Shown here: in pieces, positions 1 to 64,000 of the stretch
How the letters are laid out: each line of letters begins with the position of its first letter
How positions within the stretch are numbered: the stretch's first letter is position 1
NCBI GenBank assembly: GCA_964355955.1
Contig: CAYHFQ010000001.1
Coordinates: forward strand, 39,419 to 103,418
Reading direction: 5' to 3'
DNA length: 64,000 nt
From: an uncultured Gammaproteobacteria bacterium
Lineage (GTDB): Bacteria > Patescibacteriota > Patescibacteriia > UBA9934
The notes under the pieces: model-generated
The model's database searches: none
Told to the model about the DNA's origin: nothing
The model's input: the letters and a program-made list of their open reading frames with translations, nothing else
Made by a program: the position numbers and the translations under genes

Positions 1-1662
1 CGGACCAAACATTCTCGCGGGTGCAGTTCCGTCATCATTTTGACCTTGAGGTGTTTCTCGTAAGTGGAGCGTTCAGCGGCTTTGTCGAAGAGCTCGTCGG
101 GGAAACTGAATTCTAGGTTGTTAGCGAGATCGGCCGCGTCTTCTTCGGAGATTTTGAAGATGACATAGTTGCTGACGTTCGTGATGACGGACTGGAGAAT
201 ATTCTTGTCGATTTGCTGGAGGTACTGCTGTGTGAGAGTAAGTGATAGTCCGAACTTGCGAGCTTCGGAAAGAATAGCGGCTAAGGCTTCGTTTTGGACC
301 ACGGAGACTTCGTCGATCACGAACATTATTTTCTTTTTGAGTTTACCGCTTTGGGCGAGGAGGAAAATTTGCTGAATGAGTAGACCGGCAATGAGCTTGG
401 TGGCCTTCTGACCGAGAGACGTACGGTCGAGAGAGAGGAAGACGAGATTGTTAGCGTCGATTAGCTCGCCGAGTGAAGCGGCTGTTTCGAAGTTGGTGAT
501 AGGGAGAAAGGCTAACTCGTCGAGCAGCGTGAGAATTGGAAGCGTACTTTCCTGATAAAACTTAGTTTGCAGTTCTGTAAATTCAGTATCGAAGAAGATT
601 TGAATACCTTCGGCCACGTTGCTCCCGAGGAGGACTTCTTTACGAGTGATGACGTCGGTTAGAAACTTACGTAAGGTTTCGAGCGACATGCGGCCGCCGG
701 TGAAGAGTGTGAAAAGTGTGTATTTGAGCACGCGCTCGGCCTTGGAGTTGAATTGATCTGCCATGAGAGTTTTGAAGAGGAGGATAGTGAGTTCCGAGGC
801 GAGAGTTGGTTCACCTAACTGGGCAAACAGCTGACAGGCCGTATGCACAAAGTCGACGTTGGTATGAGTCGGGTCGTTGTTAAAATCTGTATAGAGGGCA
901 GCGTGTGGGTCGAGAATGACGACAGTGTGAGTTTTGGTTATGCCAGTGTCTTCGAGTTGTTTAATGAAATGGGTTAGGTAACGTGATTTACCGGTACCGG
1001 TTTGACCGAGCACTAAACCGTGCCGAGCCACGTCGTAACGAGCAGTGGGCAGATATTTTGGTTCTTGGAAGTAAGGGAAACCTGGGACTTGGAGTAAAGC
1101 ATTAGCTGGGCTATCGCTCAAGATCTCCGCGGTTTTTTGAACTTGGACGTAGAGTGGTATTTCTTTGGGCTTGTACTGCACGCTAGTTGTTAAGTCGAGG
1201 TCGAGGAAAGTAAAGCGAGGCTTAAGGAAACGGCGTTTACAATGATAAGGTACGCCGCCAGCGTCGACGAAGAACATTTCGAGCGTATTGTAAGAGCCGA
1301 CGGGAAGACGATAAAATGACCAGCGAATGCCTTTGAGGGTGCGGGATTTGCGAAGTTGCTCCCGTTCTTTGAGGCGGATGATGTTGATTTTGTCGGAGAA
1401 GTCGACGTAACAGCGTTTCATCTCTGGATAATGTTCTGTTTGGTAACTCTTATCCCATTTAATAATGAAGGGTACGAGTTCATTAGCAAAGCCTGAAAAA
1501 TCTTTCTTGGATTCTAAGTAAAATAAAAGCTGGTTAGGTGTGAAGGCGACTTCCAGCGTCCAGTGGTCGAAGTAGTCGATACGCTGCGTGACACGATGAA
1601 TGAGAGTTTGCCAAAACTCGGTGGTTAATTTTTGTTCTTTGGTGAATAATTCGAAGCGCATA
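1..1662 (-). CDS. Conjugation/type IV secretion-type P-loop ATPase (VirB4/TraG/VirD4/HerA-like); C-terminus runs off the window
   Basis: Reverse translation from the ATG at 1662 gives a Walker A motif LGQTGTGKSRYLTHF and a Walker B-like FVIDEVS, with a ~190-aa N-terminal domain. There is no stop codon before position 1. The family call comes from motif resemblance only. Confidence 0.5.
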
Positions 1663-1665
1663 AAA

Positions 1666-2556
1666 CTAACGTCCGGCTTTGACTAAATTGATTTTGCGCT
1701 TGCCAGTTTTTAGCAGACTGCCGACACGATATGTTTGGTTCTTTGGTAGAGTGACGTGGGCCAGAGTAGTAGCGAAATCGGGGAAATAGGGACGAAGACC
1801 GAGGGAAAGAAACACGCGTTGCGGAGCTTGAAAGGCTAATTTTTTAGCCAAAAAGACGTTGGCATCTAGTTCGTAAAGTAAAATGAGAATATGGAGAATG
1901 GTAAAGTTGAGAGCAGCAACAATGACGGCCACGGAGATAGAGTTGTCACGCATGCTGAGCAAGAGGATGACGATGAGACTGGCGAGGATGACGAGGATCA
2001 GCCAGTGTTCGGGGTTGACGATAGTTTTGGCGGTGATGGCGATTTCTTCGTCGTTGGCCACCAGATCTGCCTTGGCGTAGTGTAAGTGCTGAATCATGGC
2101 GCTGCCGATGTCGTCGCGAGCACGAGTTTGGTCGACGAGCTGCAAAATGTTATCGAATTCCCCACTGGCGCGACCAGAGAAATCGAGTAAGTCGTAATCG
2201 AGGGTAGCAATGAGGTAGGAATCGATGGCGGTAGTGAGAGCTGCGTGTTCTGGAGCGTTGATGATAGCGGAGTTGCTGTGAAGGCAGATGAGCGAAGTGT
2301 TCATGCTGCTAATGAGCGCTTGCATGCGCAGATAGTTAGCTGTGGCGCCAGAAATGAAGAAGCCAATGAGAATAGCGAAGAGTAAAGCGATGACGGTTAA
2401 GAAAATGCCGATGTCCGCAGAGAGATGAAAAGGAGGGATAGCAAAAGGTAGCGTCACGAGGATGATGGGGACGATAACTTTAAAAATCTTGGTGGTCATA
2501 AATATTACTGGCATGATACCACGAGGCGGATTGCGAGACCAAAAGTTGATTGACAA
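1666..2556 (-). CDS. Hypothetical polytopic membrane protein, likely co-transcribed with the upstream ATPase
   Basis: 296-aa ORF with several hydrophobic helices. It ends 4 nt before the ATPase start. The start is uncertain; an internal Met lies at 2514. Confidence 0.45.
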   Translation of the reverse strand: MSINFWSRNPPRGIMPVIFMTTKIFKVIVPIILVTLPFAIPPFHLSADIGIFLTVIALLFAILIGFFISGATANYLRMQALISSMNTSLICLHSNSAIINAPEHAALTTAIDSYLIATLDYDLLDFSGRASGEFDNILQLVDQTRARDDIGSAMIQHLHYAKADLVANDEEIAITAKTIVNPEHWLILVILASLIVILLLSMRDNSISVAVIVAALNFTILHILILLYELDANVFLAKKLAFQAPQRVFLSLGLRPYFPDFATTLAHVTLPKNQTYRVGSLLKTGKRKINLVKAGR

Positions 2557-2636
2557 AAGCTGTGCAAACGACTACACTCCGCGGTCAACAATGTTCTTTC
2601 AACGGCGGTAAGACGCCACAACCTAAGGAGTCAACG

Positions 2637-3266
2637 ATGGGTTCGATACTTGTGCGAACTGGGACTATTCGCGCTTTTGGTCAGCATGGAGACGATTTCA
2701 CTCTACGAACTGACGACGGACAGATGTTCGGTGCTAGGCGTGCGGACTATTGTCCTCAAGGGTTCGTAGACCGGCCGAAGGCTGTCAACCATCCGAGCGT
2801 CAACACGGTAAATCATCACTGCAAAAAAAGAACTCGGATCGCATTCGTCGCTGACGAGATGACGCCGTCTGGCCGAGTTCATCGTTGGACCTTCTGCGAC
2901 CCAGGAACCATACGACTGCAGGTGGAGATTGTAGCCGAAAAGCCACGGGAATTCTGGTGCGGCCACGAGCTGGCGGATTTACAGAAGACCTTCCCGCGGC
3001 ACTTCGAGGACAGGAGTGCTGACGGCGCGTTTCTCATCCAGCTCAACCATGTCGACATTGTTACCTGGTTGCGCGCCAACAGCGGAACGGTAACAGATGA
3101 GGAACGTGACCTGCTGTGGCAGGAGGGTGGAAAGTCGGCTTGGTTCGAGATGCTGGTTGGCCAGGTATGGTACCGAACAGTCGACCCACGACTCCTGCCC
3201 ACCATGGCACCTCGACCAGAATGCACACCGCCAGCCAGGCCGAGACAACACACGCCCTGGCGCTGA
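2637..3266 (+). CDS. Hypothetical protein
   Basis: ATG at 2637 is preceded by AAGGAG (2625-2630). GC-rich, with no recognisable motif. Confidence 0.4.
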   Translation: MGSILVRTGTIRAFGQHGDDFTLRTDDGQMFGARRADYCPQGFVDRPKAVNHPSVNTVNHHCKKRTRIAFVADEMTPSGRVHRWTFCDPGTIRLQVEIVAEKPREFWCGHELADLQKTFPRHFEDRSADGAFLIQLNHVDIVTWLRANSGTVTDEERDLLWQEGGKSAWFEMLVGQVWYRTVDPRLLPTMAPRPECTPPARPRQHTPWR

Positions 3267-3307
3267 CTCCCCTCCCTGGCATGAGCGAGAGCTAAACTCG
3301 TTCGTGC

Positions 3308-3345
3308 CGTACCAAAAACCCCGCTCGAGAAGAGCGGGATTTTTG
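3308..3345. terminator. Bidirectional rho-independent terminator between convergent genes
   Basis: AAAAACCCCGCTCgagaaGAGCGGGATTTTTG: a GC stem flanked by A- and T-runs. Confidence 0.6.
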
Positions 3346-3356
3346 TTTGAGGAAAA

Positions 3357-3923
3357 TTATTTAGCGATGCGCTCGACGTAGTCACCGGTTTCTGTGGAGA
3401 CCAAGATGTGGTCGCCTTCTTTGGCAAAGATTGGCACGCGGACCATGAGACCGTTGTCCATAGTGGCGTCCTTGAGGACGTTGCCTGAGGCGGTGTCGCC
3501 CTTAACGGCCGTGTCGGTTTGGGTGATGACGTATTCGATTTTGATTGGGAGCTCCATGCTGATAGCCTTCTCGCCGTGCATGATGATGGTGACGTCCAAG
3601 CCTTCCTTGAGGTAGCGAGCGTCGTCGCCCACCACGTCGCGGCCGATGGCGACTTGCTCGTAGCTGTGGCCGTCCATGAAGGTGAGGGTGTATTCGTCGC
3701 CGAAGATGAATTGCATCTTCTTGAAACCAACTTGCTCGAAGGTGACGCTTTCGGCGGCCTTGAAGTTGTTCTCGACGACCTTGCCAGAGCTTAAGGACTT
3801 CAAGCGGGTGCGAACGAAGGAGCTGCCCTTACCTGGGCTGACGCGCTGGAAGCCGACGCAGACCCAGAGGTCGTTTTCATAGTTTAAAACTGTACCTTTG
3901 CGAATGTCATTTGGAGAGGCCAT
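3357..3923 (-). CDS. efp: Elongation factor P
   Basis: 188 aa. The KPGKG loop and the overall EF-P sequence are recognisable (…VSPGKGSSFVRTRLK…). Confidence 0.93.
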   Translation of the reverse strand: MASPNDIRKGTVLNYENDLWVCVGFQRVSPGKGSSFVRTRLKSLSSGKVVENNFKAAESVTFEQVGFKKMQFIFGDEYTLTFMDGHSYEQVAIGRDVVGDDARYLKEGLDVTIIMHGEKAISMELPIKIEYVITQTDTAVKGDTASGNVLKDATMDNGLMVRVPIFAKEGDHILVSTETGDYVERIAK

Positions 3924-3926
3924 AGT

Positions 3927-4811
3927 TTAACGAAAGCGTTCCGAAGGTGGGAACAAGTGAATAGAATCGATGCTTTGGGTACCGGCTTTGAGCATGACCA
4001 GGCGGTCGACGCCCAAGGCATTGCCAAAGGTCGGTGATGCCACGGAGGATAGCCGAGAAAGGAGGTCTTCGTCAATGGGAAAGACTTCTTTGCCCAGGGC
4101 GCGACGTTCTTCTTGCTCGATGAGGAAACGGCTGCGTTGTTCGGCCGCGTCGACCAATTCTGTAAAGCCATTACACATTTCCATGCCGTAAGCGTAGGCC
4201 TCGAAGCGTTCGGCAGCTAGACCGTCTGGTGTCTTGCGGGCCAAGGCGGCTTCCGCGACCGGGAACTCCATGACCATGAACTTGTCATGCTGCTTCATGA
4301 GGCTCGGCAGAATGTGGTGATTGAAGGTGTCGTCGCTCGTCTCCCCTGTCCACTCGGCCAGCATTTTGACGTAGCTGAAGCGCGGCCAGGCGTCTGTCCA
4401 GCCGAGATAGCCGTTGATGAGATCTTCGGTTTCCTGCATGAGGGCATGGTAGTCGGCGTGTTGCTGGTACCACTCGAGCATGGTGAATTCGATGGAATGG
4501 TCACCGCCTAACTCCTCGACGCTGCGAAAGACTGGCGTGATGGTAAAGATTTTATCGAGGCCGGAACCGAGAAGCTTTTTCATGGAAAATTCTGGGCTGG
4601 TGATGAGGGCCGCACGGACTGGGCCGCGGCCGAGGACGTTTAAGTCGATGGCGACTGGAAAGAGGTTGGGTGACAGGTCGGGACTGGCGACGGCGATGGG
4701 GGTTTGGACTTCGAGATAATTGCGCTTGGCAAAGAAGTCGCGTAGATAGGCGAAGGTGTCGTTCCAGAGTTTAGCGCGGAGAAGAGCGTCTTCACGAGAC
4801 ATCATAGGCAA
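3927..4811 (-). CDS. epmA: EF-P lysyl ligase (EpmA/PoxA/GenX, a truncated class-II LysRS paralog)
   Basis: Class II aaRS motif 2 (PVFRSVEELGGDHSIEFTMLEWY) and motif 3 (GNALGVDRLVML). It sits immediately upstream of efp. Confidence 0.85.
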   Translation of the reverse strand: MPMMSREDALLRAKLWNDTFAYLRDFFAKRNYLEVQTPIAVASPDLSPNLFPVAIDLNVLGRGPVRAALITSPEFSMKKLLGSGLDKIFTITPVFRSVEELGGDHSIEFTMLEWYQQHADYHALMQETEDLINGYLGWTDAWPRFSYVKMLAEWTGETSDDTFNHHILPSLMKQHDKFMVMEFPVAEAALARKTPDGLAAERFEAYAYGMEMCNGFTELVDAAEQRSRFLIEQEERRALGKEVFPIDEDLLSRLSSVASPTFGNALGVDRLVMLKAGTQSIDSIHLFPPSERFR

Positions 4812-4859
4812 ACTTTATGCAAAAACGGAGCTTGAAAGCCCCGTCTTGCTTGGTCGATT

Positions 4860-5090
4860 TTATTCTTGGACGAAGGGAAGCATGGCCATGATACGGGAAC
4901 GCTTGATTTCGTTGCCGACTTCGCGTTGGTGACCAGAGCAAAGGCCGGAGCGCTTGCGTGGGACGATCTTGGCGAAGGAGGAAAGGAAACGGCGCAAAAG
5001 GTCCGTGTTCTTGTAGTCGATGACGAGGTCCTTCTGCACGCAGAATGGGCAGTGACGTGCACCGTTGGTGCTAGCTTGCATTTTAGGCAT
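4860..5090 (-). CDS. rpsR: 30S ribosomal protein S18
   Basis: CPFC…IDYKN…LLRRFLS…IVPRKRSGLCSGHQRE signature. Confidence 0.9.
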   Translation of the reverse strand: MPKMQASTNGARHCPFCVQKDLVIDYKNTDLLRRFLSSFAKIVPRKRSGLCSGHQREVGNEIKRSRIMAMLPFVQE

Positions 5091-5096
5091 AATTGT

Positions 5097-5552
5097 TTAA
5101 AAAGGAATATCTTCTAATTTAATTTCTTCTTCGGCGGGAGGGAGTGGAGCGTCGTCCATGCTTGGCACGTTGCCGGAGCTATCATTTTTGGCGTAACCAC
5201 CACCAGCTTGGGCGCCAGTTGGACGGTCGAGCATGATGAGATTTTCGGCCACGATCTCTGTGCGGTAACGCTTGACGCCGTCTTGACCTTCCCATTCACG
5301 ACTTTGAATGCGACCGTCGACGTAGACTTTCTTGCCCTTGGTGAGGTACTGGGCACAGATTTCGGCCAAACGACCCCAGGCGACGATGTTGTGGTAGTCG
5401 GCTTGATCCTTCTTTTCGCCAGTGGCGGTAGTAAAGACACGATTTGTGGCAATACTGAAGGAAGTAACAGCCTGGCCGCCAGCGGTTTTGCGGAGTTCAG
5501 GATCACGGGTCAAGTTACCGATGAGCGTGGCTTTGTTTAAGGAGTTGGCCAT
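5097..5552 (-). CDS. ssb: Single-stranded DNA-binding protein
   Basis: OB-fold SSB sequence with an acidic C-terminal DIPF tail. Confidence 0.9.
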   Translation of the reverse strand: MANSLNKATLIGNLTRDPELRKTAGGQAVTSFSIATNRVFTTATGEKKDQADYHNIVAWGRLAEICAQYLTKGKKVYVDGRIQSREWEGQDGVKRYRTEIVAENLIMLDRPTGAQAGGGYAKNDSSGNVPSMDDAPLPPAEEEIKLEDIPF

Positions 5553-5571
5553 ATATGATATCTGAGAGCTA

Positions 5572-6057
5572 TTAGATGCTCTTCATGATATCACTATCCA
5601 AGATTTCATCGAGCTTTTTGTCCAAAGCCTTGGTAGAAAGTGGCTTTTCTTCAGCCTTGGCAGGAGCAGCTTCGTGACGTGGGGCCTTTTCCTCACCCTT
5701 CTCGCTGGAACGACGACCTTCAGCGTTCAATGGTGGAACGTAAGAAGTTGGACGAGCGGTGTGGGCTGGGATGCCCTTTGGCAAAGCGACGATGATGTGA
5801 CGGAGCACTTCGTCGGCCAAACGCATAACCTGGTCTACCTTAGCCATGATTTCTTGGGCGGCTTCGATGTAGAAGAGGACGTAAGTGCCGTAACGAACGT
5901 GGTCAATAGCGTAGGCCAATTTGAGCTTGCCGAGGTTCTCGGTTTTCTCAATCTTACCGCCAGCAGCTTCGATTTGCTTGGCGATTCGCTCGGAAACGGC
6001 GTCGATTTCCGTGTCGGCGAACTTGGCTGGGACGATGGTCAAGATCTCGTAGATCAT
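5572..6057 (-). CDS. rpsF: 30S ribosomal protein S6
   Basis: MIYEILTIV… S6 N-terminus. Classic rpsF-ssb-rpsR gene order. Confidence 0.88.
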   Translation of the reverse strand: MIYEILTIVPAKFADTEIDAVSERIAKQIEAAGGKIEKTENLGKLKLAYAIDHVRYGTYVLFYIEAAQEIMAKVDQVMRLADEVLRHIIVALPKGIPAHTARPTSYVPPLNAEGRRSSEKGEEKAPRHEAAPAKAEEKPLSTKALDKKLDEILDSDIMKSI

Positions 6058-6272
6058 AGGTGCTTGGCCCAGTTTTGTACTGGGCGAGCCCACTTAAGGG
6101 CGTTGGACAAGAATTAAGTGGCGTAACTCTAGCTGAAATAGCAATTAACGTCAACCTTGGGGCCAGGGACCTGAGCTTGCTAAAACTGGCGTTTTGGGCT
6201 AACATTCGGGGTCGGCCGGGCACTTTGCCCCCGATTCGTTCTTTTCCAACCCTTTCACCCAAGGAGGCGCTC

Positions 6273-7868
6273 ATGGCGACCGACCCACCAGATGACTCTG
6301 ACGAAGACATCGTCATTCCCCCACCGTTGGCCAACGGACGCTACATACTGCTGCAACTGTTGGGCCGTGGTGGCATGGCGACGGTGTGGCGAGCCTTCGA
6401 CACCGTGCTCGAACGTGAGCGAGCCATCAAGATCCTGCACCCCGAATGTGTTCACTCGAAAGACCAGATGGCGAGACTCGATAAGGAAGCTCGAGCTATG
6501 GCCAAGCTCGAGGACCACCCGAACGTGCTCCGAATTTGGGACCGCGGCATCGAAGGCGACCGCTACTACATTGTCATGGAGTTGATTCATGGCTTTGACT
6601 TGGCGCGCTACATGGAGGCACGGTGTACAGACACTCAGCCTACCAGGCCGCTGCCAGTCGGCTTCGCGATGAACATTGCTCGAACCGTGCTGGAAGTACT
6701 TGGCGCGGCTCATGCAGTTGGGATTATCCACCGTGACATCAAGCGGGAGAACATCCTCATCACTGATGACAAACGCATCTTGGTAGCTGACTTCGGTATC
6801 GCGCGAGCAACTGATAGCAAGCTGACGCGGACTTCAAGTGGGCTCGGTTCGCTGAAAGCAGCAGCACCGGAACAGTTCATTGACGCCAAACGTGCTGGAC
6901 CAGAGGCGGATATTTTCGCCTGCGGCGTGCTCCTCTTCAACATGCTGACGGATGATGATGAGACGATCGCCTTCCACTTGCAGGTCAACACTGCAGGCAG
7001 ATTGGATGGCGTACCGACTCCTTTCATCCCCATCATCCAGAAGGCCTGCGCTGCCAGGCCGGAGGATCGCTACCCTTCGGCCGAAGACATGAAGTCTGCA
7101 TTGCATGCGGCGTATGAGGAGTATCAGAAGAATCCTTCCGTGCTGGTTGTCGAGATTGACACGAGTGACATCCAGCCCTACGAGCCATCGTTGACCTTTT
7201 CGGTGGAGCCGCCGACAGCAGAAGTGCAGGAGGGCGCGGAGAACGAGGGTGTCGAGGAGGTGCTGCCCAGTTGGCCGATGTGGTTGAAGGTTGGAGCTGG
7301 CGTCGGCGTAGCGATCGCGCTCTTGAGCCTCGGCTTGGGAGTAAGGGCGATGACGGCGCGGCAAGAAATTGTTCAGCCGGAAGTCGCGCCGGTAGTGGAG
7401 GTGGCGCAGCCGGTGCCTGAGGCGAAGATCGAGGTTCAACCCGAGATCAAGCCAGTGTCGGTGACGGTGCCGACGAAGACTGAGGTGACATCGAAGCCTG
7501 AAGTGACGAAGCCGGACGTCGTGAAGAACGAGGTCAAGCCGGTGGTGACGCCGGTGGTCCAGGTGCCAGCGAAGGCGAGGATTACAGCGCCAGCGGTGAG
7601 TGGGAAGATTGCCAACGGCAGCCTCAGCTTCAGTGCTGGACTGACGCCGGTCGATGCCAATGCTCGGGGAACGCTCATCTACCGGGTAGGGAGTGACCCC
7701 AAGTGGCAGCGGCGGGTGATGCAGAGCACGGATGGGCGCTACGAAGTGACCATCGAGGGCATCGACCAGCAGGCCGACAAAGTCGAGTATGTCATCGAGA
7801 TTGCTGGCGAAAGTGAAGGAACGTTGAGGAGTGGGTCGGCGCAGATCCCACACGTCGTGAAGCCCTAG
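6273..7868 (+). CDS. Hanks-type Ser/Thr protein kinase with a TM segment, PEVxP-type repeats and a non-PASTA extracellular domain
   Basis: GRGGMATVWRA, catalytic-loop HRDIKRENIL, DFGIARA. RBS AAGGAGG sits 6 nt before the ATG at 6273. A hydrophobic TM lies after the kinase domain. Confidence 0.85.
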   Translation: MATDPPDDSDEDIVIPPPLANGRYILLQLLGRGGMATVWRAFDTVLERERAIKILHPECVHSKDQMARLDKEARAMAKLEDHPNVLRIWDRGIEGDRYYIVMELIHGFDLARYMEARCTDTQPTRPLPVGFAMNIARTVLEVLGAAHAVGIIHRDIKRENILITDDKRILVADFGIARATDSKLTRTSSGLGSLKAAAPEQFIDAKRAGPEADIFACGVLLFNMLTDDDETIAFHLQVNTAGRLDGVPTPFIPIIQKACAARPEDRYPSAEDMKSALHAAYEEYQKNPSVLVVEIDTSDIQPYEPSLTFSVEPPTAEVQEGAENEGVEEVLPSWPMWLKVGAGVGVAIALLSLGLGVRAMTARQEIVQPEVAPVVEVAQPVPEAKIEVQPEIKPVSVTVPTKTEVTSKPEVTKPDVVKNEVKPVVTPVVQVPAKARITAPAVSGKIANGSLSFSAGLTPVDANARGTLIYRVGSDPKWQRRVMQSTDGRYEVTIEGIDQQADKVEYVIEIAGESEGTLRSGSAQIPHVVKP

Positions 7869-7892
7869 TCGAACTCGACGATTAGGCACTAA

Positions 7893-7925
7893 GCTCCCCT
7901 AGACCTCGGTCTTGGGGAGCTTTCC
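7893..7925 (+). terminator. Rho-independent terminator after the kinase gene
   Basis: AGCTCCCCtagacctcggtcttGGGGAGCT followed by TTTCC. Confidence 0.5.
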
Positions 7926-7997
7926 TATTTAGGACTAGCCAAAAAGTTAGAAATACGTTACGCTCTCGCTTACTTCTGGTCACCTATTTTAACTACT

Positions 7998-9176
7998 ATG
8001 CAAACGTTCGCGATTCTCGGCTCACATCCTGACCTCTCAATGGCCGAAATTACGGCACAAACGGGGGCAATTGCTACTACTTCCGCTGGTGAGGTGGCTT
8101 TATTTGAAGATTTACAAGGTAATTTTATTGACTTACTGAGCAAGCTCGGTGGCACGCAAAAGATTGGTTACGTCATTGGCGAGGTAGCCAAAGTCGACGG
8201 AGCTGAGTTGATTGCCTTTTTGACCAGCCAGTTGGAGCAGGAGACGCGTGAAACCAAGCTGCACTTCGGCATCAGCATCTACGACTTCGGTCAGACGTCG
8301 GCGGTACAGAAGCTTTATGCCCAGTCGAGGATTATCGGCATGACCGTGAAGAGTAACTTGAAGACAGCCGGACGCAGTGCCCGTTTTGTGATGAGCAAAG
8401 AGCCAGCGTTGAACGCGGTGTCCGTCGCGCAAAATGATTTGATTGCAAAGGGTGCGGAGTTCGTGTTGTTGGCCGCTAAGGACAAAGTAGTTATCGGTAT
8501 GACGAGCGCTGTACAGGATGCGAACGACTGGAGCGAACGCGATTTTGGCCGACCACGCCGCAATGCCAAACAAGGCATGTTGCCACCAAAGTTGGCGCGC
8601 ATGATGATTAACCTCACAGGTACTTCGGCCAAGAATAAGTCGATTCTCGATCCGTTCTGCGGAAGTGGAACAGTTTTGATGGAGGGAGCGATGCTCGGAG
8701 CAGCGAAAGTTATTGGTAGCGATATTGCGAGCGGTGCCGTGCATGACACGCAGCACAACATGGCTTGGTTGAAAGAACGTGGCATTAAAGTTGGCGAGGT
8801 GGACGTGTTCATGGCCAAGGCCAGTGAGGTCAGCAACCGTTTGCCAGAGAACACCGTCGACATGATTATTACGGAAACTTACCTGGGCTTGCCCCGTCGC
8901 GGAGTTGAGACAACGGTTGATTTGTACAAGGCGGTCGATTATATTGAAACACTGTACACGGAGAGCTTCAGCACGTTGCGTGGTGTGTTGAAGGAGAACG
9001 GCATCGTGATCATTGCGGCACCAGTCCACTACCTGGATGGACAGACGTTTGAAGCACCAGTAGTGCGTATCCTCGAAGGCCTCGGTTATACGCATTCTCC
9101 CCTGCCCCATGAGCCATTGATTTATCACCGTGAGGGACAGTTGGTTGGACGTAGGTTCTTCCGGTTTACGAAATAA
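7998..9176 (+). CDS. THUMP-domain SAM-dependent RNA (guanine-N2) methyltransferase (Trm11/RlmL-like)
   Basis: N-terminal THUMP-like region. MTase motif I LDPFCGSGT and a downstream acidic motif. Confidence 0.75.
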   Translation: MQTFAILGSHPDLSMAEITAQTGAIATTSAGEVALFEDLQGNFIDLLSKLGGTQKIGYVIGEVAKVDGAELIAFLTSQLEQETRETKLHFGISIYDFGQTSAVQKLYAQSRIIGMTVKSNLKTAGRSARFVMSKEPALNAVSVAQNDLIAKGAEFVLLAAKDKVVIGMTSAVQDANDWSERDFGRPRRNAKQGMLPPKLARMMINLTGTSAKNKSILDPFCGSGTVLMEGAMLGAAKVIGSDIASGAVHDTQHNMAWLKERGIKVGEVDVFMAKASEVSNRLPENTVDMIITETYLGLPRRGVETTVDLYKAVDYIETLYTESFSTLRGVLKENGIVIIAAPVHYLDGQTFEAPVVRILEGLGYTHSPLPHEPLIYHREGQLVGRRFFRFTK

Positions 9177-9186
9177 GAGTTAGAAA

Positions 9187-9224
9187 TTCAAGTCCCGGAC
9201 TCCAGGAGTCCGGGACTTGTTTTT
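9187..9224 (+). terminator. Rho-independent terminator
   Basis: AGTCCCGGACTCCaggaGTCCGGGACTT followed by TTTTTG. Confidence 0.6.
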
Positions 9225-9242
9225 GTGATAAGATGGCTATAT

Positions 9243-9776
9243 ATGATACTTACTCAGCCTAAACACTTCGAGATTAAGACTTATTGGGACGGGAGGGCGT
9301 GCGAAGATGAGAAGTTGTGGGGTACGGTCGACCTCGAAGGGACGGAAGAGGGATTAAAGATGACGGCGACGCTGCCATGGCAAGATATGCCGAAGGTACC
9401 AGAGGTTGAGGAGGGAGAGAGGGTGGCGAACTTGTGGGAGTATGACGTGGTGGAGTGTTTTTTGGTGGGTAAGGAGAAGTATCTTGAGGTCGAGCTCGGG
9501 GCGGGTGGACACTGGTTGGTACTCGACTTTACGGCACCGCGGGTGAGGGATAATGCGTATGAAGATTTCCTGCCGACGCTTGAGTTCAAGCGGAACGTAG
9601 GCGATGGACGCTGGGAGTCCACGATAATTATTCCCTGGGAGATGGTGCCCGAGGGACTGCGTACAGCGAATGCGTTTGTGATTGTGGGTGAGAATTATTT
9701 GTGTGCAACTCCCCTGCCCGGCGAGAAGGCTGATTTTCACCAGCCGGGGAAATTTGAAAAGTTAATTATTACTTAA
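9243..9776 (+). CDS. Hypothetical protein with a CBM9-like/DOMON-like domain
   Basis: Patterns [18 protein letters not shown] and [15 protein letters not shown] resemble the family-9 carbohydrate-binding-module fold. The first ATG is at 9243; the maximal ORF starts at a GTG at 9225. Confidence 0.4.
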
Positions 9777-10282
9777 ACTGAATATATCTTTTTGCCGTGT
9801 TTTTCTACGAATGAGACTGGTATTTTTGGATTATTTATATCCTTTTCACCGTCATTATACCACTTCTCTTCCCATTTCTTATAATACTCTTCTAAAGCAT
9901 CTGGGGTTAATTGAAATATGGATTTGATTTCTATTCCTTCATAAATTGCGAATATCCAATCTACTTTGCGATATTTAGTGATAATGGAAGGATTCATGTG
10001 ATGGTGAGTTGAAAACGATTGTGTTAACTTGATGTTAACTGATTTTAATTCAAACTCATATCCATTCTGATCAACGGCATCGTTACCTTCTCTGCCTTCG
10101 AGATTAGATAAACTGGTCAGCAATAATACCTGAAGGAGTTTGCCACCATTATCCTGGAAAATGTCATCAATCCCATGGCGACTTGCTAAAGCTTGATATT
10201 CTCGTATGTACGGGAATAACCTGTTCATCTCTTTAATATCTGCTGCGAAATTTATTTTCATATTTAGGTAAATAGCTCCCAC
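9773..10282 (-). CDS. Type IIP restriction endonuclease, PvuII family (predicted CAGCTG specificity)
   Basis: …[20 protein letters not shown]…GREGNDAVD…YEFELKS…STHHHMNP…DINNPKIPV… closely matches R.PvuII as recalled, including the catalytic Asp/Glu-x-Lys (NDAVD…ELK). Alternative starts lie at 10261 and 10228. It overlaps the C gene, as in the PvuII operon. Confidence 0.8.
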
Positions 10283-10482
10283 GACTCTACAGCGAGAGCC
10301 TTAGCAATTTTTTCTATATTATCGATTGACACATTCCTCTCCCCTCTTTCAATAGAACCAATGTAGGTACGATGTAAACCTGACATACTCCCCAAATCTT
10401 CCTGAGAAATATTTTTCAATAGCCTTATTTCCTTCAGCTTCTTTGAAAAAACAATCCTTAACTTTTGCGTGTTTGCTTTCAT
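10264..10482 (-). CDS. Controller (C) protein, XRE-family HTH regulator of the R-M system
   Basis: 72-aa HTH_3 protein (…[39 protein letters not shown]…). It sits directly upstream of the endonuclease gene and overlaps it. Confidence 0.8.
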
Positions 10483-11518
10483 ACGTAAATATGATAATGT
10501 TATGATGATTATGAATCTACAGACTTTAAGTAGCATCCCTTTCAATCCAGCATATACTACAAGACTAGGCCAAGCATTTTGCGCTGACTCTCTAGATATA
10601 CTAAAAGCGATGCCTGATAACAGTGTTAATTTAGTAATTACTAGTCCTCCGTTCGCTCTCTTAAGAAAAAAAGAATACGGAAATGAAAACCAAGATCAGT
10701 ATGTAGACTGGCTTGCTCAGTTTGCAAAAATTGTGCAGCGAGTTTTAACACACGATGGTAGCTTCGTAGTGGACATTGGTGGAGCCTATGAACAAGGCGT
10801 GCCAGTAAGAAGTCTTTATAATTTTAGAGTTTTGTTAAAATTTTGTGATGAAATAGGTTTTAATCTCGCCGAAGAATTTTATTGGTATAACCCATCAAAA
10901 TTGCCTAGTCCAATAGAATGGGTAAATAAGAGAAAAATAAGAGCTAAGGACTCAGTCAATACAGTTTGGTGGTTTTCAAAAACCAAATGGCCAAAGGCAG
11001 ATGTGCGAAAAGTTTTAGTACCATACAGTGACAGGATGAAACAACTTTTAAAAAACCCTGCCGCTTTCTATTCCCCCAGTAAACGCCCTTCTGGTCATGA
11101 TATAAGTAGTCGATTTGGTACTGACAATGGAGGAGCAATTCCTTCTAACTTATTACAAATATCGAATTCCGAATCCAATAGCCAATATCTGTCTTTATGT
11201 AAATTAATTGGTGAAAAGCAACATCCGGCTAGATTTCCCGTGCAATTACCAGAATTCTTTATAAAATTTTTAACTGAACCTAACGATTTTGTAGTTGATA
11301 TTTTTGCCGGATCAAATACTACTGGGCAAGCTGCGGAAAATCTCGGAAGACGCTGGTTATCAATAGATATGGATAACCACTATGTAGCTACATCGGCATT
11401 AAGATTCTTAAACAAACAAACATTAAAAAACGATGAGATTTTAGAAATCTTTAACAAAATTCTTGCAAAGGAGCAAGTGAACATATTGTCATCTTTAAAC
11501 AAAGAAACCTTACTATAA
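10469..11518 (+). CDS. Beta-class N4-cytosine/N6-adenine DNA methyltransferase, M.PvuII-like
   Basis: Motif IV SPPF (LVITSPPFAL) sits N-terminal and motif I FAGSNTTG C-terminal, the beta-class order. Divergent from C/R. Alternative internal starts at 10502-10511 are reminiscent of the two starts of M.PvuII. Confidence 0.82.
   Translation: MFAFIRKYDNVMMIMNLQTLSSIPFNPAYTTRLGQAFCADSLDILKAMPDNSVNLVITSPPFALLRKKEYGNENQDQYVDWLAQFAKIVQRVLTHDGSFVVDIGGAYEQGVPVRSLYNFRVLLKFCDEIGFNLAEEFYWYNPSKLPSPIEWVNKRKIRAKDSVNTVWWFSKTKWPKADVRKVLVPYSDRMKQLLKNPAAFYSPSKRPSGHDISSRFGTDNGGAIPSNLLQISNSESNSQYLSLCKLIGEKQHPARFPVQLPEFFIKFLTEPNDFVVDIFAGSNTTGQAAENLGRRWLSIDMDNHYVATSALRFLNKQTLKNDEILEIFNKILAKEQVNILSSLNKETLL
10507..10534 (-). 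promoter_or_regulatory. Putative C-box operator for the C/R promoter
   Basis: Minus-strand sequence ACTTAAAGTC-TGTA-GATTCATAATC lies 25-50 nt upstream of the C start. It resembles the recalled C.PvuII operator GACTnnnAGTC-TGTA-GACTnnnAGTC, and lies inside the 5' end of the divergent M gene. Confidence 0.45.
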
Positions 11519-11521
11519 AAG

Positions 11522-12598
11522 TTACCCACCAATGCGGAAGTGGCAGACGTCGCCGTCGGCCATAATGTAGTCCTTGCCTTCAATACGGAGTTTACCAGCG
11601 TCGCGGGCGCCGGATTCACCACCGAGGGCGATATAATCGGCGTAAGAGATGACTTCGGCGCGGATGAAGTTCTTTTCGAAGTCCGTGTGGATGACACCGG
11701 CGGCTTGTGGGGCCTTCGTGCCTTCGTGAATGGTCCAAGCGCGGGTTTCAACTTCGCCGGTGGTGATGAAAGTCATGAGATGGAGCAACTTGTAACATTC
11801 ACGGATGACGCTATCGAGGCCAGATTCTTTGAAGCCAAGTTCTTGGAGCATCATGGCCGCATCTTCCGTCGACATGCCGGCGAGTTCGGCTTCAATTTTG
11901 ATGGAGATTGGGATGGCTAAGCGATTTGGACCGAGGGGAGAAGTCCAAGTACCGGAAGTAGCCACGTCTTCACTGACGTTGACGACGTAGAGAATTGGTT
12001 TATTGGTTAAGAGCATGATGCCTTGAACGGCGACCTTTTCCTCGTCGGTGAGATCCACGCTGAAGGCGAGGTGGCCGGCCGTGAGCGCGATGAACCATTT
12101 TTCCACGGCACTGGCTTGAGGGGCGAGATCCGTGTTTTTGCCGCCCTTCATTTTGTTAGCCAAGTTGTCGCGCATCTTCTCCACGGTCGCCAAGTCGGCC
12201 ATGGCTAGTTCGAGTTCGATAACCTCCACGTCGCGGAGGGGGTCGACGGAGCCATCAACGTGAGTGACGTCGTCGTTGATGAATTGACGGACAACGTGGA
12301 CAATCATGTCTGTTTCGCGAATATTGGAGAGGAACTTATTGCCCAAACCTTCGCCTTTGTGAGCGCCTTTGACGAGGCCGGCGATGTCCACGAATTCGAT
12401 GGCAGTTGGGATGATCTTGGTCGAGTTCGACATGTCAGAAAGTACCTTGAGGCGGGCGTCTGGGACTTCAACCACGCCGACGTTTGGTTCGATGGTGCAA
12501 AAGGGGAAATTGGCGCAATCGACCTGTTTTTTGGTCAAAGCTGTGAAAAGAGTGGATTTGCCCACGTTTGGGAGTCCGACGATACCGACATTAAGCAT
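11522..12598 (-). CDS. ychF: Ribosome-binding ATPase YchF (Obg-family GTPase)
   Basis: GIVGLPNVGKSTLF, DIAGLVKGA, a TGS-like C-terminus and the NxxE motif of YchF. Confidence 0.9.
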   Translation of the reverse strand: MLNVGIVGLPNVGKSTLFTALTKKQVDCANFPFCTIEPNVGVVEVPDARLKVLSDMSNSTKIIPTAIEFVDIAGLVKGAHKGEGLGNKFLSNIRETDMIVHVVRQFINDDVTHVDGSVDPLRDVEVIELELAMADLATVEKMRDNLANKMKGGKNTDLAPQASAVEKWFIALTAGHLAFSVDLTDEEKVAVQGIMLLTNKPILYVVNVSEDVATSGTWTSPLGPNRLAIPISIKIEAELAGMSTEDAAMMLQELGFKESGLDSVIRECYKLLHLMTFITTGEVETRAWTIHEGTKAPQAAGVIHTDFEKNFIRAEVISYADYIALGGESGARDAGKLRIEGKDYIMADGDVCHFRIGG

Positions 12599-12624
12599 AC
12601 TTTGGTGATAAAATTACTGGCCGA

Positions 12625-12653
12625 AGTGTAGCGGAATTATTGACAAATGCCAA
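12625..12653 (-). promoter_or_regulatory. Sigma70-like promoter of ychF
   Basis: Minus strand reads TTGGCA-17 nt-TACACT, about 25 nt upstream of the ATG. It contains the TTCCGCTACACTTCG 15-mer shared with the rpsT promoter. Confidence 0.5.
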
Positions 12654-12723
12654 GTTTTGAGGTAATTTTTGCGGTTGCCACAACGGCAACAACTCTCCCC
12701 CACCCCTCACAACCGGAGTCTCC

Positions 12724-13920
12724 ATGTCCATGTTCCTTCTCCTCATCTCCTCGCTGGCCCTGGCCACCGATGCGCCGCTCAACTGGATCAAACCGGTCGA
12801 CCCGAACCTGAAGCCGTCCGCCGCGACGGTGGTAGTACTGATCAGCCGAACCCGTGTCGACGAGACCGCGCTCAACAACATCAACAAATGGCAAGCCGAC
12901 GGCTTCCTGCTGCTCGACGGCGAGCAGGCAACGAAGGGCCAGATCCTGGCCGGCCTCAACCAGGCCAAGCAGTACGGCCACGTCATCTTGAACGTGGATG
13001 AGCTGGGCATTGGTGGCGACTTCGGTGACCCGTTCGTGATGCCGTATGGGGCTGTCCCAGACGACGTGAATGGCGTGCTGCGGCCGAGCGAGATCATGAA
13101 GACCGTCCAAGGTAGTCAGGCCTGGGTGGCCGTGATCAGCAACACCATGAACAACGAAGTGACGAGCGGCGGCAAGGAGGCCTTCATCGGGCCCGATGCC
13201 AGCCAGTGGCTCGACGCTGCAGCAGAAGGCAGCAACGTGTTCGTGCTGACGGCTGGTACGTCGCAGAATCTCCCGAGTGCACCGTGCCAGGAGAACTTTG
13301 CTGCCATGCTGTGGGGCAACCTGGCGACACGCTACGCCACTGGCCACGATCTGAGCTTCTACGAGCTCGCGCAGACGGCCAAGGAGTTGACCAACATCAC
13401 GATCGTCAACGTGGTGAGTGGCTCGACCGTTTGCAACTTCACCCCCGAGGCCAAGTACCAGGGCAGCGTGACACCGAAGACGGTCATGCTGATCGGTAGC
13501 GGCGTGTTGCCCGACCCGGTGATCGAGCTGCAACCTGAGTTCACGCCAGTCGATCCAACGATCCCCAAGCTCAGCGTACCGATGACGTCGACACTCAACG
13601 AGGTGAAGCCGAAGTCGCGTTTGCCGAGTGTGATCGGGTTCGCGGCTGGCGGCGGATGCTTGGTCGGAGGTGCGGTCGAGTCCGTGCTATTCCTGAACGG
13701 CGTCAAACAGGCCAAGGAGACCTTCGCTAGTGACAACCTGACCGCCAACTTCAGCAGCGAGGCGGAGATGGACACGGCCTACGACGCTGCCGTGACCAAG
13801 CTCAGTGCGCAAGGCAATACGGCCATCGGGCTGTACGCCTGTGCTGGTCTCGGTGTCGGCCTCGGCACCACTACCCTGTTCCTTTCCGGCCACACGGTCG
13901 GCGTGACCACAGCGTTCTAG
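12724..13920 (+). CDS. Secreted hypothetical protein (signal peptide)
   Basis: N-terminal MSMFLLLISSLALATDAPL signal. GGAG lies upstream. 398 aa, GC-rich. A long antisense ORF is attributed to high GC. Confidence 0.5.
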   Translation: MSMFLLLISSLALATDAPLNWIKPVDPNLKPSAATVVVLISRTRVDETALNNINKWQADGFLLLDGEQATKGQILAGLNQAKQYGHVILNVDELGIGGDFGDPFVMPYGAVPDDVNGVLRPSEIMKTVQGSQAWVAVISNTMNNEVTSGGKEAFIGPDASQWLDAAAEGSNVFVLTAGTSQNLPSAPCQENFAAMLWGNLATRYATGHDLSFYELAQTAKELTNITIVNVVSGSTVCNFTPEAKYQGSVTPKTVMLIGSGVLPDPVIELQPEFTPVDPTIPKLSVPMTSTLNEVKPKSRLPSVIGFAAGGGCLVGGAVESVLFLNGVKQAKETFASDNLTANFSSEAEMDTAYDAAVTKLSAQGNTAIGLYACAGLGVGLGTTTLFLSGHTVGVTTAF

Positions 13921-14001
13921 TTCTCAGCGATGCCAACTGGCGTGCGCTGACAACAAAAGTCCCCTTTCACCGATTGGTGAGAGGGGGCTTCTTCGTTTAG
14001 T

Positions 14002-14031
14002 TCAAGCGGGGCATGGTAACCCCGCCTATTA
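14002..14031. repeat. Palindromic mini-repeat, copy A (intergenic)
   Basis: TCAAGCGGGGCATGGTAACCCCGCCTATTA. Stem GCGGGG/CCCCGC. Near-identical to copies at 16694 and 32010. Confidence 0.8.
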
Positions 14032-16368
14032 AGGGGAGGTCGCTTCGGTCATTGGATCGAGTGGTGGTGGGAGCAGCTTGTCGGCTAAGCCTTGGCGGAG
14101 ACGAGAGAGGCGTGTTTTGACGAGCTCGTTATTTGGGTTGGCGTCGGCCACGGCTTGGACATGAGTTATGGCACCTTCGAGGTCGCCAGCGTTCTCGAGG
14201 ATGGTGGCCAAGTACCAATGAGCATCGGCGTAGTCGGAGCTGATATCGAGAACGCGGAGGAGTTCAGCTTTGGCGAGGTCATTCTTGCCTTGTTTGAGGT
14301 AGAGTAAAGCGAGTTGGACGCCGACACCGACATCGTTTGGATTTGATTTCCGAATAGCTTCGAGGCCCGCAATGGCGTCGGTTAATTTACCTTGGCGCTC
14401 GTAGACGCCGGCCAAGTAGTAGCCAGCCGGAGCATAGTCTGGCTTGAGTTTCTGGGCGGCGAGTAGAGCAGTGAGGGCTGAGTCCAAGGCTGAGAAACGA
14501 ACGAGTGTGGCTTTGGCGGCCAAGTCTTTGTCGGTGCCAGCCATGATGACTGCAGCCCCGTCGGCAGCAGCGAGATAGGCTTGAGCAACGTTGACGAGGT
14601 AACGAGGATTATTGGGAGCGAGTGATTGGGCATTTTGATAGGCAGCGAGTTCGAAAGAAACTGATTCAGGAAGAACTGGTGCGATTTCTTTGTAAGTGTC
14701 ACCGAGAATGACCCAGTTGGCAACGTTGCCACTGGCGAGTTCCGTGGCACGTTTAGCAGCATTGACGCTTGCGCCGACGAGTTGCTGAACGTAGGTTTGG
14801 TCAACGTCTGGCTGCTTCAGAGCAATAGCAGTTTTCTGCAAAAGAATGTGGGCGAGATTGCGATAGTAAATGTCGTTCCAGCGATTAATGACGGCGGCGC
14901 GGTCTAGTGTAGCAATAACGTCATCTGGATTGCCGCCTGTTTGACTGAGGGTGATGGCGCGTTGAAAAGATAGCTCGGCCAAATAGCGAGAACCGGCTAC
15001 GAAGAGTGTAGTGAAGAGGCCGAGGACGACGCAGACGGAGAGGAAGATGGCGACGAGGCCGGTGCGAGGAGATTGGTCAAAAGAAACTTCGTGCAATTTT
15101 TTGACGGAGAGTGAGGCGAGAATGGCAGAGAGAAGCCAGAAGCTGACGGATAAGGTGATGTTTGAGGAGATAAGGAACTGAGCCACGAAGAGCACGAGCC
15201 AAGCAGTGAGTGGTGCAATTATGATAGTTCGATTGGTGGTATGGCGGGAGCTGAAGAGGACGATGATGGCGCCGACCAGAATAGATAAGCAGATGAGCAA
15301 GTAGAAGCTGGTGCTAATGAGGCCGAGTATTGGGAGGAGAGTTAGGAAATACGAGCTGGCCGAGGAGAAAGTAGTGTCCCAGTAAGGTGTGGCGTTGATA
15401 GATGGTGAGTAGTGGGCGGCGTAGTCGAAACCGTAAGTGCCAGCACCGGAGCCGAAGAGGAGATGGTCGTGGAGGGTATTGGTGGCAATAGCGAGGCTAG
15501 CAGATTGAGTTGGGGCGATCTCTGGGGCGAAAGGACTACTGATGGGGCTCGGTAAAATAATAAAGATGAGGCTCAGTCCGAAGAGCAGCATGGGCAGGAC
15601 AAAGCGGCCGTGGTGCTTGAACTCGTTTGTCTTGATGAAGGCGATGAGGAAGAGGGAGCCGAGGCCGACGAGAGTGAGGAGCCAGAGAGGATTGTGGTCG
15701 AGAGCGAGGAGAGTGATGAAAGTTACAAGGGTTGTAATGCTAATAGAGGCGCGGACGATGAGGCCAGAGGGACCGCTCGGCAGTGAGGAGTGTGCGATGT
15801 CGGTTTGATCCGTTAACCAGAGGCCAAGACCGAGGGTCATCATGGCAATAAGATAGACGGCGAAAGTGTTGGCGCCACCGATGAGGGCTGGTATGAACTT
15901 AGCACCAAAGAAAGTTGGGAGAGCGAGCAAGGAAATGAGGGCGCTGCCAATGAGGAGAGCGGAGAGAAGGCGGCGAGTTTGACCCAGGGTTTTCAGAGAC
16001 TCGGCGCCGAGGAAGAAGAGCAGGCCGTACATGGCGAAGCTGAGGACGCTCGTGTATTCCTGCCCAGCTTGGCCCAGTAAGGATAAGTAGGGTGACTCGC
16101 GCAGGCCGGGAGTAATGAGTAGAGCAATGATGAGAAGACCAAAGAGTAAATAACTCCAGTCACGACGTAAACTTAGAGTGCGAGTTTGGATTATAGTGGC
16201 AGTTAAAGAGAGGCTCGCTAGGACGACGATGAGGACGAGGAGAGTTTGTTTAATGAGTTCACGCGGTTCGATGGTGAGGGGTAGATAGAGTAACGGTACG
16301 GCGACGGCCAAAATTAGGAACGCGGCAGACGTCCAGAGTTGGCTCAAACGGGCGAACGAAAATTTCAT
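14029..16368 (-). CDS. O-antigen ligase (Wzy_C)-like polytopic membrane protein with a C-terminal TPR repeat domain
   Basis: About 12 TM helices in the N-terminal two-thirds. TPR-like repeats at the C-terminus (…AQAYLAAADGAAVIMAG…YYLAGVYERQGKLTDA…). Confidence 0.65.
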   Translation of the reverse strand: MKFSFARLSQLWTSAAFLILAVAVPLLYLPLTIEPRELIKQTLLVLIVVLASLSLTATIIQTRTLSLRRDWSYLLFGLLIIALLITPGLRESPYLSLLGQAGQEYTSVLSFAMYGLLFFLGAESLKTLGQTRRLLSALLIGSALISLLALPTFFGAKFIPALIGGANTFAVYLIAMMTLGLGLWLTDQTDIAHSSLPSGPSGLIVRASISITTLVTFITLLALDHNPLWLLTLVGLGSLFLIAFIKTNEFKHHGRFVLPMLLFGLSLIFIILPSPISSPFAPEIAPTQSASLAIATNTLHDHLLFGSGAGTYGFDYAAHYSPSINATPYWDTTFSSASSYFLTLLPILGLISTSFYLLICLSILVGAIIVLFSSRHTTNRTIIIAPLTAWLVLFVAQFLISSNITLSVSFWLLSAILASLSVKKLHEVSFDQSPRTGLVAIFLSVCVVLGLFTTLFVAGSRYLAELSFQRAITLSQTGGNPDDVIATLDRAAVINRWNDIYYRNLAHILLQKTAIALKQPDVDQTYVQQLVGASVNAAKRATELASGNVANWVILGDTYKEIAPVLPESVSFELAAYQNAQSLAPNNPRYLVNVAQAYLAAADGAAVIMAGTDKDLAAKATLVRFSALDSALTALLAAQKLKPDYAPAGYYLAGVYERQGKLTDAIAGLEAIRKSNPNDVGVGVQLALLYLKQGKNDLAKAELLRVLDISSDYADAHWYLATILENAGDLEGAITHVQAVADANPNNELVKTRLSRLRQGLADKLLPPPLDPMTEATSP

Positions 16369-16374
16369 AGGCGA

Positions 16375-19300
16375 CTATGGTGTGGCTGGTGCTTCAGCGG
16401 CTGGAGCTGAGTCTACTGGCGCTGATTCGGCTACGGGCTCAGATGTAACGATAGGATCAGGGGAGGCTACTGGCTCGGCAAGAATAGTGGCGCCAACGGC
16501 TGGGTCGGTCGCTGCTACTGGTTCAGTTATAGTTATGGGATCGGCAACTGATTCAGGGACAGTAGTTGGTTCATCGACTACTACTGGAGCCTCGATTGGA
16601 GTCTCGGTGGTGACAGGCTCGGTGGTTGGAGCAGTGGTATCTGCCGATGGGTCGATTACTGGATTAGTCGAGCTCGGCGTGGAAACTGGCTCATCAGAGC
16701 GGGGCATGGTAACCCCGCCTATTAGATCCGCCTGGACAGGTTCGGTGGTGGCCGAGACTGGTGCGAAGTCTTTGTGGTAGGCCATGACTAACCAGTCGAC
16801 CTCAACGCCGTTTGAGTTATTGATGTCGCGGATAGTGAAGCCAGCGAGGTCGCGCTCGCTGATGTAGATTTGGCCGGTTAAGCCGGATGGGGTGGCAATG
16901 ACGCGATAAGGTGAGGTGTTACTAATGATGTCGGCGAACTGAGGGTCGACGTCGGCGAAGAGAATGCGAGCAATGCCGTTTTGGAGAGTTGATGTGCCGC
17001 TTAATTGAATGAGGTGCTGACGGCTCATGGTGGCGTAGGTTTCGACTGGCGCGCCGCTGTAGCCGGTAACTAGGCCGACGAGCTGACCGTGAGTGGTAAA
17101 ATCGCCGTTAGCGGATAATGACCAGGTGCTGCCGAGGCCTTGCAACGATGAGACAGCGAGAATGCGGCCGCCGTTCATGTTGAGCGAGCCGTCGACGTCG
17201 AGGGTGGAAGTATCCGTGAGACCGGAAACGGAATTATCGGCTGTGACGACCGGGTTAGCAGCGACAACTTCGGCTGAGGTGGCAGGGGCAGGAGCGGCAA
17301 CTGAACCACCGAACCACTGCGGTTGGACGAGCACACGGATGGTACCGGTGGAGGATGATAATGGCTCGAGGGCGTAACCGACTATACGGCCAGCGCCAAT
17401 GGCTTTAGCGCCGTAGCCGCTGGTAGTTGACGAGGCGGTGATAGGGTCACCGATATTGATGACTCCCCTGCTGTCGTCGACTAGGGTGTCGATCTGACCA
17501 ATTAAACCGACGAGACTGTAGTTTGAATTGTGTCGCAGGTCCTCCGAGCTATCGCCTACGTTATTACCAATAAAAGCAGGGTTTGTGGAGATGACGCCGA
17601 TAGGATTGGCTTGCCCAGGAGTACACTGAGTAACGTAATTATTATTAGCAGAATCCTGACAGACTACCTGTCCGCCACTCAAAGCCTCACTGTTGGTGGG
17701 AAAATATTCAGCTAAGTCAGCGCCGCCTCCGGTGAAAGCTCCGTCGGCATAGGCGTCACCACCAGTCGTGACACGGAAGGTTGTGACTGGTCCGGCGCGC
17801 AGAACAATGGCGTCGTCGGCGCTGCCGGCGTCACCGATGTCGATGGCCAAGGCGCTTTCGCCTGGGTCGTCGGCGATATGTGGCGCGGAGTGGGCTTGGG
17901 CGATGAAGATACCTTTAGCACATGGGCTGGCGGTGCAGCTGGTATTGTTAGCGTCTTGGACGACTACTAAAGCGTTACCGGTGCTAGTGGCGCTAGTGTT
18001 GTTTTGCGCAACGCTAAGCAAGGCGCCAGTAAAAGCCGAACCGGCATCGGCTCGAGTGATGGACATGCCAATACCGCTGGTGACGGAGTCGTTGATAAAA
18101 TGCTGACCGATGGTACCGGCAGTGGTGGCAATAGCGGTGTGAACGAGGTCACCGCCACTGAGGTCGAAGGCATCGGCATCGAGGTATGATAGGGAGCCAG
18201 TTGCTGAGGCGTTAGAGGCGTAGAAGGCAATGGTTGGATTATTAGTGTCACTCACGCCGTCACCAATACGCACTATGTTAGTGGCTTCGGTCACTGAGAA
18301 GGCAGCCGTTGTTGTAGTATTGCCGACGGCAAAGTTGTCGCCAGCAGTCACGTAGACCAAACCGGAGCCGTTTGGGGCCAGGGAAATGTCGCCACCTGTT
18401 GAAGAGAGAGCGAGGGCAGATGATGAAGTGACCGAGCCACCGTTGGCTGCCACGATGCCGGTAGTTGCGATATTGCCGTTACTGCCGATGGACCAATCGT
18501 TACCGCCGGTCAAAGTAAATAAAGTTGAAGCATGAGCGTTGCCAATGATGATAGTGTCCGCTTGTGTACCTTCTGTCGCGATGTTGATAGCGTCAGGACT
18601 GTCGGCTGAGGTACCGCCAATGTTGATGGTTTTGGTCGAGACACCGGCCGCGTTGTCGATGTTAAGAGTAGTGGCGGCAGAGGCGAAACTGAGTGTGGTG
18701 GCAGTTGAGGTCAGAAGGTTGAAAGTAGTGGCGCTAGTTGTGAAGTCTCCCCCATTAACTGCGAGGTCGCCTGTAGCCACGGTGTCGCCTTCAGCGTCGA
18801 CGGTAAATTTAGCTGTGCTAGTGACGGCGATGCCAAATAGAACGTCGTTGGCAGAAACGTCGGCAGTAGCTGGATTGACGAGCAATGAACCGTCAGCGTA
18901 GGTGGAGCCGTCTGGGTTACCAGTCAATTTAAGGTTACCAGCGCTTGAGAGAACTAGGGCGGCGGCTGTGGTGGCACCAACTTGAGTACTATCAAAACCA
19001 TCTAGCGTGTCGGAATTCATGGCGTAAGGAGCGGAAACGATTTGTTTGCGAGGGGTTAAAGATTCGCCTGCGACGGTAATGTCCAAGTAGAGAGTGGCAT
19101 TATTAGCAAAAACACTATCGGAAATAGCAGCGTAAGGAGTGCCGGCAGCGGTGTCGCCAAGATTTTCACTGAAGAGGCCGTCAGTTAGAGTTACAGTACG
19201 AGCCGTTGCAGCGGCACCAGAACTATTGCTGTTGGTCCAGACACATTCAGCGTCACCAGGACTACCAGTAGCAAGCGTGGTGTACAGAGCAAAGATCATG

Positions 19301-19488
19301 CTGACTGAAGCAGAACTGATTGGTACACCGTTAGCGTTTAATAAACGGCCCTGATAGTTAAGAATATTGGGGGCGGAGGCGGCGTGAACCTGGGAAAGAG
19401 TGAAACCGAAGAGGCCGGAAAATAATAAGATGGCCAGCAGTGAGCCAGCTAAGAATCGTCGCAATTGAAATGCGGCACGAGTCATCAT
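16375..19488 (-). CDS. Giant secreted surface protein (1037 aa) with a Thr/Gly/Ala-rich beta-rich region and a C-terminal Pro/Thr/Glu-rich tail
   Basis: Signal peptide (…LSQVHAAS). Low-complexity repeats. The C-terminal PVxTEP tail contains in-frame mini-repeat copy B. Confidence 0.6.
16694..16724. repeat. Palindromic mini-repeat, copy B (inside a CDS, in frame)
   Basis: TCAGAGCGGGGCATGGTAACCCCGCCTATTA. On the minus strand it encodes [12 protein letters not shown] within the 1037-aa protein. Confidence 0.8.
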
Positions 19489-22016
19489 ACCTCCGTTTTG
19501 GCTACGTCTTCAGTGGCTTCGGTTAGTGGTACGTCAAGAGCAAGAGCGGTTGGCTCGGTGCGCGTTGTATAGTCAATTGGTCGCACCAATTTCTCGGTGT
19601 AACCAGGTTTGCTATAGCTGACGTAATACTGACTTGGTCCGACTAAAAAGGCGTAGCGACCGAAACGATCCGTTAAAACCGTTTCGATAAGTTTATTATA
19701 CACGGGCTCGAACAATCTGACGACGGTGTTACTCACAGGTTGCTTAGTCACCTCATCGTAAACAATTCCCCAGCCTTTTGGTTTACGGACGCGAGCTAAG
19801 CGACGCACTAAAATATAAACAATTATTTGCACGGCACACATGATAGCAGTGAAAATTGTAGGTGTAATGATGAACACGATGGCGGAGAGAATAATACCGG
19901 CGATGGCGACTATTTGCTGGCCATGACGTAAGAGACGAATGAGCGCGGCGTTACGAGGAGTGGCGAGCGTGATAGCACCAGCTGGATCGAGCGGAATATT
20001 GGCGGCAATAGTTGCCTCCTGATCCGTAACGGTGATAACTTGGCCCGTGTAGACATCGAGGAAGGTGCCGTCGTCTTTTTTACCTTGTAGAATTACACTT
20101 GGGAAGGAATAGTTTGGCTTGAGGACTTCGATAGTGTAGGTGCCAGCCGCAATGGATAACAAATACTCACCTTTTTGGTTGGTGACGACACTGCGGATAA
20201 GTTTATGTTCGGGGCTAGAAAATAGGCGGATGATAGCGAGATCCACCGGAAGTTTGGTGGCGGCGTTATAAACGGTGCCGAAGGCCTTGCGCTTGCGGCG
20301 AGCGAAGAAGAGGAAGGGGGCAGTGAAGAGATATTGCAAGTAGGGGAAGAGGCTGAAGGAGGAGGCGAGAACGACGGCTGAAGTAGCAGCGAGGACGGCT
20401 GTGGCTGGTGTGGCTATGTCTGTGGCGACTTGAACGGCGGGAATCTCACGAATAATATCGAGCTGAGTGGTGACGGCAGAGATTGCGACTGCTACGGCAC
20501 CTGTTGGCTCGACCGGGACTGGAGCAATGACGAGTTGTTTGAGTTCGATGGATGAGGCGAGGATGTGGTTAGTGACCGTAATGGTGGCGCTAGTTCCCTC
20601 TTGATAACCGAGATGACTGGCGGTGATTTGGTAAGTACCGTTCGGGACGTAAAAAGAATAGGAGCCACTGCTGCCGACGAGTACTGGGTTGATGGCACCG
20701 TAGGCCGAGGCGTTCCAGGCAGTACGTGAGCCGCCGCTAGTTTGGTAGACGGTCACCATGGCGCCACTGACCGGCACCCATGATTTATTGATGACTTCGT
20801 AGACCATGCCGCTGCCTTGGACGTTGAGCGTGTAGGAGGAGGTGCTGGCAGTGCCATCGGAGTGGTCGGCTTGAATGGTGAGCGCGGTATCGACGGATGG
20901 TAAGACGATGTTGGCAGTGTAAGTACCGCCACTGGCGACTAAAACGTAGGCAACGTGGTCTATGATGACACGAGCTTCGGTAACGGGAACAGATTCGTCT
21001 AGGGTGACGCTGATGGTGGAAGAAGTGCCAGCGAGAGTAGTAAAAGTGTTAGCGTCTGGAGTGAGCGTCAGGCCACCGTCGACGATGAGAACGGCTGAGG
21101 TTGTAGTAGCTGGAATGACTGGTGGTTCGGTGATGGCTGGTTCAACTGGTGGCGTGGTTGGTTCGGAGGTAGGTGGTGTTGTAGCTGGGGCCGAGTCTGG
21201 AGAAGAAGCTGGCGATGGCGCTGGACTTGGAGCAGGCACTGGAGTTGGTGACGGTGTAGGAGATGGTTCTGGAGTTGGGATAGGTTCTGGGGTTGGTTCG
21301 GGCGTCGGCTCGGGAGTAGGATCGACGGGTGGAATGTCTGGTACGGGGTCTGGAGTTGGATCGGGCGTAGGGGTTGGATCTGGAGTGGGATCGCCGCCGC
21401 AAGCGCCACAGCCGTTGCCACCGTTATTATTGTCAGCTGGAGCTGCGATGGTGCCAGAAACGCCGCCCGAATTACTAGTTACGAAGGGTAAGGGGATGGA
21501 GCCAGAGTCGCCGAAGGTACCGCCGAGCGTAATGTAATAGGTGGCCGCGATGATTGGATTAGTAATTTGGTGTGTGCCACTGCCAGAAGCTGAGGCATTA
21601 GTGCCGACTTCCACCACGACTGAACTGCCGAGAGCGATGTCTCCGCCGTTGCCAGCACAGATGGTGATAGTAAGGACGTTACCAGCCATGGCGACCGAGG
21701 CTTGGTCGGCGCCAGCACAGTTGCTAGCAGTGGTGAGGTCCACACCATCGTCGGCAATATCTACGTCGTCCTCTGTGATGCTAGTTGTAGTAAATTGGGA
21801 GGCGAAGGTGAAAGTTAGGGTGCTACCACCACTAATATTACTTGCTGGCACGAAAACGAATTTGTGGTTGGAGGCAGCCGAAATGACGAGCGATGATGGT
21901 TGATCGTAAAGATCGGTTACGGTGGCGGCTTGGGCGAGGTTGGTTAACGGCAAAACACACACTCCTCCGAGTATGACAAAAAAAGTAGCACGTAAAGCTA
22001 GGAAAAACTTCCTCAC
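19485..22016 (-). CDS. Large surface protein (843 aa) with a PT-rich linker, three CarboxypepD_reg-like domains and C-terminal TM helices
   Basis: Signal peptide. ([13 protein letters not shown]…) linker. Repeats of the form GxVYxxxTKxPVxxAxVRLF…GxYxF…GxYxIxxxKPGY. A hydrophobic segment near the C-terminus. Confidence 0.6.
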
Positions 22017-22025
22017 ACTGTGGTT

Positions 22026-22946
22026 TTACCGCCGACTGCGATGCCTGCGGACAGAGACTGTGATGATTGCACCAAGCCCGATGATGACTGCCAAGGCTCG
22101 CCAAGGCAGCACTATGACGTGCGTGGCTTGGTTGAGCGTGGCGTCAGCGCCGGGATATGGGGCGGCCAACAGTTCTGCCGTAAAGAAGCCAACTTTAAGA
22201 TTGGTAACTTCGCGCCATAACTCTTGAAAGAAGTTGCCAGTGACACGAGTAGCGCCCCAGGTGGCAGTGAAGGCTCGGTTCTGAGCCGAAGGAATGCGCC
22301 TGAGAGTTGGATTCATGTCGAAGGTCGCGACTCGTTTACTGAAAACATTATACACCGTAACGGTGCCGAATGGTTGGAGTGTGCGGTCGCCGTTGTTGAT
22401 AATGTTGCTAGTGAAGTCTAGGGGCAATGAACTAGTAATGAATGATGAAGCCGAAAAGCTACTAAGCACTGGAAGAACTGACGGTTGACCAATGGTGACG
22501 AAGATGAGGCTGCTGACGCCGGGCGTAACCTGAACTGCAGCCGCTGCGGCGACTTCACGGATGATTACGCCGATGACGAGAGAGCTGGCGGTGGTGTTGG
22601 TTGGAGGTGCGACAGCAAGCGTAACTGTTTTTTGTTGGTTGGCGTCGAGAGTGAAGGCTTGAGTGTCGATGGTGACAGATGAATTCAGTGAAGTTGGCCA
22701 GGCGTCGAAGATAGGCTCACTAGTAATAGGATCGAAATGGACGAGGTTGAGGGTTGTTTGGTAGTTCTTGGTGTCAGTTGAATCGTTAGTGAGAGTAAAA
22801 ATCTTTGTAAGAGACTCGCCGGGCATTAAGGATAAATCTGTGGCGGTTGGCGTGAATGACATGGCTTGAACCGAACTTGGTAATACAAAAATCAAGAGCG
22901 TAAAAACGGCGAGTAATAAGTGGCGAAGACTAGTAGTCGCCGACAT
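22026..22946 (-). CDS. Cell-surface protein, DUF916/DUF3324-like (signal peptide plus C-terminal TM anchor and RRHRSRR tail)
   Basis: Architecture typical of WxL-cluster-associated surface proteins. The start is chosen at MSATTSLRHLLLAVFTLLIF; the maximal ORF extends to 23057. Confidence 0.5.
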   Translation of the reverse strand: MSATTSLRHLLLAVFTLLIFVLPSSVQAMSFTPTATDLSLMPGESLTKIFTLTNDSTDTKNYQTTLNLVHFDPITSEPIFDAWPTSLNSSVTIDTQAFTLDANQQKTVTLAVAPPTNTTASSLVIGVIIREVAAAAAVQVTPGVSSLIFVTIGQPSVLPVLSSFSASSFITSSLPLDFTSNIINNGDRTLQPFGTVTVYNVFSKRVATFDMNPTLRRIPSAQNRAFTATWGATRVTGNFFQELWREVTNLKVGFFTAELLAAPYPGADATLNQATHVIVLPWRALAVIIGLGAIITVSVRRHRSRR

Positions 22947-23844
22947 AAATGAGGCTAAGGGTTTGCGTATAGGTGCCGGAAGCCTGGCCGCTGATTGGCG
23001 CAACCTTGAGGGTGAGGAAGTCGCGGGTGCTAAAACTGTTGTCGCTACGGCTGGCAACTTGCTGGAGCGATGAAGTGATGGCCGTGTCTACCGTGTCGAA
23101 GGTTGATGATGTAAGGCTGGTGTCAGAGGACTTGGCGCCATATTCCCCCGCACTAGCACTAACTGTGCCGTCGGCGACATCTGTGATTGCTACGCTGTCG
23201 GCGTTTCGGAGGTCGTGATCCTCCATGACGTAGACACTGTAGCCCTGGGCGACGTCGGCGGTAACGTCCCAGCCAATCAGCGAGGTGGTGACGGCAGACG
23301 AGGTGAGCGTACCGAGGTCGAGAGTGTTGCCTGAAAGGCGGTAGACAAGGTCATTACTGCCGTCAATTGTTGGCCCAGCCCCGTTAAATGCGTCGACTGT
23401 AATAATTGGGCTAGCGATAGAGGTTATTTTTCCTATTTCGGCGACCTGGCTGCTGCCCTCGTCCTGAATGACCGCGATGTAGTCCCCAACCGAGTAACCC
23501 GAGGTGGAAGTGACAGTGACGGTAGTGGCAGTAGCGCTAGAGGCGGCGACGGCGCTCGACCGCAGTTGAGAGTTGACGGTGAAGTCCGCCACACGGTCGT
23601 AAACGCCGGCTCGGTAGCCGGAGTTTAGCTGGTAGCTGGCCGAGGAAGAGGCGCCTTGGACAAAGCCGAAGTTGTCGCGCAGTTTGTAGGTGGCGGAGGA
23701 CGCGGTATCTGATCCGCCGACGCCGACCGAGTCCCAACCGATGGAGTAATTGGTAGAAGACATGACAGCCAAAACCTGAGGGGCGTTCGAGGCCAATGCT
23801 AAGAGAAACATGACTAGCAAGATGAGGCGCCAACGTCGCTGCAT
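22930..23844 (-). CDS. Secreted Ser/Thr-rich surface protein, first gene of the surface operon
   Basis: Signal peptide MQRRWRLILLVMFLLALASNAPQVLA. Two IGWD motifs. Low-complexity S/T-rich sequence. Confidence 0.5.
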   Translation of the reverse strand: MQRRWRLILLVMFLLALASNAPQVLAVMSSTNYSIGWDSVGVGGSDTASSATYKLRDNFGFVQGASSSASYQLNSGYRAGVYDRVADFTVNSQLRSSAVAASSATATTVTVTSTSGYSVGDYIAVIQDEGSSQVAEIGKITSIASPIITVDAFNGAGPTIDGSNDLVYRLSGNTLDLGTLTSSAVTTSLIGWDVTADVAQGYSVYVMEDHDLRNADSVAITDVADGTVSASAGEYGAKSSDTSLTSSTFDTVDTAITSSLQQVASRSDNSFSTRDFLTLKVAPISGQASGTYTQTLSLIYVGDY

Positions 23845-23849
23845 ATGGC

Positions 23850-24850
23850 CACAGTATACCGCTAAAGGCTCGACTGAACCATGTTGGGTGACCCGTCACT
23901 GTTGGTAACTCGTGGATTAATTGAATACTTAAATTAAATTTTGTAAGTTTCACACTGTTTCATGTAGATGTCTACTCTAGCGTAGACAAAAATGGGTGTT
24001 TTTGGCTATTTTTACACTTTTCGATACTTAAATTTGGGTGAATTTTGAATAATTTACACAGGCAAAAGCCGGTAACTGTGGATAACTTTTGTCAGAACTA
24101 AGGTGATATTTAGTAACGGTTCTGAGCGTTACAGTTACCTGCGGCGGTTATTATATTTTGGTTTTGATCACTCCGAAACCTGTCTATGAGCATGTCACCG
24201 AAATCAATAACTGGTAAGGTTTCAGATTCATAATTTAAGAAAATTTAACTAAATTTTGACTTGGATGAATACAAAAATTACGTAAATTTGTCTATGGCGT
24301 GTTGGGCATAATCTATAATCAATGTTATATATAATTTGGCTAGTATTAGCCTAAATTTGTTTTATTCCGATTTAAAATTGATTCGTAGACCGGCGGTTTG
24401 GTAATAAAATTAATAATAACAATCATATAAAAGTGGATAAATATCTGATCCTTATACCGAAAGTGTGTTTTGAATTTACTGAACTTGAAAAATATTAGTT
24501 AGCCATATATCTAGTAGTAACAATTCTGTAAATTTATAGAGATTCGACACTTATCCACACAATCCACAGGTTATCAACAGAAATTTATCGTTGAAATGAC
24601 CAATAAAAACCCTGTTACACGTGCCATTTATCAAAAATCCCAATAAAATCGCAAAAAAACAAAATCAGTCACCTGAGTGACTGATTTTGGTTGCCGAATT
24701 CATCTCGCTGATATATTCGATTGCCTGCAAACTGATATATCGCCACTGCATCAACGAACGCTGAGCGTAGTTGAATGACAAGTGGCAAACTCGTTGTCAA
24801 CCCACTAAAGCTGAGTTTTAGTGATATGCCGACAACCGAGCTGAGCTCGG
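23850..24850. other. ~1-kb AT-rich non-coding region with DnaA-box-like 9-mers (candidate oriC or promoter hub)
   Basis: No ORF longer than 70 aa. TGTGGATAA at 24077-24085, TTATCCACA at 24551-24559, and nearby AATCCACAG and TTATCAACA. It lies upstream of the surface operon and is flanked by tRNAs. Confidence 0.35.
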
Positions 24851-24854
24851 GTGG

Positions 24855-24927
24855 ACCTGAGCGGATTCGAACCGCTGACCTCTGCAATGCGAATGCAGCG
24901 CTCTACCAACTGAGCCACAAGCCCTCA
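24855..24927 (-). tRNA. tRNA-Ala (anticodon CGC)
   Basis: Cloverleaf folded by hand. Acceptor GGGCTTG/CAGGTCC with a G3:U70 pair. Anticodon loop TTCGCAT. T-loop GGTTCGAATCC. CCA is not encoded. Confidence 0.85.
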
Positions 24928-25002
24928 TTGTAACTTTGTAAACAGAGTTGTAACACGTGCTGTAACTTATTTGTCTAGAATAGCCTAGACAAATATCTTT
25001 CT

Positions 25003-25079
25003 TGGTGACCTCGACAGGAGTTGAACCTGTAACCTTGTCCTTAGGACGGACCTGCTCTATCCAGTTGAGCTACGAGGTC
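25003..25079 (-). tRNA. tRNA-Arg (anticodon CCT)
   Basis: Acceptor GACCTCG/CGAGGTC. D-arm GCTC-AACTGGATA-GAGC. Anticodon loop GTCCTAA. T-arm ACAGG-TTCAACT-CCTGT. CCA is encoded. Confidence 0.8.
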
Positions 25080-25336
25080 ATATTCCAGCCCTGCCAGCTT
25101 TGGCCTATTTTGGGCTTGTTGCGGCGTCGACTTCTTCAACTCACGACCAAAGTGAGTCTCAGAAAGTCGACTTGCTCCGCACCCAAACTAGTCTCAAATC
25201 TGACAGTCCTGTCTGCTCTGTTCATCGAAACTAGCCTCAAATCTGAAAGTTCCGCGTACATCGTTCGTCTGTTGTCGTGCTATACTACAAGCTCGAGAAC
25301 AGGGCGAGTATAGTCATTTTTAAGCTTTGGGTCAAT

Positions 25337-26473
25337 ATGGAAAATATCCTGCTCGTGATTACTTTAGTTGTACTGGTGGCTAGTGTAACGTTTTATTTTT
25401 ATCGTGAGGTTAGCAAAAAAACCGACGGTGGAGAGCTGGCTAAAGAATTAGGAACGGCGCTCGATAACTTACGCCAGGAGATGCAGCGCTTGAATAGCGA
25501 GCAGCGCCAAGAGGTCCATGCCAAGCTTGATCGAACAAATGATCAATTATACCGAGGGATTAGCGACTCGCAAAAGAGTGCAGCAGCCCAGTTCGAACAG
25601 ATGATGAAGAACATGCAGGATGCCAGCAAAACTATGCAGGATGTGACAGGTAAGCTGGCTACACTCGATGCAACCAATAAGCAGGTGCTCGATTTCTCGT
25701 CACAATTGCAGAATTTGCAGAATATTTTAAAGAATCCTAAGCAACGTGGTGTGCTAGGTGAGTACTGGCTCGAAACGTTATTGGGCAACGTCCTACCGAA
25801 GGATGCTTATAAGGTGCAATATCATCTTGGTGTAAACGAAGCTACTGGCAAGGAATTGATTGCAGATGCCGTGATTCTGGTGCGCGATCAGATTATTCCG
25901 ATTGATGCTAAGTTTAGCCTGGAGAATTACAATCGCTTGATGGAGGAGCAAGACCCAGCTCGCAAAGTACAACTGGAAAAAGACTTGAAGTCTGATATTC
26001 AAACGCGAATTGATGAAACGTCAAAGTATATTCAACAACAGAACGGCACCATGAACTTTGCCTTCATGTTTATTCCGGCTGAGGGTGTCTACTACAATTT
26101 GATGAATGCGGAGATTGGTTCCGGCATTAACAGCCGTAATTTGCTGGAATACGCCTTCAGCAAACACGTAATGATTGTTTCGCCGACGTCGTTCTTTGCT
26201 TACTTGCAGACCGTGCTGCTAGGACTGCGAGAGTTACAGCTCGAGAAATCAACCCAGGACATTTTAAAGCGTGTGGCCGATTTGGGTAAGCATTTCCGAG
26301 CCTTTGCGGAGTTCCATAGCAAGGTTGGTAATAACTTAACGACAGTCATTAACCAATATAACTTGTCGAGTAATGAACTCAAGAAGATGAGTAAGGATGT
26401 GGTGAAGATTACGGATGGCTCGAGCGATGAAGTGCTCGAGATGGCGACGATTGAGAGGCCGGTGATTGAATAG
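25337..26473 (+). CDS. rmuC: DNA recombination protein RmuC
   Basis: N-terminal TM, then a long coiled-coil, then the conserved RmuC C-terminal domain (…FAFMFIPAEGVYYN…MIVSPTSFFAYLQTV…). Confidence 0.8.
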   Translation: MENILLVITLVVLVASVTFYFYREVSKKTDGGELAKELGTALDNLRQEMQRLNSEQRQEVHAKLDRTNDQLYRGISDSQKSAAAQFEQMMKNMQDASKTMQDVTGKLATLDATNKQVLDFSSQLQNLQNILKNPKQRGVLGEYWLETLLGNVLPKDAYKVQYHLGVNEATGKELIADAVILVRDQIIPIDAKFSLENYNRLMEEQDPARKVQLEKDLKSDIQTRIDETSKYIQQQNGTMNFAFMFIPAEGVYYNLMNAEIGSGINSRNLLEYAFSKHVMIVSPTSFFAYLQTVLLGLRELQLEKSTQDILKRVADLGKHFRAFAEFHSKVGNNLTTVINQYNLSSNELKKMSKDVVKITDGSSDEVLEMATIERPVIE

Positions 26474-26487
26474 ACCAGCCAACCCAA

Positions 26488-26520
26488 ATAGTGATAAACT
26501 CCAATAGACTTAGTTTATTG
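26488..26520 (+). terminator. Rho-independent terminator after rmuC
   Basis: AAACTCCAATAgacttagtTTATTGGAGTTTTG. Confidence 0.55.
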
Positions 26521-26532
26521 GAGTTTTGTATT

Positions 26533-26997
26533 ATGAATGATTTAGAATATTTAGCACTAGCGACAAAACAAGCAAGAAGCTCGGCTGAACAAGGCGGCTT
26601 TCCGGCTGGAGCCGTGCTGGTGAAGGATGGCTTGGTTGTTGCCCAAGGAGTGAGTATTGGTGCTACATTGTGTGATCCGACAAGCCACGGCGAGATAGCG
26701 ACGATTCGCGAGGCCTGCAATCAACTTAAAACGACGAGTTTAATTGGAGCAACGCTTTATACGTCGATGGAGCCATGCTTAATGTGTTTCTGTGCAGCTT
26801 ATTGGGCCGATGTGTCCAGGATTGTTTATGGTTGTCGACGAACGCCGGAGATGATTAAGAATGGTTATTATCAAGGGACTACGGAGATTGCGATGGTAAA
26901 TGCGGATAATAATCGAAAGATTCAATTAGAGTTTAGACCTGAATTTGAAGATGAAGTACAGCAACTAATTTCTGATTGGGCTGAGAGTGTTATATAA
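26533..26997 (+). CDS. CMP/dCMP-type zinc deaminase (TadA-like or guanine deaminase family)
   Basis: HGE…PCLMC zinc-binding signature (HGEIATIREA … MEPCLMCFCA). Confidence 0.75.
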   Translation: MNDLEYLALATKQARSSAEQGGFPAGAVLVKDGLVVAQGVSIGATLCDPTSHGEIATIREACNQLKTTSLIGATLYTSMEPCLMCFCAAYWADVSRIVYGCRRTPEMIKNGYYQGTTEIAMVNADNNRKIQLEFRPEFEDEVQQLISDWAESVI

Positions 26998-26998
26998 T

Positions 26999-27568
26999 AT
27001 GAAAATTATTCTCGGTTCGCAATCCAGGTTTAGGGCGCAGGCGCTGATGGAGGCGGGGATTGTGGTGGATGAATGTATAAGTCCGGGGATAGATGAGAAA
27101 GCGATACGAAATGATAATCCGGAAGAGTTGGTGCTGGCGTTGGCTAAGGCGAAAGCTGCAGCGATAATCGATAAGATTGATGGGCCGGCGATTTTGATTA
27201 CGGCGGATCAAGTGGTGATGTGTAATGGCGAAATACGGGAGAGGCCGGTAGATAGGGCGGAGGCAATAAGGTTTTTGGCAAGTTATGTAGCGTGGCCAGC
27301 AGTGGTAGTAAATGGACTGCAAGTGACGAATACGGCGACGGGTAAAGTGGCGACCGGGATTGATCGGTCCGAGATTATTTATAAGCCTACGCTGCTCGCG
27401 AAGATTGAAGAGATAGTGGATAATTCGTTTGCGCTTGAGGCGGCAGGTGCGTTAGTGGAGGAGAATCCGATGATGATTCCGCATGAGCTGAGACGAACAG
27501 GGGAGATTGATAGTTTTATGGGCATGCCGATTGAGTTGGTGAAGAGGTTGATGAGGGAAGTTGAGTAA
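26999..27568 (+). CDS. maf: Maf-like nucleoside triphosphate pyrophosphatase (septum formation protein Maf)
   Basis: MKIILGSQSRFR… N-terminus and overall Maf family pattern. Confidence 0.8.
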   Translation: MKIILGSQSRFRAQALMEAGIVVDECISPGIDEKAIRNDNPEELVLALAKAKAAAIIDKIDGPAILITADQVVMCNGEIRERPVDRAEAIRFLASYVAWPAVVVNGLQVTNTATGKVATGIDRSEIIYKPTLLAKIEEIVDNSFALEAAGALVEENPMMIPHELRRTGEIDSFMGMPIELVKRLMREVE

Positions 27569-27572
27569 CACA

Positions 27573-27612
27573 AAACGTTACACCAGTTCGGTGTAACGTT
27601 TTATGTGTGATC
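27573..27612. terminator. Bidirectional terminator between maf (+) and rpsT (-)
   Basis: AAAACGTTACACCagttcGGTGTAACGTTTT: a perfect 13-bp stem with flanking A- and T-runs. Confidence 0.65.
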
Positions 27613-27619
27613 GCGTCAA

Positions 27620-27889
27620 TTACTTTTTGAGAGCTAGGTTGAGCTTGGCGGCCAAGCGGGACTTGGTGCGACCAGCGGTGTTGGCGCTGATGACGTTCTT
27701 GCCAGCGGCTTTGTCCAAGGCTTGGGTCAACTTAGCGTAGATGGTCTTAGCATCCATAGCTTTGCCGGCTTCCAAGGCTTTGCGGAACTGGCGCTTCAAG
27801 CTGTCGACGAGGTTGCGGCGAACGGCGTTACGTTCAGCGCGCTTATTGGCTTGACGCAAGGCTTTGATGGCGTTTTGTAGGTTTGGCAT
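27620..27889 (-). CDS. rpsT: 30S ribosomal protein S20
   Basis: 89 aa, basic. MPNLQNAIKALRQANKRAERN… is the typical S20 N-terminus. Confidence 0.88.
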   Translation of the reverse strand: MPNLQNAIKALRQANKRAERNAVRRNLVDSLKRQFRKALEAGKAMDAKTIYAKLTQALDKAAGKNVISANTAGRTKSRLAAKLNLALKK

Positions 27890-27930
27890 AACAAAATTGG
27901 TGGGGAATTGATTAACTCAAGATTGTGCGA

Positions 27931-27959
27931 AGTGTAGCGGAAGTTCGAAAAAACGTCAA
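27931..27959 (-). promoter_or_regulatory. Sigma70-like promoter of rpsT
   Basis: Minus strand reads TTGACG-17 nt-TACACT. It shares the 15-mer TTCCGCTACACTTCG with the ychF promoter. Confidence 0.55.
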
Positions 27960-28047
27960 GAAACCGTGCCTTAAACAGAATGAGGACCCCAACCCGGCGG
28001 CTGGCCAGATAGGGTCCTCGACGACGCGGTTCTATGTGGTTTTGTAC

Positions 28048-28617
28048 CTACTGACGGGGAACTGCCGTCAGAGCTTTTCCGCCATAGGTGTCACCTAACG
28101 AGCAGATGAGTGTTCGGATCTGGTTCTTGCGCTTCGTGACGCCCAGAATGTAACGATTCTCAACCTCGACATGATCACGCACGGAGCTTGTGTCTACGAG
28201 ACGGAAGATCGTCCCACAGACCACCAGCATGCTGAACCAGCTATCTGGGAAGAGGCTGGGATCCGCCTTGATGTGATCGATGATGTGACTCGGCAGCACG
28301 CTAGGATGTTCACTCAGCATGACCTTGCCGACCAGGAAGGCGTCGGACAACTGAGTAGGACAGAAGCGAACGTCAAGCCTATTGAAATCGAACCGGCCAC
28401 GGAAAAGGTTCGGCAGCTGATCCTCCTCATAGTAGGCATAACCCTCAGGGATCTTGGGGGTGACGGAGCAGTCGACCCAGACAGGCCTGCTGGAGGTGAT
28501 GAACTGGCGAAGGTGTTGGCGATCCTGAGCCATGGCGAGCAGATCCGCCGAGGTACCGTCTTCGGCAGCGATACTGGCAAGGAGGGTGTTGATACTGGAT
28601 TGGTCGAAAGAGTGCAT
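28048..28617 (-). CDS. Hypothetical protein (GC-rich)
   Basis: 189-aa ORF between holA and rpsT on the same strand. No recognisable motif. Confidence 0.4.
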   Translation of the reverse strand: MHSFDQSSINTLLASIAAEDGTSADLLAMAQDRQHLRQFITSSRPVWVDCSVTPKIPEGYAYYEEDQLPNLFRGRFDFNRLDVRFCPTQLSDAFLVGKVMLSEHPSVLPSHIIDHIKADPSLFPDSWFSMLVVCGTIFRLVDTSSVRDHVEVENRYILGVTKRKNQIRTLICSLGDTYGGKALTAVPRQ

Positions 28618-28686
28618 GGGAACTCCTGCAGGTGGGAAAGGGAAGCCACCTAGCGGCAGCCTATCACAAATTAGCCCTAGAGCAAA

Positions 28687-29658
28687 CTAAATAGCCAGCA
28701 TTTCAGCCACAAGGCGGTCCACAGCCAGGCCGGCGTCTAGGCCGCCGGTTTTGGCGTCGTGGTCTAGTTTGACGAGGAGTTGATGGAGATTCAAAAGCTG
28801 GAGGAGGGTGAAGCGCTTGGCTTGGCTGGTGGCTTTGCCGGCTACGAACGGGTGTAAGGAGAGGCGTTTGGCGACGTCCGCCGCGGCCCCAGGCTCGTCG
28901 GCGAGGAGGACGCGGATCTGTAGGAGAATGCGGATTTGGCGGGCCAACATGGTGAGGAGGTAGAAGTCGACGGAACCGGCGGCCCGTTCTGTGGCCAAGA
29001 GGCGCAGTGCGTTTTTGGCGTCGCGCTGACTGATAGCATCCACGAAGGCGAAAATGTTAGATTCACTGGAGCTTTGGACGAGTAGGTCGAGCATGGCGGA
29101 CGTGATTGGCTGGCCGCCCGAGTAGGCGACGAGTTTGGCGAGCTCGTTTTGTAGTTGCCAGGCGTCGGAGCCGACCCGCGTGGCGAGATCGGTAGCTGTC
29201 GATAACGTGAGTTGGCCGCCTTGTTTTTTGGCCTCTTCCACCAGCCAGGCGTAGAGAACAGAGCCGGTGCGTTTAACTTCGGAGTAAGTGTGGACTTCAG
29301 CCCCGTCTTTGAGGCGTTTGAAGAGTTCGTGCTTCTCGACCTTAGCGGAATCGAGATTGTCGACGAGGACGAGGATGGTAGAAGACGGGGTTTTGGCGAG
29401 GCCTTCCGCCCACATTATGGCGTCATCTTTCTTGAGGCCGTCCATGAGGTTATGAACAATGACCATACGCTTCTCGCTGAGAAAAGGCGAGGACATGATA
29501 GCCTGGAGCACGTCGGGATAGTCGGTATGGTCTTGGCCGATGGTGAAAGAAGCAAGATTGAGGCCAGTAGTATCAAATTTGGTAGTAAATTGCGTGGTTA
29601 ATTGCAAAAGTTTGGCTTTGAGCCGAACGCCGTCGTCGCCGTAAATGAAAATAATCAT
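28687..29658 (-). CDS. holA: DNA polymerase III delta subunit
   Basis: MIIFIYGDDGVRLKAK… N-terminus and a three-domain holA-like sequence. The maximal ORF extends to 29814, but MIIF is the typical start. Confidence 0.75.
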   Translation of the reverse strand: MIIFIYGDDGVRLKAKLLQLTTQFTTKFDTTGLNLASFTIGQDHTDYPDVLQAIMSSPFLSEKRMVIVHNLMDGLKKDDAIMWAEGLAKTPSSTILVLVDNLDSAKVEKHELFKRLKDGAEVHTYSEVKRTGSVLYAWLVEEAKKQGGQLTLSTATDLATRVGSDAWQLQNELAKLVAYSGGQPITSAMLDLLVQSSSESNIFAFVDAISQRDAKNALRLLATERAAGSVDFYLLTMLARQIRILLQIRVLLADEPGAAADVAKRLSLHPFVAGKATSQAKRFTLLQLLNLHQLLVKLDHDAKTGGLDAGLAVDRLVAEMLAI

Positions 29659-29768
29659 AGCTCCCCGATAGTAACGGATTTTGACGGAAAAAGCGAAGGC
29701 CCCAAGTCCAGGTGGACGAGGGGCCGACACGACGACGGTGAGAGCGGGCGGTGTGGACCGAGCCGATC

Positions 29769-30146
29769 CTACATGGCGAACTGGCGACGAGTGAAGATCC
29801 ACATGTCGACGCACGCGCCCGAAGGATTGTTCTCGATGGCCTCGATCTTGAAATCGACCAGTCCTCGAGTGGCAGTGGCGAGAATGCCCAACGCCGCATT
29901 GTGCATGGTGCGTTCCGCAGCCGTGTAGCGCACACGCAGCCTCACCTCACGTCCCACCTGCAAGCGGGTGATGAAGGTACCAAGGCAGAAGTCGCCGAGC
30001 ACTGCGCGGTAGGGTCGCAGATGACGATGCAGAGCAGCACGGTCACGAACGATGGTGACGGAAATAGCCAAGAGAGACTCCGGGTTTGCTGGGAGACGAG
30101 CCAGGGATTGGCACGAGGGGAGCAAAACGTGGCTAAAGTTTGCCAC
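29769..30146 (-). CDS. Hypothetical small protein (GC-rich; strand uncertain)
   Basis: 125-aa ORF between polA and holA on the minus strand. A 132-aa ORF overlaps on the plus strand. Placement is by operon logic only. Confidence 0.25.
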   Translation of the reverse strand: MANFSHVLLPSCQSLARLPANPESLLAISVTIVRDRAALHRHLRPYRAVLGDFCLGTFITRLQVGREVRLRVRYTAAERTMHNAALGILATATRGLVDFKIEAIENNPSGACVDMWIFTRRQFAM

Positions 30147-30292
30147 TAATATACAAAAAAGTCAACTTTAATATCGCTTAGAGTGAGTGAGTTACTTCTA
30201 ACTGCGCGCCGTCAACCGTGCCATCTGACTCACCTCGTGTGACTCGGGAGCTGGCACAGGGCCGGTGCTCGTGTCGGCGTAACTCACTCACT

Positions 30293-32959
30293 CTATGCTA
30301 AATCGCCCCAGTTGGTGCCGGTTTCGACGTCGACGAGGAGAGGGACATCGAGGGTAATGACGGAGGTCATGATTTCCTGAACTTTTTGCGAGACTACGGG
30401 GACGTCGGCCAGGTCAGCTTCCAGGACAAGTTCGTCGTGGACTTGGAGAATTAGTTTGGTGCTGAGGCCGGAGGAAGTGAGCCAATCTTGGACACGACGC
30501 ATGGCGATTTTTATAATGTCGGCTTGCGTGCCTTGGGCTGGCATGTTGATGGCCATTCTTTCCGCCATGGCGACTAACTGGGGCATATTGCCGTTGATTT
30601 CTGGGAGGTAGCGGCGGCGACCGAAGAGCGTTTCTACGTATTCGTCGGCGTGAGCTTTGGCTTTCATGGTGTCGATAAAGTCGCGGATGCCGGGGTGAGC
30701 TTGGAAATAAAGCTCTATAAATCCTTTAGCTTCTTCGAAGCTGACCTTCGATGAACGTGCCAGCGCACGGGCGCCGATGCCGTAGAGAATGCCGAAGTTG
30801 ATGGCTTTGGCGGCGTAACGTTGTTCTTTGGTCACCTCAGATTCTGGAATGCCCCACATTTCCGCGGCGGTGCGTTTGTGAATGTCGGCGTTATCCTGGA
30901 AGGCGGTAATGAAACCGGTGTCCTTGGCGAGCACGGCAGCTAAACGTAATTCAATTTGCGAATAGTCGGCGCTGATGAGGACTCGGCCTGGTGGAGCGAT
31001 GAAGGCTTTGCGGATCTCGCGACCGAGTTCGGAGCGCACTGGAATGTTCTGTAAGTTTGGATTTGATGATGACAAACGGCCCGTGGCAGCGATACATTGA
31101 TTAAATTCGGCGTGAATGCGACCGTCTGCTGCGACGAGAAGAGGAAGGGAATCGGCGTAAGTATTTTTTAGTTTGGCGATTTCGCGGTACTCGCTGATGA
31201 GAGCGACGATGGGGTGCAGAGCAGTAATTTTTTCGAGCTCGGGGGCGGCGGTGGAGAAGCCGCTCTTGGTTTTTTTGATGCCCTTAGTCGGAATGGCTAG
31301 GTCGATGTAGAGAATGTCAGCCAGCTGCGAAGGAGATTGAATGTTGAATTCTTTTCCGGCCGCAGCGTATATCTTGGTGGTGAGACCGGCCAGGGTGATA
31401 GCAAACTTTTTAGATAGTTCTTGGAGGATCGAACTGTCGACGGCGATGCCTGTGTGTTCCATTTGAAAGAGGACGCCGATGAGGGGCATTTCGATTTCGG
31501 CGGAAAGTTTGGTCATGCCGACGTGGGCAAGTTTGGCTTGGAGGGCGGTCGACAAAGTGAGAAGAGTGCTGAGCGTCGAGGCGACGTCGCCCTGTAGCTC
31601 GATGTTGAGCGAATCGCTGACGATATCAGCAAAAGCCATGGCCCGTTCGCCCGAGGAGAGGAGGTAGGCCGCGACCATGGTGTCGAAGCAGGGGCGATTA
31701 AGGGCTGGGGTGACGTCGACGCCGGCTTGGGCGAAAGTGTGCCAGATGGCCTTGAGATCGTGGGCGATGATGAGATTGGCGGTCGATAATAGTTTTACGA
31801 TGTCGGTCATGACGTCGACGCTTGGTGAGTCCGCAATGAAAGTGGTTTTGCCGTCGGTGAGGGCGATGCTTGAGAGACCAGCAGTGCTGAAGAGATCTTG
31901 CTGAGGCTTGTTGGTTAAGAGAATCGCGAGTTTGGTTGAGTTGAGAGTGTTTAGTTCGCCGAGCTTAATAGTTGATTTTTTTGGAGTTGTAATTGTGGCG
32001 GCAGGTACATCAGGGCGGGGGGCGGTGACCCCGCCTATTACGGTTTCGGAGGAAGAGACTACGGGCTCGGACGATGCGGGGAGGTACTTTTTGAGGAGGG
32101 TGTTGAATTCGAGGTCTTGCAGGAGGGGGATGAGGGTGGTGGTGTCGGGTGGTTGAACGGTGGCTTGGTCGAGAGAGAAGTCGGCAAGGGGGACGTCGCG
32201 GACAATGGTGACCAGGCGTTTCATTTGCTTGGCTACTTCGGCTTGGCCGGTGAGCTTTTTGGCGTACTTGGAGGGAACCATGCCAGTGGCGAGATTGGCA
32301 AAAATGCCGTCGACTGTGCCGAATTGTTCGAGGAGTTCGAGGGCGGATTTTTCGCCAATGCCAACTACGCCTGGGAGGTTGTCAGAATGGTCGCCGATGA
32401 GAGTTTTGTAGTCGATGAGTTGATTAGGACGGAGGTGATAGCGGGCAATGACAGCGGCTTCGTCGTACAGAGTTGTTTGCGAGAGGCCTTTGACGAAGAA
32501 GACGACGTGCGTCGTGTCGTCGACCAATTGGAGAGCATCGAGATCGCCAGTGACAATGAGAGTTTTAATGCCTTTGGTTTTGTTGATGGTGGCGATGGTG
32601 CCGAGGATGTCGTCGCCCTCAAAACCGGGGACGGAAAGCGAGGGGAGGTGATAGGCTTTGAGAACTTCCTGAATCATGGGGATTTGGGCGTAGAGTTCAG
32701 GGGCCTTTTTTTCGCGTTGGGATTTATATTCCACGTACTCGTCGTGGCGGAAGGTTTTGCCAGGCAAGTCCCAAGCGACGGCCATATAATCCGGCTTAAG
32801 TTGCGAGAGCATTTTCTCGATGACCATGATAAAGCCGTAAACAGCGTTGACTACGCGGCCATCTTTGGTGGTGAGGGGCGGAATGGCGTGCCAGGCGCGG
32901 TGGAGCAAGGCGTTGCCGTCGAGAATAAGAAAAGTTTTGGCGGAGGCGGATGATGTCAT
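30293..32959 (-). CDS. polA: DNA polymerase I
   Basis: 5'-3' exonuclease N-terminus (…FLILDGNALLHRAWHA…). Pol A motifs (…RRYAAKAINFGILYGIGARALA…, …QVHDELVLE…). The first Met before the exonuclease domain is at 32959; the maximal ORF extends to 33007. Confidence 0.92.
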   Translation of the reverse strand: MTSSASAKTFLILDGNALLHRAWHAIPPLTTKDGRVVNAVYGFIMVIEKMLSQLKPDYMAVAWDLPGKTFRHDEYVEYKSQREKKAPELYAQIPMIQEVLKAYHLPSLSVPGFEGDDILGTIATINKTKGIKTLIVTGDLDALQLVDDTTHVVFFVKGLSQTTLYDEAAVIARYHLRPNQLIDYKTLIGDHSDNLPGVVGIGEKSALELLEQFGTVDGIFANLATGMVPSKYAKKLTGQAEVAKQMKRLVTIVRDVPLADFSLDQATVQPPDTTTLIPLLQDLEFNTLLKKYLPASSEPVVSSSETVIGGVTAPRPDVPAATITTPKKSTIKLGELNTLNSTKLAILLTNKPQQDLFSTAGLSSIALTDGKTTFIADSPSVDVMTDIVKLLSTANLIIAHDLKAIWHTFAQAGVDVTPALNRPCFDTMVAAYLLSSGERAMAFADIVSDSLNIELQGDVASTLSTLLTLSTALQAKLAHVGMTKLSAEIEMPLIGVLFQMEHTGIAVDSSILQELSKKFAITLAGLTTKIYAAAGKEFNIQSPSQLADILYIDLAIPTKGIKKTKSGFSTAAPELEKITALHPIVALISEYREIAKLKNTYADSLPLLVAADGRIHAEFNQCIAATGRLSSSNPNLQNIPVRSELGREIRKAFIAPPGRVLISADYSQIELRLAAVLAKDTGFITAFQDNADIHKRTAAEMWGIPESEVTKEQRYAAKAINFGILYGIGARALARSSKVSFEEAKGFIELYFQAHPGIRDFIDTMKAKAHADEYVETLFGRRRYLPEINGNMPQLVAMAERMAINMPAQGTQADIIKIAMRRVQDWLTSSGLSTKLILQVHDELVLEADLADVPVVSQKVQEIMTSVITLDVPLLVDVETGTNWGDLA
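32010..32040. repeat. Palindromic mini-repeat, copy C (inside polA, in frame)
   Basis: TCAGGGCGGGGGGCGGTGACCCCGCCTATTA. On the minus strand it encodes IGGVTAPRPD in the linker between the 5'-exonuclease and 3'-exonuclease-like domains of Pol I. Confidence 0.8.
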
Positions 32960-33064
32960 AATAGTTGGATTGTACAGGTGGGGGCGATAAAAAAGAAGTG
33001 CGCCCACCCCGAGGTGAGTCGGGAGGGCGCAGGGTGATCTGCGAGGGAATCAGGTGGACGGGGG

Positions 33065-33463
33065 CTAGTCCTCGCCTTCATCGATGACGTGCGCGTCGGG
33101 ATCGCCGAGCGCGACGTCATGAGTCTCTTCCTCCTCCGCCTGGGCGAAGTGCAGCTCGGCGGCAGCCTGGACGCGGGCGTAGAGGTTCTCGTCGTTGATG
33201 GGCGTGAAGGACTCGCCGCCGTCTTCGTCGGCCTCGTAGCGGAAGAGGAAGATCTCCGTGTTCTCGGCGGCGTCGTCCTCGTCGGCTGGCGTCAGGGCGG
33301 CGAACTGGCCCTCACCCTCGAGGTCGACGACTGTCAGGAAGACGAAGTCCTGCTCGTTGCCGTCCGCGTCCTGGAGGGTGACGATGTTGTCGTCATCGCT
33401 GTCGAACTCGTCGTCGAGATCTTCATCGCCGTCGTGATCGAGGCTGGTGGGGTCGATAGGCAT
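33065..33463 (-). CDS. DUF1292-family highly acidic protein
   Basis: …NIVTLQDADGNEQDFVFLTVVDLEGEGQFAALTPADEDD…EIFLFRYEADEDG… matches the DUF1292 pattern (ITLxDEDGNExEFEVL…). Confidence 0.6.
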   Translation of the reverse strand: MPIDPTSLDHDGDEDLDDEFDSDDDNIVTLQDADGNEQDFVFLTVVDLEGEGQFAALTPADEDDAAENTEIFLFRYEADEDGGESFTPINDENLYARVQAAAELHFAQAEEEETHDVALGDPDAHVIDEGED

Positions 33464-33650
33464 GGGGTCATCCTGGTGGTGAGTGCTAAGTGAATCCTAG
33501 CGGCCAGAGCTTACATGATTAACTAGAAAAAGGCTAGGGTTGGGAGTAAAAGAAAAGCGCCGCCCCGACAAGTCGGAGCGGACGCAGATGATCTACGCCG
33601 AGGGCGCGCTGATCAGTGGAGACGCGGTAGGCCGCGGAGGGTTGGCCCGA

Positions 33651-33974
33651 CTAGCCCTGGAGCTCAGTGCCCTGGTCGGTGGTGCCGGTGTCGGTGAGCT
33701 TGAGCTTGGTGTCCGTCGTGCCGTCGTTGGCGTCGGTCGTGGTGCCGTCACCGGTGGTCTCGAGCTCGGTGTCGGCGGTGCCGTCGGTGGACTTGGTCTC
33801 GAGTGCGGGGTCATCACCAGCGGGCTCGCCGACGACCTCGGTGGTCGCCGAGCCGTCGCCGTTGCCGGTCTCAGTGTTGCCGTCGCCGCTCGTGCCCGGG
33901 CCCTCGCCGTCGCCTTCGCCGTCAACGTTGCAATTTCCCTGGAAGCCCAGGAGGAGGATGCTGGTCAGTTTCAT
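33651..33974 (-). CDS. Small secreted Asp/Thr/Gly-rich low-complexity protein
   Basis: N-terminal signal MKLTSILLLGFQG. The region is extremely GC-rich, with long ORFs in several frames, so coding status is uncertain. Confidence 0.3.
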   Translation of the reverse strand: MKLTSILLLGFQGNCNVDGEGDGEGPGTSGDGNTETGNGDGSATTEVVGEPAGDDPALETKSTDGTADTELETTGDGTTTDANDGTTDTKLKLTDTGTTDQGTELQG

Positions 33975-34113
33975 TTGTCTTGGCCCTTTCTTTTTTGTCT
34001 TTTTGGTCGGTTGATGCCCGAGAGAACCTCTGGCGGGGGGAATGGTACAACATTAGCAAAAAAATGTCCAGCCCGACCCCTTTGAGGGCCTGGCTGGACG
34101 AGGGGGACGCCGG

Positions 34114-35088
34114 CTAGAAGGTGCGATCGTCGAGGCTGGGCGGCGCACGGAGAGGCGTGGAAGGCGGCGAGCAAGGGCTCGAATAACTGCCCGGCTGGTG
34201 GTGCTTGGGACGCATTGACCTCTTGCCTGAAGGAGAGGCCAAAGCAGAGCGGGTGATTGACCCCGCATCCAGGTGCAGGTCGCGACGCAAGGTGATGGTG
34301 ATGCGGCGCTTGTCCTGCAAGCCAATCCGGTCCACCCCGGGGACTTCGAGAACACGATCGGGGCCCATGTTGACCATGAACTGAGGGTGTTCCTGCCCGT
34401 GAGCGTCGTAGTACCGAATTCCCTGGTCGGCCAATACCGCCATGAGAGGTTCCTTCTGCTGCCAGCCACGGATCAGGAGTTCGCCGGGCTGACGGGCTCG
34501 GCCTTCGTCTGGCTGGATGAGAGGCCGACCATTGCGAGCTCGATCCAGGAAGACGTCGATGGCGATGACGTGGAAGCGGTCGCCTGCCATGATGGCGAGG
34601 TGGCCGTGACCAGCGTAGAAGGCGGAGAATTCGCCAGGGATGAGGATGACACGTTGCTTTACGCCCTTCAAATTGTTGACGTAGAGCAAGCCGCTCGTCT
34701 GGAAGGAGCGATCGGCCTGGGCACTGGTGCCGTAGTGGCTACCGGGCACTGGGAGTAACTTGTAGAGCAAGCTGGCCTCCAGGTCGGCAATCGACTCCGG
34801 CAGAGCCTCGTGACCGGCCTGGATGGTGACCAGGTAGAAGCGCTTGAGAGCTCGCTTACCGAGATGAATGCCTTCGCAGCGCTCGGTGTAGCCGTCATTC
34901 ACGGGAACACTCGCCGCATCGGTCGAGTAGATGACTCCGCCATCGTGGTGAATGGCGAAGCGGGTGAGGACGTCAGGCCTGATGAGCCGGCTTGGGTCAA
35001 CACGATGTTTACGATAGTGCTCCTCTTGATCCTGCTGGCGACACAGCATGTCAAAAAGATCGAAAAGATGAATTTTCTGCAAATCCAT
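34114..35088 (-). CDS. Hypothetical protein, possibly a divergent calcineurin-like metallophosphoesterase
   Basis: Ordered His/Asp-containing motifs (IHHDGG … AGHE … AGHGH … IRGW … AHGQEH) loosely follow metallophosphatase motif order. Very GC-rich. The C-terminal 40 aa look like read-through. Confidence 0.35.
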   Translation of the reverse strand: MDLQKIHLFDLFDMLCRQQDQEEHYRKHRVDPSRLIRPDVLTRFAIHHDGGVIYSTDAASVPVNDGYTERCEGIHLGKRALKRFYLVTIQAGHEALPESIADLEASLLYKLLPVPGSHYGTSAQADRSFQTSGLLYVNNLKGVKQRVILIPGEFSAFYAGHGHLAIMAGDRFHVIAIDVFLDRARNGRPLIQPDEGRARQPGELLIRGWQQKEPLMAVLADQGIRYYDAHGQEHPQFMVNMGPDRVLEVPGVDRIGLQDKRRITITLRRDLHLDAGSITRSALASPSGKRSMRPKHHQPGSYSSPCSPPSTPLRAPPSLDDRTF

Positions 35089-35397
35089 GAGCTTGTACCT
35101 GGGGTGGAGGGTTGTATTCGTTACCGGCTCAAAATGATACCGACGACGGACTAAGCTAATGTGCCTGAGATTAGAGGCTTAGTCAATAATTTTGTGGCCT
35201 TGGGTTTGCTATTTATGCAAAATTACGCTATATTTTTGGCGGGAAATGCATAGTAGCAGCCTGAGGACTTTCAGATTTGAGACTAGTTTCGATGAACGTC
35301 GAGCAAAGCTCCTGAGGCGTATAGTAGTCTATACGGTGAAGGAGTTTGCGATGACGTGAGTCGAAAATAGGCCAAATATGGAAGGCCGAGTAAACGA

Positions 35398-35474
35398 GCT
35401 CCGATAGCTCAGTTGGATAGAGCAGGGGACTTCTAAGCCCAAGGTCGATGGTTCGATTCCATCTCGGAGCACCA
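35398..35474 (+). tRNA. tRNA-Arg (anticodon TCT)
   Basis: Acceptor GCTCCGA/TCGGAGC. D-arm GCTC-AGTTGGATA-GAGC. Anticodon loop CTTCTAA. T-arm GATGG-TTCGATT-CCATC. CCA is encoded. Two mismatches in the anticodon stem. Confidence 0.75.
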
Positions 35475-35477
35475 AAA

Positions 35478-35516
35478 ACACCTCGTCAATGTGACGGGGT
35501 GGTTTTGTTTTTGACT
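35478..35516 (+). terminator. Rho-independent terminator after tRNA-Arg(TCT)
   Basis: ACCTCGTCAatgTGACGGGGT followed by GGTTTTGTTTTTG. Confidence 0.55.
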
Positions 35517-35586
35517 TTTTCTGTTGTTTTAGCTATATTTTTGTGGTCTTGGCCAAATTACTGGAAGATATACACATGGAGTCAAC

Positions 35587-35874
35587 ATGGAAGAAAAGAG
35601 CCAGGTGAAAGAGTTGCTCGGCGACATCATGTTCGTGGTGGTGGGAATGGGAGTACTACTTGCCGCGTTGGTCGACATACCAATATTCCCGTACTGGCAG
35701 CCTGCTTTCAAATGGCTGTGTCTTCTAGTGTCACTGGTAATGATGGTGATTGTTCTTGTGCGGTTCCATAAAAAGCGCGCAATGGGGCTACCACTTTCAC
35801 CGTGGACATTTCTTTTGTACTGGGTCGGACAAGCGCTGTGTATTTTCGGCATGATGATACACCTCTGGGACTGA
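35587..35874 (+). CDS. Small hypothetical membrane protein (3 predicted TM)
   Basis: 95-aa ORF with three hydrophobic stretches. AT-rich. Confidence 0.35.
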   Translation: MEEKSQVKELLGDIMFVVVGMGVLLAALVDIPIFPYWQPAFKWLCLLVSLVMMVIVLVRFHKKRAMGLPLSPWTFLLYWVGQALCIFGMMIHLWD

Positions 35875-36006
35875 CTGCCCGACTCGGCGACGAATTTCTG
35901 CCCCTGCTGACCTCGGTCGGTGGGGGCGTCCTCTTTTTTATCGATTAATGGCTGGTGGCTTGCTAATTTAATGGTTTTCGGTTATTATTTTCCCGCAAAC
36001 GAGCAT

Positions 36007-36082
36007 GGTGCCTATAGCACAGTGGTTAGTGCACCGGGTTGTGGTCCCGGCTACGAGGGTCCGATTCCCTCTAGGCACCCCA
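36007..36082 (+). tRNA. tRNA-His (anticodon GTG) with an encoded G-1
   Basis: Acceptor GTGCCTA/TAGGCAC with an extra 5' G pairing with discriminator C73. Anticodon stem-loop CCGGG-TTGTGGT-CCCGG. T-arm GAGGG-TCCGATT-CCCTC. CCA is encoded. Confidence 0.85.
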
Positions 36083-36089
36083 GCAGAGA

Positions 36090-36118
36090 ACCCTCCGTAA
36101 TTGGAGGGTTTTTGCTTT
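36090..36118 (+). terminator. Rho-independent terminator after tRNA-His
   Basis: GAACCCTCCgtaattGGAGGGTTTTTGC. Confidence 0.65.
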
Positions 36119-36155
36119 AGCTAGAACTTCCTCGATGATCGCAAATGTGATAGTT

Positions 36156-36941
36156 CTAGGATTTAAATGAATACGGCTGGCCCTGGTTGAACAGGGTGTT
36201 AAAGGTGGCTTTGAAGGAGTCCGCGATGCCGGGGTGAGTGATGGTGACGACCAAGTTGGTTTGCGGGAAGAGATATGCGAGGGTGGAGCCGTACATGATG
36301 GTGAGGCCTTGGAAGGGTAAGGCGGATTCGGGATAGGTGCGGACGCTAATTTGGCGCTGTTGGAGTAAGGCGAGGTTGATGGGCGAAATGAGGGTGTTGG
36401 GGATTTGGGTGGCTTCAGCAGTGAGGATGAGTTTGGTGGCGATTTTACGGGCGATGATTTTAGAGAAAAAATTGTTTGTCTCCGTGTTGCTTAAGAGAGT
36501 CAGCTCGCTGTTTAAAGCTGTGGCGCCTTCAATGACGTAGAAAGTTGAACCTTCCGGGAGGGAAGAGATTTCATCGTAAACTTTGAAGTAGCCGGCGCGA
36601 GATTCGCTGACTTGGACGCGGGGCGCTTCAACTTCAATTTTTTGGAGGACTTCCAACTGCGGCACGAGGCTTTTAAAGTCCGTGGTTAGGCGGTCAAAGC
36701 GGGCAGCGAGTGTGGCTGGCGGCGTGGCGGTGTAAAGGAGGGTGCGGCCGTGGTTAGATTCGACGACGAGTTCTTTGGCGAGGAGCTTTTTGAGGTGAAA
36801 ATGCGTAGCGGTGCGGTTTTTTTTGATTTTGCTAGCAATATCAGAGACGCCAGCTGTGCCCAGTTTGAGTAAAGCGAGGTAAATGTCGGCTTCGTCAGCG
36901 GTGACGGAGAAGTAACTTAGGAGTTCTTTGGGATTGGTCAT
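36156..36941 (-). CDS. TrmB-family transcriptional regulator (copy 1)
   Basis: N-terminal wHTH (…SVTADEADIYLALLKLGTAGVSDIASKIKKNRTATHFHLKKLLAKELV…) plus a TrmB-like C-terminal domain. The first ATG is at 36941; the maximal ORF starts at a TTG at 36977. Confidence 0.65.
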   Translation of the reverse strand: MTNPKELLSYFSVTADEADIYLALLKLGTAGVSDIASKIKKNRTATHFHLKKLLAKELVVESNHGRTLLYTATPPATLAARFDRLTTDFKSLVPQLEVLQKIEVEAPRVQVSESRAGYFKVYDEISSLPEGSTFYVIEGATALNSELTLLSNTETNNFFSKIIARKIATKLILTAEATQIPNTLISPINLALLQQRQISVRTYPESALPFQGLTIMYGSTLAYLFPQTNLVVTITHPGIADSFKATFNTLFNQGQPYSFKS

Positions 36942-37067
36942 ATGGGTTATATTAGACTGAAACTGGCATTTTGTCAACTATTTTAATCATCAAATTATAC
37001 CTTATTTATTGAATAATCTAGTTATTTATAAACTTATGCACATTATTGTTGACGAAAGAGGTAAAAA

Positions 37068-37850
37068 ATGGTATTGTATGTAGTCGAGCAGGGAATGGCC
37101 CGGTTCGACAAACAACCACAAGACACGGAGACTACCATGCGAATCCTCATCATCGACGACACCCCCGCCAACCTCAAGGCCGCCGAACAGACCCTCGCTG
37201 GCCACCAGCTGACGTTGGTTGGTAGCTACGACGATGCATACAAGCTGCTCGAGGAGCCTTCTGCCGACTACAAGGAAGTGGAGGCAGAGTTGAAGAGACT
37301 CGGCTACAACCGGCGTCCTGACCTCAGCCAGGAAGAAAAAAACGCCTTCCAAAAGGAGCAGGCGCGGCTTGAGAAGGAGCTGCGACCGGCTGGGAACTTC
37401 GATGTCGTGTTGTGCGACATGATGATGCCAGCTGGTAAGCGAATCCAGGTGTCGAATGACCTGGTCGGGCAGTTGATGCCGGTCGGCTTTGCCTTGGTAC
37501 TCGACGCCGTGTTGCATGGCGCCAAATACGTCGGCATGCTGACCGACGGCGACCACCACAACCACCCTGCGGTCGCCTGGATTGATCGCCTGTCCAGCTA
37601 TCACGGATGGAGTGATGATCCGTACAAGTGCCCGGCACGCTTCATCGTGAACGGAGCGACGGTCGGGTACTTCCGCGGTCAAAATACCTTCCTGGTGGAG
37701 GGAGAAACGTGCGAAAAATGCAAAGGCACTCGGATTGATGACAACAGTGAGTTTGCAGGGCCGCCAGTTTGCTACGCCTGCACCGCCGATGGCAAGGTTC
37801 GTGCGAAGGATTGGGGGAAGGTACTCAAGCGGCTGCTCGGCGAAGGGTAG
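37068..37850 (+). CDS. Atypical CheY-like receiver-domain protein with a C-terminal Cys4 zinc-ribbon-like region
   Basis: MRILIIDDTPANLKAAEQ… (DD pair), DVVLCDMMMP (phospho-acceptor Asp context), and a C-terminal CEKCKG…CYAC. GC-rich. RBS AAGAGG lies before 37068. There is no output domain of known type. Confidence 0.55.
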   Translation: MVLYVVEQGMARFDKQPQDTETTMRILIIDDTPANLKAAEQTLAGHQLTLVGSYDDAYKLLEEPSADYKEVEAELKRLGYNRRPDLSQEEKNAFQKEQARLEKELRPAGNFDVVLCDMMMPAGKRIQVSNDLVGQLMPVGFALVLDAVLHGAKYVGMLTDGDHHNHPAVAWIDRLSSYHGWSDDPYKCPARFIVNGATVGYFRGQNTFLVEGETCEKCKGTRIDDNSEFAGPPVCYACTADGKVRAKDWGKVLKRLLGEG

Positions 37851-37977
37851 AGGCAAACAATACATTAACAACTTTCCTTGGCGTGAGTAGCACTCGCTCG
37901 CGCCCAGCATCGAGACGCCGAGCTGTTCGGCGGATCGACACTGATAACAATGCAACCAACGAACTACGGAGTCAGCC

Positions 37978-39486
37978 ATGACCATGAACGTCGCCTTTGT
38001 TTCCCCTCAGCGCCAGGTCGATGCCATTCACGAGCCACCCCGCGGTGGGGTGCAGATCGGGCCGGCCTTGATGGCCTCGCTGCTCAATGGATATTACCTC
38101 GACGAGTCCGTCCGCAACGGCGGATGGCAGCGGCGTGAGCTCTGCGTTCGCACGCTGTGGCCAGGTGAGCGTGGCATCCACGAGACGCCGCTCAACCGCA
38201 CGTGGGGGGAAGTGCATGAGGAGAAGATGTACGACTTCCACAAGCTGTCGTCGACTGACTTCATCAGGAAGTACTCGGCGTTCAGGGAAGATGGCCGCGT
38301 GCAGCGCATCATCGCGCGGATCGGAATTCCGGAAGAGGAAACGATCCAGCACTTGCGCGACCTCCGCGTCGAGGCGGTCGGCATCCCCTTGGCGGCGTCG
38401 GCCAACTACCTGGCGGCCACGTCGCTCGGCAGGCGGATCAAGCGCGAGCTCGGCATCCGAGTGGTGATGGGTGGCCAGCACATCACGGCGGATCCTGAAC
38501 AGTTCGTCCGCGACAATCCGTGGGTCGACCACGTCGCGCAGGGCGACGCCATCACGACCATCGAGGACATGATGGCCGGCCGGGCAACGAGCAAGATTGT
38601 GAAGGGAGGATTCCAGAAGATGGAGGAATACCCAATCATGAACTGCGAGTTGTTGGCCGATGCTGGCTACTCGACTCCACCGACGCACAACTACCCCTCG
38701 GGGTTGAAGTCGATTGACTGGATGGCCAGTCGTGGGTGCTACCGTCATTGCGAATTCTGCTTTGCCGGGCGTCCGGAGCAGAAAGTCACGCAGTCTGGTT
38801 GGGACAAGATCCGACAGCAGCTCGACCACTTTGTGGCCTATGGCTACCAGGAGATTGTGCTGCAAGACGACGCGATTCTCTCTCGCCCGAAGGAGTTCTT
38901 CATTCCTTTGCTCGGGGAGATGAAGCAGCGCGGACTCTCGTGGTCAGACAACGGTGGCGTGGAGTTCGAGAGCCTGTCGGATGAGGTCACCGCGGCCATC
39001 ATGGCGTACAACGATGGCGGGTCGGGCGAGTGTTTCTCGCTGTACGTGCCGTTCAATCCGCGGCAGGGAAATGAGAAGCAGAGCTCGGCAGGGTCGATGA
39101 CCACGAAGTACGAGAACAGCAAGGAGAACCTGAAAAAGCTGCGCTCGGCGGGAGTGTACGTGTTGACGAGCATCATGGTCGGTACACCAGACCAGACACA
39201 CGAGACGTTCGCGGAAGACATGGCTGCTTCCAGGAAGTTGATCGTGGATGGGTACCTCGACTCGGCGCTGCCGTTGTCCGCCACCATGCTGCCCGGCACC
39301 AGGTGGTTCGAACGCAACGGCCACAACATCGTCCACCAGGACGACTGGGCAGGCTACAACCTGTTCAGCACCCACCACAACACCAACGACATGACTGCTC
39401 GTAAGATCGAGGAGGGCATGGTCCGGTGGGTGAAGGAGTCAGGCGACGTGCAGACGATCGAGGCCTGGCAGTGTGCCTTTGCGTAA
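37978..39486 (+). CDS. B12-binding-domain radical SAM enzyme (class B-like)
   Basis: Radical SAM cluster motif CYRHCEFC (CxxxCxxC) preceded by SRG. An N-terminal Rossmann-like B12-binding-type region (…VVMGGQHITADPEQF…). RBS GGAG is present. GC-rich. Confidence 0.75.
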   Translation: MTMNVAFVSPQRQVDAIHEPPRGGVQIGPALMASLLNGYYLDESVRNGGWQRRELCVRTLWPGERGIHETPLNRTWGEVHEEKMYDFHKLSSTDFIRKYSAFREDGRVQRIIARIGIPEEETIQHLRDLRVEAVGIPLAASANYLAATSLGRRIKRELGIRVVMGGQHITADPEQFVRDNPWVDHVAQGDAITTIEDMMAGRATSKIVKGGFQKMEEYPIMNCELLADAGYSTPPTHNYPSGLKSIDWMASRGCYRHCEFCFAGRPEQKVTQSGWDKIRQQLDHFVAYGYQEIVLQDDAILSRPKEFFIPLLGEMKQRGLSWSDNGGVEFESLSDEVTAAIMAYNDGGSGECFSLYVPFNPRQGNEKQSSAGSMTTKYENSKENLKKLRSAGVYVLTSIMVGTPDQTHETFAEDMAASRKLIVDGYLDSALPLSATMLPGTRWFERNGHNIVHQDDWAGYNLFSTHHNTNDMTARKIEEGMVRWVKESGDVQTIEAWQCAFA

Positions 39487-39518
39487 ACAATTCAACCATT
39501 AGGAGGATTAAACTATCG

Positions 39519-39565
39519 AGTAAAACTCACCGCTCACTGAGCCGCTGCTCAGTGAGCGGCTCTTT
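39519..39565 (+). terminator. Rho-independent terminator after the radical SAM gene
   Basis: CCGCTCACTGAGCcgctGCTCAGTGAGCGG (13-bp stem) followed by CTCTTTGTTTT. Confidence 0.7.
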
Positions 39566-39573
39566 GTTTTGAT

Positions 39574-39617
39574 CAATGTTTACAGACAAGGGACGAAGTT
39601 CGACGTCGTCCTGGGAG
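39574..39617. repeat. Direct repeat DR1 with an internal hairpin (GGACGA…TCGTCC), left flank of the kinase cassette
   Basis: CAATGTTTACAGACAAGGGACGAAGTTCGACGTCGTCCTGGGAG. About 40 of 44 nt are identical to DR2 at 40638-40680. Confidence 0.7.
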
Positions 39618-39667
39618 TTGGCATTGCTAACAAAAATTGTCATTTTGATATACTGTATTGGTTATCT

Positions 39668-40630
39668 ATGGATGCAATACATCAGAAAAATATCGACGCC
39701 CTGACTGAGCTCATCCGATCTGGAGAAATGGGGGAGTCGCTGACCTCATCAACTCCGAATATATCATTTTTTAGAACGGGAGGCGGCAATTATTTATACC
39801 TTATCGAACTTGGTACCGCAAAATATCTAGCGCGGGTTAATTATTATTTTTTGAAGAATGAGTGGGGTGCAAAGGAACACGAGTTCCAAACCCTAAAAAT
39901 GATAGAAGGGCTCGGTATTGCACCTCGCGCTCATTATCTTGATGCAGGTAACGGTTTGTTTGGTCAGCAATTCATTATCGTTGATTTTATCGAGGGAAAT
40001 CCTGTGAACAAAATTGGCGATTCCCACGTCATTAATCTTGCGTCGATATTAAGAACATTACACACTAACGTCCCATTTAAAAAATCAGGTAATACGTTTC
40101 CGCCAAATGATAGCCTGCCATATACCTGTGATATTTTTGACGAATTTGCTGATGGCGAAGACAAACAAATTGAGAAGTACAGAAATCTCGAAGGTATTGA
40201 AGGTATTATCGAACCATACACGCGCCTTCTAAAGGCGTTGGGAGACTGGTTTCACTCCTTAACCTGCTTTAATGATTGCCGCACGTTTTGCCTGTGCCAC
40301 GCGGATTTGAAAAAGGAAAATATACTTGAAACTCCGGATGACAATATTTTCCTCATCGATTGGGAATATGCGGGTTCAGATATACCTGAAACGGACATTG
40401 GTCGGCTATTTTCCGGATGTGACTTCACTGAAAAACAGCAGGAATTATTCTTTTCATACTATTTCACTAGTTCGCCAGATGAAAAAACTCTGGAACGCAT
40501 CATGAGTGTTAAGATGGTTCTCGATTTCTTCCGGATTATTGAGGATTATATTCTGCTCAAGAGGAAAAGCTGGGATGCAGAAGCTATGCTTGGTGAACTT
40601 CTGGCGTTCGAGGATAATTTCACTAGTTGA
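39668..40630 (+). CDS. Choline/ethanolamine-kinase-like phosphotransferase (APH/ChoK family, LicA-like)
   Basis: Brenner motif CHADLKKENIL and LIDWEYAGSDIPETDIGRLF, as in LicA-type choline kinases and APH enzymes. AT-rich compared with its flanks. Confidence 0.7.
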   Translation: MDAIHQKNIDALTELIRSGEMGESLTSSTPNISFFRTGGGNYLYLIELGTAKYLARVNYYFLKNEWGAKEHEFQTLKMIEGLGIAPRAHYLDAGNGLFGQQFIIVDFIEGNPVNKIGDSHVINLASILRTLHTNVPFKKSGNTFPPNDSLPYTCDIFDEFADGEDKQIEKYRNLEGIEGIIEPYTRLLKALGDWFHSLTCFNDCRTFCLCHADLKKENILETPDDNIFLIDWEYAGSDIPETDIGRLFSGCDFTEKQQELFFSYYFTSSPDEKTLERIMSVKMVLDFFRIIEDYILLKRKSWDAEAMLGELLAFEDNFTS

Positions 40631-40637
40631 GATGGGC

Positions 40638-40680
40638 CAATGTTTGCAGGCAAGGGACGAAGTCCGACGTCGTCCTGAGG
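40638..40680. repeat. Direct repeat DR2, right flank of the kinase cassette
   Basis: CAATGTTTGCAGGCAAGGGACGAAGTCCGACGTCGTCCTGAGG. Same hairpin core as DR1, followed by TTTTATAC. It may also act as a bidirectional terminator. Confidence 0.7.
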
Positions 40681-40682
40681 TT

Positions 40683-41459
40683 TTATACACTCTGTGTCCA
40701 CAGCGCGGCGAAGATGCTGCGGAGCATGGCCACGATGTATTCGTCTTCCACGAGGACGGCCAGCGGGGCTTTGGGCTGCCAGATGATGACCTTGTTGGCG
40801 TAGAGCATGAAGCCGGTGACGAAGGGGAGGGTGCCTTGGAAGATACGCGTGGTGCGCATTTGGAGTTTGTCGTTTTGTTCGAGTTTGGCAGCGTCGGCGC
40901 CAGGAGTGAGGAGGGAATTCATGTGAATGTTTTTGCTGGTACGGATACGGATCCATTCGAGTTCGGTTTCCCAGGAAATGAGGCCGATGAAGGCGTCGGC
41001 AGAACCGAAGAAGTCGATTTTGTCTTTGGCTTCGTCCAATACTTTGAAAAAGATTTTATTCCACTGATCTTCACCTTCGTAAACTTTTATTTTAGTGGGA
41101 GTTTCGCCCTGGTGGTAGAGCGCGAGTAAATCTGGCATGGAGCCGACGAGGGTTTGATCAAGGCTCTCCATGGCGGCACGTTTTTTACGTAATTGCTCCA
41201 AGACGACGGTTGGCGGCTCCACCACAAAGGTGCGGGACTGCTTTTTACGCTGTGAAAACTTGGTTAAACCATGCTTTTCTAGCCCAGCAATGACTTTGTA
41301 GACGTTGGGCCGTGGCATGCTCAAATGCTCCGCTAACGAGACGATGGTGACGGAACCGAGTGTCAAGGAAGTGAGGTAGAGGTTAGCTTCGCTTTCGGTT
41401 AAACCGAGTTCTTTGAGGGAAGTGTAGAGATTTTGTTTCACCTCGGTATTAGAAAGCAT
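40683..41459 (-). CDS. TrmB-family transcriptional regulator (copy 2)
   Basis: N-terminal wHTH (…LTESEANLYLTSLTLGSVTIVSLAEHLSMPRPNVYKVIAGLEKHGL…) plus a TrmB-like C-terminal domain. Confidence 0.65.
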   Translation of the reverse strand: MLSNTEVKQNLYTSLKELGLTESEANLYLTSLTLGSVTIVSLAEHLSMPRPNVYKVIAGLEKHGLTKFSQRKKQSRTFVVEPPTVVLEQLRKKRAAMESLDQTLVGSMPDLLALYHQGETPTKIKVYEGEDQWNKIFFKVLDEAKDKIDFFGSADAFIGLISWETELEWIRIRTSKNIHMNSLLTPGADAAKLEQNDKLQMRTTRIFQGTLPFVTGFMLYANKVIIWQPKAPLAVLVEDEYIVAMLRSIFAALWTQSV

Positions 41460-41599
41460 AGCGATTTGCTAGTTATTTGTGTTTATAGCGTATATTTTTA
41501 TTATACATTGTTAGTAAATAGAGCGCAAATATATTGACTTTAGTGTATATTTCTGGTATTCTATTTGGTCAGTGACGTTGCTAATAAGAACCAATAGCT

Positions 41600-43051
41600 A
41601 TGAAGAAGTTCAAGAAAGTTGTGGTACTCGATACAGTCATCTTCTACCCCGAGCATCGTGCGCTGTTGAATAAACTGGCGGAGGAGGTGTTGGAGTTTCC
41701 ATCGAGTTTACCGGAGAGGTTAGAGCAGCAGTTTAGTGAACAGCCAGAGTTGTTCGCTGAGACTAAGTGTTATACCGAGCTCGGGGCGAATAACACGCCG
41801 CTGCAACTTTTGATGAATAGGGTTGAGGGCGCTGAGGTGATTATTAGTTGTTGGACGAATATTCCTGATGAGATTTTAAGATTGAACCCGCAATTGAAGC
41901 TGGTTATTTTTTGGACGCATGAGAAGGAGCATAGGATTAATGTCGAGTTGGCGCGAGAGTTGGGGATTGAGGTTAAGAATATTCCGGACTACGGCACCGA
42001 AGCTGTAGCTGAAGTTGTGTTTGCCGGTTTGTGGCAATTGCTGATGAGAAATTATGCGAGTGATGGCTCGGCCGATAAAAAAGATGGGCTAAAGAACTCG
42101 ATTGTGAATGATGTGTTTAGTCGCATTAGACTGCTGCCGGAGAACGAGAAGAATACGCGACTAGGGAAGTTTAGCCATCACTTCCATAAATTAGGACAAG
42201 TGAAGTTCGACTTCGATAAGAAGAATCTGGAGCAACTTATTCCGGAGCGGATGATCGAACATAAACAGATTGGCCTGATGAATATTGAAAAAATCGATGA
42301 GACCGTGAAGGTACTAAGAACGTTCGGCGTGATCGTCGAAGAGAAAATGATCAACGATTTTACGCTGGCGTCGACCTATAAGTTTTTAAGCGAGAACGAA
42401 ATTGTTTATCGCGATAAACGATTAGTGGCGAAGAGCGAAGTCGATAAAATTGAGCAGATGTGGCCAGGGAAGTTGGTTGACGTTAATTCTCTTGTTAAAT
42501 CAGATTACGAGTTCGCCGATAAAGTTTTTGGGCTAGTGGGCCTAGGAAGAATTGGCGAGCAGGTGGCGAGGATAGCGAAGGGCCTGGGGTTCGAGGTTAT
42601 CTACTATTCGAAGCGGCGTAATGAAGTAATCGAAGAGAGGCTCGGTATTAAATATAATGAGATTGATGAACTAGCAAGAGTGAGTGATGTCATTTCACTT
42701 CATGTGCCAGCGCATAAGGCTGAGAATGTGATCGATAAAAAATTCATCGATGAGATGAAGGCTGGCGCGCTGTTCATTAATACGGCGGATGGGAATGCGG
42801 TTGACCAAGTGGCTCTCACCGAACGGATGATGAAGCGAGAGATATTCGCTTATCTAGATGTTTATCCCGGCTTGCCGAGGAAAGATATTTTGGGGCTGCC
42901 GATGATAGATAAGAAAGATTGGAAACTGCATAAGGCGCTAGCAAATAATGTGCTGGCGTACAGGGCAGGTTGGAAGACGCAGGAGTCGATTAGAGTCAAA
43001 ACTTATAAACTGTTAGGCGAGATGACGAGTTATTTAATGAACGATAAATAA
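41600..43051 (+). CDS. D-isomer-specific 2-hydroxyacid dehydrogenase-family protein with a ~150-aa insertion
   Basis: NAD-binding GLVGLGRIGEQVA (GxGxxG), SLHVP and INTADG motifs of the 2-Hacid_dh_C family. An N-terminal catalytic lobe and an extra insert (…RNYASDGSADKKDG…). Confidence 0.7.
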   Translation: MKKFKKVVVLDTVIFYPEHRALLNKLAEEVLEFPSSLPERLEQQFSEQPELFAETKCYTELGANNTPLQLLMNRVEGAEVIISCWTNIPDEILRLNPQLKLVIFWTHEKEHRINVELARELGIEVKNIPDYGTEAVAEVVFAGLWQLLMRNYASDGSADKKDGLKNSIVNDVFSRIRLLPENEKNTRLGKFSHHFHKLGQVKFDFDKKNLEQLIPERMIEHKQIGLMNIEKIDETVKVLRTFGVIVEEKMINDFTLASTYKFLSENEIVYRDKRLVAKSEVDKIEQMWPGKLVDVNSLVKSDYEFADKVFGLVGLGRIGEQVARIAKGLGFEVIYYSKRRNEVIEERLGIKYNEIDELARVSDVISLHVPAHKAENVIDKKFIDEMKAGALFINTADGNAVDQVALTERMMKREIFAYLDVYPGLPRKDILGLPMIDKKDWKLHKALANNVLAYRAGWKTQESIRVKTYKLLGEMTSYLMNDK

Positions 43052-43056
43052 ATTCT

Positions 43057-44595
43057 ATGATTAATGAACAAGAAAAGACGACCCGCACGAAGTTCAACTT
43101 CCTCAAGAAATATTACGATGAAACGTGGGATGAGGCGGCGCATACGCTGCATGTTGGTTTATTTAAGAAGGAAACGGATTCCCTCTCCACAGCCTACAAA
43201 CAGGCGACTGAACATCTCTTAGCCAATATTGAAACAATTGCGCCGATAAGCAAGAGCTCGATCGTGCTCGATGTTGGTTGTGGTACGGGAAAGACGTTAA
43301 TTGAGTTGTGCGCGAAGTTTGGCTGCAGCGGCGTCGGCGTCGACTTAAGCGATGAGCAGATTAAGGATGCTAAGATTTATGTGCGCGAGTTGAATGCTGA
43401 ACGAATGGCCAAAAAGTTGCCGAAGCTACTGGTTAAGTTTGTTCGGGCAAGTGCCAGCGAACTGAGCCAAGTGTTTGCCAAGGATGAACAGTTTAGCCAT
43501 GTGATCAGCCAGGACGCGATCATGTTGGTGGCGGACAAGCAGGCGTTGTACGAGAACGTGTACCGTTTGTTAGCACCAGGTGGCGTGTTCGCCGTGGCCG
43601 ACTTTTTGGCGCAGGCGGCGCAGAGTGAATTGACCACGACGGAGCATGACTTGGTGTACAAGATGGTCAATTGGAATGAGGGTTTCTCGTTTAAGGTGTA
43701 CCAGCAGATCTTGCAGGCGACTGGCTTGAACGTGGTTAAGGCTGAGCAACGTGACCAAGATATGATTTGGACGTATGCCAAGCTGGCTAAAAAGATGAAG
43801 GCGCACGAGAATAAGGCGGACGGAACTTACACCGAGCTGAAAAACCGTTACGAGGGAATTGTTAGTGCAATTGAGAACGGCAAGATGGGTTGGGGCTTTT
43901 TCTTCGCCCAGAAGCCGGTGAGAAAAACTGCTTTGATTGCGGGAACCAAAACAAAGTCTATTGGTCGCTTTGTAGCTGTAGCTTTGCACAAGTTGGGCTA
44001 TGAGATTTATTTGTATGGCCGGAGTGCGAAGACTGTCGATAAGGCTGGTTGGCACGAACGAGCTTGTGATATCAGCAACGAAAAGAGTATCAGTAAGTTA
44101 TTAAACGAGGTGCAAAGTTTGGACTTAGTGCTAATGTTTGCTGATGCCGAGGGCGGACACGGAACCATCGAAGAGCTGACTAAGGAGGGAGTTGAGAGCT
44201 GTTTTGGCGCGAAGTTAGTAGGCAGTGTCTTACTGACGAAGGCGATTGTGCAGAAGTTCAAGAACCGCCAGACGCCGATTCAGATGATTTGGGGTGCGGG
44301 TGGCGTCAGCGATAAGCCGAAAGACTTAATAATTTATGGGCTGATTAATAATGGCTTGGCGGCGTTCGTCAAAGAACTTAATCGTCACTACCATAATATA
44401 GTCGAGGCGTTCTACTTGCCGTTTACCGTCATCTCACCGTCTACGCTCGGTGATGCTTACATTAAACAAGTTGGACCACAACTACAAAAAATGGCTAAGC
44501 ATCCAAGCACAATCGTCGACACGATCATGGGTGTGATTGGGAAGCAGGTAATGCAGGGGGGGGGAATGATAGTGATAGAAAGTAAGGTAATTTAG
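43057..44595 (+). CDS. Fusion protein: class I SAM-dependent methyltransferase (CFA-synthase-like) plus a C-terminal SDR-like Rossmann domain
   Basis: Motif I VLDVGCGTGKTLIEL. The C-terminal half carries IAGTKTKSIGRFVA (TGxxxGxG-like) with a YxxxK-type context. The fusion architecture is unusual. Confidence 0.6.
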   Translation: MINEQEKTTRTKFNFLKKYYDETWDEAAHTLHVGLFKKETDSLSTAYKQATEHLLANIETIAPISKSSIVLDVGCGTGKTLIELCAKFGCSGVGVDLSDEQIKDAKIYVRELNAERMAKKLPKLLVKFVRASASELSQVFAKDEQFSHVISQDAIMLVADKQALYENVYRLLAPGGVFAVADFLAQAAQSELTTTEHDLVYKMVNWNEGFSFKVYQQILQATGLNVVKAEQRDQDMIWTYAKLAKKMKAHENKADGTYTELKNRYEGIVSAIENGKMGWGFFFAQKPVRKTALIAGTKTKSIGRFVAVALHKLGYEIYLYGRSAKTVDKAGWHERACDISNEKSISKLLNEVQSLDLVLMFADAEGGHGTIEELTKEGVESCFGAKLVGSVLLTKAIVQKFKNRQTPIQMIWGAGGVSDKPKDLIIYGLINNGLAAFVKELNRHYHNIVEAFYLPFTVISPSTLGDAYIKQVGPQLQKMAKHPSTIVDTIMGVIGKQVMQGGGMIVIESKVI

Positions 44596-44640
44596 AAGTG
44601 AATTGCAACAGAAAACCCTCCGTGGTGGAGGGTTTTTGGT

Positions 44641-45873
44641 TTATAAGCGAGTGATGTCGCGGGGATAAAAGAGGTTCAGCGTCCATTCGAAGATAATGCG
44701 TAGGCGCTTTTTGTGACTGGCGAATTTGAAGAGATAGATGGTGCGCCAGAGCCACCAGGTGAGACGACCGCTCAAGTTGATGCGACCGATGGTGCCAGCG
44801 GCGAACCACTGGCCGAGGGAAACGAAGCTGCCGCGGGAGTGATAAACGAAAGTCTGGAGAGGGCGACCAGCGAGGAGAAGAACGATGTTGTTAGCCACAG
44901 CGCGACCTTGAGCGACGGCGACTTGAGCCAGCATGGGTAGGCCAGCAGCCGCGTCGCCCAGGATAAAGATGTTTTTGTCGAGCTCAGCTCGATTGTTGAT
45001 ATGCGACCAAAGCTCAGCTTTGGTTGGCTCGCTGCCAGAATAACTGACGAGCTTAGGCAGTGACGCCTTGACGCCAGCGGTCCAAATGGTGAGGCCGGAG
45101 GGGATGCGCCAGCCGTCGTTCAGGTTGACGCCAGTCGCGTCGACCTCGCCGACTTGAATGCCGAGACGTAACTCGACATCGAGTTTGCGAAGACGACGTT
45201 CGGCGGCCTTGCGGGTGGGAAGAGAGAACTGGGCGAGAAGTTCTGGGCCAGCGCTAACGAGCGTGACGGAAACTTCGTTATGTAAAATGCAGCTGGTTTT
45301 GTCGCAGAAGTAACGATGAGCAATATGGAAAGCGAATTCCGCCAGCTCGGCAGCGAGTTCAACACCGGTGGCACCAGCACCGACCACGACGAAGGAGAGG
45401 AGATTTTTGCGTTCGGCTGAAGTGGTGACGAGTGAGGCGGTTTCGAAGGCGTCGATGATACGAGCGCGGATGGCGCTGGCGTCGGCTAAAGTTTTGAGAG
45501 GGAGGGAGAATTCTTGGGCACCTGGAGTGTCGAAGTAATTGGTGCTGGCGCCGGTTGAGAGAACTAAAATGTCGTAAGGGATGGAGTGATGGCCGAGGAA
45601 GACGGTCTTTTTACTGGCGTCGACCTTAGTCACTTCACCTTGGATGACGCTGATGCCGGTGTGGGCGAAAATTTCACGCAATGGCTCTGCCACGCTGCCG
45701 GCACTGAGGCCGCCGGTGGCAACTTCGTGCAGGAGGGGAGTAAAGAGAAAATAGTTGGTGGTGTTGATGAGAGTGACGGAGATTTTGCCCTGCTTGACCT
45801 GGCCGCGTAGACCCCAGGCGACTTCCATGCCGCCAAACCCGCCGCCGACGATGACAATGTGTTTCTTTTTCAT
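44641..45873 (-). CDS. ndh: Type II NADH dehydrogenase (NDH-2)
   Basis: Two dinucleotide-binding motifs (IVIVGGGFGG and FVVVGAGATGVELA) and overall NDH-2 similarity. Confidence 0.85.
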   Translation of the reverse strand: MKKKHIVIVGGGFGGMEVAWGLRGQVKQGKISVTLINTTNYFLFTPLLHEVATGGLSAGSVAEPLREIFAHTGISVIQGEVTKVDASKKTVFLGHHSIPYDILVLSTGASTNYFDTPGAQEFSLPLKTLADASAIRARIIDAFETASLVTTSAERKNLLSFVVVGAGATGVELAAELAEFAFHIAHRYFCDKTSCILHNEVSVTLVSAGPELLAQFSLPTRKAAERRLRKLDVELRLGIQVGEVDATGVNLNDGWRIPSGLTIWTAGVKASLPKLVSYSGSEPTKAELWSHINNRAELDKNIFILGDAAAGLPMLAQVAVAQGRAVANNIVLLLAGRPLQTFVYHSRGSFVSLGQWFAAGTIGRINLSGRLTWWLWRTIYLFKFASHKKRLRIIFEWTLNLFYPRDITRL

Positions 45874-45915
45874 GTGCCGGGATTATACACCACCGGAAAT
45901 GATGAGGAAATGAAG

Positions 45916-46836
45916 TTAGGTAGCTTCTGGTTTATCATGGAATTTGGTGTAGACGCGTTTGAGTTCTTTGTCGGTGATATGGGTGTAGACCTGAGTGGTG
46001 ACGATGCTCGAGTGGCCCAGGAGGGATTGGACGGAGCGGATGTCGGCGCCGTTACGGAGGAGATCCGTGGCAAAAGTGTGACGGAGGGTGTGCGGGGTGA
46101 CGCGTTTGGTGATTCCGGCGTTACGGGCAAAGCCGTCGATGACGCGCTGGACAGAACGGGGGGTGAGGGCGGCGACACCACCTTTTTTAGCGCGGTCGTG
46201 GCGGACAAACATGAAGGGAGCAACATCTTGGCGGACGTCTAAGTACATTTTGAGACATTGTTTGGCGGCGGGTGAGAGGAAAACCACGCGGTGCTTGCTG
46301 CCTTTGCCTTTGATGGTAAATTCGTCGAGCTTGAGGTTAACTTGTTCGATGAGGAGATTGGAAAGTTCGGAGACGCGAAGGCCAGAGGAGAAGAGGAGTT
46401 CCAAAATGGCGCGATCGCGGAGGCCGACGAGTGAGGTGTCGCGGGCGGCGAGGAGGAGCATGCGCTTCAGCTCTTCCGCTTCGAGGAAGCTGACGTGGCG
46501 GCCTTCCTGTTTGGCGAGTTCGATCTTTTCCGGCGAGAGACTTTTAATGTCGCGCTTGGCTAAGAATTTTAAGAATGAGCGCAGGGCGATGAGGTGATAG
46601 TTCTGCGTGGTTTTTTGCAGCGTGGCTTCTTCGCGGCCGGCCAGGTCGCGGTTAAGAAAGAGGCGGAATTTGCGGACTAGTTCTTGCGTAATATCACTGG
46701 GTTCGCTAATAGCAGCCCAGTCGAGAAAGCGGCGCAAGTAAAAACAATAATTTTTGACGGTGAGCAAAGAACGCCCGCGTTCGATTTCTAAGTATTCTAA
46801 AAATTGTTGGAGATATTTGTCGATTAGTTTGGCCAT
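45916..46836 (-). CDS. Tyrosine site-specific recombinase XerC/XerD
   Basis: Catalytic R…HxxR…Y box (…LRHTFATDLLRNGADIRSVQSLLGHSSIVTTQVYTHI…). An N-terminal SAM-like core-binding domain. Confidence 0.85.
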   Translation of the reverse strand: MAKLIDKYLQQFLEYLEIERGRSLLTVKNYCFYLRRFLDWAAISEPSDITQELVRKFRLFLNRDLAGREEATLQKTTQNYHLIALRSFLKFLAKRDIKSLSPEKIELAKQEGRHVSFLEAEELKRMLLLAARDTSLVGLRDRAILELLFSSGLRVSELSNLLIEQVNLKLDEFTIKGKGSKHRVVFLSPAAKQCLKMYLDVRQDVAPFMFVRHDRAKKGGVAALTPRSVQRVIDGFARNAGITKRVTPHTLRHTFATDLLRNGADIRSVQSLLGHSSIVTTQVYTHITDKELKRVYTKFHDKPEAT

Positions 46837-46919
46837 ACCAATGTATTATACGACACAGTTGGCAGGGAGGATAGTATTCCTTGTCACATTTCCAAAAATG
46901 TGTTATTATTTCAATATCA

Positions 46920-46965
46920 CTACGAAAAAGACCCTGCTGCAGATACGTCTGCAATGGGGGCTTTT
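46920..46965. terminator. Bidirectional hairpin terminator
   Basis: CCCTGCTGCAGAtacgTCTGCAatGGGGG with T-runs on both sides. Confidence 0.45.
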
Positions 46966-46971
46966 TCATTT

Positions 46972-47463
46972 TTAGGCTCTTTTTTTACAGGTAAATTTAT
47001 GATAATGGTCGGCCAAGTTGAGTAACGGAACGCTGGTGCGCTTAAGCAAAATCGAGCATTTGTTTTTGTTGGGTATCAATAATGAGACTGGAAATTGACG
47101 CTCAACTAGGAAATCTACTAAACAACGAAAATCGCCATCGCCTGAAACTATTACACAACCGTCAAAAACTTTTTCGTAATAATCTGAAACTACCTGTAAG
47201 ACTAGCTCAGCATCGCAATTGCCCTTGATTAAACCGAGCGAAGTAGTGACTGTTTCTTTGAAGATGAGAATGAAGCCAGCTTCCTGAAGATGTTTATATA
47301 GTTTAGTGCGCTGCGGAATCAAACCGATAAATAAATAGACTTTAGTAGCGCCAAATTTTTGCCGTAGCCAGCCACGCATTTTGGCGTAATCGATATTATG
47401 GCCGAGTTCGGTTGAACCTTTATGTAGGTTGGCTCCATCAATATAAATACCCGTATTTTCCAT
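46972..47463 (-). CDS. NYN-domain (LabA-like, PIN-fold) protein, paralog 1
   Basis: IYIDGANL… and VSGDGDF motifs of the NYN family. The first plausible Met (MENTGIY) is at 47463. Confidence 0.65.
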   Translation of the reverse strand: MENTGIYIDGANLHKGSTELGHNIDYAKMRGWLRQKFGATKVYLFIGLIPQRTKLYKHLQEAGFILIFKETVTTSLGLIKGNCDAELVLQVVSDYYEKVFDGCVIVSGDGDFRCLVDFLVERQFPVSLLIPNKNKCSILLKRTSVPLLNLADHYHKFTCKKRA

Positions 47464-47580
47464 ATTTGGTATTGTACCATTTCCATTGTCTCCGCTAAAC
47501 GCGAAACCGGAGTCTGCACGCACGATGGCGGCAAACTCCGGTTAGAGACGCTGGGCCACTTCGCGAGGAAGTGCCGAGGG

Positions 47581-48108
47581 TCAGGGGGTGGGCTGTTGCT
47601 CGTCCGAGATCACCAAACGGTGTTCTGCGTCCATCATGTCGACGAGATTGATCATGTAGATGCTCCAGCTCCCTGATTGCCAGTAGAGCAACGGAGCGAA
47701 CATATAGTTGCAGTCGGAAAAGGCAGAGTCATCTGGCCACATGACCGTAGTGCCGGTGAAACCCACCCCCTTGTACCGCTTCCATTCCTCAGGAATGAGG
47801 TGCTGGTTGCGATATAGAAAAGCAAGCATATTGATATTACCCGGGCGCTTGGTCTTGAGACGTTCGACCAACACATCGACGAGAATCGGACAGCCGATGC
47901 GCTGTTCCGGGCTCTGGTAGAGCTTGAGGCTGTTGACCGCGACCAGACCACAGGGCCGGTGTGCAATGATCTTCATGCCAAGCTCAGGAAAGTGATCTGT
48001 TGGTGGGGTAGTACAGTCGACAATACCGATGATGACGCCGGTAGCACGAAGGGCGGCCAAAGCGTCGGCCTCGGTGTCGAAGGACTGTGCGAAAGGGAGA
48101 GAGGACAT
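47581..48108 (-). CDS. Hypothetical protein (GC-rich)
   Basis: ORF starting at MSSLPF… with no recognisable motif. Confidence 0.4.
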   Translation of the reverse strand: MSSLPFAQSFDTEADALAALRATGVIIGIVDCTTPPTDHFPELGMKIIAHRPCGLVAVNSLKLYQSPEQRIGCPILVDVLVERLKTKRPGNINMLAFLYRNQHLIPEEWKRYKGVGFTGTTVMWPDDSAFSDCNYMFAPLLYWQSGSWSIYMINLVDMMDAEHRLVISDEQQPTP

Positions 48109-48247
48109 GGGATCTCCGAGGGATTGAGGGTTGGGAGGGTGCGTAGGGATTAAACCCACGACTGGTTATAATAGCAGAAAATAGGCCCAAAGTCAAGTTA
48201 ATTGATGCACAAAATGGCTAAAGTTGGCCTAATTAGTGGTTAATCTA

Positions 48248-48276
48248 TTGACCAAGATAACTAATTCCGCTATTGT
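48248..48276 (+). promoter_or_regulatory. Sigma70-like promoter of rpsO
   Basis: TTGACC-17 nt-TATTGT, with TTCCGC immediately upstream of the -10, about 80 nt before the rpsO ATG. Confidence 0.45.
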
Positions 48277-48359
48277 TGGCCTACTTAATAAAAGTCGTGG
48301 ACTGAGGTTGACCAGTTTGAGCGCTGGCGACTCCTATCCTCGAGTGAACATGATTCGCT

Positions 48360-48650
48360 ATGCTCAGCGCAAAACAGAAAGAGAATCTGATCAAAAAGTA
48401 CGGTACGCACGCCAAGGACACTGGTTCCCCACAGGTGCAAATCGCCCTTTTGACCAAAGAAGTTGAAGAATTGACTAAGCACTTGAAGGATCACCGCAAG
48501 GACTTCAGTTCCCGCCGTGGTTTGATCAAGAAAGTGGCAGAACGCCGACGCTTGATGAAGTACTTGGAGCGTGAAGACGAGAAGGCTTACCTCGAGTTGG
48601 TAGCCGACCTCGGTTTGAAGACCCAGCAATTGAAGGCCAAGACAGCCTAA
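48360..48650 (+). CDS. rpsO: 30S ribosomal protein S15
   Basis: …DTGSPQVQIALLTKEVEELTKHLKDHRKDFSSRRGL… S15 signature. Confidence 0.9.
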   Translation: MLSAKQKENLIKKYGTHAKDTGSPQVQIALLTKEVEELTKHLKDHRKDFSSRRGLIKKVAERRRLMKYLEREDEKAYLELVADLGLKTQQLKAKTA

Positions 48651-48675
48651 GTCAAAGAGTTTAGGAAAGTGACAC

Positions 48676-48710
48676 CTCGCTCTTTCGTAGAGCGGGGTGT
48701 TACTGTATAC
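48676..48710 (+). terminator. Rho-independent terminator/attenuator after rpsO
   Basis: CCTCGCTCTttcgtAGAGCGGGG followed by a T-containing tract. Confidence 0.5.
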
Positions 48711-48755
48711 TAAAAACACATTTCATTATCATTTTTTTAAAGAGTTTTTTCTTTT

Positions 48756-49394
48756 ATGTTAGATACTTCAAACCGCCGCGTGGGTGTGTTCATCGACATC
48801 CAAAACATGTACTACAGTGCCCGTAATTTGTACGGCAACAAGGTCAACTTTACGAACATTGTAACGGGAACGACGGGTGATCAGAAGCTCATTCGGGCGA
48901 TTGCTTACTGCGTGTCAACCAAGACAGGTGACGAAACGCCATTCCTTGAGGCTTTGCACGGCGCTGGCATTGAGGTGATGACTAAGGAGTTGCTAGAATA
49001 TGATTCCGGTCATAAGAAAGGGGACTGGGACGTGGGGATTACCATCGACATTATTCGTATGCTCGACATGCTCGACGTAGTAGTGCTCGTCAGTGGCGAC
49101 GGCGACTACGTGCCAGTTGGCGAATATGTGAAAGGTCATGGTCGTATTTTCCATGTGGCGTCATTCCGCGAGTCAACGTCGACCCGGTTGGTAGAATGCG
49201 CTGACGTGTACACCAACTTGAGTGATGATACTGCCACCTTCCTGTTGCCTGGCAGTAACAAGCCGCGCCCAGCCAAGCCAGGAAGCAGCAGCATCGACCC
49301 AACGTCGACGGAGGATGAACCGAGCCTTGCAGTAGATAAGAACGTGGTGAATGATGCGGAGAGGAAGCCTCGAAGGTATGTGAGGAAAAGCTAG
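48756..49394 (+). CDS. NYN-domain (LabA-like) protein, paralog 2
   Basis: VGVFIDIQN… and VSGDGDY motifs. Inserted between rpsO and pnp. Confidence 0.65.
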   Translation: MLDTSNRRVGVFIDIQNMYYSARNLYGNKVNFTNIVTGTTGDQKLIRAIAYCVSTKTGDETPFLEALHGAGIEVMTKELLEYDSGHKKGDWDVGITIDIIRMLDMLDVVVLVSGDGDYVPVGEYVKGHGRIFHVASFRESTSTRLVECADVYTNLSDDTATFLLPGSNKPRPAKPGSSSIDPTSTEDEPSLAVDKNVVNDAERKPRRYVRKS

Positions 49395-49501
49395 TTGGAT
49401 AGTTGATCCACAGTCATTGATAACAAAATTATCGATGGCTGCAATCACTTATTCATAACACTCGGTCTGTTATTTCGACGTTAGGAGACATCTTCAGATA
49501 G

Positions 49502-51715
49502 ATGTCAGCTATGGTCGGGATGAACAGCGAGTTCTATATTATGGCAACGAACAAGTTTAGCATGGAGTACGGCGGTAAAACGCTGACGATTGAAACAGGC
49601 AAGATGGCGCAAGCGGCGAACGGCAGCTGTTTGGTGCAGTACGGCAACACGGTGGTCCTCGCCACCGCAGTGTTGGCTAAGGACAAGCGCCCAGGCCTTG
49701 GCTTCTTCCCACTGATGGTGGAGTTTGAAGAGAAGCTGTACGCCGCTGGCCGCATTAAGGGTTCACGTTTTATTAAGCGTGAGGGTCGGCCAACAGATGA
49801 AGCGGTGTTGAATGCTCGGTTTATTGACCGCGCGATTCGCCCGTTGTTCGATAAACGGATTGAACACGACGTGCAGGTGATTGTAAGCGTACTGGCCTTT
49901 GACGGCGAGAACGACGCTGACGTGCCAGGCCTGATTGCCGCCAGCTGTGCCTTGCACATGAGCGATATCCCATGGAATGGTCCGATTGCCGCAGCTCGTG
50001 TCAACGAAGCGAATGGAGAATTGATCATTAACGGCACCTACGAACAGCGTGGTGTCAGCCAGTTCGACATCGACGTTGCTGGAACACCGGAGAAGATTGT
50101 GATGATTGAAGCTGGCGCTAACCAGGTGGACGAGGAAATGGTGCTGAAGGCTTTTGAGTTTGGTAGTAAGGCGCTTGGTCCGGTAATTAAATTGATTGAG
50201 GAAGTGCGTGCGGCAGTTGGTAAAGAGAAGAAGGACTTATTTACGCCAACCACGGAAGCTGAGAAGCTCGGTCACAGTAAGCGTGAAGCGGTGAAAGAGA
50301 TGGCTTTGACCTTCTTGGAACCGGTGATTCGCGAGTTGTTCTTTGGCGCACCAAAGGCCAGCAAGACAGAACGGGCTGTGGCGCGCGATGAAGTTAAGCA
50401 CCGTTTGGCTGAGTATTTGGTAGCCCAGGGAGTGGAGTCAGCTGAGGTTGGTTACGCCGGCAGCTTGGTTTATGGTGCGATTGAGGGAGTAATTACTAAG
50501 ATGATTTTGGATGAAGGCAAGCGCGTTGACGGTCGGGCCTTGAACGAGATCCGTCCATTGTCGAGTGAGGTAGCGACGTTGCCTTGTGTGCACGGTTCCG
50601 CCTTGTTTATGCGCGGCGAAACGCAGGTGCTGTCTATTTGTACGCTTGGTGCGCCGGGCGATAAGCAGACGCTCGACGGCATGGAATTAACTGGCGAAAA
50701 GCGCTTCATGCATCACTATAACTTCCCTCCATTCTCCGTCGGCGAAGCTAAGCCACTCCGTGGTGCCAGCCGCCGCGATATTGGCCATGGTGCGCTCGCT
50801 GAAAAGGCCCTGAACTTCATGATCCCGGCGAAGGAAATCTTCCCATACTCCATTCGCGTCGTGTCGGAAGTACTGGGTAGCAACGGCAGCAGCTCCATGG
50901 GTTCAACCTGTGGTACAACGCTGGCTTTGATGGACGCTGGTGTGCCGATTTTGGCGCCAGTGGCTGGTATCGCGATGGGTTTGGCCAGTGACGGCAAGCG
51001 CAGTGTGGTGATTACCGACTTGCAGGACTTGGAAGACGGTGAGGGTGGCATGGACTTCAAGATTACTGGTACGGCCAAAGGTATTACGGCGATTCAGATG
51101 GATACTAAGACTGAAGGTTTGACTCGTGAAATCATGGCCGAAGCTGTACGCGGTGCTAAGACAGCCCGCTTGCAAGTGCTCGACGTAATGTTGGCCGCAT
51201 TGCCAGCTCCACGTAAGGAACTGTCGCCGAATGCCCCACGTATCTTGCAGTTGAAGATTAACCCAGAGAAGATTCGTGAGGTTATTGGCCCGGGCGGTAA
51301 GATGATCAACGAGATTATTGCTAAGACTGGCGTTAGTTCGATTGATATTGAACAAGACGGCTTGGTGATGATTACGGCGCTTGATGGTCCTTCTGGTGAA
51401 GCTGCGCTCAAGTGGGTGACGGATTTGACCCGTGAAGTGCAAGCCGGTGAGTTGTTTGACGGTGAAGTGGTCCGCTTGATGGAATTCGGCGCGTTTGTGC
51501 AGATTTTGCCAGGTAAGGATGGCTTGGTGCATATTTCCGAAATGGCTCCATGGCGCGTCGACAAGGTGACTGACATTGTGAAAGTTGGCGACAAGGTGAA
51601 GGTTAAGGTTATTGAAATTGATGACAAGGGCCGCACGAATTTGAGCATGAAACAGGCTGAGGGTAACGTCTACCCAGAACGCCCAGCGGCCGCGGCACCG
51701 ACTACTAAACGATAA
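49502..51715 (+). CDS. pnp: Polynucleotide phosphorylase
   Basis: Two RNase PH-like domains, then KH, then a C-terminal S1 domain (…GLVHISEMAPWRVDKV…). Alignment to E. coli suggests the true start may be the ATG at 49541. Confidence 0.92.
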   Translation: MSAMVGMNSEFYIMATNKFSMEYGGKTLTIETGKMAQAANGSCLVQYGNTVVLATAVLAKDKRPGLGFFPLMVEFEEKLYAAGRIKGSRFIKREGRPTDEAVLNARFIDRAIRPLFDKRIEHDVQVIVSVLAFDGENDADVPGLIAASCALHMSDIPWNGPIAAARVNEANGELIINGTYEQRGVSQFDIDVAGTPEKIVMIEAGANQVDEEMVLKAFEFGSKALGPVIKLIEEVRAAVGKEKKDLFTPTTEAEKLGHSKREAVKEMALTFLEPVIRELFFGAPKASKTERAVARDEVKHRLAEYLVAQGVESAEVGYAGSLVYGAIEGVITKMILDEGKRVDGRALNEIRPLSSEVATLPCVHGSALFMRGETQVLSICTLGAPGDKQTLDGMELTGEKRFMHHYNFPPFSVGEAKPLRGASRRDIGHGALAEKALNFMIPAKEIFPYSIRVVSEVLGSNGSSSMGSTCGTTLALMDAGVPILAPVAGIAMGLASDGKRSVVITDLQDLEDGEGGMDFKITGTAKGITAIQMDTKTEGLTREIMAEAVRGAKTARLQVLDVMLAALPAPRKELSPNAPRILQLKINPEKIREVIGPGGKMINEIIAKTGVSSIDIEQDGLVMITALDGPSGEAALKWVTDLTREVQAGELFDGEVVRLMEFGAFVQILPGKDGLVHISEMAPWRVDKVTDIVKVGDKVKVKVIEIDDKGRTNLSMKQAEGNVYPERPAAAAPTTKR

Positions 51716-51719
51716 GAAT

Positions 51720-52961
51720 GTGCCAGGAGCGCTAAACATTCCTCTTGAGGGACAAATAACAACCCGGCATGATTACGCTCGGGTTGTTGCCCTTTATAGT
51801 GCGCTTGCGTTAGGCTTAGTGGTCGGAATTGTGGCTTGGCGAGCCCAGTACGTAGTTTCTCCGACCTTACGGTATCAGCCAAAGGACACAGCAATGAGTA
51901 TTCATTTACTGGTGACACCGAAGAATAGGCGGATAATAACCGAGCATTTGAATGGATTAGCTGTAATTGCTGGATCACCAGTATCGCTCGGTGAAATAAT
52001 CGATGTAAGCAAGAGGGAAGTAACATTCAATATTGGTAACGACGGCTCGGTTAGTTACGTTGTCGATACCGTACTAAATGAAGAGAGTAGCAAGAGCTTA
52101 GAGGGTTTCGGCTATAAAACTAGCGTTCATGGCGGTACAACGGTGATAACGAGGAACAACAAGGAGGTGATCGATACTGGTACCCATGTGACTTTACGTG
52201 CTTTGTCGCCGTTTTTTCAGGGTGAAGTGGTTACGAATGGAGCTGAGGCGGCTCGCGAGCCGCTGCATATAAGCGCTAAGGGAATCACTATTCGAGGAAC
52301 GGATGTGGCGACCGATGATGCAATGATGCCGATGATCAGTGCAGATGCTAAGGTTTTAGCTAATTTAACTGTGCCAGCTAATTCGTTACAGTTGCCGAGC
52401 ATGATCGCCACGCTCTTGCCGATACCAGCAGATAGCCGAGCATTAACAATGTTACTGGCGAATGGTGGGTCGATTCTATTAACCGAGGATGCGGCAGGCC
52501 TGGGCTATTATTTGAGCTTTGGGCCAGGTGATATGACGGTTGACGAAGCTGCTAACCTTGGTAAGGATATGATGAATAGGGTGAGCTTGGCTACGCTAGC
52601 GTGGACAACTAGTGATGGAACGAGCTATAACGAGCTGAGAAGTAACCCGGCTGATATCACGACTGAGATTAAAGCCGAGGAGACCTATACCTTCATTACC
52701 CTGACTAATAGAGCTGGAGAGACTTTACGGATTGCTAAGACACCAAGCTTGATAACCGTAGCTAATCGCGAAATTTCTTTAGAAAATGGGGCTAGGCCAG
52801 CGTCGACCTGCTTAAATAATGCGCATACCTGGTTCGCGACTTCACTGATTACCGAGCAGGCACCGACAATGCTTCTGAACAATAATCGTGCAGCGTCACT
52901 GTTCTTAAAAAACTTCAGTGAAGTGGCCATAAATAACAATCAGACTAAACTTTGTTGGTAA
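51720..52961 (+). CDS. Hypothetical membrane-anchored protein
   Basis: Single N-terminal TM (VVALYSALALGLVVGIVAW) followed by a large extracytoplasmic domain. No motif recognised. Confidence 0.45.
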   Translation: MPGALNIPLEGQITTRHDYARVVALYSALALGLVVGIVAWRAQYVVSPTLRYQPKDTAMSIHLLVTPKNRRIITEHLNGLAVIAGSPVSLGEIIDVSKREVTFNIGNDGSVSYVVDTVLNEESSKSLEGFGYKTSVHGGTTVITRNNKEVIDTGTHVTLRALSPFFQGEVVTNGAEAAREPLHISAKGITIRGTDVATDDAMMPMISADAKVLANLTVPANSLQLPSMIATLLPIPADSRALTMLLANGGSILLTEDAAGLGYYLSFGPGDMTVDEAANLGKDMMNRVSLATLAWTTSDGTSYNELRSNPADITTEIKAEETYTFITLTNRAGETLRIAKTPSLITVANREISLENGARPASTCLNNAHTWFATSLITEQAPTMLLNNNRAASLFLKNFSEVAINNNQTKLCW

Positions 52962-52969
52962 AAAAGTGA

Positions 52970-53046
52970 GAGAGGGGGATAAGTGCTGTTATCCCCACAA
53001 GTTATCCACAGGGGTATACAGAATTAGTTCAGAAAGTTATCCACAA
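52970..53046. promoter_or_regulatory. Cluster of three DnaA-box-like 9-mers plus a GGGGATAA/TTATCCCC palindrome
   Basis: TTATCCCCA (52989), TTATCCACA (53002) and TTATCCACA (53037), all in the same orientation within 57 bp. The palindrome GGGGATAAgtgctgTTATCCCC lies at 52972-52996. Confidence 0.5.
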
Positions 53047-53149
53047 ATAGAGATTTTCCTTATTTTGCAGGGCTTGTAGGCTGTTTACAATAGGTGTTCA
53101 GGGAACTATAATATTAATGTGAACTTCTCACTTGTTCTTTCCACAAAAC

Positions 53150-53560
53150 CTCTAAGCTCCGTGCGAAGCATCGTACGGCTGACATAGGGGAAGTCCTCCG
53201 AAGCCCCCACAATTTAGCTTCGGGGGATACCTCACTACTTTACTCTCATACTATTGGTCGACTGGGCTCGCGTCTTGTATGCGTCCGGCATGCCAGGGAA
53301 CCCTATCGGGGTAGAGTAGAACGTCAAAGCGTCTGACTGTCGACGCCGATCTGAGGCTGCGTTGCCCGGTGATGTCTCTAAGAATGAGATATGACCTGGA
53401 AACCCAGCAACAGAGCCGGTGTCCATCACACGCCCTCGTCTGAGGGACATAAGCCAATCTGTTGAGCCAGGACATCATCGTAGATTTATTCTATCTTTCC
53501 TAGGCCTCGCGCCTCAACACTTTTCTCGCTTATCTCCCTCTTTTCTTTTCCCCAAATTTT
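53150..53560. ncRNA. Candidate structured non-coding RNA or leader (unclassified)
   Basis: ~400-nt GC-rich segment with only short, overlapping ORFs and many local stem-loops (e.g. CCGAAGCccccacaatttaGCTTCGG). It sits between the DnaA-box cluster and the dksA-like gene. RNase P, tmRNA and SRP hallmarks were not found. Confidence 0.25.
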
Positions 53561-53601
53561 GCTATAGTAGCCAGCACTTAAAGGCATCTGATTTTAACCG
53601 T

Positions 53602-53967
53602 ATGGACAAGACACTTTTGGCTCAATTGACCGAGGCTTTGAAGACTGAAAAGGCTAAGCTCGAAGCAGAAATTGCGAAGATTGCGCATCGTGGCGTAGAC
53701 GGCGCAGTAGCAACTGATTTTCCGGATCATGGCGATAGTGAAGACGAGAATGCGGCCGAGGTGGCTGAGTTCAGCGACAACTTGTCATTAGAAAGTGAAC
53801 TTGAAGATGGCTTGAAAGATATTAAGTCGGCTTTGAAGGCGATTGAAAACGGTACCTACGGCCAGTGTAAGTACTGCAAACAAGTAATTGATGTGCAACG
53901 CTTGCTGGCGCGCCCAACGAGCACTTCGTGTATTGCTTGTAAGAAGACGCTCACCCAGGAAGTTTAG
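53602..53967 (+). CDS. DksA/TraR-family C4 zinc-finger protein
   Basis: Coiled-coil N-terminus and C-terminal CxxC…CxxC (CKYCKQ…CIACKK). Confidence 0.65.
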   Translation: MDKTLLAQLTEALKTEKAKLEAEIAKIAHRGVDGAVATDFPDHGDSEDENAAEVAEFSDNLSLESELEDGLKDIKSALKAIENGTYGQCKYCKQVIDVQRLLARPTSTSCIACKKTLTQEV

Positions 53968-54035
53968 AACAAGAAGACCTGCGAATGATCGCGGGTCTTT
54001 TGTTTGGAGGGAGGGTAAGGTATTATTCGATCATT

Positions 54036-54458
54036 ATGGATCAAGCAGTAATTAAACTAGGTGCAGGCTGCGTAGTTATTAAGGATGGAATGACGTTGTT
54101 AGCCAAGAGAAAAGGTAAATTCGCAACTGGCATGTGGGGTAGCATGGGCGGTCATGTTGAGTTTGGCGAAAGCCCGACTGAGGCCGCAATTCGCGAGGCT
54201 AAAGAAGAGTTGGGAATTGAGGTTGGCAATTTAGAATTTGTGCAGTGCATGAGCATGATGCACGATGGTAAACATTATTTGGATGTTTCGTTTAAGGCCG
54301 ATATCATCAGCGGTGAACCGACTATCATGGAGCCGGATAAGATCGCGGAAATCGGCTGGTTCCCGCTAACTAATTTGCCTTCGCCGATGTTTCCGCCGGT
54401 GTCGACGGTGTTGGATGCGATTACGAGTGGGAATAAGTACCTGGAGATAAGGGAATAA
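54036..54458 (+). CDS. NUDIX hydrolase
   Basis: Nudix box GGHVEFGESPTEAAIREAKEELGIE. RBS GGAGGGAGGG lies upstream. Confidence 0.8.
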   Translation: MDQAVIKLGAGCVVIKDGMTLLAKRKGKFATGMWGSMGGHVEFGESPTEAAIREAKEELGIEVGNLEFVQCMSMMHDGKHYLDVSFKADIISGEPTIMEPDKIAEIGWFPLTNLPSPMFPPVSTVLDAITSGNKYLEIRE

Positions 54459-54534
54459 ACCTATGCGGGATAGGATTCCGAAGATTGAGGAAAAGTGAGG
54501 ATTTGATGGGAGAGTTATTCTTGATGAGGCCTAT

Positions 54535-54900
54535 ATGATTGTCTTTGTAGCAAGTTCAAGAAAATATTATGACCGGGTAAAGATGCTTAAAGCAGAGCTC
54601 GATAAGTTTGACGTTAAGGGTTATTATCCGTACTTTGATTTACCAGATATTGAGGGTGATGACGAAAGGAAGAAGCAGGTGACTCTGCAGCATTTTCCTG
54701 AGATTGATCAGGTTGATACTTTGTATATTGTTGCTCCGGCTGGATATGTTGGTTATTCGGTGACGATTGAGACGGCCTATGCTTATGCTAAAGGCAAACG
54801 GATTATTAGTTCAGAGCCGATAACTGAATTTGCGGTGAGAGCGCTGGTGTCGGAGGTGATGACGCCTGATGAGTTCGTAGCTAGCGCGGGACGACGTTGA
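54535..54900 (+). CDS. Hypothetical protein, possibly nucleoside 2-deoxyribosyltransferase-like Rossmann fold
   Basis: 121 aa. …LYIVAPAGYVGYSVTIETAYAYAKGKRII… pattern. Weak call. Confidence 0.3.
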   Translation: MIVFVASSRKYYDRVKMLKAELDKFDVKGYYPYFDLPDIEGDDERKKQVTLQHFPEIDQVDTLYIVAPAGYVGYSVTIETAYAYAKGKRIISSEPITEFAVRALVSEVMTPDEFVASAGRR

Positions 54901-54925
54901 ACGTCGTCCATGACCTATATTTATT

Positions 54926-55375
54926 ATGCGCAAGCCAGTTTTGATTATTTTAATAGCGGGGATTATCGAGATTGTCGATGTAGTTTTTAAAGCGGCGGCG
55001 ATTCGCGGTTTCAAACCTGATAGCGAAGTACTGAGCTGGCCGGTGGATTTGGCGCTGCATAAGAATCCGGGGATAACGGGGGATACAATGATTCCGCTCT
55101 TCATTGTGATACCGCTGACGATTATTGTGATTGGTTTTTTAGTGAGGTTTGCGTGGATGAAGAGAAAGATGAACGTGATGCAAGCAGCGGGAGCAAGTGT
55201 CGTGGTGATTGGGGCGATGGGTAACCTCGTCGATAGAGTCGTGAATGGATTTACGACGGATTATCTGATATTTTTTAGATTATCGGCGATCAATTTATCA
55301 GATATCCTCATAGTAGCTGGCGCGATTATTTTAATCGTTTATAATAAGTCCATTCCCCAGTCGACGAAACAGTGA
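54926..55375 (+). CDS. lspA: Lipoprotein signal peptidase (signal peptidase II)
   Basis: Four TM segments. Conserved GAMGNLVDR and FTTDY motifs, and a NLSD box. Confidence 0.8.
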   Translation: MRKPVLIILIAGIIEIVDVVFKAAAIRGFKPDSEVLSWPVDLALHKNPGITGDTMIPLFIVIPLTIIVIGFLVRFAWMKRKMNVMQAAGASVVVIGAMGNLVDRVVNGFTTDYLIFFRLSAINLSDILIVAGAIILIVYNKSIPQSTKQ

Positions 55376-55528
55376 AAACTTCCCCAGTCGGTCTATTTTC
55401 AACTCACATCTGCACAAACTTTCTCACCGTAGCACTAACTACGCCTCGAAAGCTTTGTTTGCTGTTCATTGAAACTAGCCTCAACTGGAAAAGTTTTCTT
55501 ATAATTCTCTCCCCGTAATTAATACAAT

Positions 55529-57058
55529 ATGGGGTCTGCTTGTAGTTATGCGTCAGCGTTACTGGGTTTAACAGCACAAACGATACGAGTTGAGGCGGAT
55601 ATTACATCGGGGCTGCCGAAGTTCCTGATTGTCGGTCTGCCAGATACGGCGGTGAATGAATCGCGGGAGAGAGTGAGAGCAGCAATCAAGAATAGTGGCC
55701 TAAAGTTTCCGCGGACACACATTACGATTAATTTGGCGCCGGCGGATGTGAAGAAACAAGGGCCAGCTTATGATTTGGCGATTGCGGTGGCGGTGCTGGC
55801 GGCGCATGGTCATTTCGAGACACCGATCAAGTTAAGTGATTATGTGTTCTTGGGTGAATTAGCGCTTGATGGACGAGTTTGCCCAGTAAGAGGGGCGTTG
55901 CTCGCGGCTATGATGGCCAAAGCACAGGGGTTTAAGGGGATTATCGTCGCCAAGGAAAATGCGGATGAGGCGGCGTTAGTAGCTGACTTGCCGGTGCACC
56001 CGGTGGCGACGCTCGAGGAGTGTTTAGTGTGTTTGGAGGGGATCGATAAGTCGTTTACCACACAGATCAGCCAGCCGGCCGTAGCGACGGAGACTCAACC
56101 AGCGGACGACATGCATAATATTCGCGGACAAGCGCAAGTTAAACGAGCAATGGAAATTGCGGCGGCTGGAGGACATAATATCCTGCTGTCTGGTACACCG
56201 GGTAGTGGCAAGACGATGCTGGCCCGAGCACTGCCGTCGATTCTGCCGACGCTGACGTTTAGCGAAGCGCTCGAGATTACGATGATTCATTCCGTGGCGG
56301 GAACACTTGATGGAGCGAGGGCGTTGGCGGCAGCACGACCATTTCGCAGTCCGCACCATACGAGTTCGGGTACAGCGTTGGTTGGTGGTGGAGCGTGGCC
56401 GAAGCCGGGCGAAGTGTCGCTAGCACACCGCGGCGTGTTGTTTCTGGATGAGTTTCCAGAGTTTTCGCGGACGGTACTCGAAAACTTGCGGCAGCCACTC
56501 GAGGATGGCGTGGTGACAATTTCGCGAGCAGCGGGGACATTAGAATTTCCGGCGCGATTTATGTTGGTGGCGGCCATGAATCCGTGCCCCTGTGGCTTCC
56601 TGAATGACCCAGGACGGGCCTGCACCTGCAATCCGCACCAGATACTCAAGTACCAACAAAAAATCTCCGGGCCGCTGCTCGACCGTATTGATATGTGTTG
56701 CGAAGTGCCGCGCGTCGACTTTGCTAAGTTGACGAGTCGCGAGAACGAAGAATCGTCAGGTGACATTCGAGAACGAGTACAGGCTGCCCGAGATGTGCAA
56801 ACGCAAAGATTCGTGGGCAGCAATGTGCACACGAATGCTGAGCTGCGGTCACAATTACTGCGGGAACACTGTGTGCTCGACGAAGAGAGTAATAACTTAA
56901 TGAAGCACGCCGTCGATAGGTTGGCGATGAGCGCTCGAGGTTATACGCGAGTGTTGCGAGTGGCGAGAACGATTGCGGATTTAGCGGGGGTGTCGATTAT
57001 TACGGCAGGGCATATTGCCGAGGCGTTGCAATACAGGCCCAGGACGGCGGTGCAATGA
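55529..57058 (+). CDS. comM: Mg-chelatase-like AAA+ ATPase YifB/ComM
   Basis: N-terminal Lon-like domain. Walker A GTPGSGKT. ChlI-type AAA+ core and a C-terminal domain. Confidence 0.85.
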   Translation: MGSACSYASALLGLTAQTIRVEADITSGLPKFLIVGLPDTAVNESRERVRAAIKNSGLKFPRTHITINLAPADVKKQGPAYDLAIAVAVLAAHGHFETPIKLSDYVFLGELALDGRVCPVRGALLAAMMAKAQGFKGIIVAKENADEAALVADLPVHPVATLEECLVCLEGIDKSFTTQISQPAVATETQPADDMHNIRGQAQVKRAMEIAAAGGHNILLSGTPGSGKTMLARALPSILPTLTFSEALEITMIHSVAGTLDGARALAAARPFRSPHHTSSGTALVGGGAWPKPGEVSLAHRGVLFLDEFPEFSRTVLENLRQPLEDGVVTISRAAGTLEFPARFMLVAAMNPCPCGFLNDPGRACTCNPHQILKYQQKISGPLLDRIDMCCEVPRVDFAKLTSRENEESSGDIRERVQAARDVQTQRFVGSNVHTNAELRSQLLREHCVLDEESNNLMKHAVDRLAMSARGYTRVLRVARTIADLAGVSIITAGHIAEALQYRPRTAVQ

Positions 57059-57260
57059 AGTTGTCGCTCGCAACCGCCCTGCTTCTCGTTTGGCCATCGT
57101 CGGGTCCTGCCGACTGCGGACCCCATTGGGTGCTCACTAGCGTTGCGCGCCCAATAGGGGACCCCCCTCCGTGTCACCCGACTAGAGGAAGTTGTATACG
57201 AGGCCTTCTCTCGAAGCAGTGCGGCTGCTCGCTCCTACAAGGCTCAGGCTGCTAAAAAGT

Positions 57261-58403
57261 TTAGCGAAGATACTCGAGGGGGTTGCGGAAGTCGTGACGT
57301 CCGCCCTGGCCGATGACTTCGAAGTGCAAGTGAGTACCAGTTGAGGTGCCGGTTGAGCCACAGCGACCAAGTGGGGCGCCGGCGGTGACGGTTTGACCGG
57401 TTTTAACGTAAAGAGAGTAATGGTGACCGTAACGCGTCATAAGGCCATTAGCGTGCTGAATTTCTACGGTGTTGCCGTAGCCATTGCGCCAGCCAGCATA
57501 AGAGACGACACCGTCCATAGCGGCATAGTTATCGTTTGTTGAGGTGCCGTTACTGTGGCCATTACAATCGACGTCGAGGCCAGAGTGAGACCAGCTGAGG
57601 CCACGAACGATGTAGGTGAGATCGGTCGGCCAGAGCATTTTAGCGCCAGCGTAACGGGCTGTGGAAGGCTTGGCAGTAGTCGGTACGGCGGTAAGTACGC
57701 GGCCGGCGGTGCTCGTTTTGACGGCAGGAGCAACGTAAAGGGCTGAGCCGCCAGGAATAATGACCTGCTGACCAACGGTTAAGGTACCACTAGCGTCTAG
57801 CTTGTTGAAGGCGATAATTTTGCTTTGATCGACGCTGTAAAGCTTAGCAATGCGCGCGATAGTGTCGCCCTTCTTAACGGTGGCAGCGATACCGGAGACA
57901 GGCAGAATGGTGAGCGACTGACCAGGTTTAACGAGTGAACGAGAAGTTAGCTTATTAGCCCACAGCAAAGTGTTGAGACTGATGCCGTAACGGGAAGCGA
58001 TAGTCGACAAGGTGTCGCCGCTGCCAACAATATAGGTTTCAATCTTTTCGCGCGGAGCCACGCTAGCACTGCCGTCGGCGATAGTAAGAGCGGAAAGGGA
58101 ACTGCTACCAACGACCATGGAGCTTGGCACCTGTTCGTAACCAATGAGGGTATTGGCATCGAGTGATGGGGTAAGCGTGCTGCCAGCCAGGTATTTAACA
58201 GGAGCTGAGGCGCTGATGTGGGTGACGTTGGCGTATTCGTCGGTTAGCTGCTCGGAGTGTTGGGTGACCAAACCGTACATAAGACTGCGTTGGCCGTAGG
58301 TTTCGGCCCGAACGGTGCCCAATTGGAAATTAACAACACCAGCCACGACAGCAATAACTACAGCCACAATGTGGAGCATGTGACGGTTAGCCAGGGCGTA
58401 CAT
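57261..58403 (-). CDS. LysM-domain M23 (LytM-type) peptidoglycan endopeptidase
   Basis: Two LysM-like segments (…GDTLSTIASRYGISLNTL…, …GDTIARIAKLYSVDQSKI…). C-terminal M23 motif HxxxD…GSTGTSTGTHLHFEV. The ATG start is at 58403; the maximal ORF (TTG) extends to 58649. Confidence 0.8.
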   Translation of the reverse strand: MYALANRHMLHIVAVVIAVVAGVVNFQLGTVRAETYGQRSLMYGLVTQHSEQLTDEYANVTHISASAPVKYLAGSTLTPSLDANTLIGYEQVPSSMVVGSSSLSALTIADGSASVAPREKIETYIVGSGDTLSTIASRYGISLNTLLWANKLTSRSLVKPGQSLTILPVSGIAATVKKGDTIARIAKLYSVDQSKIIAFNKLDASGTLTVGQQVIIPGGSALYVAPAVKTSTAGRVLTAVPTTAKPSTARYAGAKMLWPTDLTYIVRGLSWSHSGLDVDCNGHSNGTSTNDNYAAMDGVVSYAGWRNGYGNTVEIQHANGLMTRYGHHYSLYVKTGQTVTAGAPLGRCGSTGTSTGTHLHFEVIGQGGRHDFRNPLEYLR

Positions 58404-58794
58404 GAACTTGTTTTTGGCGGGGCGGTACCAGTGCTCGAGGCGACGGCGGAGAAGATAAAGACCATGATAAACAGGAACAACAAGATGGGGGAGGACAACC
58501 CGGCCGACGGCTAGAAAGGGCCGAGCGACTACTTTAAGGCTGCGCAAACCAAGGGACTTCGTACGCACTAAAATGCGAACGACGACTAAACTGCCACGGA
58601 CAAAGATGTTCTTGATAGTAGGAATATGCCTAGGGGTCAAGAATAACAACCTATAGAATAGCTCGAAAGCCGTGGGTGGTCAAAGTAGCTCGTTCGAAAG
58701 TGAAAAATAATTTTGCTAACTGTAGCAAAAGAATTGACACATTTTGTCAAGCTGACTATACTCTGGCGACTTAGAATCAGCTGAAATTTTCTTT

Positions 58795-60084
58795 ATGTCA
58801 TACGTTGTTGAACAGCTCCCCGAGAACAAGGCCAAGATCACCGTGACCATCCCAGCAGAAGAGGTAACCGAGGCTTGTCATGTAGCTGCCGAACACATGG
58901 CGGAAGATGTAACCATTCCTGGTTACCGCCCGGGCAAGGCACCTTATGAGGCGATTAAGCAAAAAATTGGTGAAATGGCCATTTTGGAGCACGCCACCGA
59001 AGATTTGGTGCGTCAGACCTTTGTCGCCGCCATGGTCGAAGCTGACTTGGATGTGGTCGGCCAGCCGTTCTTTGCCATGGAGAAGTTGGCTCCAGATAAC
59101 GACTTTATTTACACGGCGGAGATCGCTTTGATGCCGCAGATTACTAAGTTGGCTGATTGGACTAAGTTGTCCGTCGAAAAGAAAGAGACCGAGCCAACTA
59201 AGGAGTTGCTCGAACAGGCCAAGGCCGACATTGTGCGCATGCAGACCAAAGAGGTGAAGGCCGAAGCTGGTCGCGCGCTGACCATGGGCGATAAGGCGAT
59301 TGTGAACCTGACCATGAAGAAGGACGGAGTGGTGCTAGAAGGTGGCGAGAGCAAGAACCATGGTGTATTCACGAATGAGAGCTATTACGTGCCTGGTTTT
59401 GTCGACGAGATTTTGGGCTTGAAAGAAGGTGAGGAAAAGACTTTCACTTTGAACTTCCCAGCCGAGCACTACCAGAAGCACTTGGCCGGTCAGCCGGTTG
59501 ATTTCACCATTAAGTTGAATGAGATCTTCTTACTCCAGCCACCAATGTTTGATGATGCGTTTGCCGTCACCGTTGGTTTGACCAGTGCTAGTGAGATGGA
59601 AGAAAAGCTCATGGAAAACTTGCGCGCCGAGAACAAGATTGAAGAGGCACGACGCTTGGATAAGGCGGTGCTCGACCTCGTGGCCGACAAGTCGACGTTC
59701 GATATTATTCCAGATTTGCTGGTCAACCAAGAAATTGAAAAGATGACGCACGAATTGGAGCACCAGGTAACCAGCCAGGGCATGGACTTCACCCAATACT
59801 TGGCCTCGATCAACAAGTCGTTGACCGACCTCAAGATTGATTTCACCCCAGCCGCCTTGCAACGAATTAAGGTAGGAATTATTTTGAAGAAGATTTCTGC
59901 CGAGGAGAAAGTAACAGTCGACCAAACGGTGCTCGACGCTGAGCTCGACAAAGTTGCTGAGCAGTACAAGGACGACGCTGAGGCTGCTAAACAGATTTAT
60001 GAGCCACAGTACCGGGATTATATTGAGAGGCAGATGGTGAACCGGAAGACCATCGACCTTTTGAAAGAGAAGATGGTGAGGTAA
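58795..60084 (+). CDS. tig: Trigger factor
   Basis: N-terminal ribosome-binding domain with a PGYRPGKAPY motif. PPIase-like middle domain and C-terminal arm. Confidence 0.9.
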   Translation: MSYVVEQLPENKAKITVTIPAEEVTEACHVAAEHMAEDVTIPGYRPGKAPYEAIKQKIGEMAILEHATEDLVRQTFVAAMVEADLDVVGQPFFAMEKLAPDNDFIYTAEIALMPQITKLADWTKLSVEKKETEPTKELLEQAKADIVRMQTKEVKAEAGRALTMGDKAIVNLTMKKDGVVLEGGESKNHGVFTNESYYVPGFVDEILGLKEGEEKTFTLNFPAEHYQKHLAGQPVDFTIKLNEIFLLQPPMFDDAFAVTVGLTSASEMEEKLMENLRAENKIEEARRLDKAVLDLVADKSTFDIIPDLLVNQEIEKMTHELEHQVTSQGMDFTQYLASINKSLTDLKIDFTPAALQRIKVGIILKKISAEEKVTVDQTVLDAELDKVAEQYKDDAEAAKQIYEPQYRDYIERQMVNRKTIDLLKEKMVR

Positions 60085-60097
60085 GTGATGAGAAAAT

Positions 60098-60150
60098 AAA
60101 ACACCTCCTGGAGCTGCGCAAAGCTCCGGGAGATGTTTTATTTTGTCCGA
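60098..60150 (+). terminator. Rho-independent terminator after tig
   Basis: CCTCCTGGAGCTgcgcaaAGCTCCGGGAG followed by ATGTTTTATTTTG. Confidence 0.65.
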
Positions 60151-60184
60151 ATCCAAAGCGTCGATCAGCCACGGCTTGGAAAGG

Positions 60185-60282
60185 GGCGCGAGGGGAGTGC
60201 GGTGCAGCACCCTATTCTCACGCGAGGTTTGTTTATTAATGGGCTCGAGGGGAGTGGTACGGACCACTCGACCCTCACGCAG
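60185..60282. repeat. Two adjacent GC-rich hairpin repeats downstream of paralog gene 2
   Basis: GCGCGAGGGGAGTGcggtgcagCACCCTATTCTCACGCGAGG and CGAGGGGAGTGGtacggaCCACTCgaCCCTCACGCAG. They share their core with the repeat at 60713-60760. Confidence 0.6.
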
Positions 60283-60307
60283 ACTGCTAATCAGTGGTAT
60301 GCCAGTA

Positions 60308-60640
60308 CTACGTCCTCGGCTTCACGTCGAAACGTAAGTTCCAGGAATCCATGTTTTGAACGAAATCAATTTTCAGGCGTTCGGCCAGTCGATCTCGCGA
60401 TGCAAGAACGTTAGGCCAATGCTCATAGGTGATCGGCAAGTACACAATGTGCTGCACATAACCGCGTTGATTATGTACCGCGCAGATGTCACTACCTCCA
60501 CACGTCCTGAAAACGACCTCGTATGAGTAGTGTTCGTCACCCCGGTTACCACGATAGAAGAACAGGAGGTAGTCACCGGTGGTAAGCTGATGATGACGAA
60601 TGCCGTTCTTGGTGAAATGAGTAATGGAGTCAAACAACAT
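60308..60640 (-). CDS. Hypothetical small protein, tandem paralog 2 (His/Cys-containing)
   Basis: 110 aa. The leader immediately upstream (…CTTCGGCACGGAGATAACATG) is almost identical to that of paralog 1. Confidence 0.4.
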   Translation of the reverse strand: MLFDSITHFTKNGIRHHQLTTGDYLLFFYRGNRGDEHYSYEVVFRTCGGSDICAVHNQRGYVQHIVYLPITYEHWPNVLASRDRLAERLKIDFVQNMDSWNLRFDVKPRT

Positions 60641-60712
60641 GTTATCTCCGTGCCGAAGTGATCGGCGTGTGGGTTTACCGGATCTGAAGCATCGAGAATT
60701 CGATACCTCGGA

Positions 60713-60760
60713 AGGGGGCGCGAAGGGAGTGGAGTGAACACTCGACCCTCGCGCAGAGAT
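60713..60760. repeat. GC-rich hairpin repeat downstream of paralog gene 1
   Basis: GCGCGAAGGGAGTGgagtgaaCACTCgaCCCTCGCGCAG. Confidence 0.6.
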
Positions 60761-60769
60761 CCGCAGTTT

Positions 60770-61195
60770 TTAGCTTGTGAAAGCCACAACTGCAAATGAG
60801 ACGCTGCCGCCAGCTTCGTTGACCCATCCGAACTGCCACCCCGTGCCGTTTTCTCCACGGCTCAAGCACTTGAAGTAACATTCGTCGCGCTCGGAGATAA
60901 ACCTCGTCTCCGTGGCCACGACATACCAGCAGTGCAGGGGTACTCGATCCAGAATGGACCGGTTTCGCTCGAGGAACACCAGCACATTGATGTTCACAGG
61001 ATTGAGGTTGGCTTGCCGAGTCTTGCAGGACAGGTTGACGCCGTCGCTCTTCATCGTCTGGAAAAAGACGATTTTGCTCGGGTCTACCTGGCCACATGGC
61101 GCGTGATCTACCTGCTTATGGTGCAACCAGGGGTGGGGGTTGACCAGGGTCAGGGCAGCGTCGCCGTCGATCATGAGGTTGGGATTGATGGACAT
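60770..61195 (-). CDS. Hypothetical small protein, tandem paralog 1 (His/Cys-containing)
   Basis: 141 aa from the ATG at 61195, with GGAG 8 nt upstream. Leader …CTTCGGCACGGAGTCTAACATG. The maximal ORF extends to 61261. Confidence 0.4.
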   Translation of the reverse strand: MSINPNLMIDGDAALTLVNPHPWLHHKQVDHAPCGQVDPSKIVFFQTMKSDGVNLSCKTRQANLNPVNINVLVFLERNRSILDRVPLHCWYVVATETRFISERDECYFKCLSRGENGTGWQFGWVNEAGGSVSFAVVAFTS

Positions 61196-61385
61196 GTTAG
61201 ACTCCGTGCCGAAGATGTCGGCGATGGGTGGTGGTGCCGAGTGTGAGCAGAAGCGCTCCAACTCGACTGAGTACTATACCATATTTTAGTGTTATTTTCA
61301 ATAACTGTATGCCGAGGATTACTGTGTATAAGTCCTATTTACAGCCTTACAGTTGAGTTATATACTGTTACTATATATAACAACT

Positions 61386-62126
61386 ATGGCTATTGCTTAT
61401 ACCGAGACGCTCAGAAATGTGGGGCTCAGTCAGACTGAGGCGGATTTATATGTGGCTTGTACGGCGTTGGGAGAGGCGCCGGCGAGTGTGATTGCCAGAA
61501 AAACGGGGATGAATAGGTCCACTACCTATGTTGGGTTGAAAGCGATGGAGAAAAAGGGGCTAGTTGGGTCCACCGAGACCAATGGCACACAGTTGTTTTA
61601 TGCCAAGGAACCGGATTTGTTATTGAAACAGGCGGAGCGAAGTGTGGAGGATTTACGGAAGACGTTGCCGGATTTGCGGGCGTTGTCGGGCCGGGTGTCG
61701 TCCAAGCAACCGAGAGTGCAGTATTACCCGGGGATTGAGGGGGTGAAGACGGTGCTGGAGGATACGCTGACGGCGAAGGAGACTATTTTGACGTTTGGCG
61801 ATGCAGATTTGGTGGTGGCGAACCTGAAGGATTATTACAGCGACTATATTGCTAGGCGGACGGCGGCGGGGATTAGGACGCAGGCGGTGCTGAATGAGGG
61901 CAATGTGGGTAAGAAGTTTTTTGCGGCGAGTCGGGAAGAGCTGCGTGAGGTGCGGTTGGTACCGAAGACGTATGCGATGCCGAATGAGATCAAGATTTAC
62001 GACGGCAAGGTGGCGATCATGTCGCATAAGTCGCCGTATGGTGGGATTTTGATTCACGACCAGGCGATGTACGAGACGCAACGGTCGATTTTTGCGATGG
62101 CGTGGGAGTTTGCGAAGGGGGAGTAA
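61386..62126 (+). CDS. TrmB-family transcriptional regulator (copy 3)
   Basis: N-terminal wHTH (…LSQTEADLYVACTALGEAPASVIARKTGMNRSTTYVGLKAMEKKGLV…) plus a TrmB-like C-terminal domain. The first ATG is at 61386; the ORF track starts at a TTG at 61353. Confidence 0.7.
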   Translation: MAIAYTETLRNVGLSQTEADLYVACTALGEAPASVIARKTGMNRSTTYVGLKAMEKKGLVGSTETNGTQLFYAKEPDLLLKQAERSVEDLRKTLPDLRALSGRVSSKQPRVQYYPGIEGVKTVLEDTLTAKETILTFGDADLVVANLKDYYSDYIARRTAAGIRTQAVLNEGNVGKKFFAASREELREVRLVPKTYAMPNEIKIYDGKVAIMSHKSPYGGILIHDQAMYETQRSIFAMAWEFAKGE

Positions 62127-62143
62127 AGGGTGTGGTAAAATGC

Positions 62144-62172
62144 GTATAGTAATCTTGATATCGTAAATTGTG
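62144..62172. promoter_or_regulatory. Perfect 9-bp inverted repeat (putative operator) upstream of the ORF6N gene
   Basis: CTTGATATCgtaaattgTGATATCAAG, located 30 nt upstream of the ORF6N start. Confidence 0.3.
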
Positions 62173-62199
62173 ATATCAAGTTCGGAATGATTTAGTTTT

Positions 62200-62712
62200 A
62201 TGCCTTCAACAGTGCCAATAGAAATAATTGAGAATAAAATTTACGTTTTTCGCGGCCAAAAAGTAATGCTTGACCGTGACTTAGCGAAACTTTACGGAGT
62301 TCAAACAAAACGCTTTAATGAAGCTGTTCGAAGAAATATTCGCCGTTTCCCTGAGGATTTTTCTTTTAGACTGACGAAAGATGAGTTTACGAGTTTGAGG
62401 TCGCAAATTGCGACCTCAAACCGTGGAGGCCAACGCTATGAGCCTTTTGTCTTCACAGAACAGGGTATTGCCATGCTCTCTAGCGTCTTGAATAGTGAAA
62501 AGGCAATTGCAATAAATATCCAAATTATTCGTGCATTCATTTATTTACGTGACATGGCGATTGAAAATTCTGATCTCCGTTTGCGTCTGGAATACATAGA
62601 GAAGAATTATGATCAACAGTTTAGGATTATTTTTAATGCTTTACAGAATCCACAACAGAATGACCTGATCGAAGATGATCGAGAACCGATGGGCTTTAAA
62701 GATAACTCTTAA
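62200..62712 (+). CDS. ORF6N-domain protein (phage-associated DNA-binding/antirepressor-like family)
   Basis: …FRGQKVMLDRDLAKLYGVQTKRFNEAVRRNIRRFPEDFSFRLT…EPFVFTEQGIAMLSSVL… matches the ORF6N domain pattern. Confidence 0.65.
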   Translation: MPSTVPIEIIENKIYVFRGQKVMLDRDLAKLYGVQTKRFNEAVRRNIRRFPEDFSFRLTKDEFTSLRSQIATSNRGGQRYEPFVFTEQGIAMLSSVLNSEKAIAINIQIIRAFIYLRDMAIENSDLRLRLEYIEKNYDQQFRIIFNALQNPQQNDLIEDDREPMGFKDNS

Positions 62713-62721
62713 ACATATTTT

Positions 62722-63573
62722 ATGCGCTTTGGGGCTCATGTTAGTGCGGCTGGAGGGTTGTGGAAGGCGGGGGATAGGGGCGCTGCTTTAGGCTGCGAGG
62801 TGATACAGATATTTTCGAGATCACCGCAGGCGTTTGCGGCCAAGGCGATTACGGAGGAGGAGGCCGAAATGTTTAAGGCGGCCATGAAAGAGAATGGGAT
62901 TAAGGACGTGTATATTCACGCGCCGTATATTGTGAATTTAGCGAGTGCGAAGAATACGACCAGGTTTGGGAGTGTGAAGATTTTAAGGGAAGAGCTCGAA
63001 CGGGGGACGCAGCTCGGGGCGAAGGCGATCATGTTTCATCCGGGGAGTGCGAAGGAGGTTGGTGAGGAGGAGGGGAGAGAGTTGGTGATTAAGGGACTCG
63101 ACCGAATTATGGACGGGTACACTGGGAGTTGTCAGTTGCTGATCGAAATTAGTGCTGGGGCTGGGGCGGTGATGGGTGATTCGTTCGAAGAAATTGCGGC
63201 GTTTATTGCTGGTGCTAAACGGGGTAAGGAGATTGGCGTGTGTTTTGATACGCAGCATGCCTTTGCCAGCGGGTACGACCTGAGGACCAAGGCTGACGTC
63301 GACAAAACTTTTGCTGATTTTGATAGGATTATTGGGCTCGATAAATTAGTGGCGAGTCATTGTAATGACAGTAAGGTGGAGTTTGAAGCACATAAAGATC
63401 GGCACCAGCATTTAGGGCATGGTTTTATCGGGGCAGATGCGTTTAAGTATTTAGTGGGGCACCCGAAGTTGAAGCATATCGATTTGATTCTCGAGACGCC
63501 GTTTGATGATGAGGAAGAACCAGGAAATAGGGAGGAGGATATGGCGTTGTTGAAGAAATTTAGGGGCGTATGA
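62722..63573 (+). CDS. nfo: Endonuclease IV (AP endonuclease, Nfo)
   Basis: MRFGAHVSAAGG… N-terminus and a TIM-barrel xylose-isomerase-like sequence with conserved His/Asp/Glu metal ligands (…HAPYIVNLAS…, …FHPGS…, …CFDTQHAFASGYD…). Confidence 0.9.
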   Translation: MRFGAHVSAAGGLWKAGDRGAALGCEVIQIFSRSPQAFAAKAITEEEAEMFKAAMKENGIKDVYIHAPYIVNLASAKNTTRFGSVKILREELERGTQLGAKAIMFHPGSAKEVGEEEGRELVIKGLDRIMDGYTGSCQLLIEISAGAGAVMGDSFEEIAAFIAGAKRGKEIGVCFDTQHAFASGYDLRTKADVDKTFADFDRIIGLDKLVASHCNDSKVEFEAHKDRHQHLGHGFIGADAFKYLVGHPKLKHIDLILETPFDDEEEPGNREEDMALLKKFRGV

Positions 63574-63821
63574 TCCTAACCGTGCATGTAAAACCGAATG
63601 CCAAGGAGACAAAAGTCACGGGGTGGCTCGATTCGGGTACGGTGGTAGTGGCAGTTCATGCGCCGGCGACGGAGGGAAAGGCTAATGAGGAACTGGTGGC
63701 GTTTGTGGCGAAGAGTCTCAAAATGGCGAAGATGTTTGTAGTCTTAAAAAGGGGACACGCGAGTAAGGTAAAACATTTGGAGTTGCCAGATGGGACGTCG
63801 CTCAAAAATTTGGGGCAGTAG
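63570..63821 (+). CDS. DUF167 (YggU-family) protein
   Basis: 83 aa. …VHVKPNAKETKV…VAVHAPATEGKANEELVAFVAK… is typical of the DUF167/YggU family. Overlaps the nfo stop by 4 nt. Confidence 0.7.
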   Translation: MILTVHVKPNAKETKVTGWLDSGTVVVAVHAPATEGKANEELVAFVAKSLKMAKMFVVLKRGHASKVKHLELPDGTSLKNLGQ

Positions 63822-64000
63822 TTAAGGCAAATCGACGCCACCTTTAGTTAAGGGGTGACAACGGAGGATGCGCCAAGAGCCTTTGAGAATGCCCTTAACG
63901 AGGCCGTCGTGCATGATAGAGAGGCGACAGTATTCGGAACAGGAGGGATAGAAGGGGCAGAAACCGTAAGGGTAGAGGCCTTTCATGGGCCCGTGATCAA

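Follow-up and report, generated by a model that had tools for sequence, protein, structure and literature searches.

The region between the trigger factor gene tig and the gene of a TrmB-family regulator (60085-61352, minus strand) in the window, i.e. the whole 64-kb stretch of DNA that was analysed, raises the question of why two small genes should each be framed by near-identical leaders and GC-rich hairpins. A preliminary description of the locus had placed two minus-strand ORFs here, both of which are present and are referred to as W1 and W2 (Table 1), and had read them as a unit of leader, gene and hairpin that was duplicated in tandem and then diverged in its coding part. The host is a tiny groundwater bacterium, Candidatus Uhrbacteria, the closest genomes being Candidatus Uhrbacteria MAGs (Candidate Phyla Radiation); the proteins are encoded on a contig of 1,085,513 bp, and rnpA, dnaA and dnaN lie ~4-6 kb from the locus. 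As part of the explanation that we hold to be probable as a whole, the region is a two-gene operon, W1 and then W2, with a strong promoter facing away from the TrmB-family gene. The predicted promoter has 10 of 12 consensus matches with the TG present, and is conserved in four related genomes (L007, L009, L021 and L030); a stable hairpin would, from its inferred position relative to the -10 hexamer, lie at the predicted transcription start, and co-transcription and processing of the operon are predicted.

When the window spacers were aligned with the spacers at the orthologous loci of L021 (UBA11707), L009, L007 and L030, leader and hairpins proved to be parts of one element of ~125 nt that fills the gap between consecutive genes. 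The repeat is a non-coding spacer and not the flank of a duplicated gene. The element begins 6-37 nt past the stop codon and consists, in order, of hairpin A, a CCCCYUU joint, hairpin B, a CA-rich linker (GGUCAACCAC), hairpin C, GGAG, 5-6 nt and the AUG. In hairpin A the outer stem, GCGUGAG/CUCGCGC, is invariant and is followed by a 2-nt bulge and an inner stem that is variable in sequence and length; the CCCCYUU joint is likewise invariant, hairpin B has up to 13 bp and hairpin C is of the form GCCGA-N5-UCGGC. The near-identical leaders with a GGAG Shine-Dalgarno that had been noted before both ORFs were recovered, as the 13-nt sequence CTTCGGCACGGAG is present at exactly two places in the 64-kb window (61202-61214 and 60646-60658), both times on the minus strand and 6-7 nt before an ATG, with the similarity extending over ~38 nt and one stretch of 22 nt at 86%. 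The hairpin family noted 3' of the ORFs is also real and has three members (60716-60754, 60241-60280 and 60184-60223).

Two further arrangements of the same parts were found. An extra copy of hairpin A with an 18-nt spacer (CCCATTAATAAACAAACC) lies 3' of W2, an arrangement that is also present 3' of the F2 gene in L021. The last small ORF is followed by a terminal variant, which consists of hairpin A and a co-varying form of hairpin B, without hairpin C and without a Shine-Dalgarno. In the relatives this terminal element lies 5' of a SAM-dependent methyltransferase gene and, in L007, also of a class-V aminotransferase gene; the window has no such methyltransferase gene, and its terminal element is joined immediately to the bidirectional terminator that the operon has in common with tig. 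The 5'-UTR hairpin shares a GTCGAGT motif with hairpin A. Screening of the window with the Rfam 15 covariance models (gathering threshold or E<=1) returned only tRNAs and no match to the element, the sole match within 60000-61400 being a spurious miRNA match on the terminator. Hairpin A was considered as an intrinsic terminator and rejected, as it has no U-tract and is followed by CCCCYUUCC, and the terminator scan gives only 60105-60132. The idea that the terminal hairpin A is a chimera marking a deletion break point was also dropped, its arms being too diverged to tell.

Table 1. Features of the W1-W2 locus and of the second locus with a copy of the element, in window coordinates.
Feature	Position	Strand	Details
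Trigger factor gene tig	58795-60084	+	Flank of the locus
Bidirectional intrinsic terminator common to operon and tig	60090-60147	.	Terminator scan (60105-60132)
Terminal-type element, hairpin A and variant hairpin B	60147-60223	-	78 bits
Extra hairpin A copy and 18-nt spacer	60224-60280	-	27 bits
W2, 110 aa, orphan family F2	60308-60640	-	ORF list, family search
Full element, internal type	60641-60769	-	Covariance model 84 bits; RNA fold z -5.2
Parts of the internal element	A 60719-60754; B 60683-60712; C 60652-60666; GGAG 60646-60649	-	CA-rich linker between B and C
W1, 141 aa, orphan family F1	60770-61195	-	ORF list, family search
Leader copy 1	61202-61222	-	Hairpin C GCCGA-CATCT-TCGGC 61208-61222; GGAG Shine-Dalgarno 61202-61205
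5'-UTR hairpin at predicted transcription start	61236-61267	-	5'-UTR fold -25.5 kcal/mol, z -3.1
Predicted operon promoter	61273-61301	-	-35 TTGAAA 61301-61296; 17-nt spacer; TG-extended -10 TATAGT 61278-61273
TrmB-family regulator gene	61386-62126	+	Divergent from W1-W2 operon; promoter-like site 61338-61366
Second TrmB-family gene	36156-36977	-	Divergent from the operon holding the diverged copy
Receiver-like ORF	37068-37850	+	Upstream of the diverged copy
Diverged element copy	37881-37944	+	Covariance model; between receiver-like and B12-binding radical-SAM ORFs
B12-binding radical-SAM ORF	37978-39486	+	Downstream of the diverged copy

The aligned copies show that the element folds as RNA. 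Across 13 related copies from 5 genomes, on which all the covariation counts rest, 92.6% of the 30 proposed pairs are paired, and 11 pairs carry changes on both sides, in 21 cells; none of 500 shuffles reached the observed pairing and compensation, and when the partner columns were slid only 36-49% were paired. Examples of covariation are pair 54-78, which changes from G-C to A-U (8 versus 5 copies), and pair 53-79, from C-G to U-A. The pairs also identify the mRNA strand as the folded one, because it is on the coding strand that most G·U pairs are seen (U4·G42 in 12 of 13 copies and G56·U76 in 11 of 13), the same positions on the opposite strand being A·C mismatches, and because the folding z of the window copy is -5.2 for the mRNA strand versus -2.3 for the opposite strand. 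In the centroid fold the Shine-Dalgarno is unpaired. The stem of hairpin C is invariant and hence offers no covariation, so its pairing is putative. In hairpin A the length of the inner stem and loop differs by 4-32 nt, most copies having a hairpin A of 15-16 bp with a 2-nt bulge. Between species the element is 76-85% identical at the nucleotide level, compared with ~47% identity at synonymous sites (pS about 0.53-0.56), and it is therefore under constraint.

A covariance model built from hairpins A and B recovered every copy on which it had been trained, with scores of 56-98 bits; both full copies of the window were in the training set and had E values of 1e-15 (internal type) and 2e-14 (terminal type). 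The hairpin-only copy at 60224-60280, which was outside the training set, was found with E values of 0.0026 and 0.0006 in two scans. The 64 kb contain 4 significant copies, which are confined to two operons and run in the direction of the genes. The same element is present at the orthologous loci of the relatives, where it separates the small ORFs of the operon (L021, L009 and L030) and follows the last of them (L021, L009, L007 and L030), and a diverged copy was found in the window beside a second TrmB-family gene, so that the similarity of leaders and hairpins extends beyond this single locus. Other new diverged copies were detected in L012 (10884-10955), L010 (9091-9148) and L009 (10677-10741), and every copy found is co-oriented with its genes. 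L012 and L010 are more distant species, with tig only 63-72% identical, and their copies share the strand of operons that diverge from TrmB-like genes; this copy of L009 is part of a 5'UTR without an upstream cistron. The element also occurs in the module-2 operon, both genes of which are retained in L021 and L030. Copies at several TrmB loci therefore define a lineage-specific mRNA element of several modules, each made of a TrmB gene and a divergent operon. No analogous repeated spacers were seen at the tig-adjoining locus of more distant relatives. A pattern scan for hairpin A and the joint gave no match in IMG/VR viral contigs and three matches in JGI metagenome contigs, which have nothing in common with the array beyond the search pattern.

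The genes between these spacers encode unrelated proteins. W1 and W2 had been described as weakly similar, but on pairwise alignment BLASTP gave E=32 over 4 residues and profile-profile comparison by hhalign a probability of 1.9%, and we thus consider them unrelated; their predicted secondary structures differ as well. Family F1, to which W1 belongs, has 12 members, all of the Uhrbacteria type and without a Pfam domain. Family F2 has only 2 members in an HMM search of 1.84 billion representatives, W2 itself and its orthologue P0003, which is 64% identical. Omega is about 0.35 for W1 and 0.22 for W2 (range 0.22-0.37), which indicates that both are real genes under purifying selection, and it is 0.02 for the flanking tig and TrmB genes; the two proteins thus evolve ~10x faster than their housekeeping neighbours, as expected of the fast-evolving locus that had been suspected. 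Phase variation had been suspected too, but five independent assemblies of the same species are 100% identical across the 1268-nt region, and there is therefore no sign of variation within the species. For W1 and W2 nothing credible was found in Pfam, NCBIfam, PADLOC or PHROGs, known toxin, antitoxin or defence profiles included, the lone NCBIfam match being that of W2 to an adhesin at E 0.22, far below threshold; nothing was found among PDB profiles. An HNH-nuclease-like spacing of residues proposed for W2 is unsupported, because no Pfam, NCBIfam or PDB profile matches and because two of the His residues of the pattern are replaced in P0003.

What the element does is suggested by F1 genes that lack it. 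In more distant species the short contigs with other F1 genes do not contain the element, and these genes have their own promoter, a start-of-transcript hairpin, a CA-rich stretch, a small hairpin, a GGAG-type Shine-Dalgarno and a canonical terminator; the element is therefore not required for the genes themselves. The polycistronic clade appears to have swapped the terminator plus promoter for the intercistronic element, and it is from this layout of own promoter, start hairpin and terminator that the three roles proposed here are derived. We think it probable that the element is an RNA-level module of processing, stability and translation for strongly expressed orphan proteins. It would act in the mRNA, where it would mark the cistron boundaries: the upstream message would gain a protective 3' hairpin from it, an endonucleolytic cleavage would then leave the downstream message with a protective 5' hairpin, and the open Shine-Dalgarno that it presents would allow each small protein to be made at a high and similar level. 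The first cistron would receive equivalent protection from the hairpin at the transcription start. Control of the operon by the TrmB-family regulator may be supposed as well, and any role of the proteins is likewise conjectural. As a side effect, the repeated spacers would offer homology for gene loss, gain and duplication, which would explain the differing array content of related species.

Intercistronic stem-loops that direct processing or confer stability are known from the RNase III sites of the early region of phage T7 and from enterobacterial stabilisers of the REP/BIME type. As in those systems, one hairpin module recurs from one gene junction to the next along a single polycistronic transcript (predicted in our case), is located on the mRNA strand, lacks a U-tract and has a bulged stem of ~15 bp; unlike them, the element is tripartite, takes in the translation-initiation region of the gene that follows and is limited to a small number of TrmB-linked operons in a single clade of Uhrbacteria. 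A T7-type RNase III site spans about two helical turns of double-stranded RNA with an internal loop or bulge. One variant of the element (L030 5393-5451) has a hairpin A of only 8-9 bp, less than a classical RNase III site requires, and cleavage is here hypothetical. Bacterial mRNAs can also be stabilised by 5'-terminal hairpins, such as the stem-loop of the ompA 5'UTR. The transcript of our first cistron is similarly predicted to begin directly with a stable hairpin, and in related species each F1 transcript likewise has a hairpin at its start, whereas the internal cistrons would need the hypothetical processing step to expose hairpin A at a 5' end.

To our knowledge almost nothing is known of post-transcriptional control in the Candidate Phyla Radiation, and our literature searches on Uhrbacteria integrons, Patescibacteria intercistronic elements and RNA motifs of the Candidate Phyla Radiation found nothing relevant. 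In our view this TrmB-linked Uhrbacterium operon combines a new candidate structured intercistronic/leader RNA motif with two orphan protein families. If our reading is correct, it is a new covariation-supported structured mRNA motif in this radiation; it is new but of a fairly ordinary and familiar kind, not a duplicated gene, and it opens no long-standing question. It would mark a few TrmB-linked operons whose products are mostly orphans evolving ~10x faster than housekeeping genes, and would thus provide a handle for finding co-regulated genes without functional annotation in these symbionts. The locus is also a cautionary case, in that conserved spacers round non-homologous ORFs can mimic gene duplication or integron cassettes.

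The main rival to a processing and stability module is a regulator-binding role, in which the element would be a riboregulator, a site for a ligand or a specific RNA-binding protein by which every cistron of several TrmB-linked operons would be co-regulated. Even in distant species hairpin A keeps an invariant outer stem and CCCCYUU does not change, and the invariance of the stem suggests a sequence-specific recognition factor, so that binding by a regulator or recognition by a nuclease would fit it as well as passive stabilisation. The copy in the L009 5'UTR, which has no cistron before it, is in agreement with such a role, as is the recurrence of the element in unrelated operons that have only a TrmB-type neighbour in common. 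However, we could see no obvious alternative fold that hides the Shine-Dalgarno, hairpin A is free to vary in the length of its inner stem and loop and the neighbourhood has no conserved candidate for an RNA-binding protein, and we consider a riboregulator unlikely, if still worth weighing.

A bolder proposal gives the element an active part in the assembly of the operons. As a portable expression adaptor it would form, with the TrmB-type regulator, an integrase-independent cassette system of Uhrbacteria, such that any gene brought between two copies would join a co-regulated and strongly expressed operon; a factor recognising the GCGUGAG/CUCGCGCCCC stem would process the RNA or catalyse cassette exchange, and the F1 and F2 proteins would be conflict proteins that serve in host interaction or phage defence. 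Taken jointly, these suppositions seem to us improbable.

Cassettes bring to mind integrons, and the content of the array does differ between related genomes. The window holds F1 and F2, L021 holds F1, F2, F1, F3 and the methyltransferase, L009 holds F1, F3 and the methyltransferase, L030 has a 120-aa protein and then F1, L007 has one F3-like protein, the aminotransferase and the methyltransferase, and L008 has none. Copy number in relatives is thus variable, with 0 to 4 small ORFs at the locus and the methyltransferase present or absent, between genomes that are separate species (tig 80-87% identical at the nucleotide level, dS about 0.9 or saturated). The hairpins could then be attC-like single-stranded DNA recombination sites and the ORFs mobile, in an array without integrase. 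Like the chromosomal integron arrays of Vibrio cholerae with their ~124-nt repeats, the locus has imperfect palindromic spacers of ~120 nt between small, co-oriented, promoterless and mostly orphan ORFs, its content varies between relatives, and F1 genes occur elsewhere without the element. Unlike those arrays, it has no R''/R' core sites, as no RYYYAAC...GTTRRRY pair within 35-140 nt turned up when both strands of 60085-61352 were searched by regex, and there is no recombinase or integrase among the Pfam-annotated genes within ±10 kb, the sole tyrosine recombinase seen being an Xer-like gene 14 kb from the locus; an adjacent IntI with attI and Pc is, however, optional where attC clusters lack an integrase. 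The conservation continues through the Shine-Dalgarno to the ATG, which is not the case in attC, and the folded strand is, by its G·U pairs, the coding one, whereas in attC it is the bottom strand that folds. In addition, dS against the L021 orthologue is the same for W2 (0.96) as for tig (0.92), and W2 therefore appears to be vertically inherited. The presence of the element in the module-2 operon, with its two genes kept in two relatives, also speaks against mobile cassettes. Deletions and duplications between the spacers of an array of the F1-F2-F1-F3-methyltransferase type could, as far as gene order tells, account for the differences in content without any cassette shuffling. An origin as integron-like cassettes is in our view very improbable.

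The reading that W1 and W2 are themselves paralogues, left by tandem duplication of a leader-gene-hairpin unit and subsequent divergence of its coding part, fares no better. The non-coding copies are indeed mutually homologous, but the proteins are without similarity, differ in predicted secondary structure and have separate orthologues, so that for the W1-W2 pair we give it hardly any credence. Duplication in a wider sense did find support in the variable copy number and in L021, where one array contains two F1 paralogues that are 55% identical, each followed by a small protein with an N-terminal xYxLxxGDxL motif; duplication of a two-gene unit is therefore probable in the lineage of L021.

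Lastly, selfish dispersed repeats of the REP/MITE kind or double-stranded DNA operators for the TrmB regulator, which the palindromic, GC-rich nature of the elements and their constant proximity to TrmB-family genes might suggest, are just as remote, given the four significant copies in the 64 kb scanned of a 1.08-Mb genome, their restriction to two operons and co-orientation with the genes, the lack of copies in viral contigs, JGI matches unrelated to the array beyond the pattern, and a half-site spacing that varies by 4-32 nt along with compensatory stem changes, which points to a folded single strand rather than to a protein-bound duplex.

The encoded proteins were also modelled. The AF2 model of F1 is usable (pLDDT 76, pTM 0.76), but Foldseek found nothing significant for it in PDB or BFVD, and the top candidate, a phage DUF1566 protein (TM 0.41-0.47, E 1.2), is taken as noise; the F2 model is unusable (pLDDT 45). 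The N-terminal xYxLxxGDxL motif is common to F2, F3 and the L007 and L030 proteins, whose common ancestry is putative; a single superfamily of F2 and F3 was considered, for which hhalign gave a probability of 10.6% over 31 residues. A further distant F1 paralogue is encoded elsewhere in the window (47581-48108, minus strand), where it adjoins an NYN-domain gene, and hhalign relates it to F1 with a probability of 95% and an E value of 2.4e-8.

The rnpA-to-tig region, near the replication origin, behaves as a variable island. The lineage of the window is without the SAM-methyltransferase gene, as opposed to the related loci L007, L009 and L021, and the aminotransferase gene, an additional gene of L007, is also absent from it. 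At the junction (60147-60170, compared with L007 7291-9410), the terminal element, the variant that follows the last small ORF, abuts with its ...GGATTCGG the AAAATAAAACATCTCC of the terminator of tig, the trigger factor gene. The gene for the TrmB-family regulator is adjoined in the window by an ORF6N gene (KilA-N-like, of the phage antirepressor type), and in L021 and L008 a Fic gene adjoins tig. In more distant relatives (L011 and L012), the 3' side of tig carries pairs of GGTCACAAATTGTGACC hairpins at a spacing of ~247 nt; these are a separate, unrelated repeated hairpin family.

Features of the window and of related loci
Feature	Locus	Position	Strand	Remark
TrmB-like gene	window	36156-36977	-	divergent from the following ORF pair
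Receiver-like ORF, 260 aa	window	37068-37850
Diverged element copy	window	37881-37944		between the two ORFs; 24 bits
B12-binding radical-SAM ORF, 502 aa	window	37978-39486
NYN-domain (PIN-like RNase) gene	window	46972-47523	-	after the F1 paralogue
Distant F1-family paralogue	window	47581-48108	-	hhalign 95%, E 2.4e-8
ORF6N gene	window	62200-62712		adjoins TrmB gene
GGTCACAAATTGTGACC hairpin pair	L011	7299-7572		downstream of tig
GGTCACAAATTGTGACC hairpin pair	L012	9452-9728		downstream of tig

Alignment of F1, the orphan family of the 141-aa product W1, placed its best-conserved stretch at residues 8-50 of W1 (MIDGDAxPxEPxWAxxGKTVxxPCGxVDPxxLVFFQTEEMKNG), mostly within the N-terminal part (about residues 1-40), for which the model shows no regular structure; the confidence of the model is lowest at the N-terminus (pLDDT 52-63 for residues 1-30), and some homologues (P0011-P0014) have an added hydrophobic N-terminal segment. 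Elsewhere in the window (46972-48108, minus strand), a distant F1 paralogue has a promoter and a leader of its own, and the next gene after it codes for an NYN-domain protein. This pairing recurs in L027, between the homologue P0013 and an NYN gene, with a HicB-like ORF also nearby, and a functional link of F1 with an RNase is possible.

A second TrmB-linked module spans 36156-39486 of the window. The module labelled 2 is another, conserved in two related species at L021 12220-14292 and L030 3901-5935; there a TrmB gene is accompanied by two orphans, one of 181 aa and one, receiver-like, of ~155 aa. It has its own diverged copy of the intercistronic element, in which the outer stem of hairpin A is retained and the inner stem is replaced in L021 and nearly deleted in L030. 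At L030 1491-3843, a further TrmB gene points away from an ORF of 445 aa that has a CxxxCxxC-like motif and may encode an enzyme of the radical-SAM or B12 type, and the leader there contains the CTCATCCCGAG motif, which is also present in the leaders of L027.
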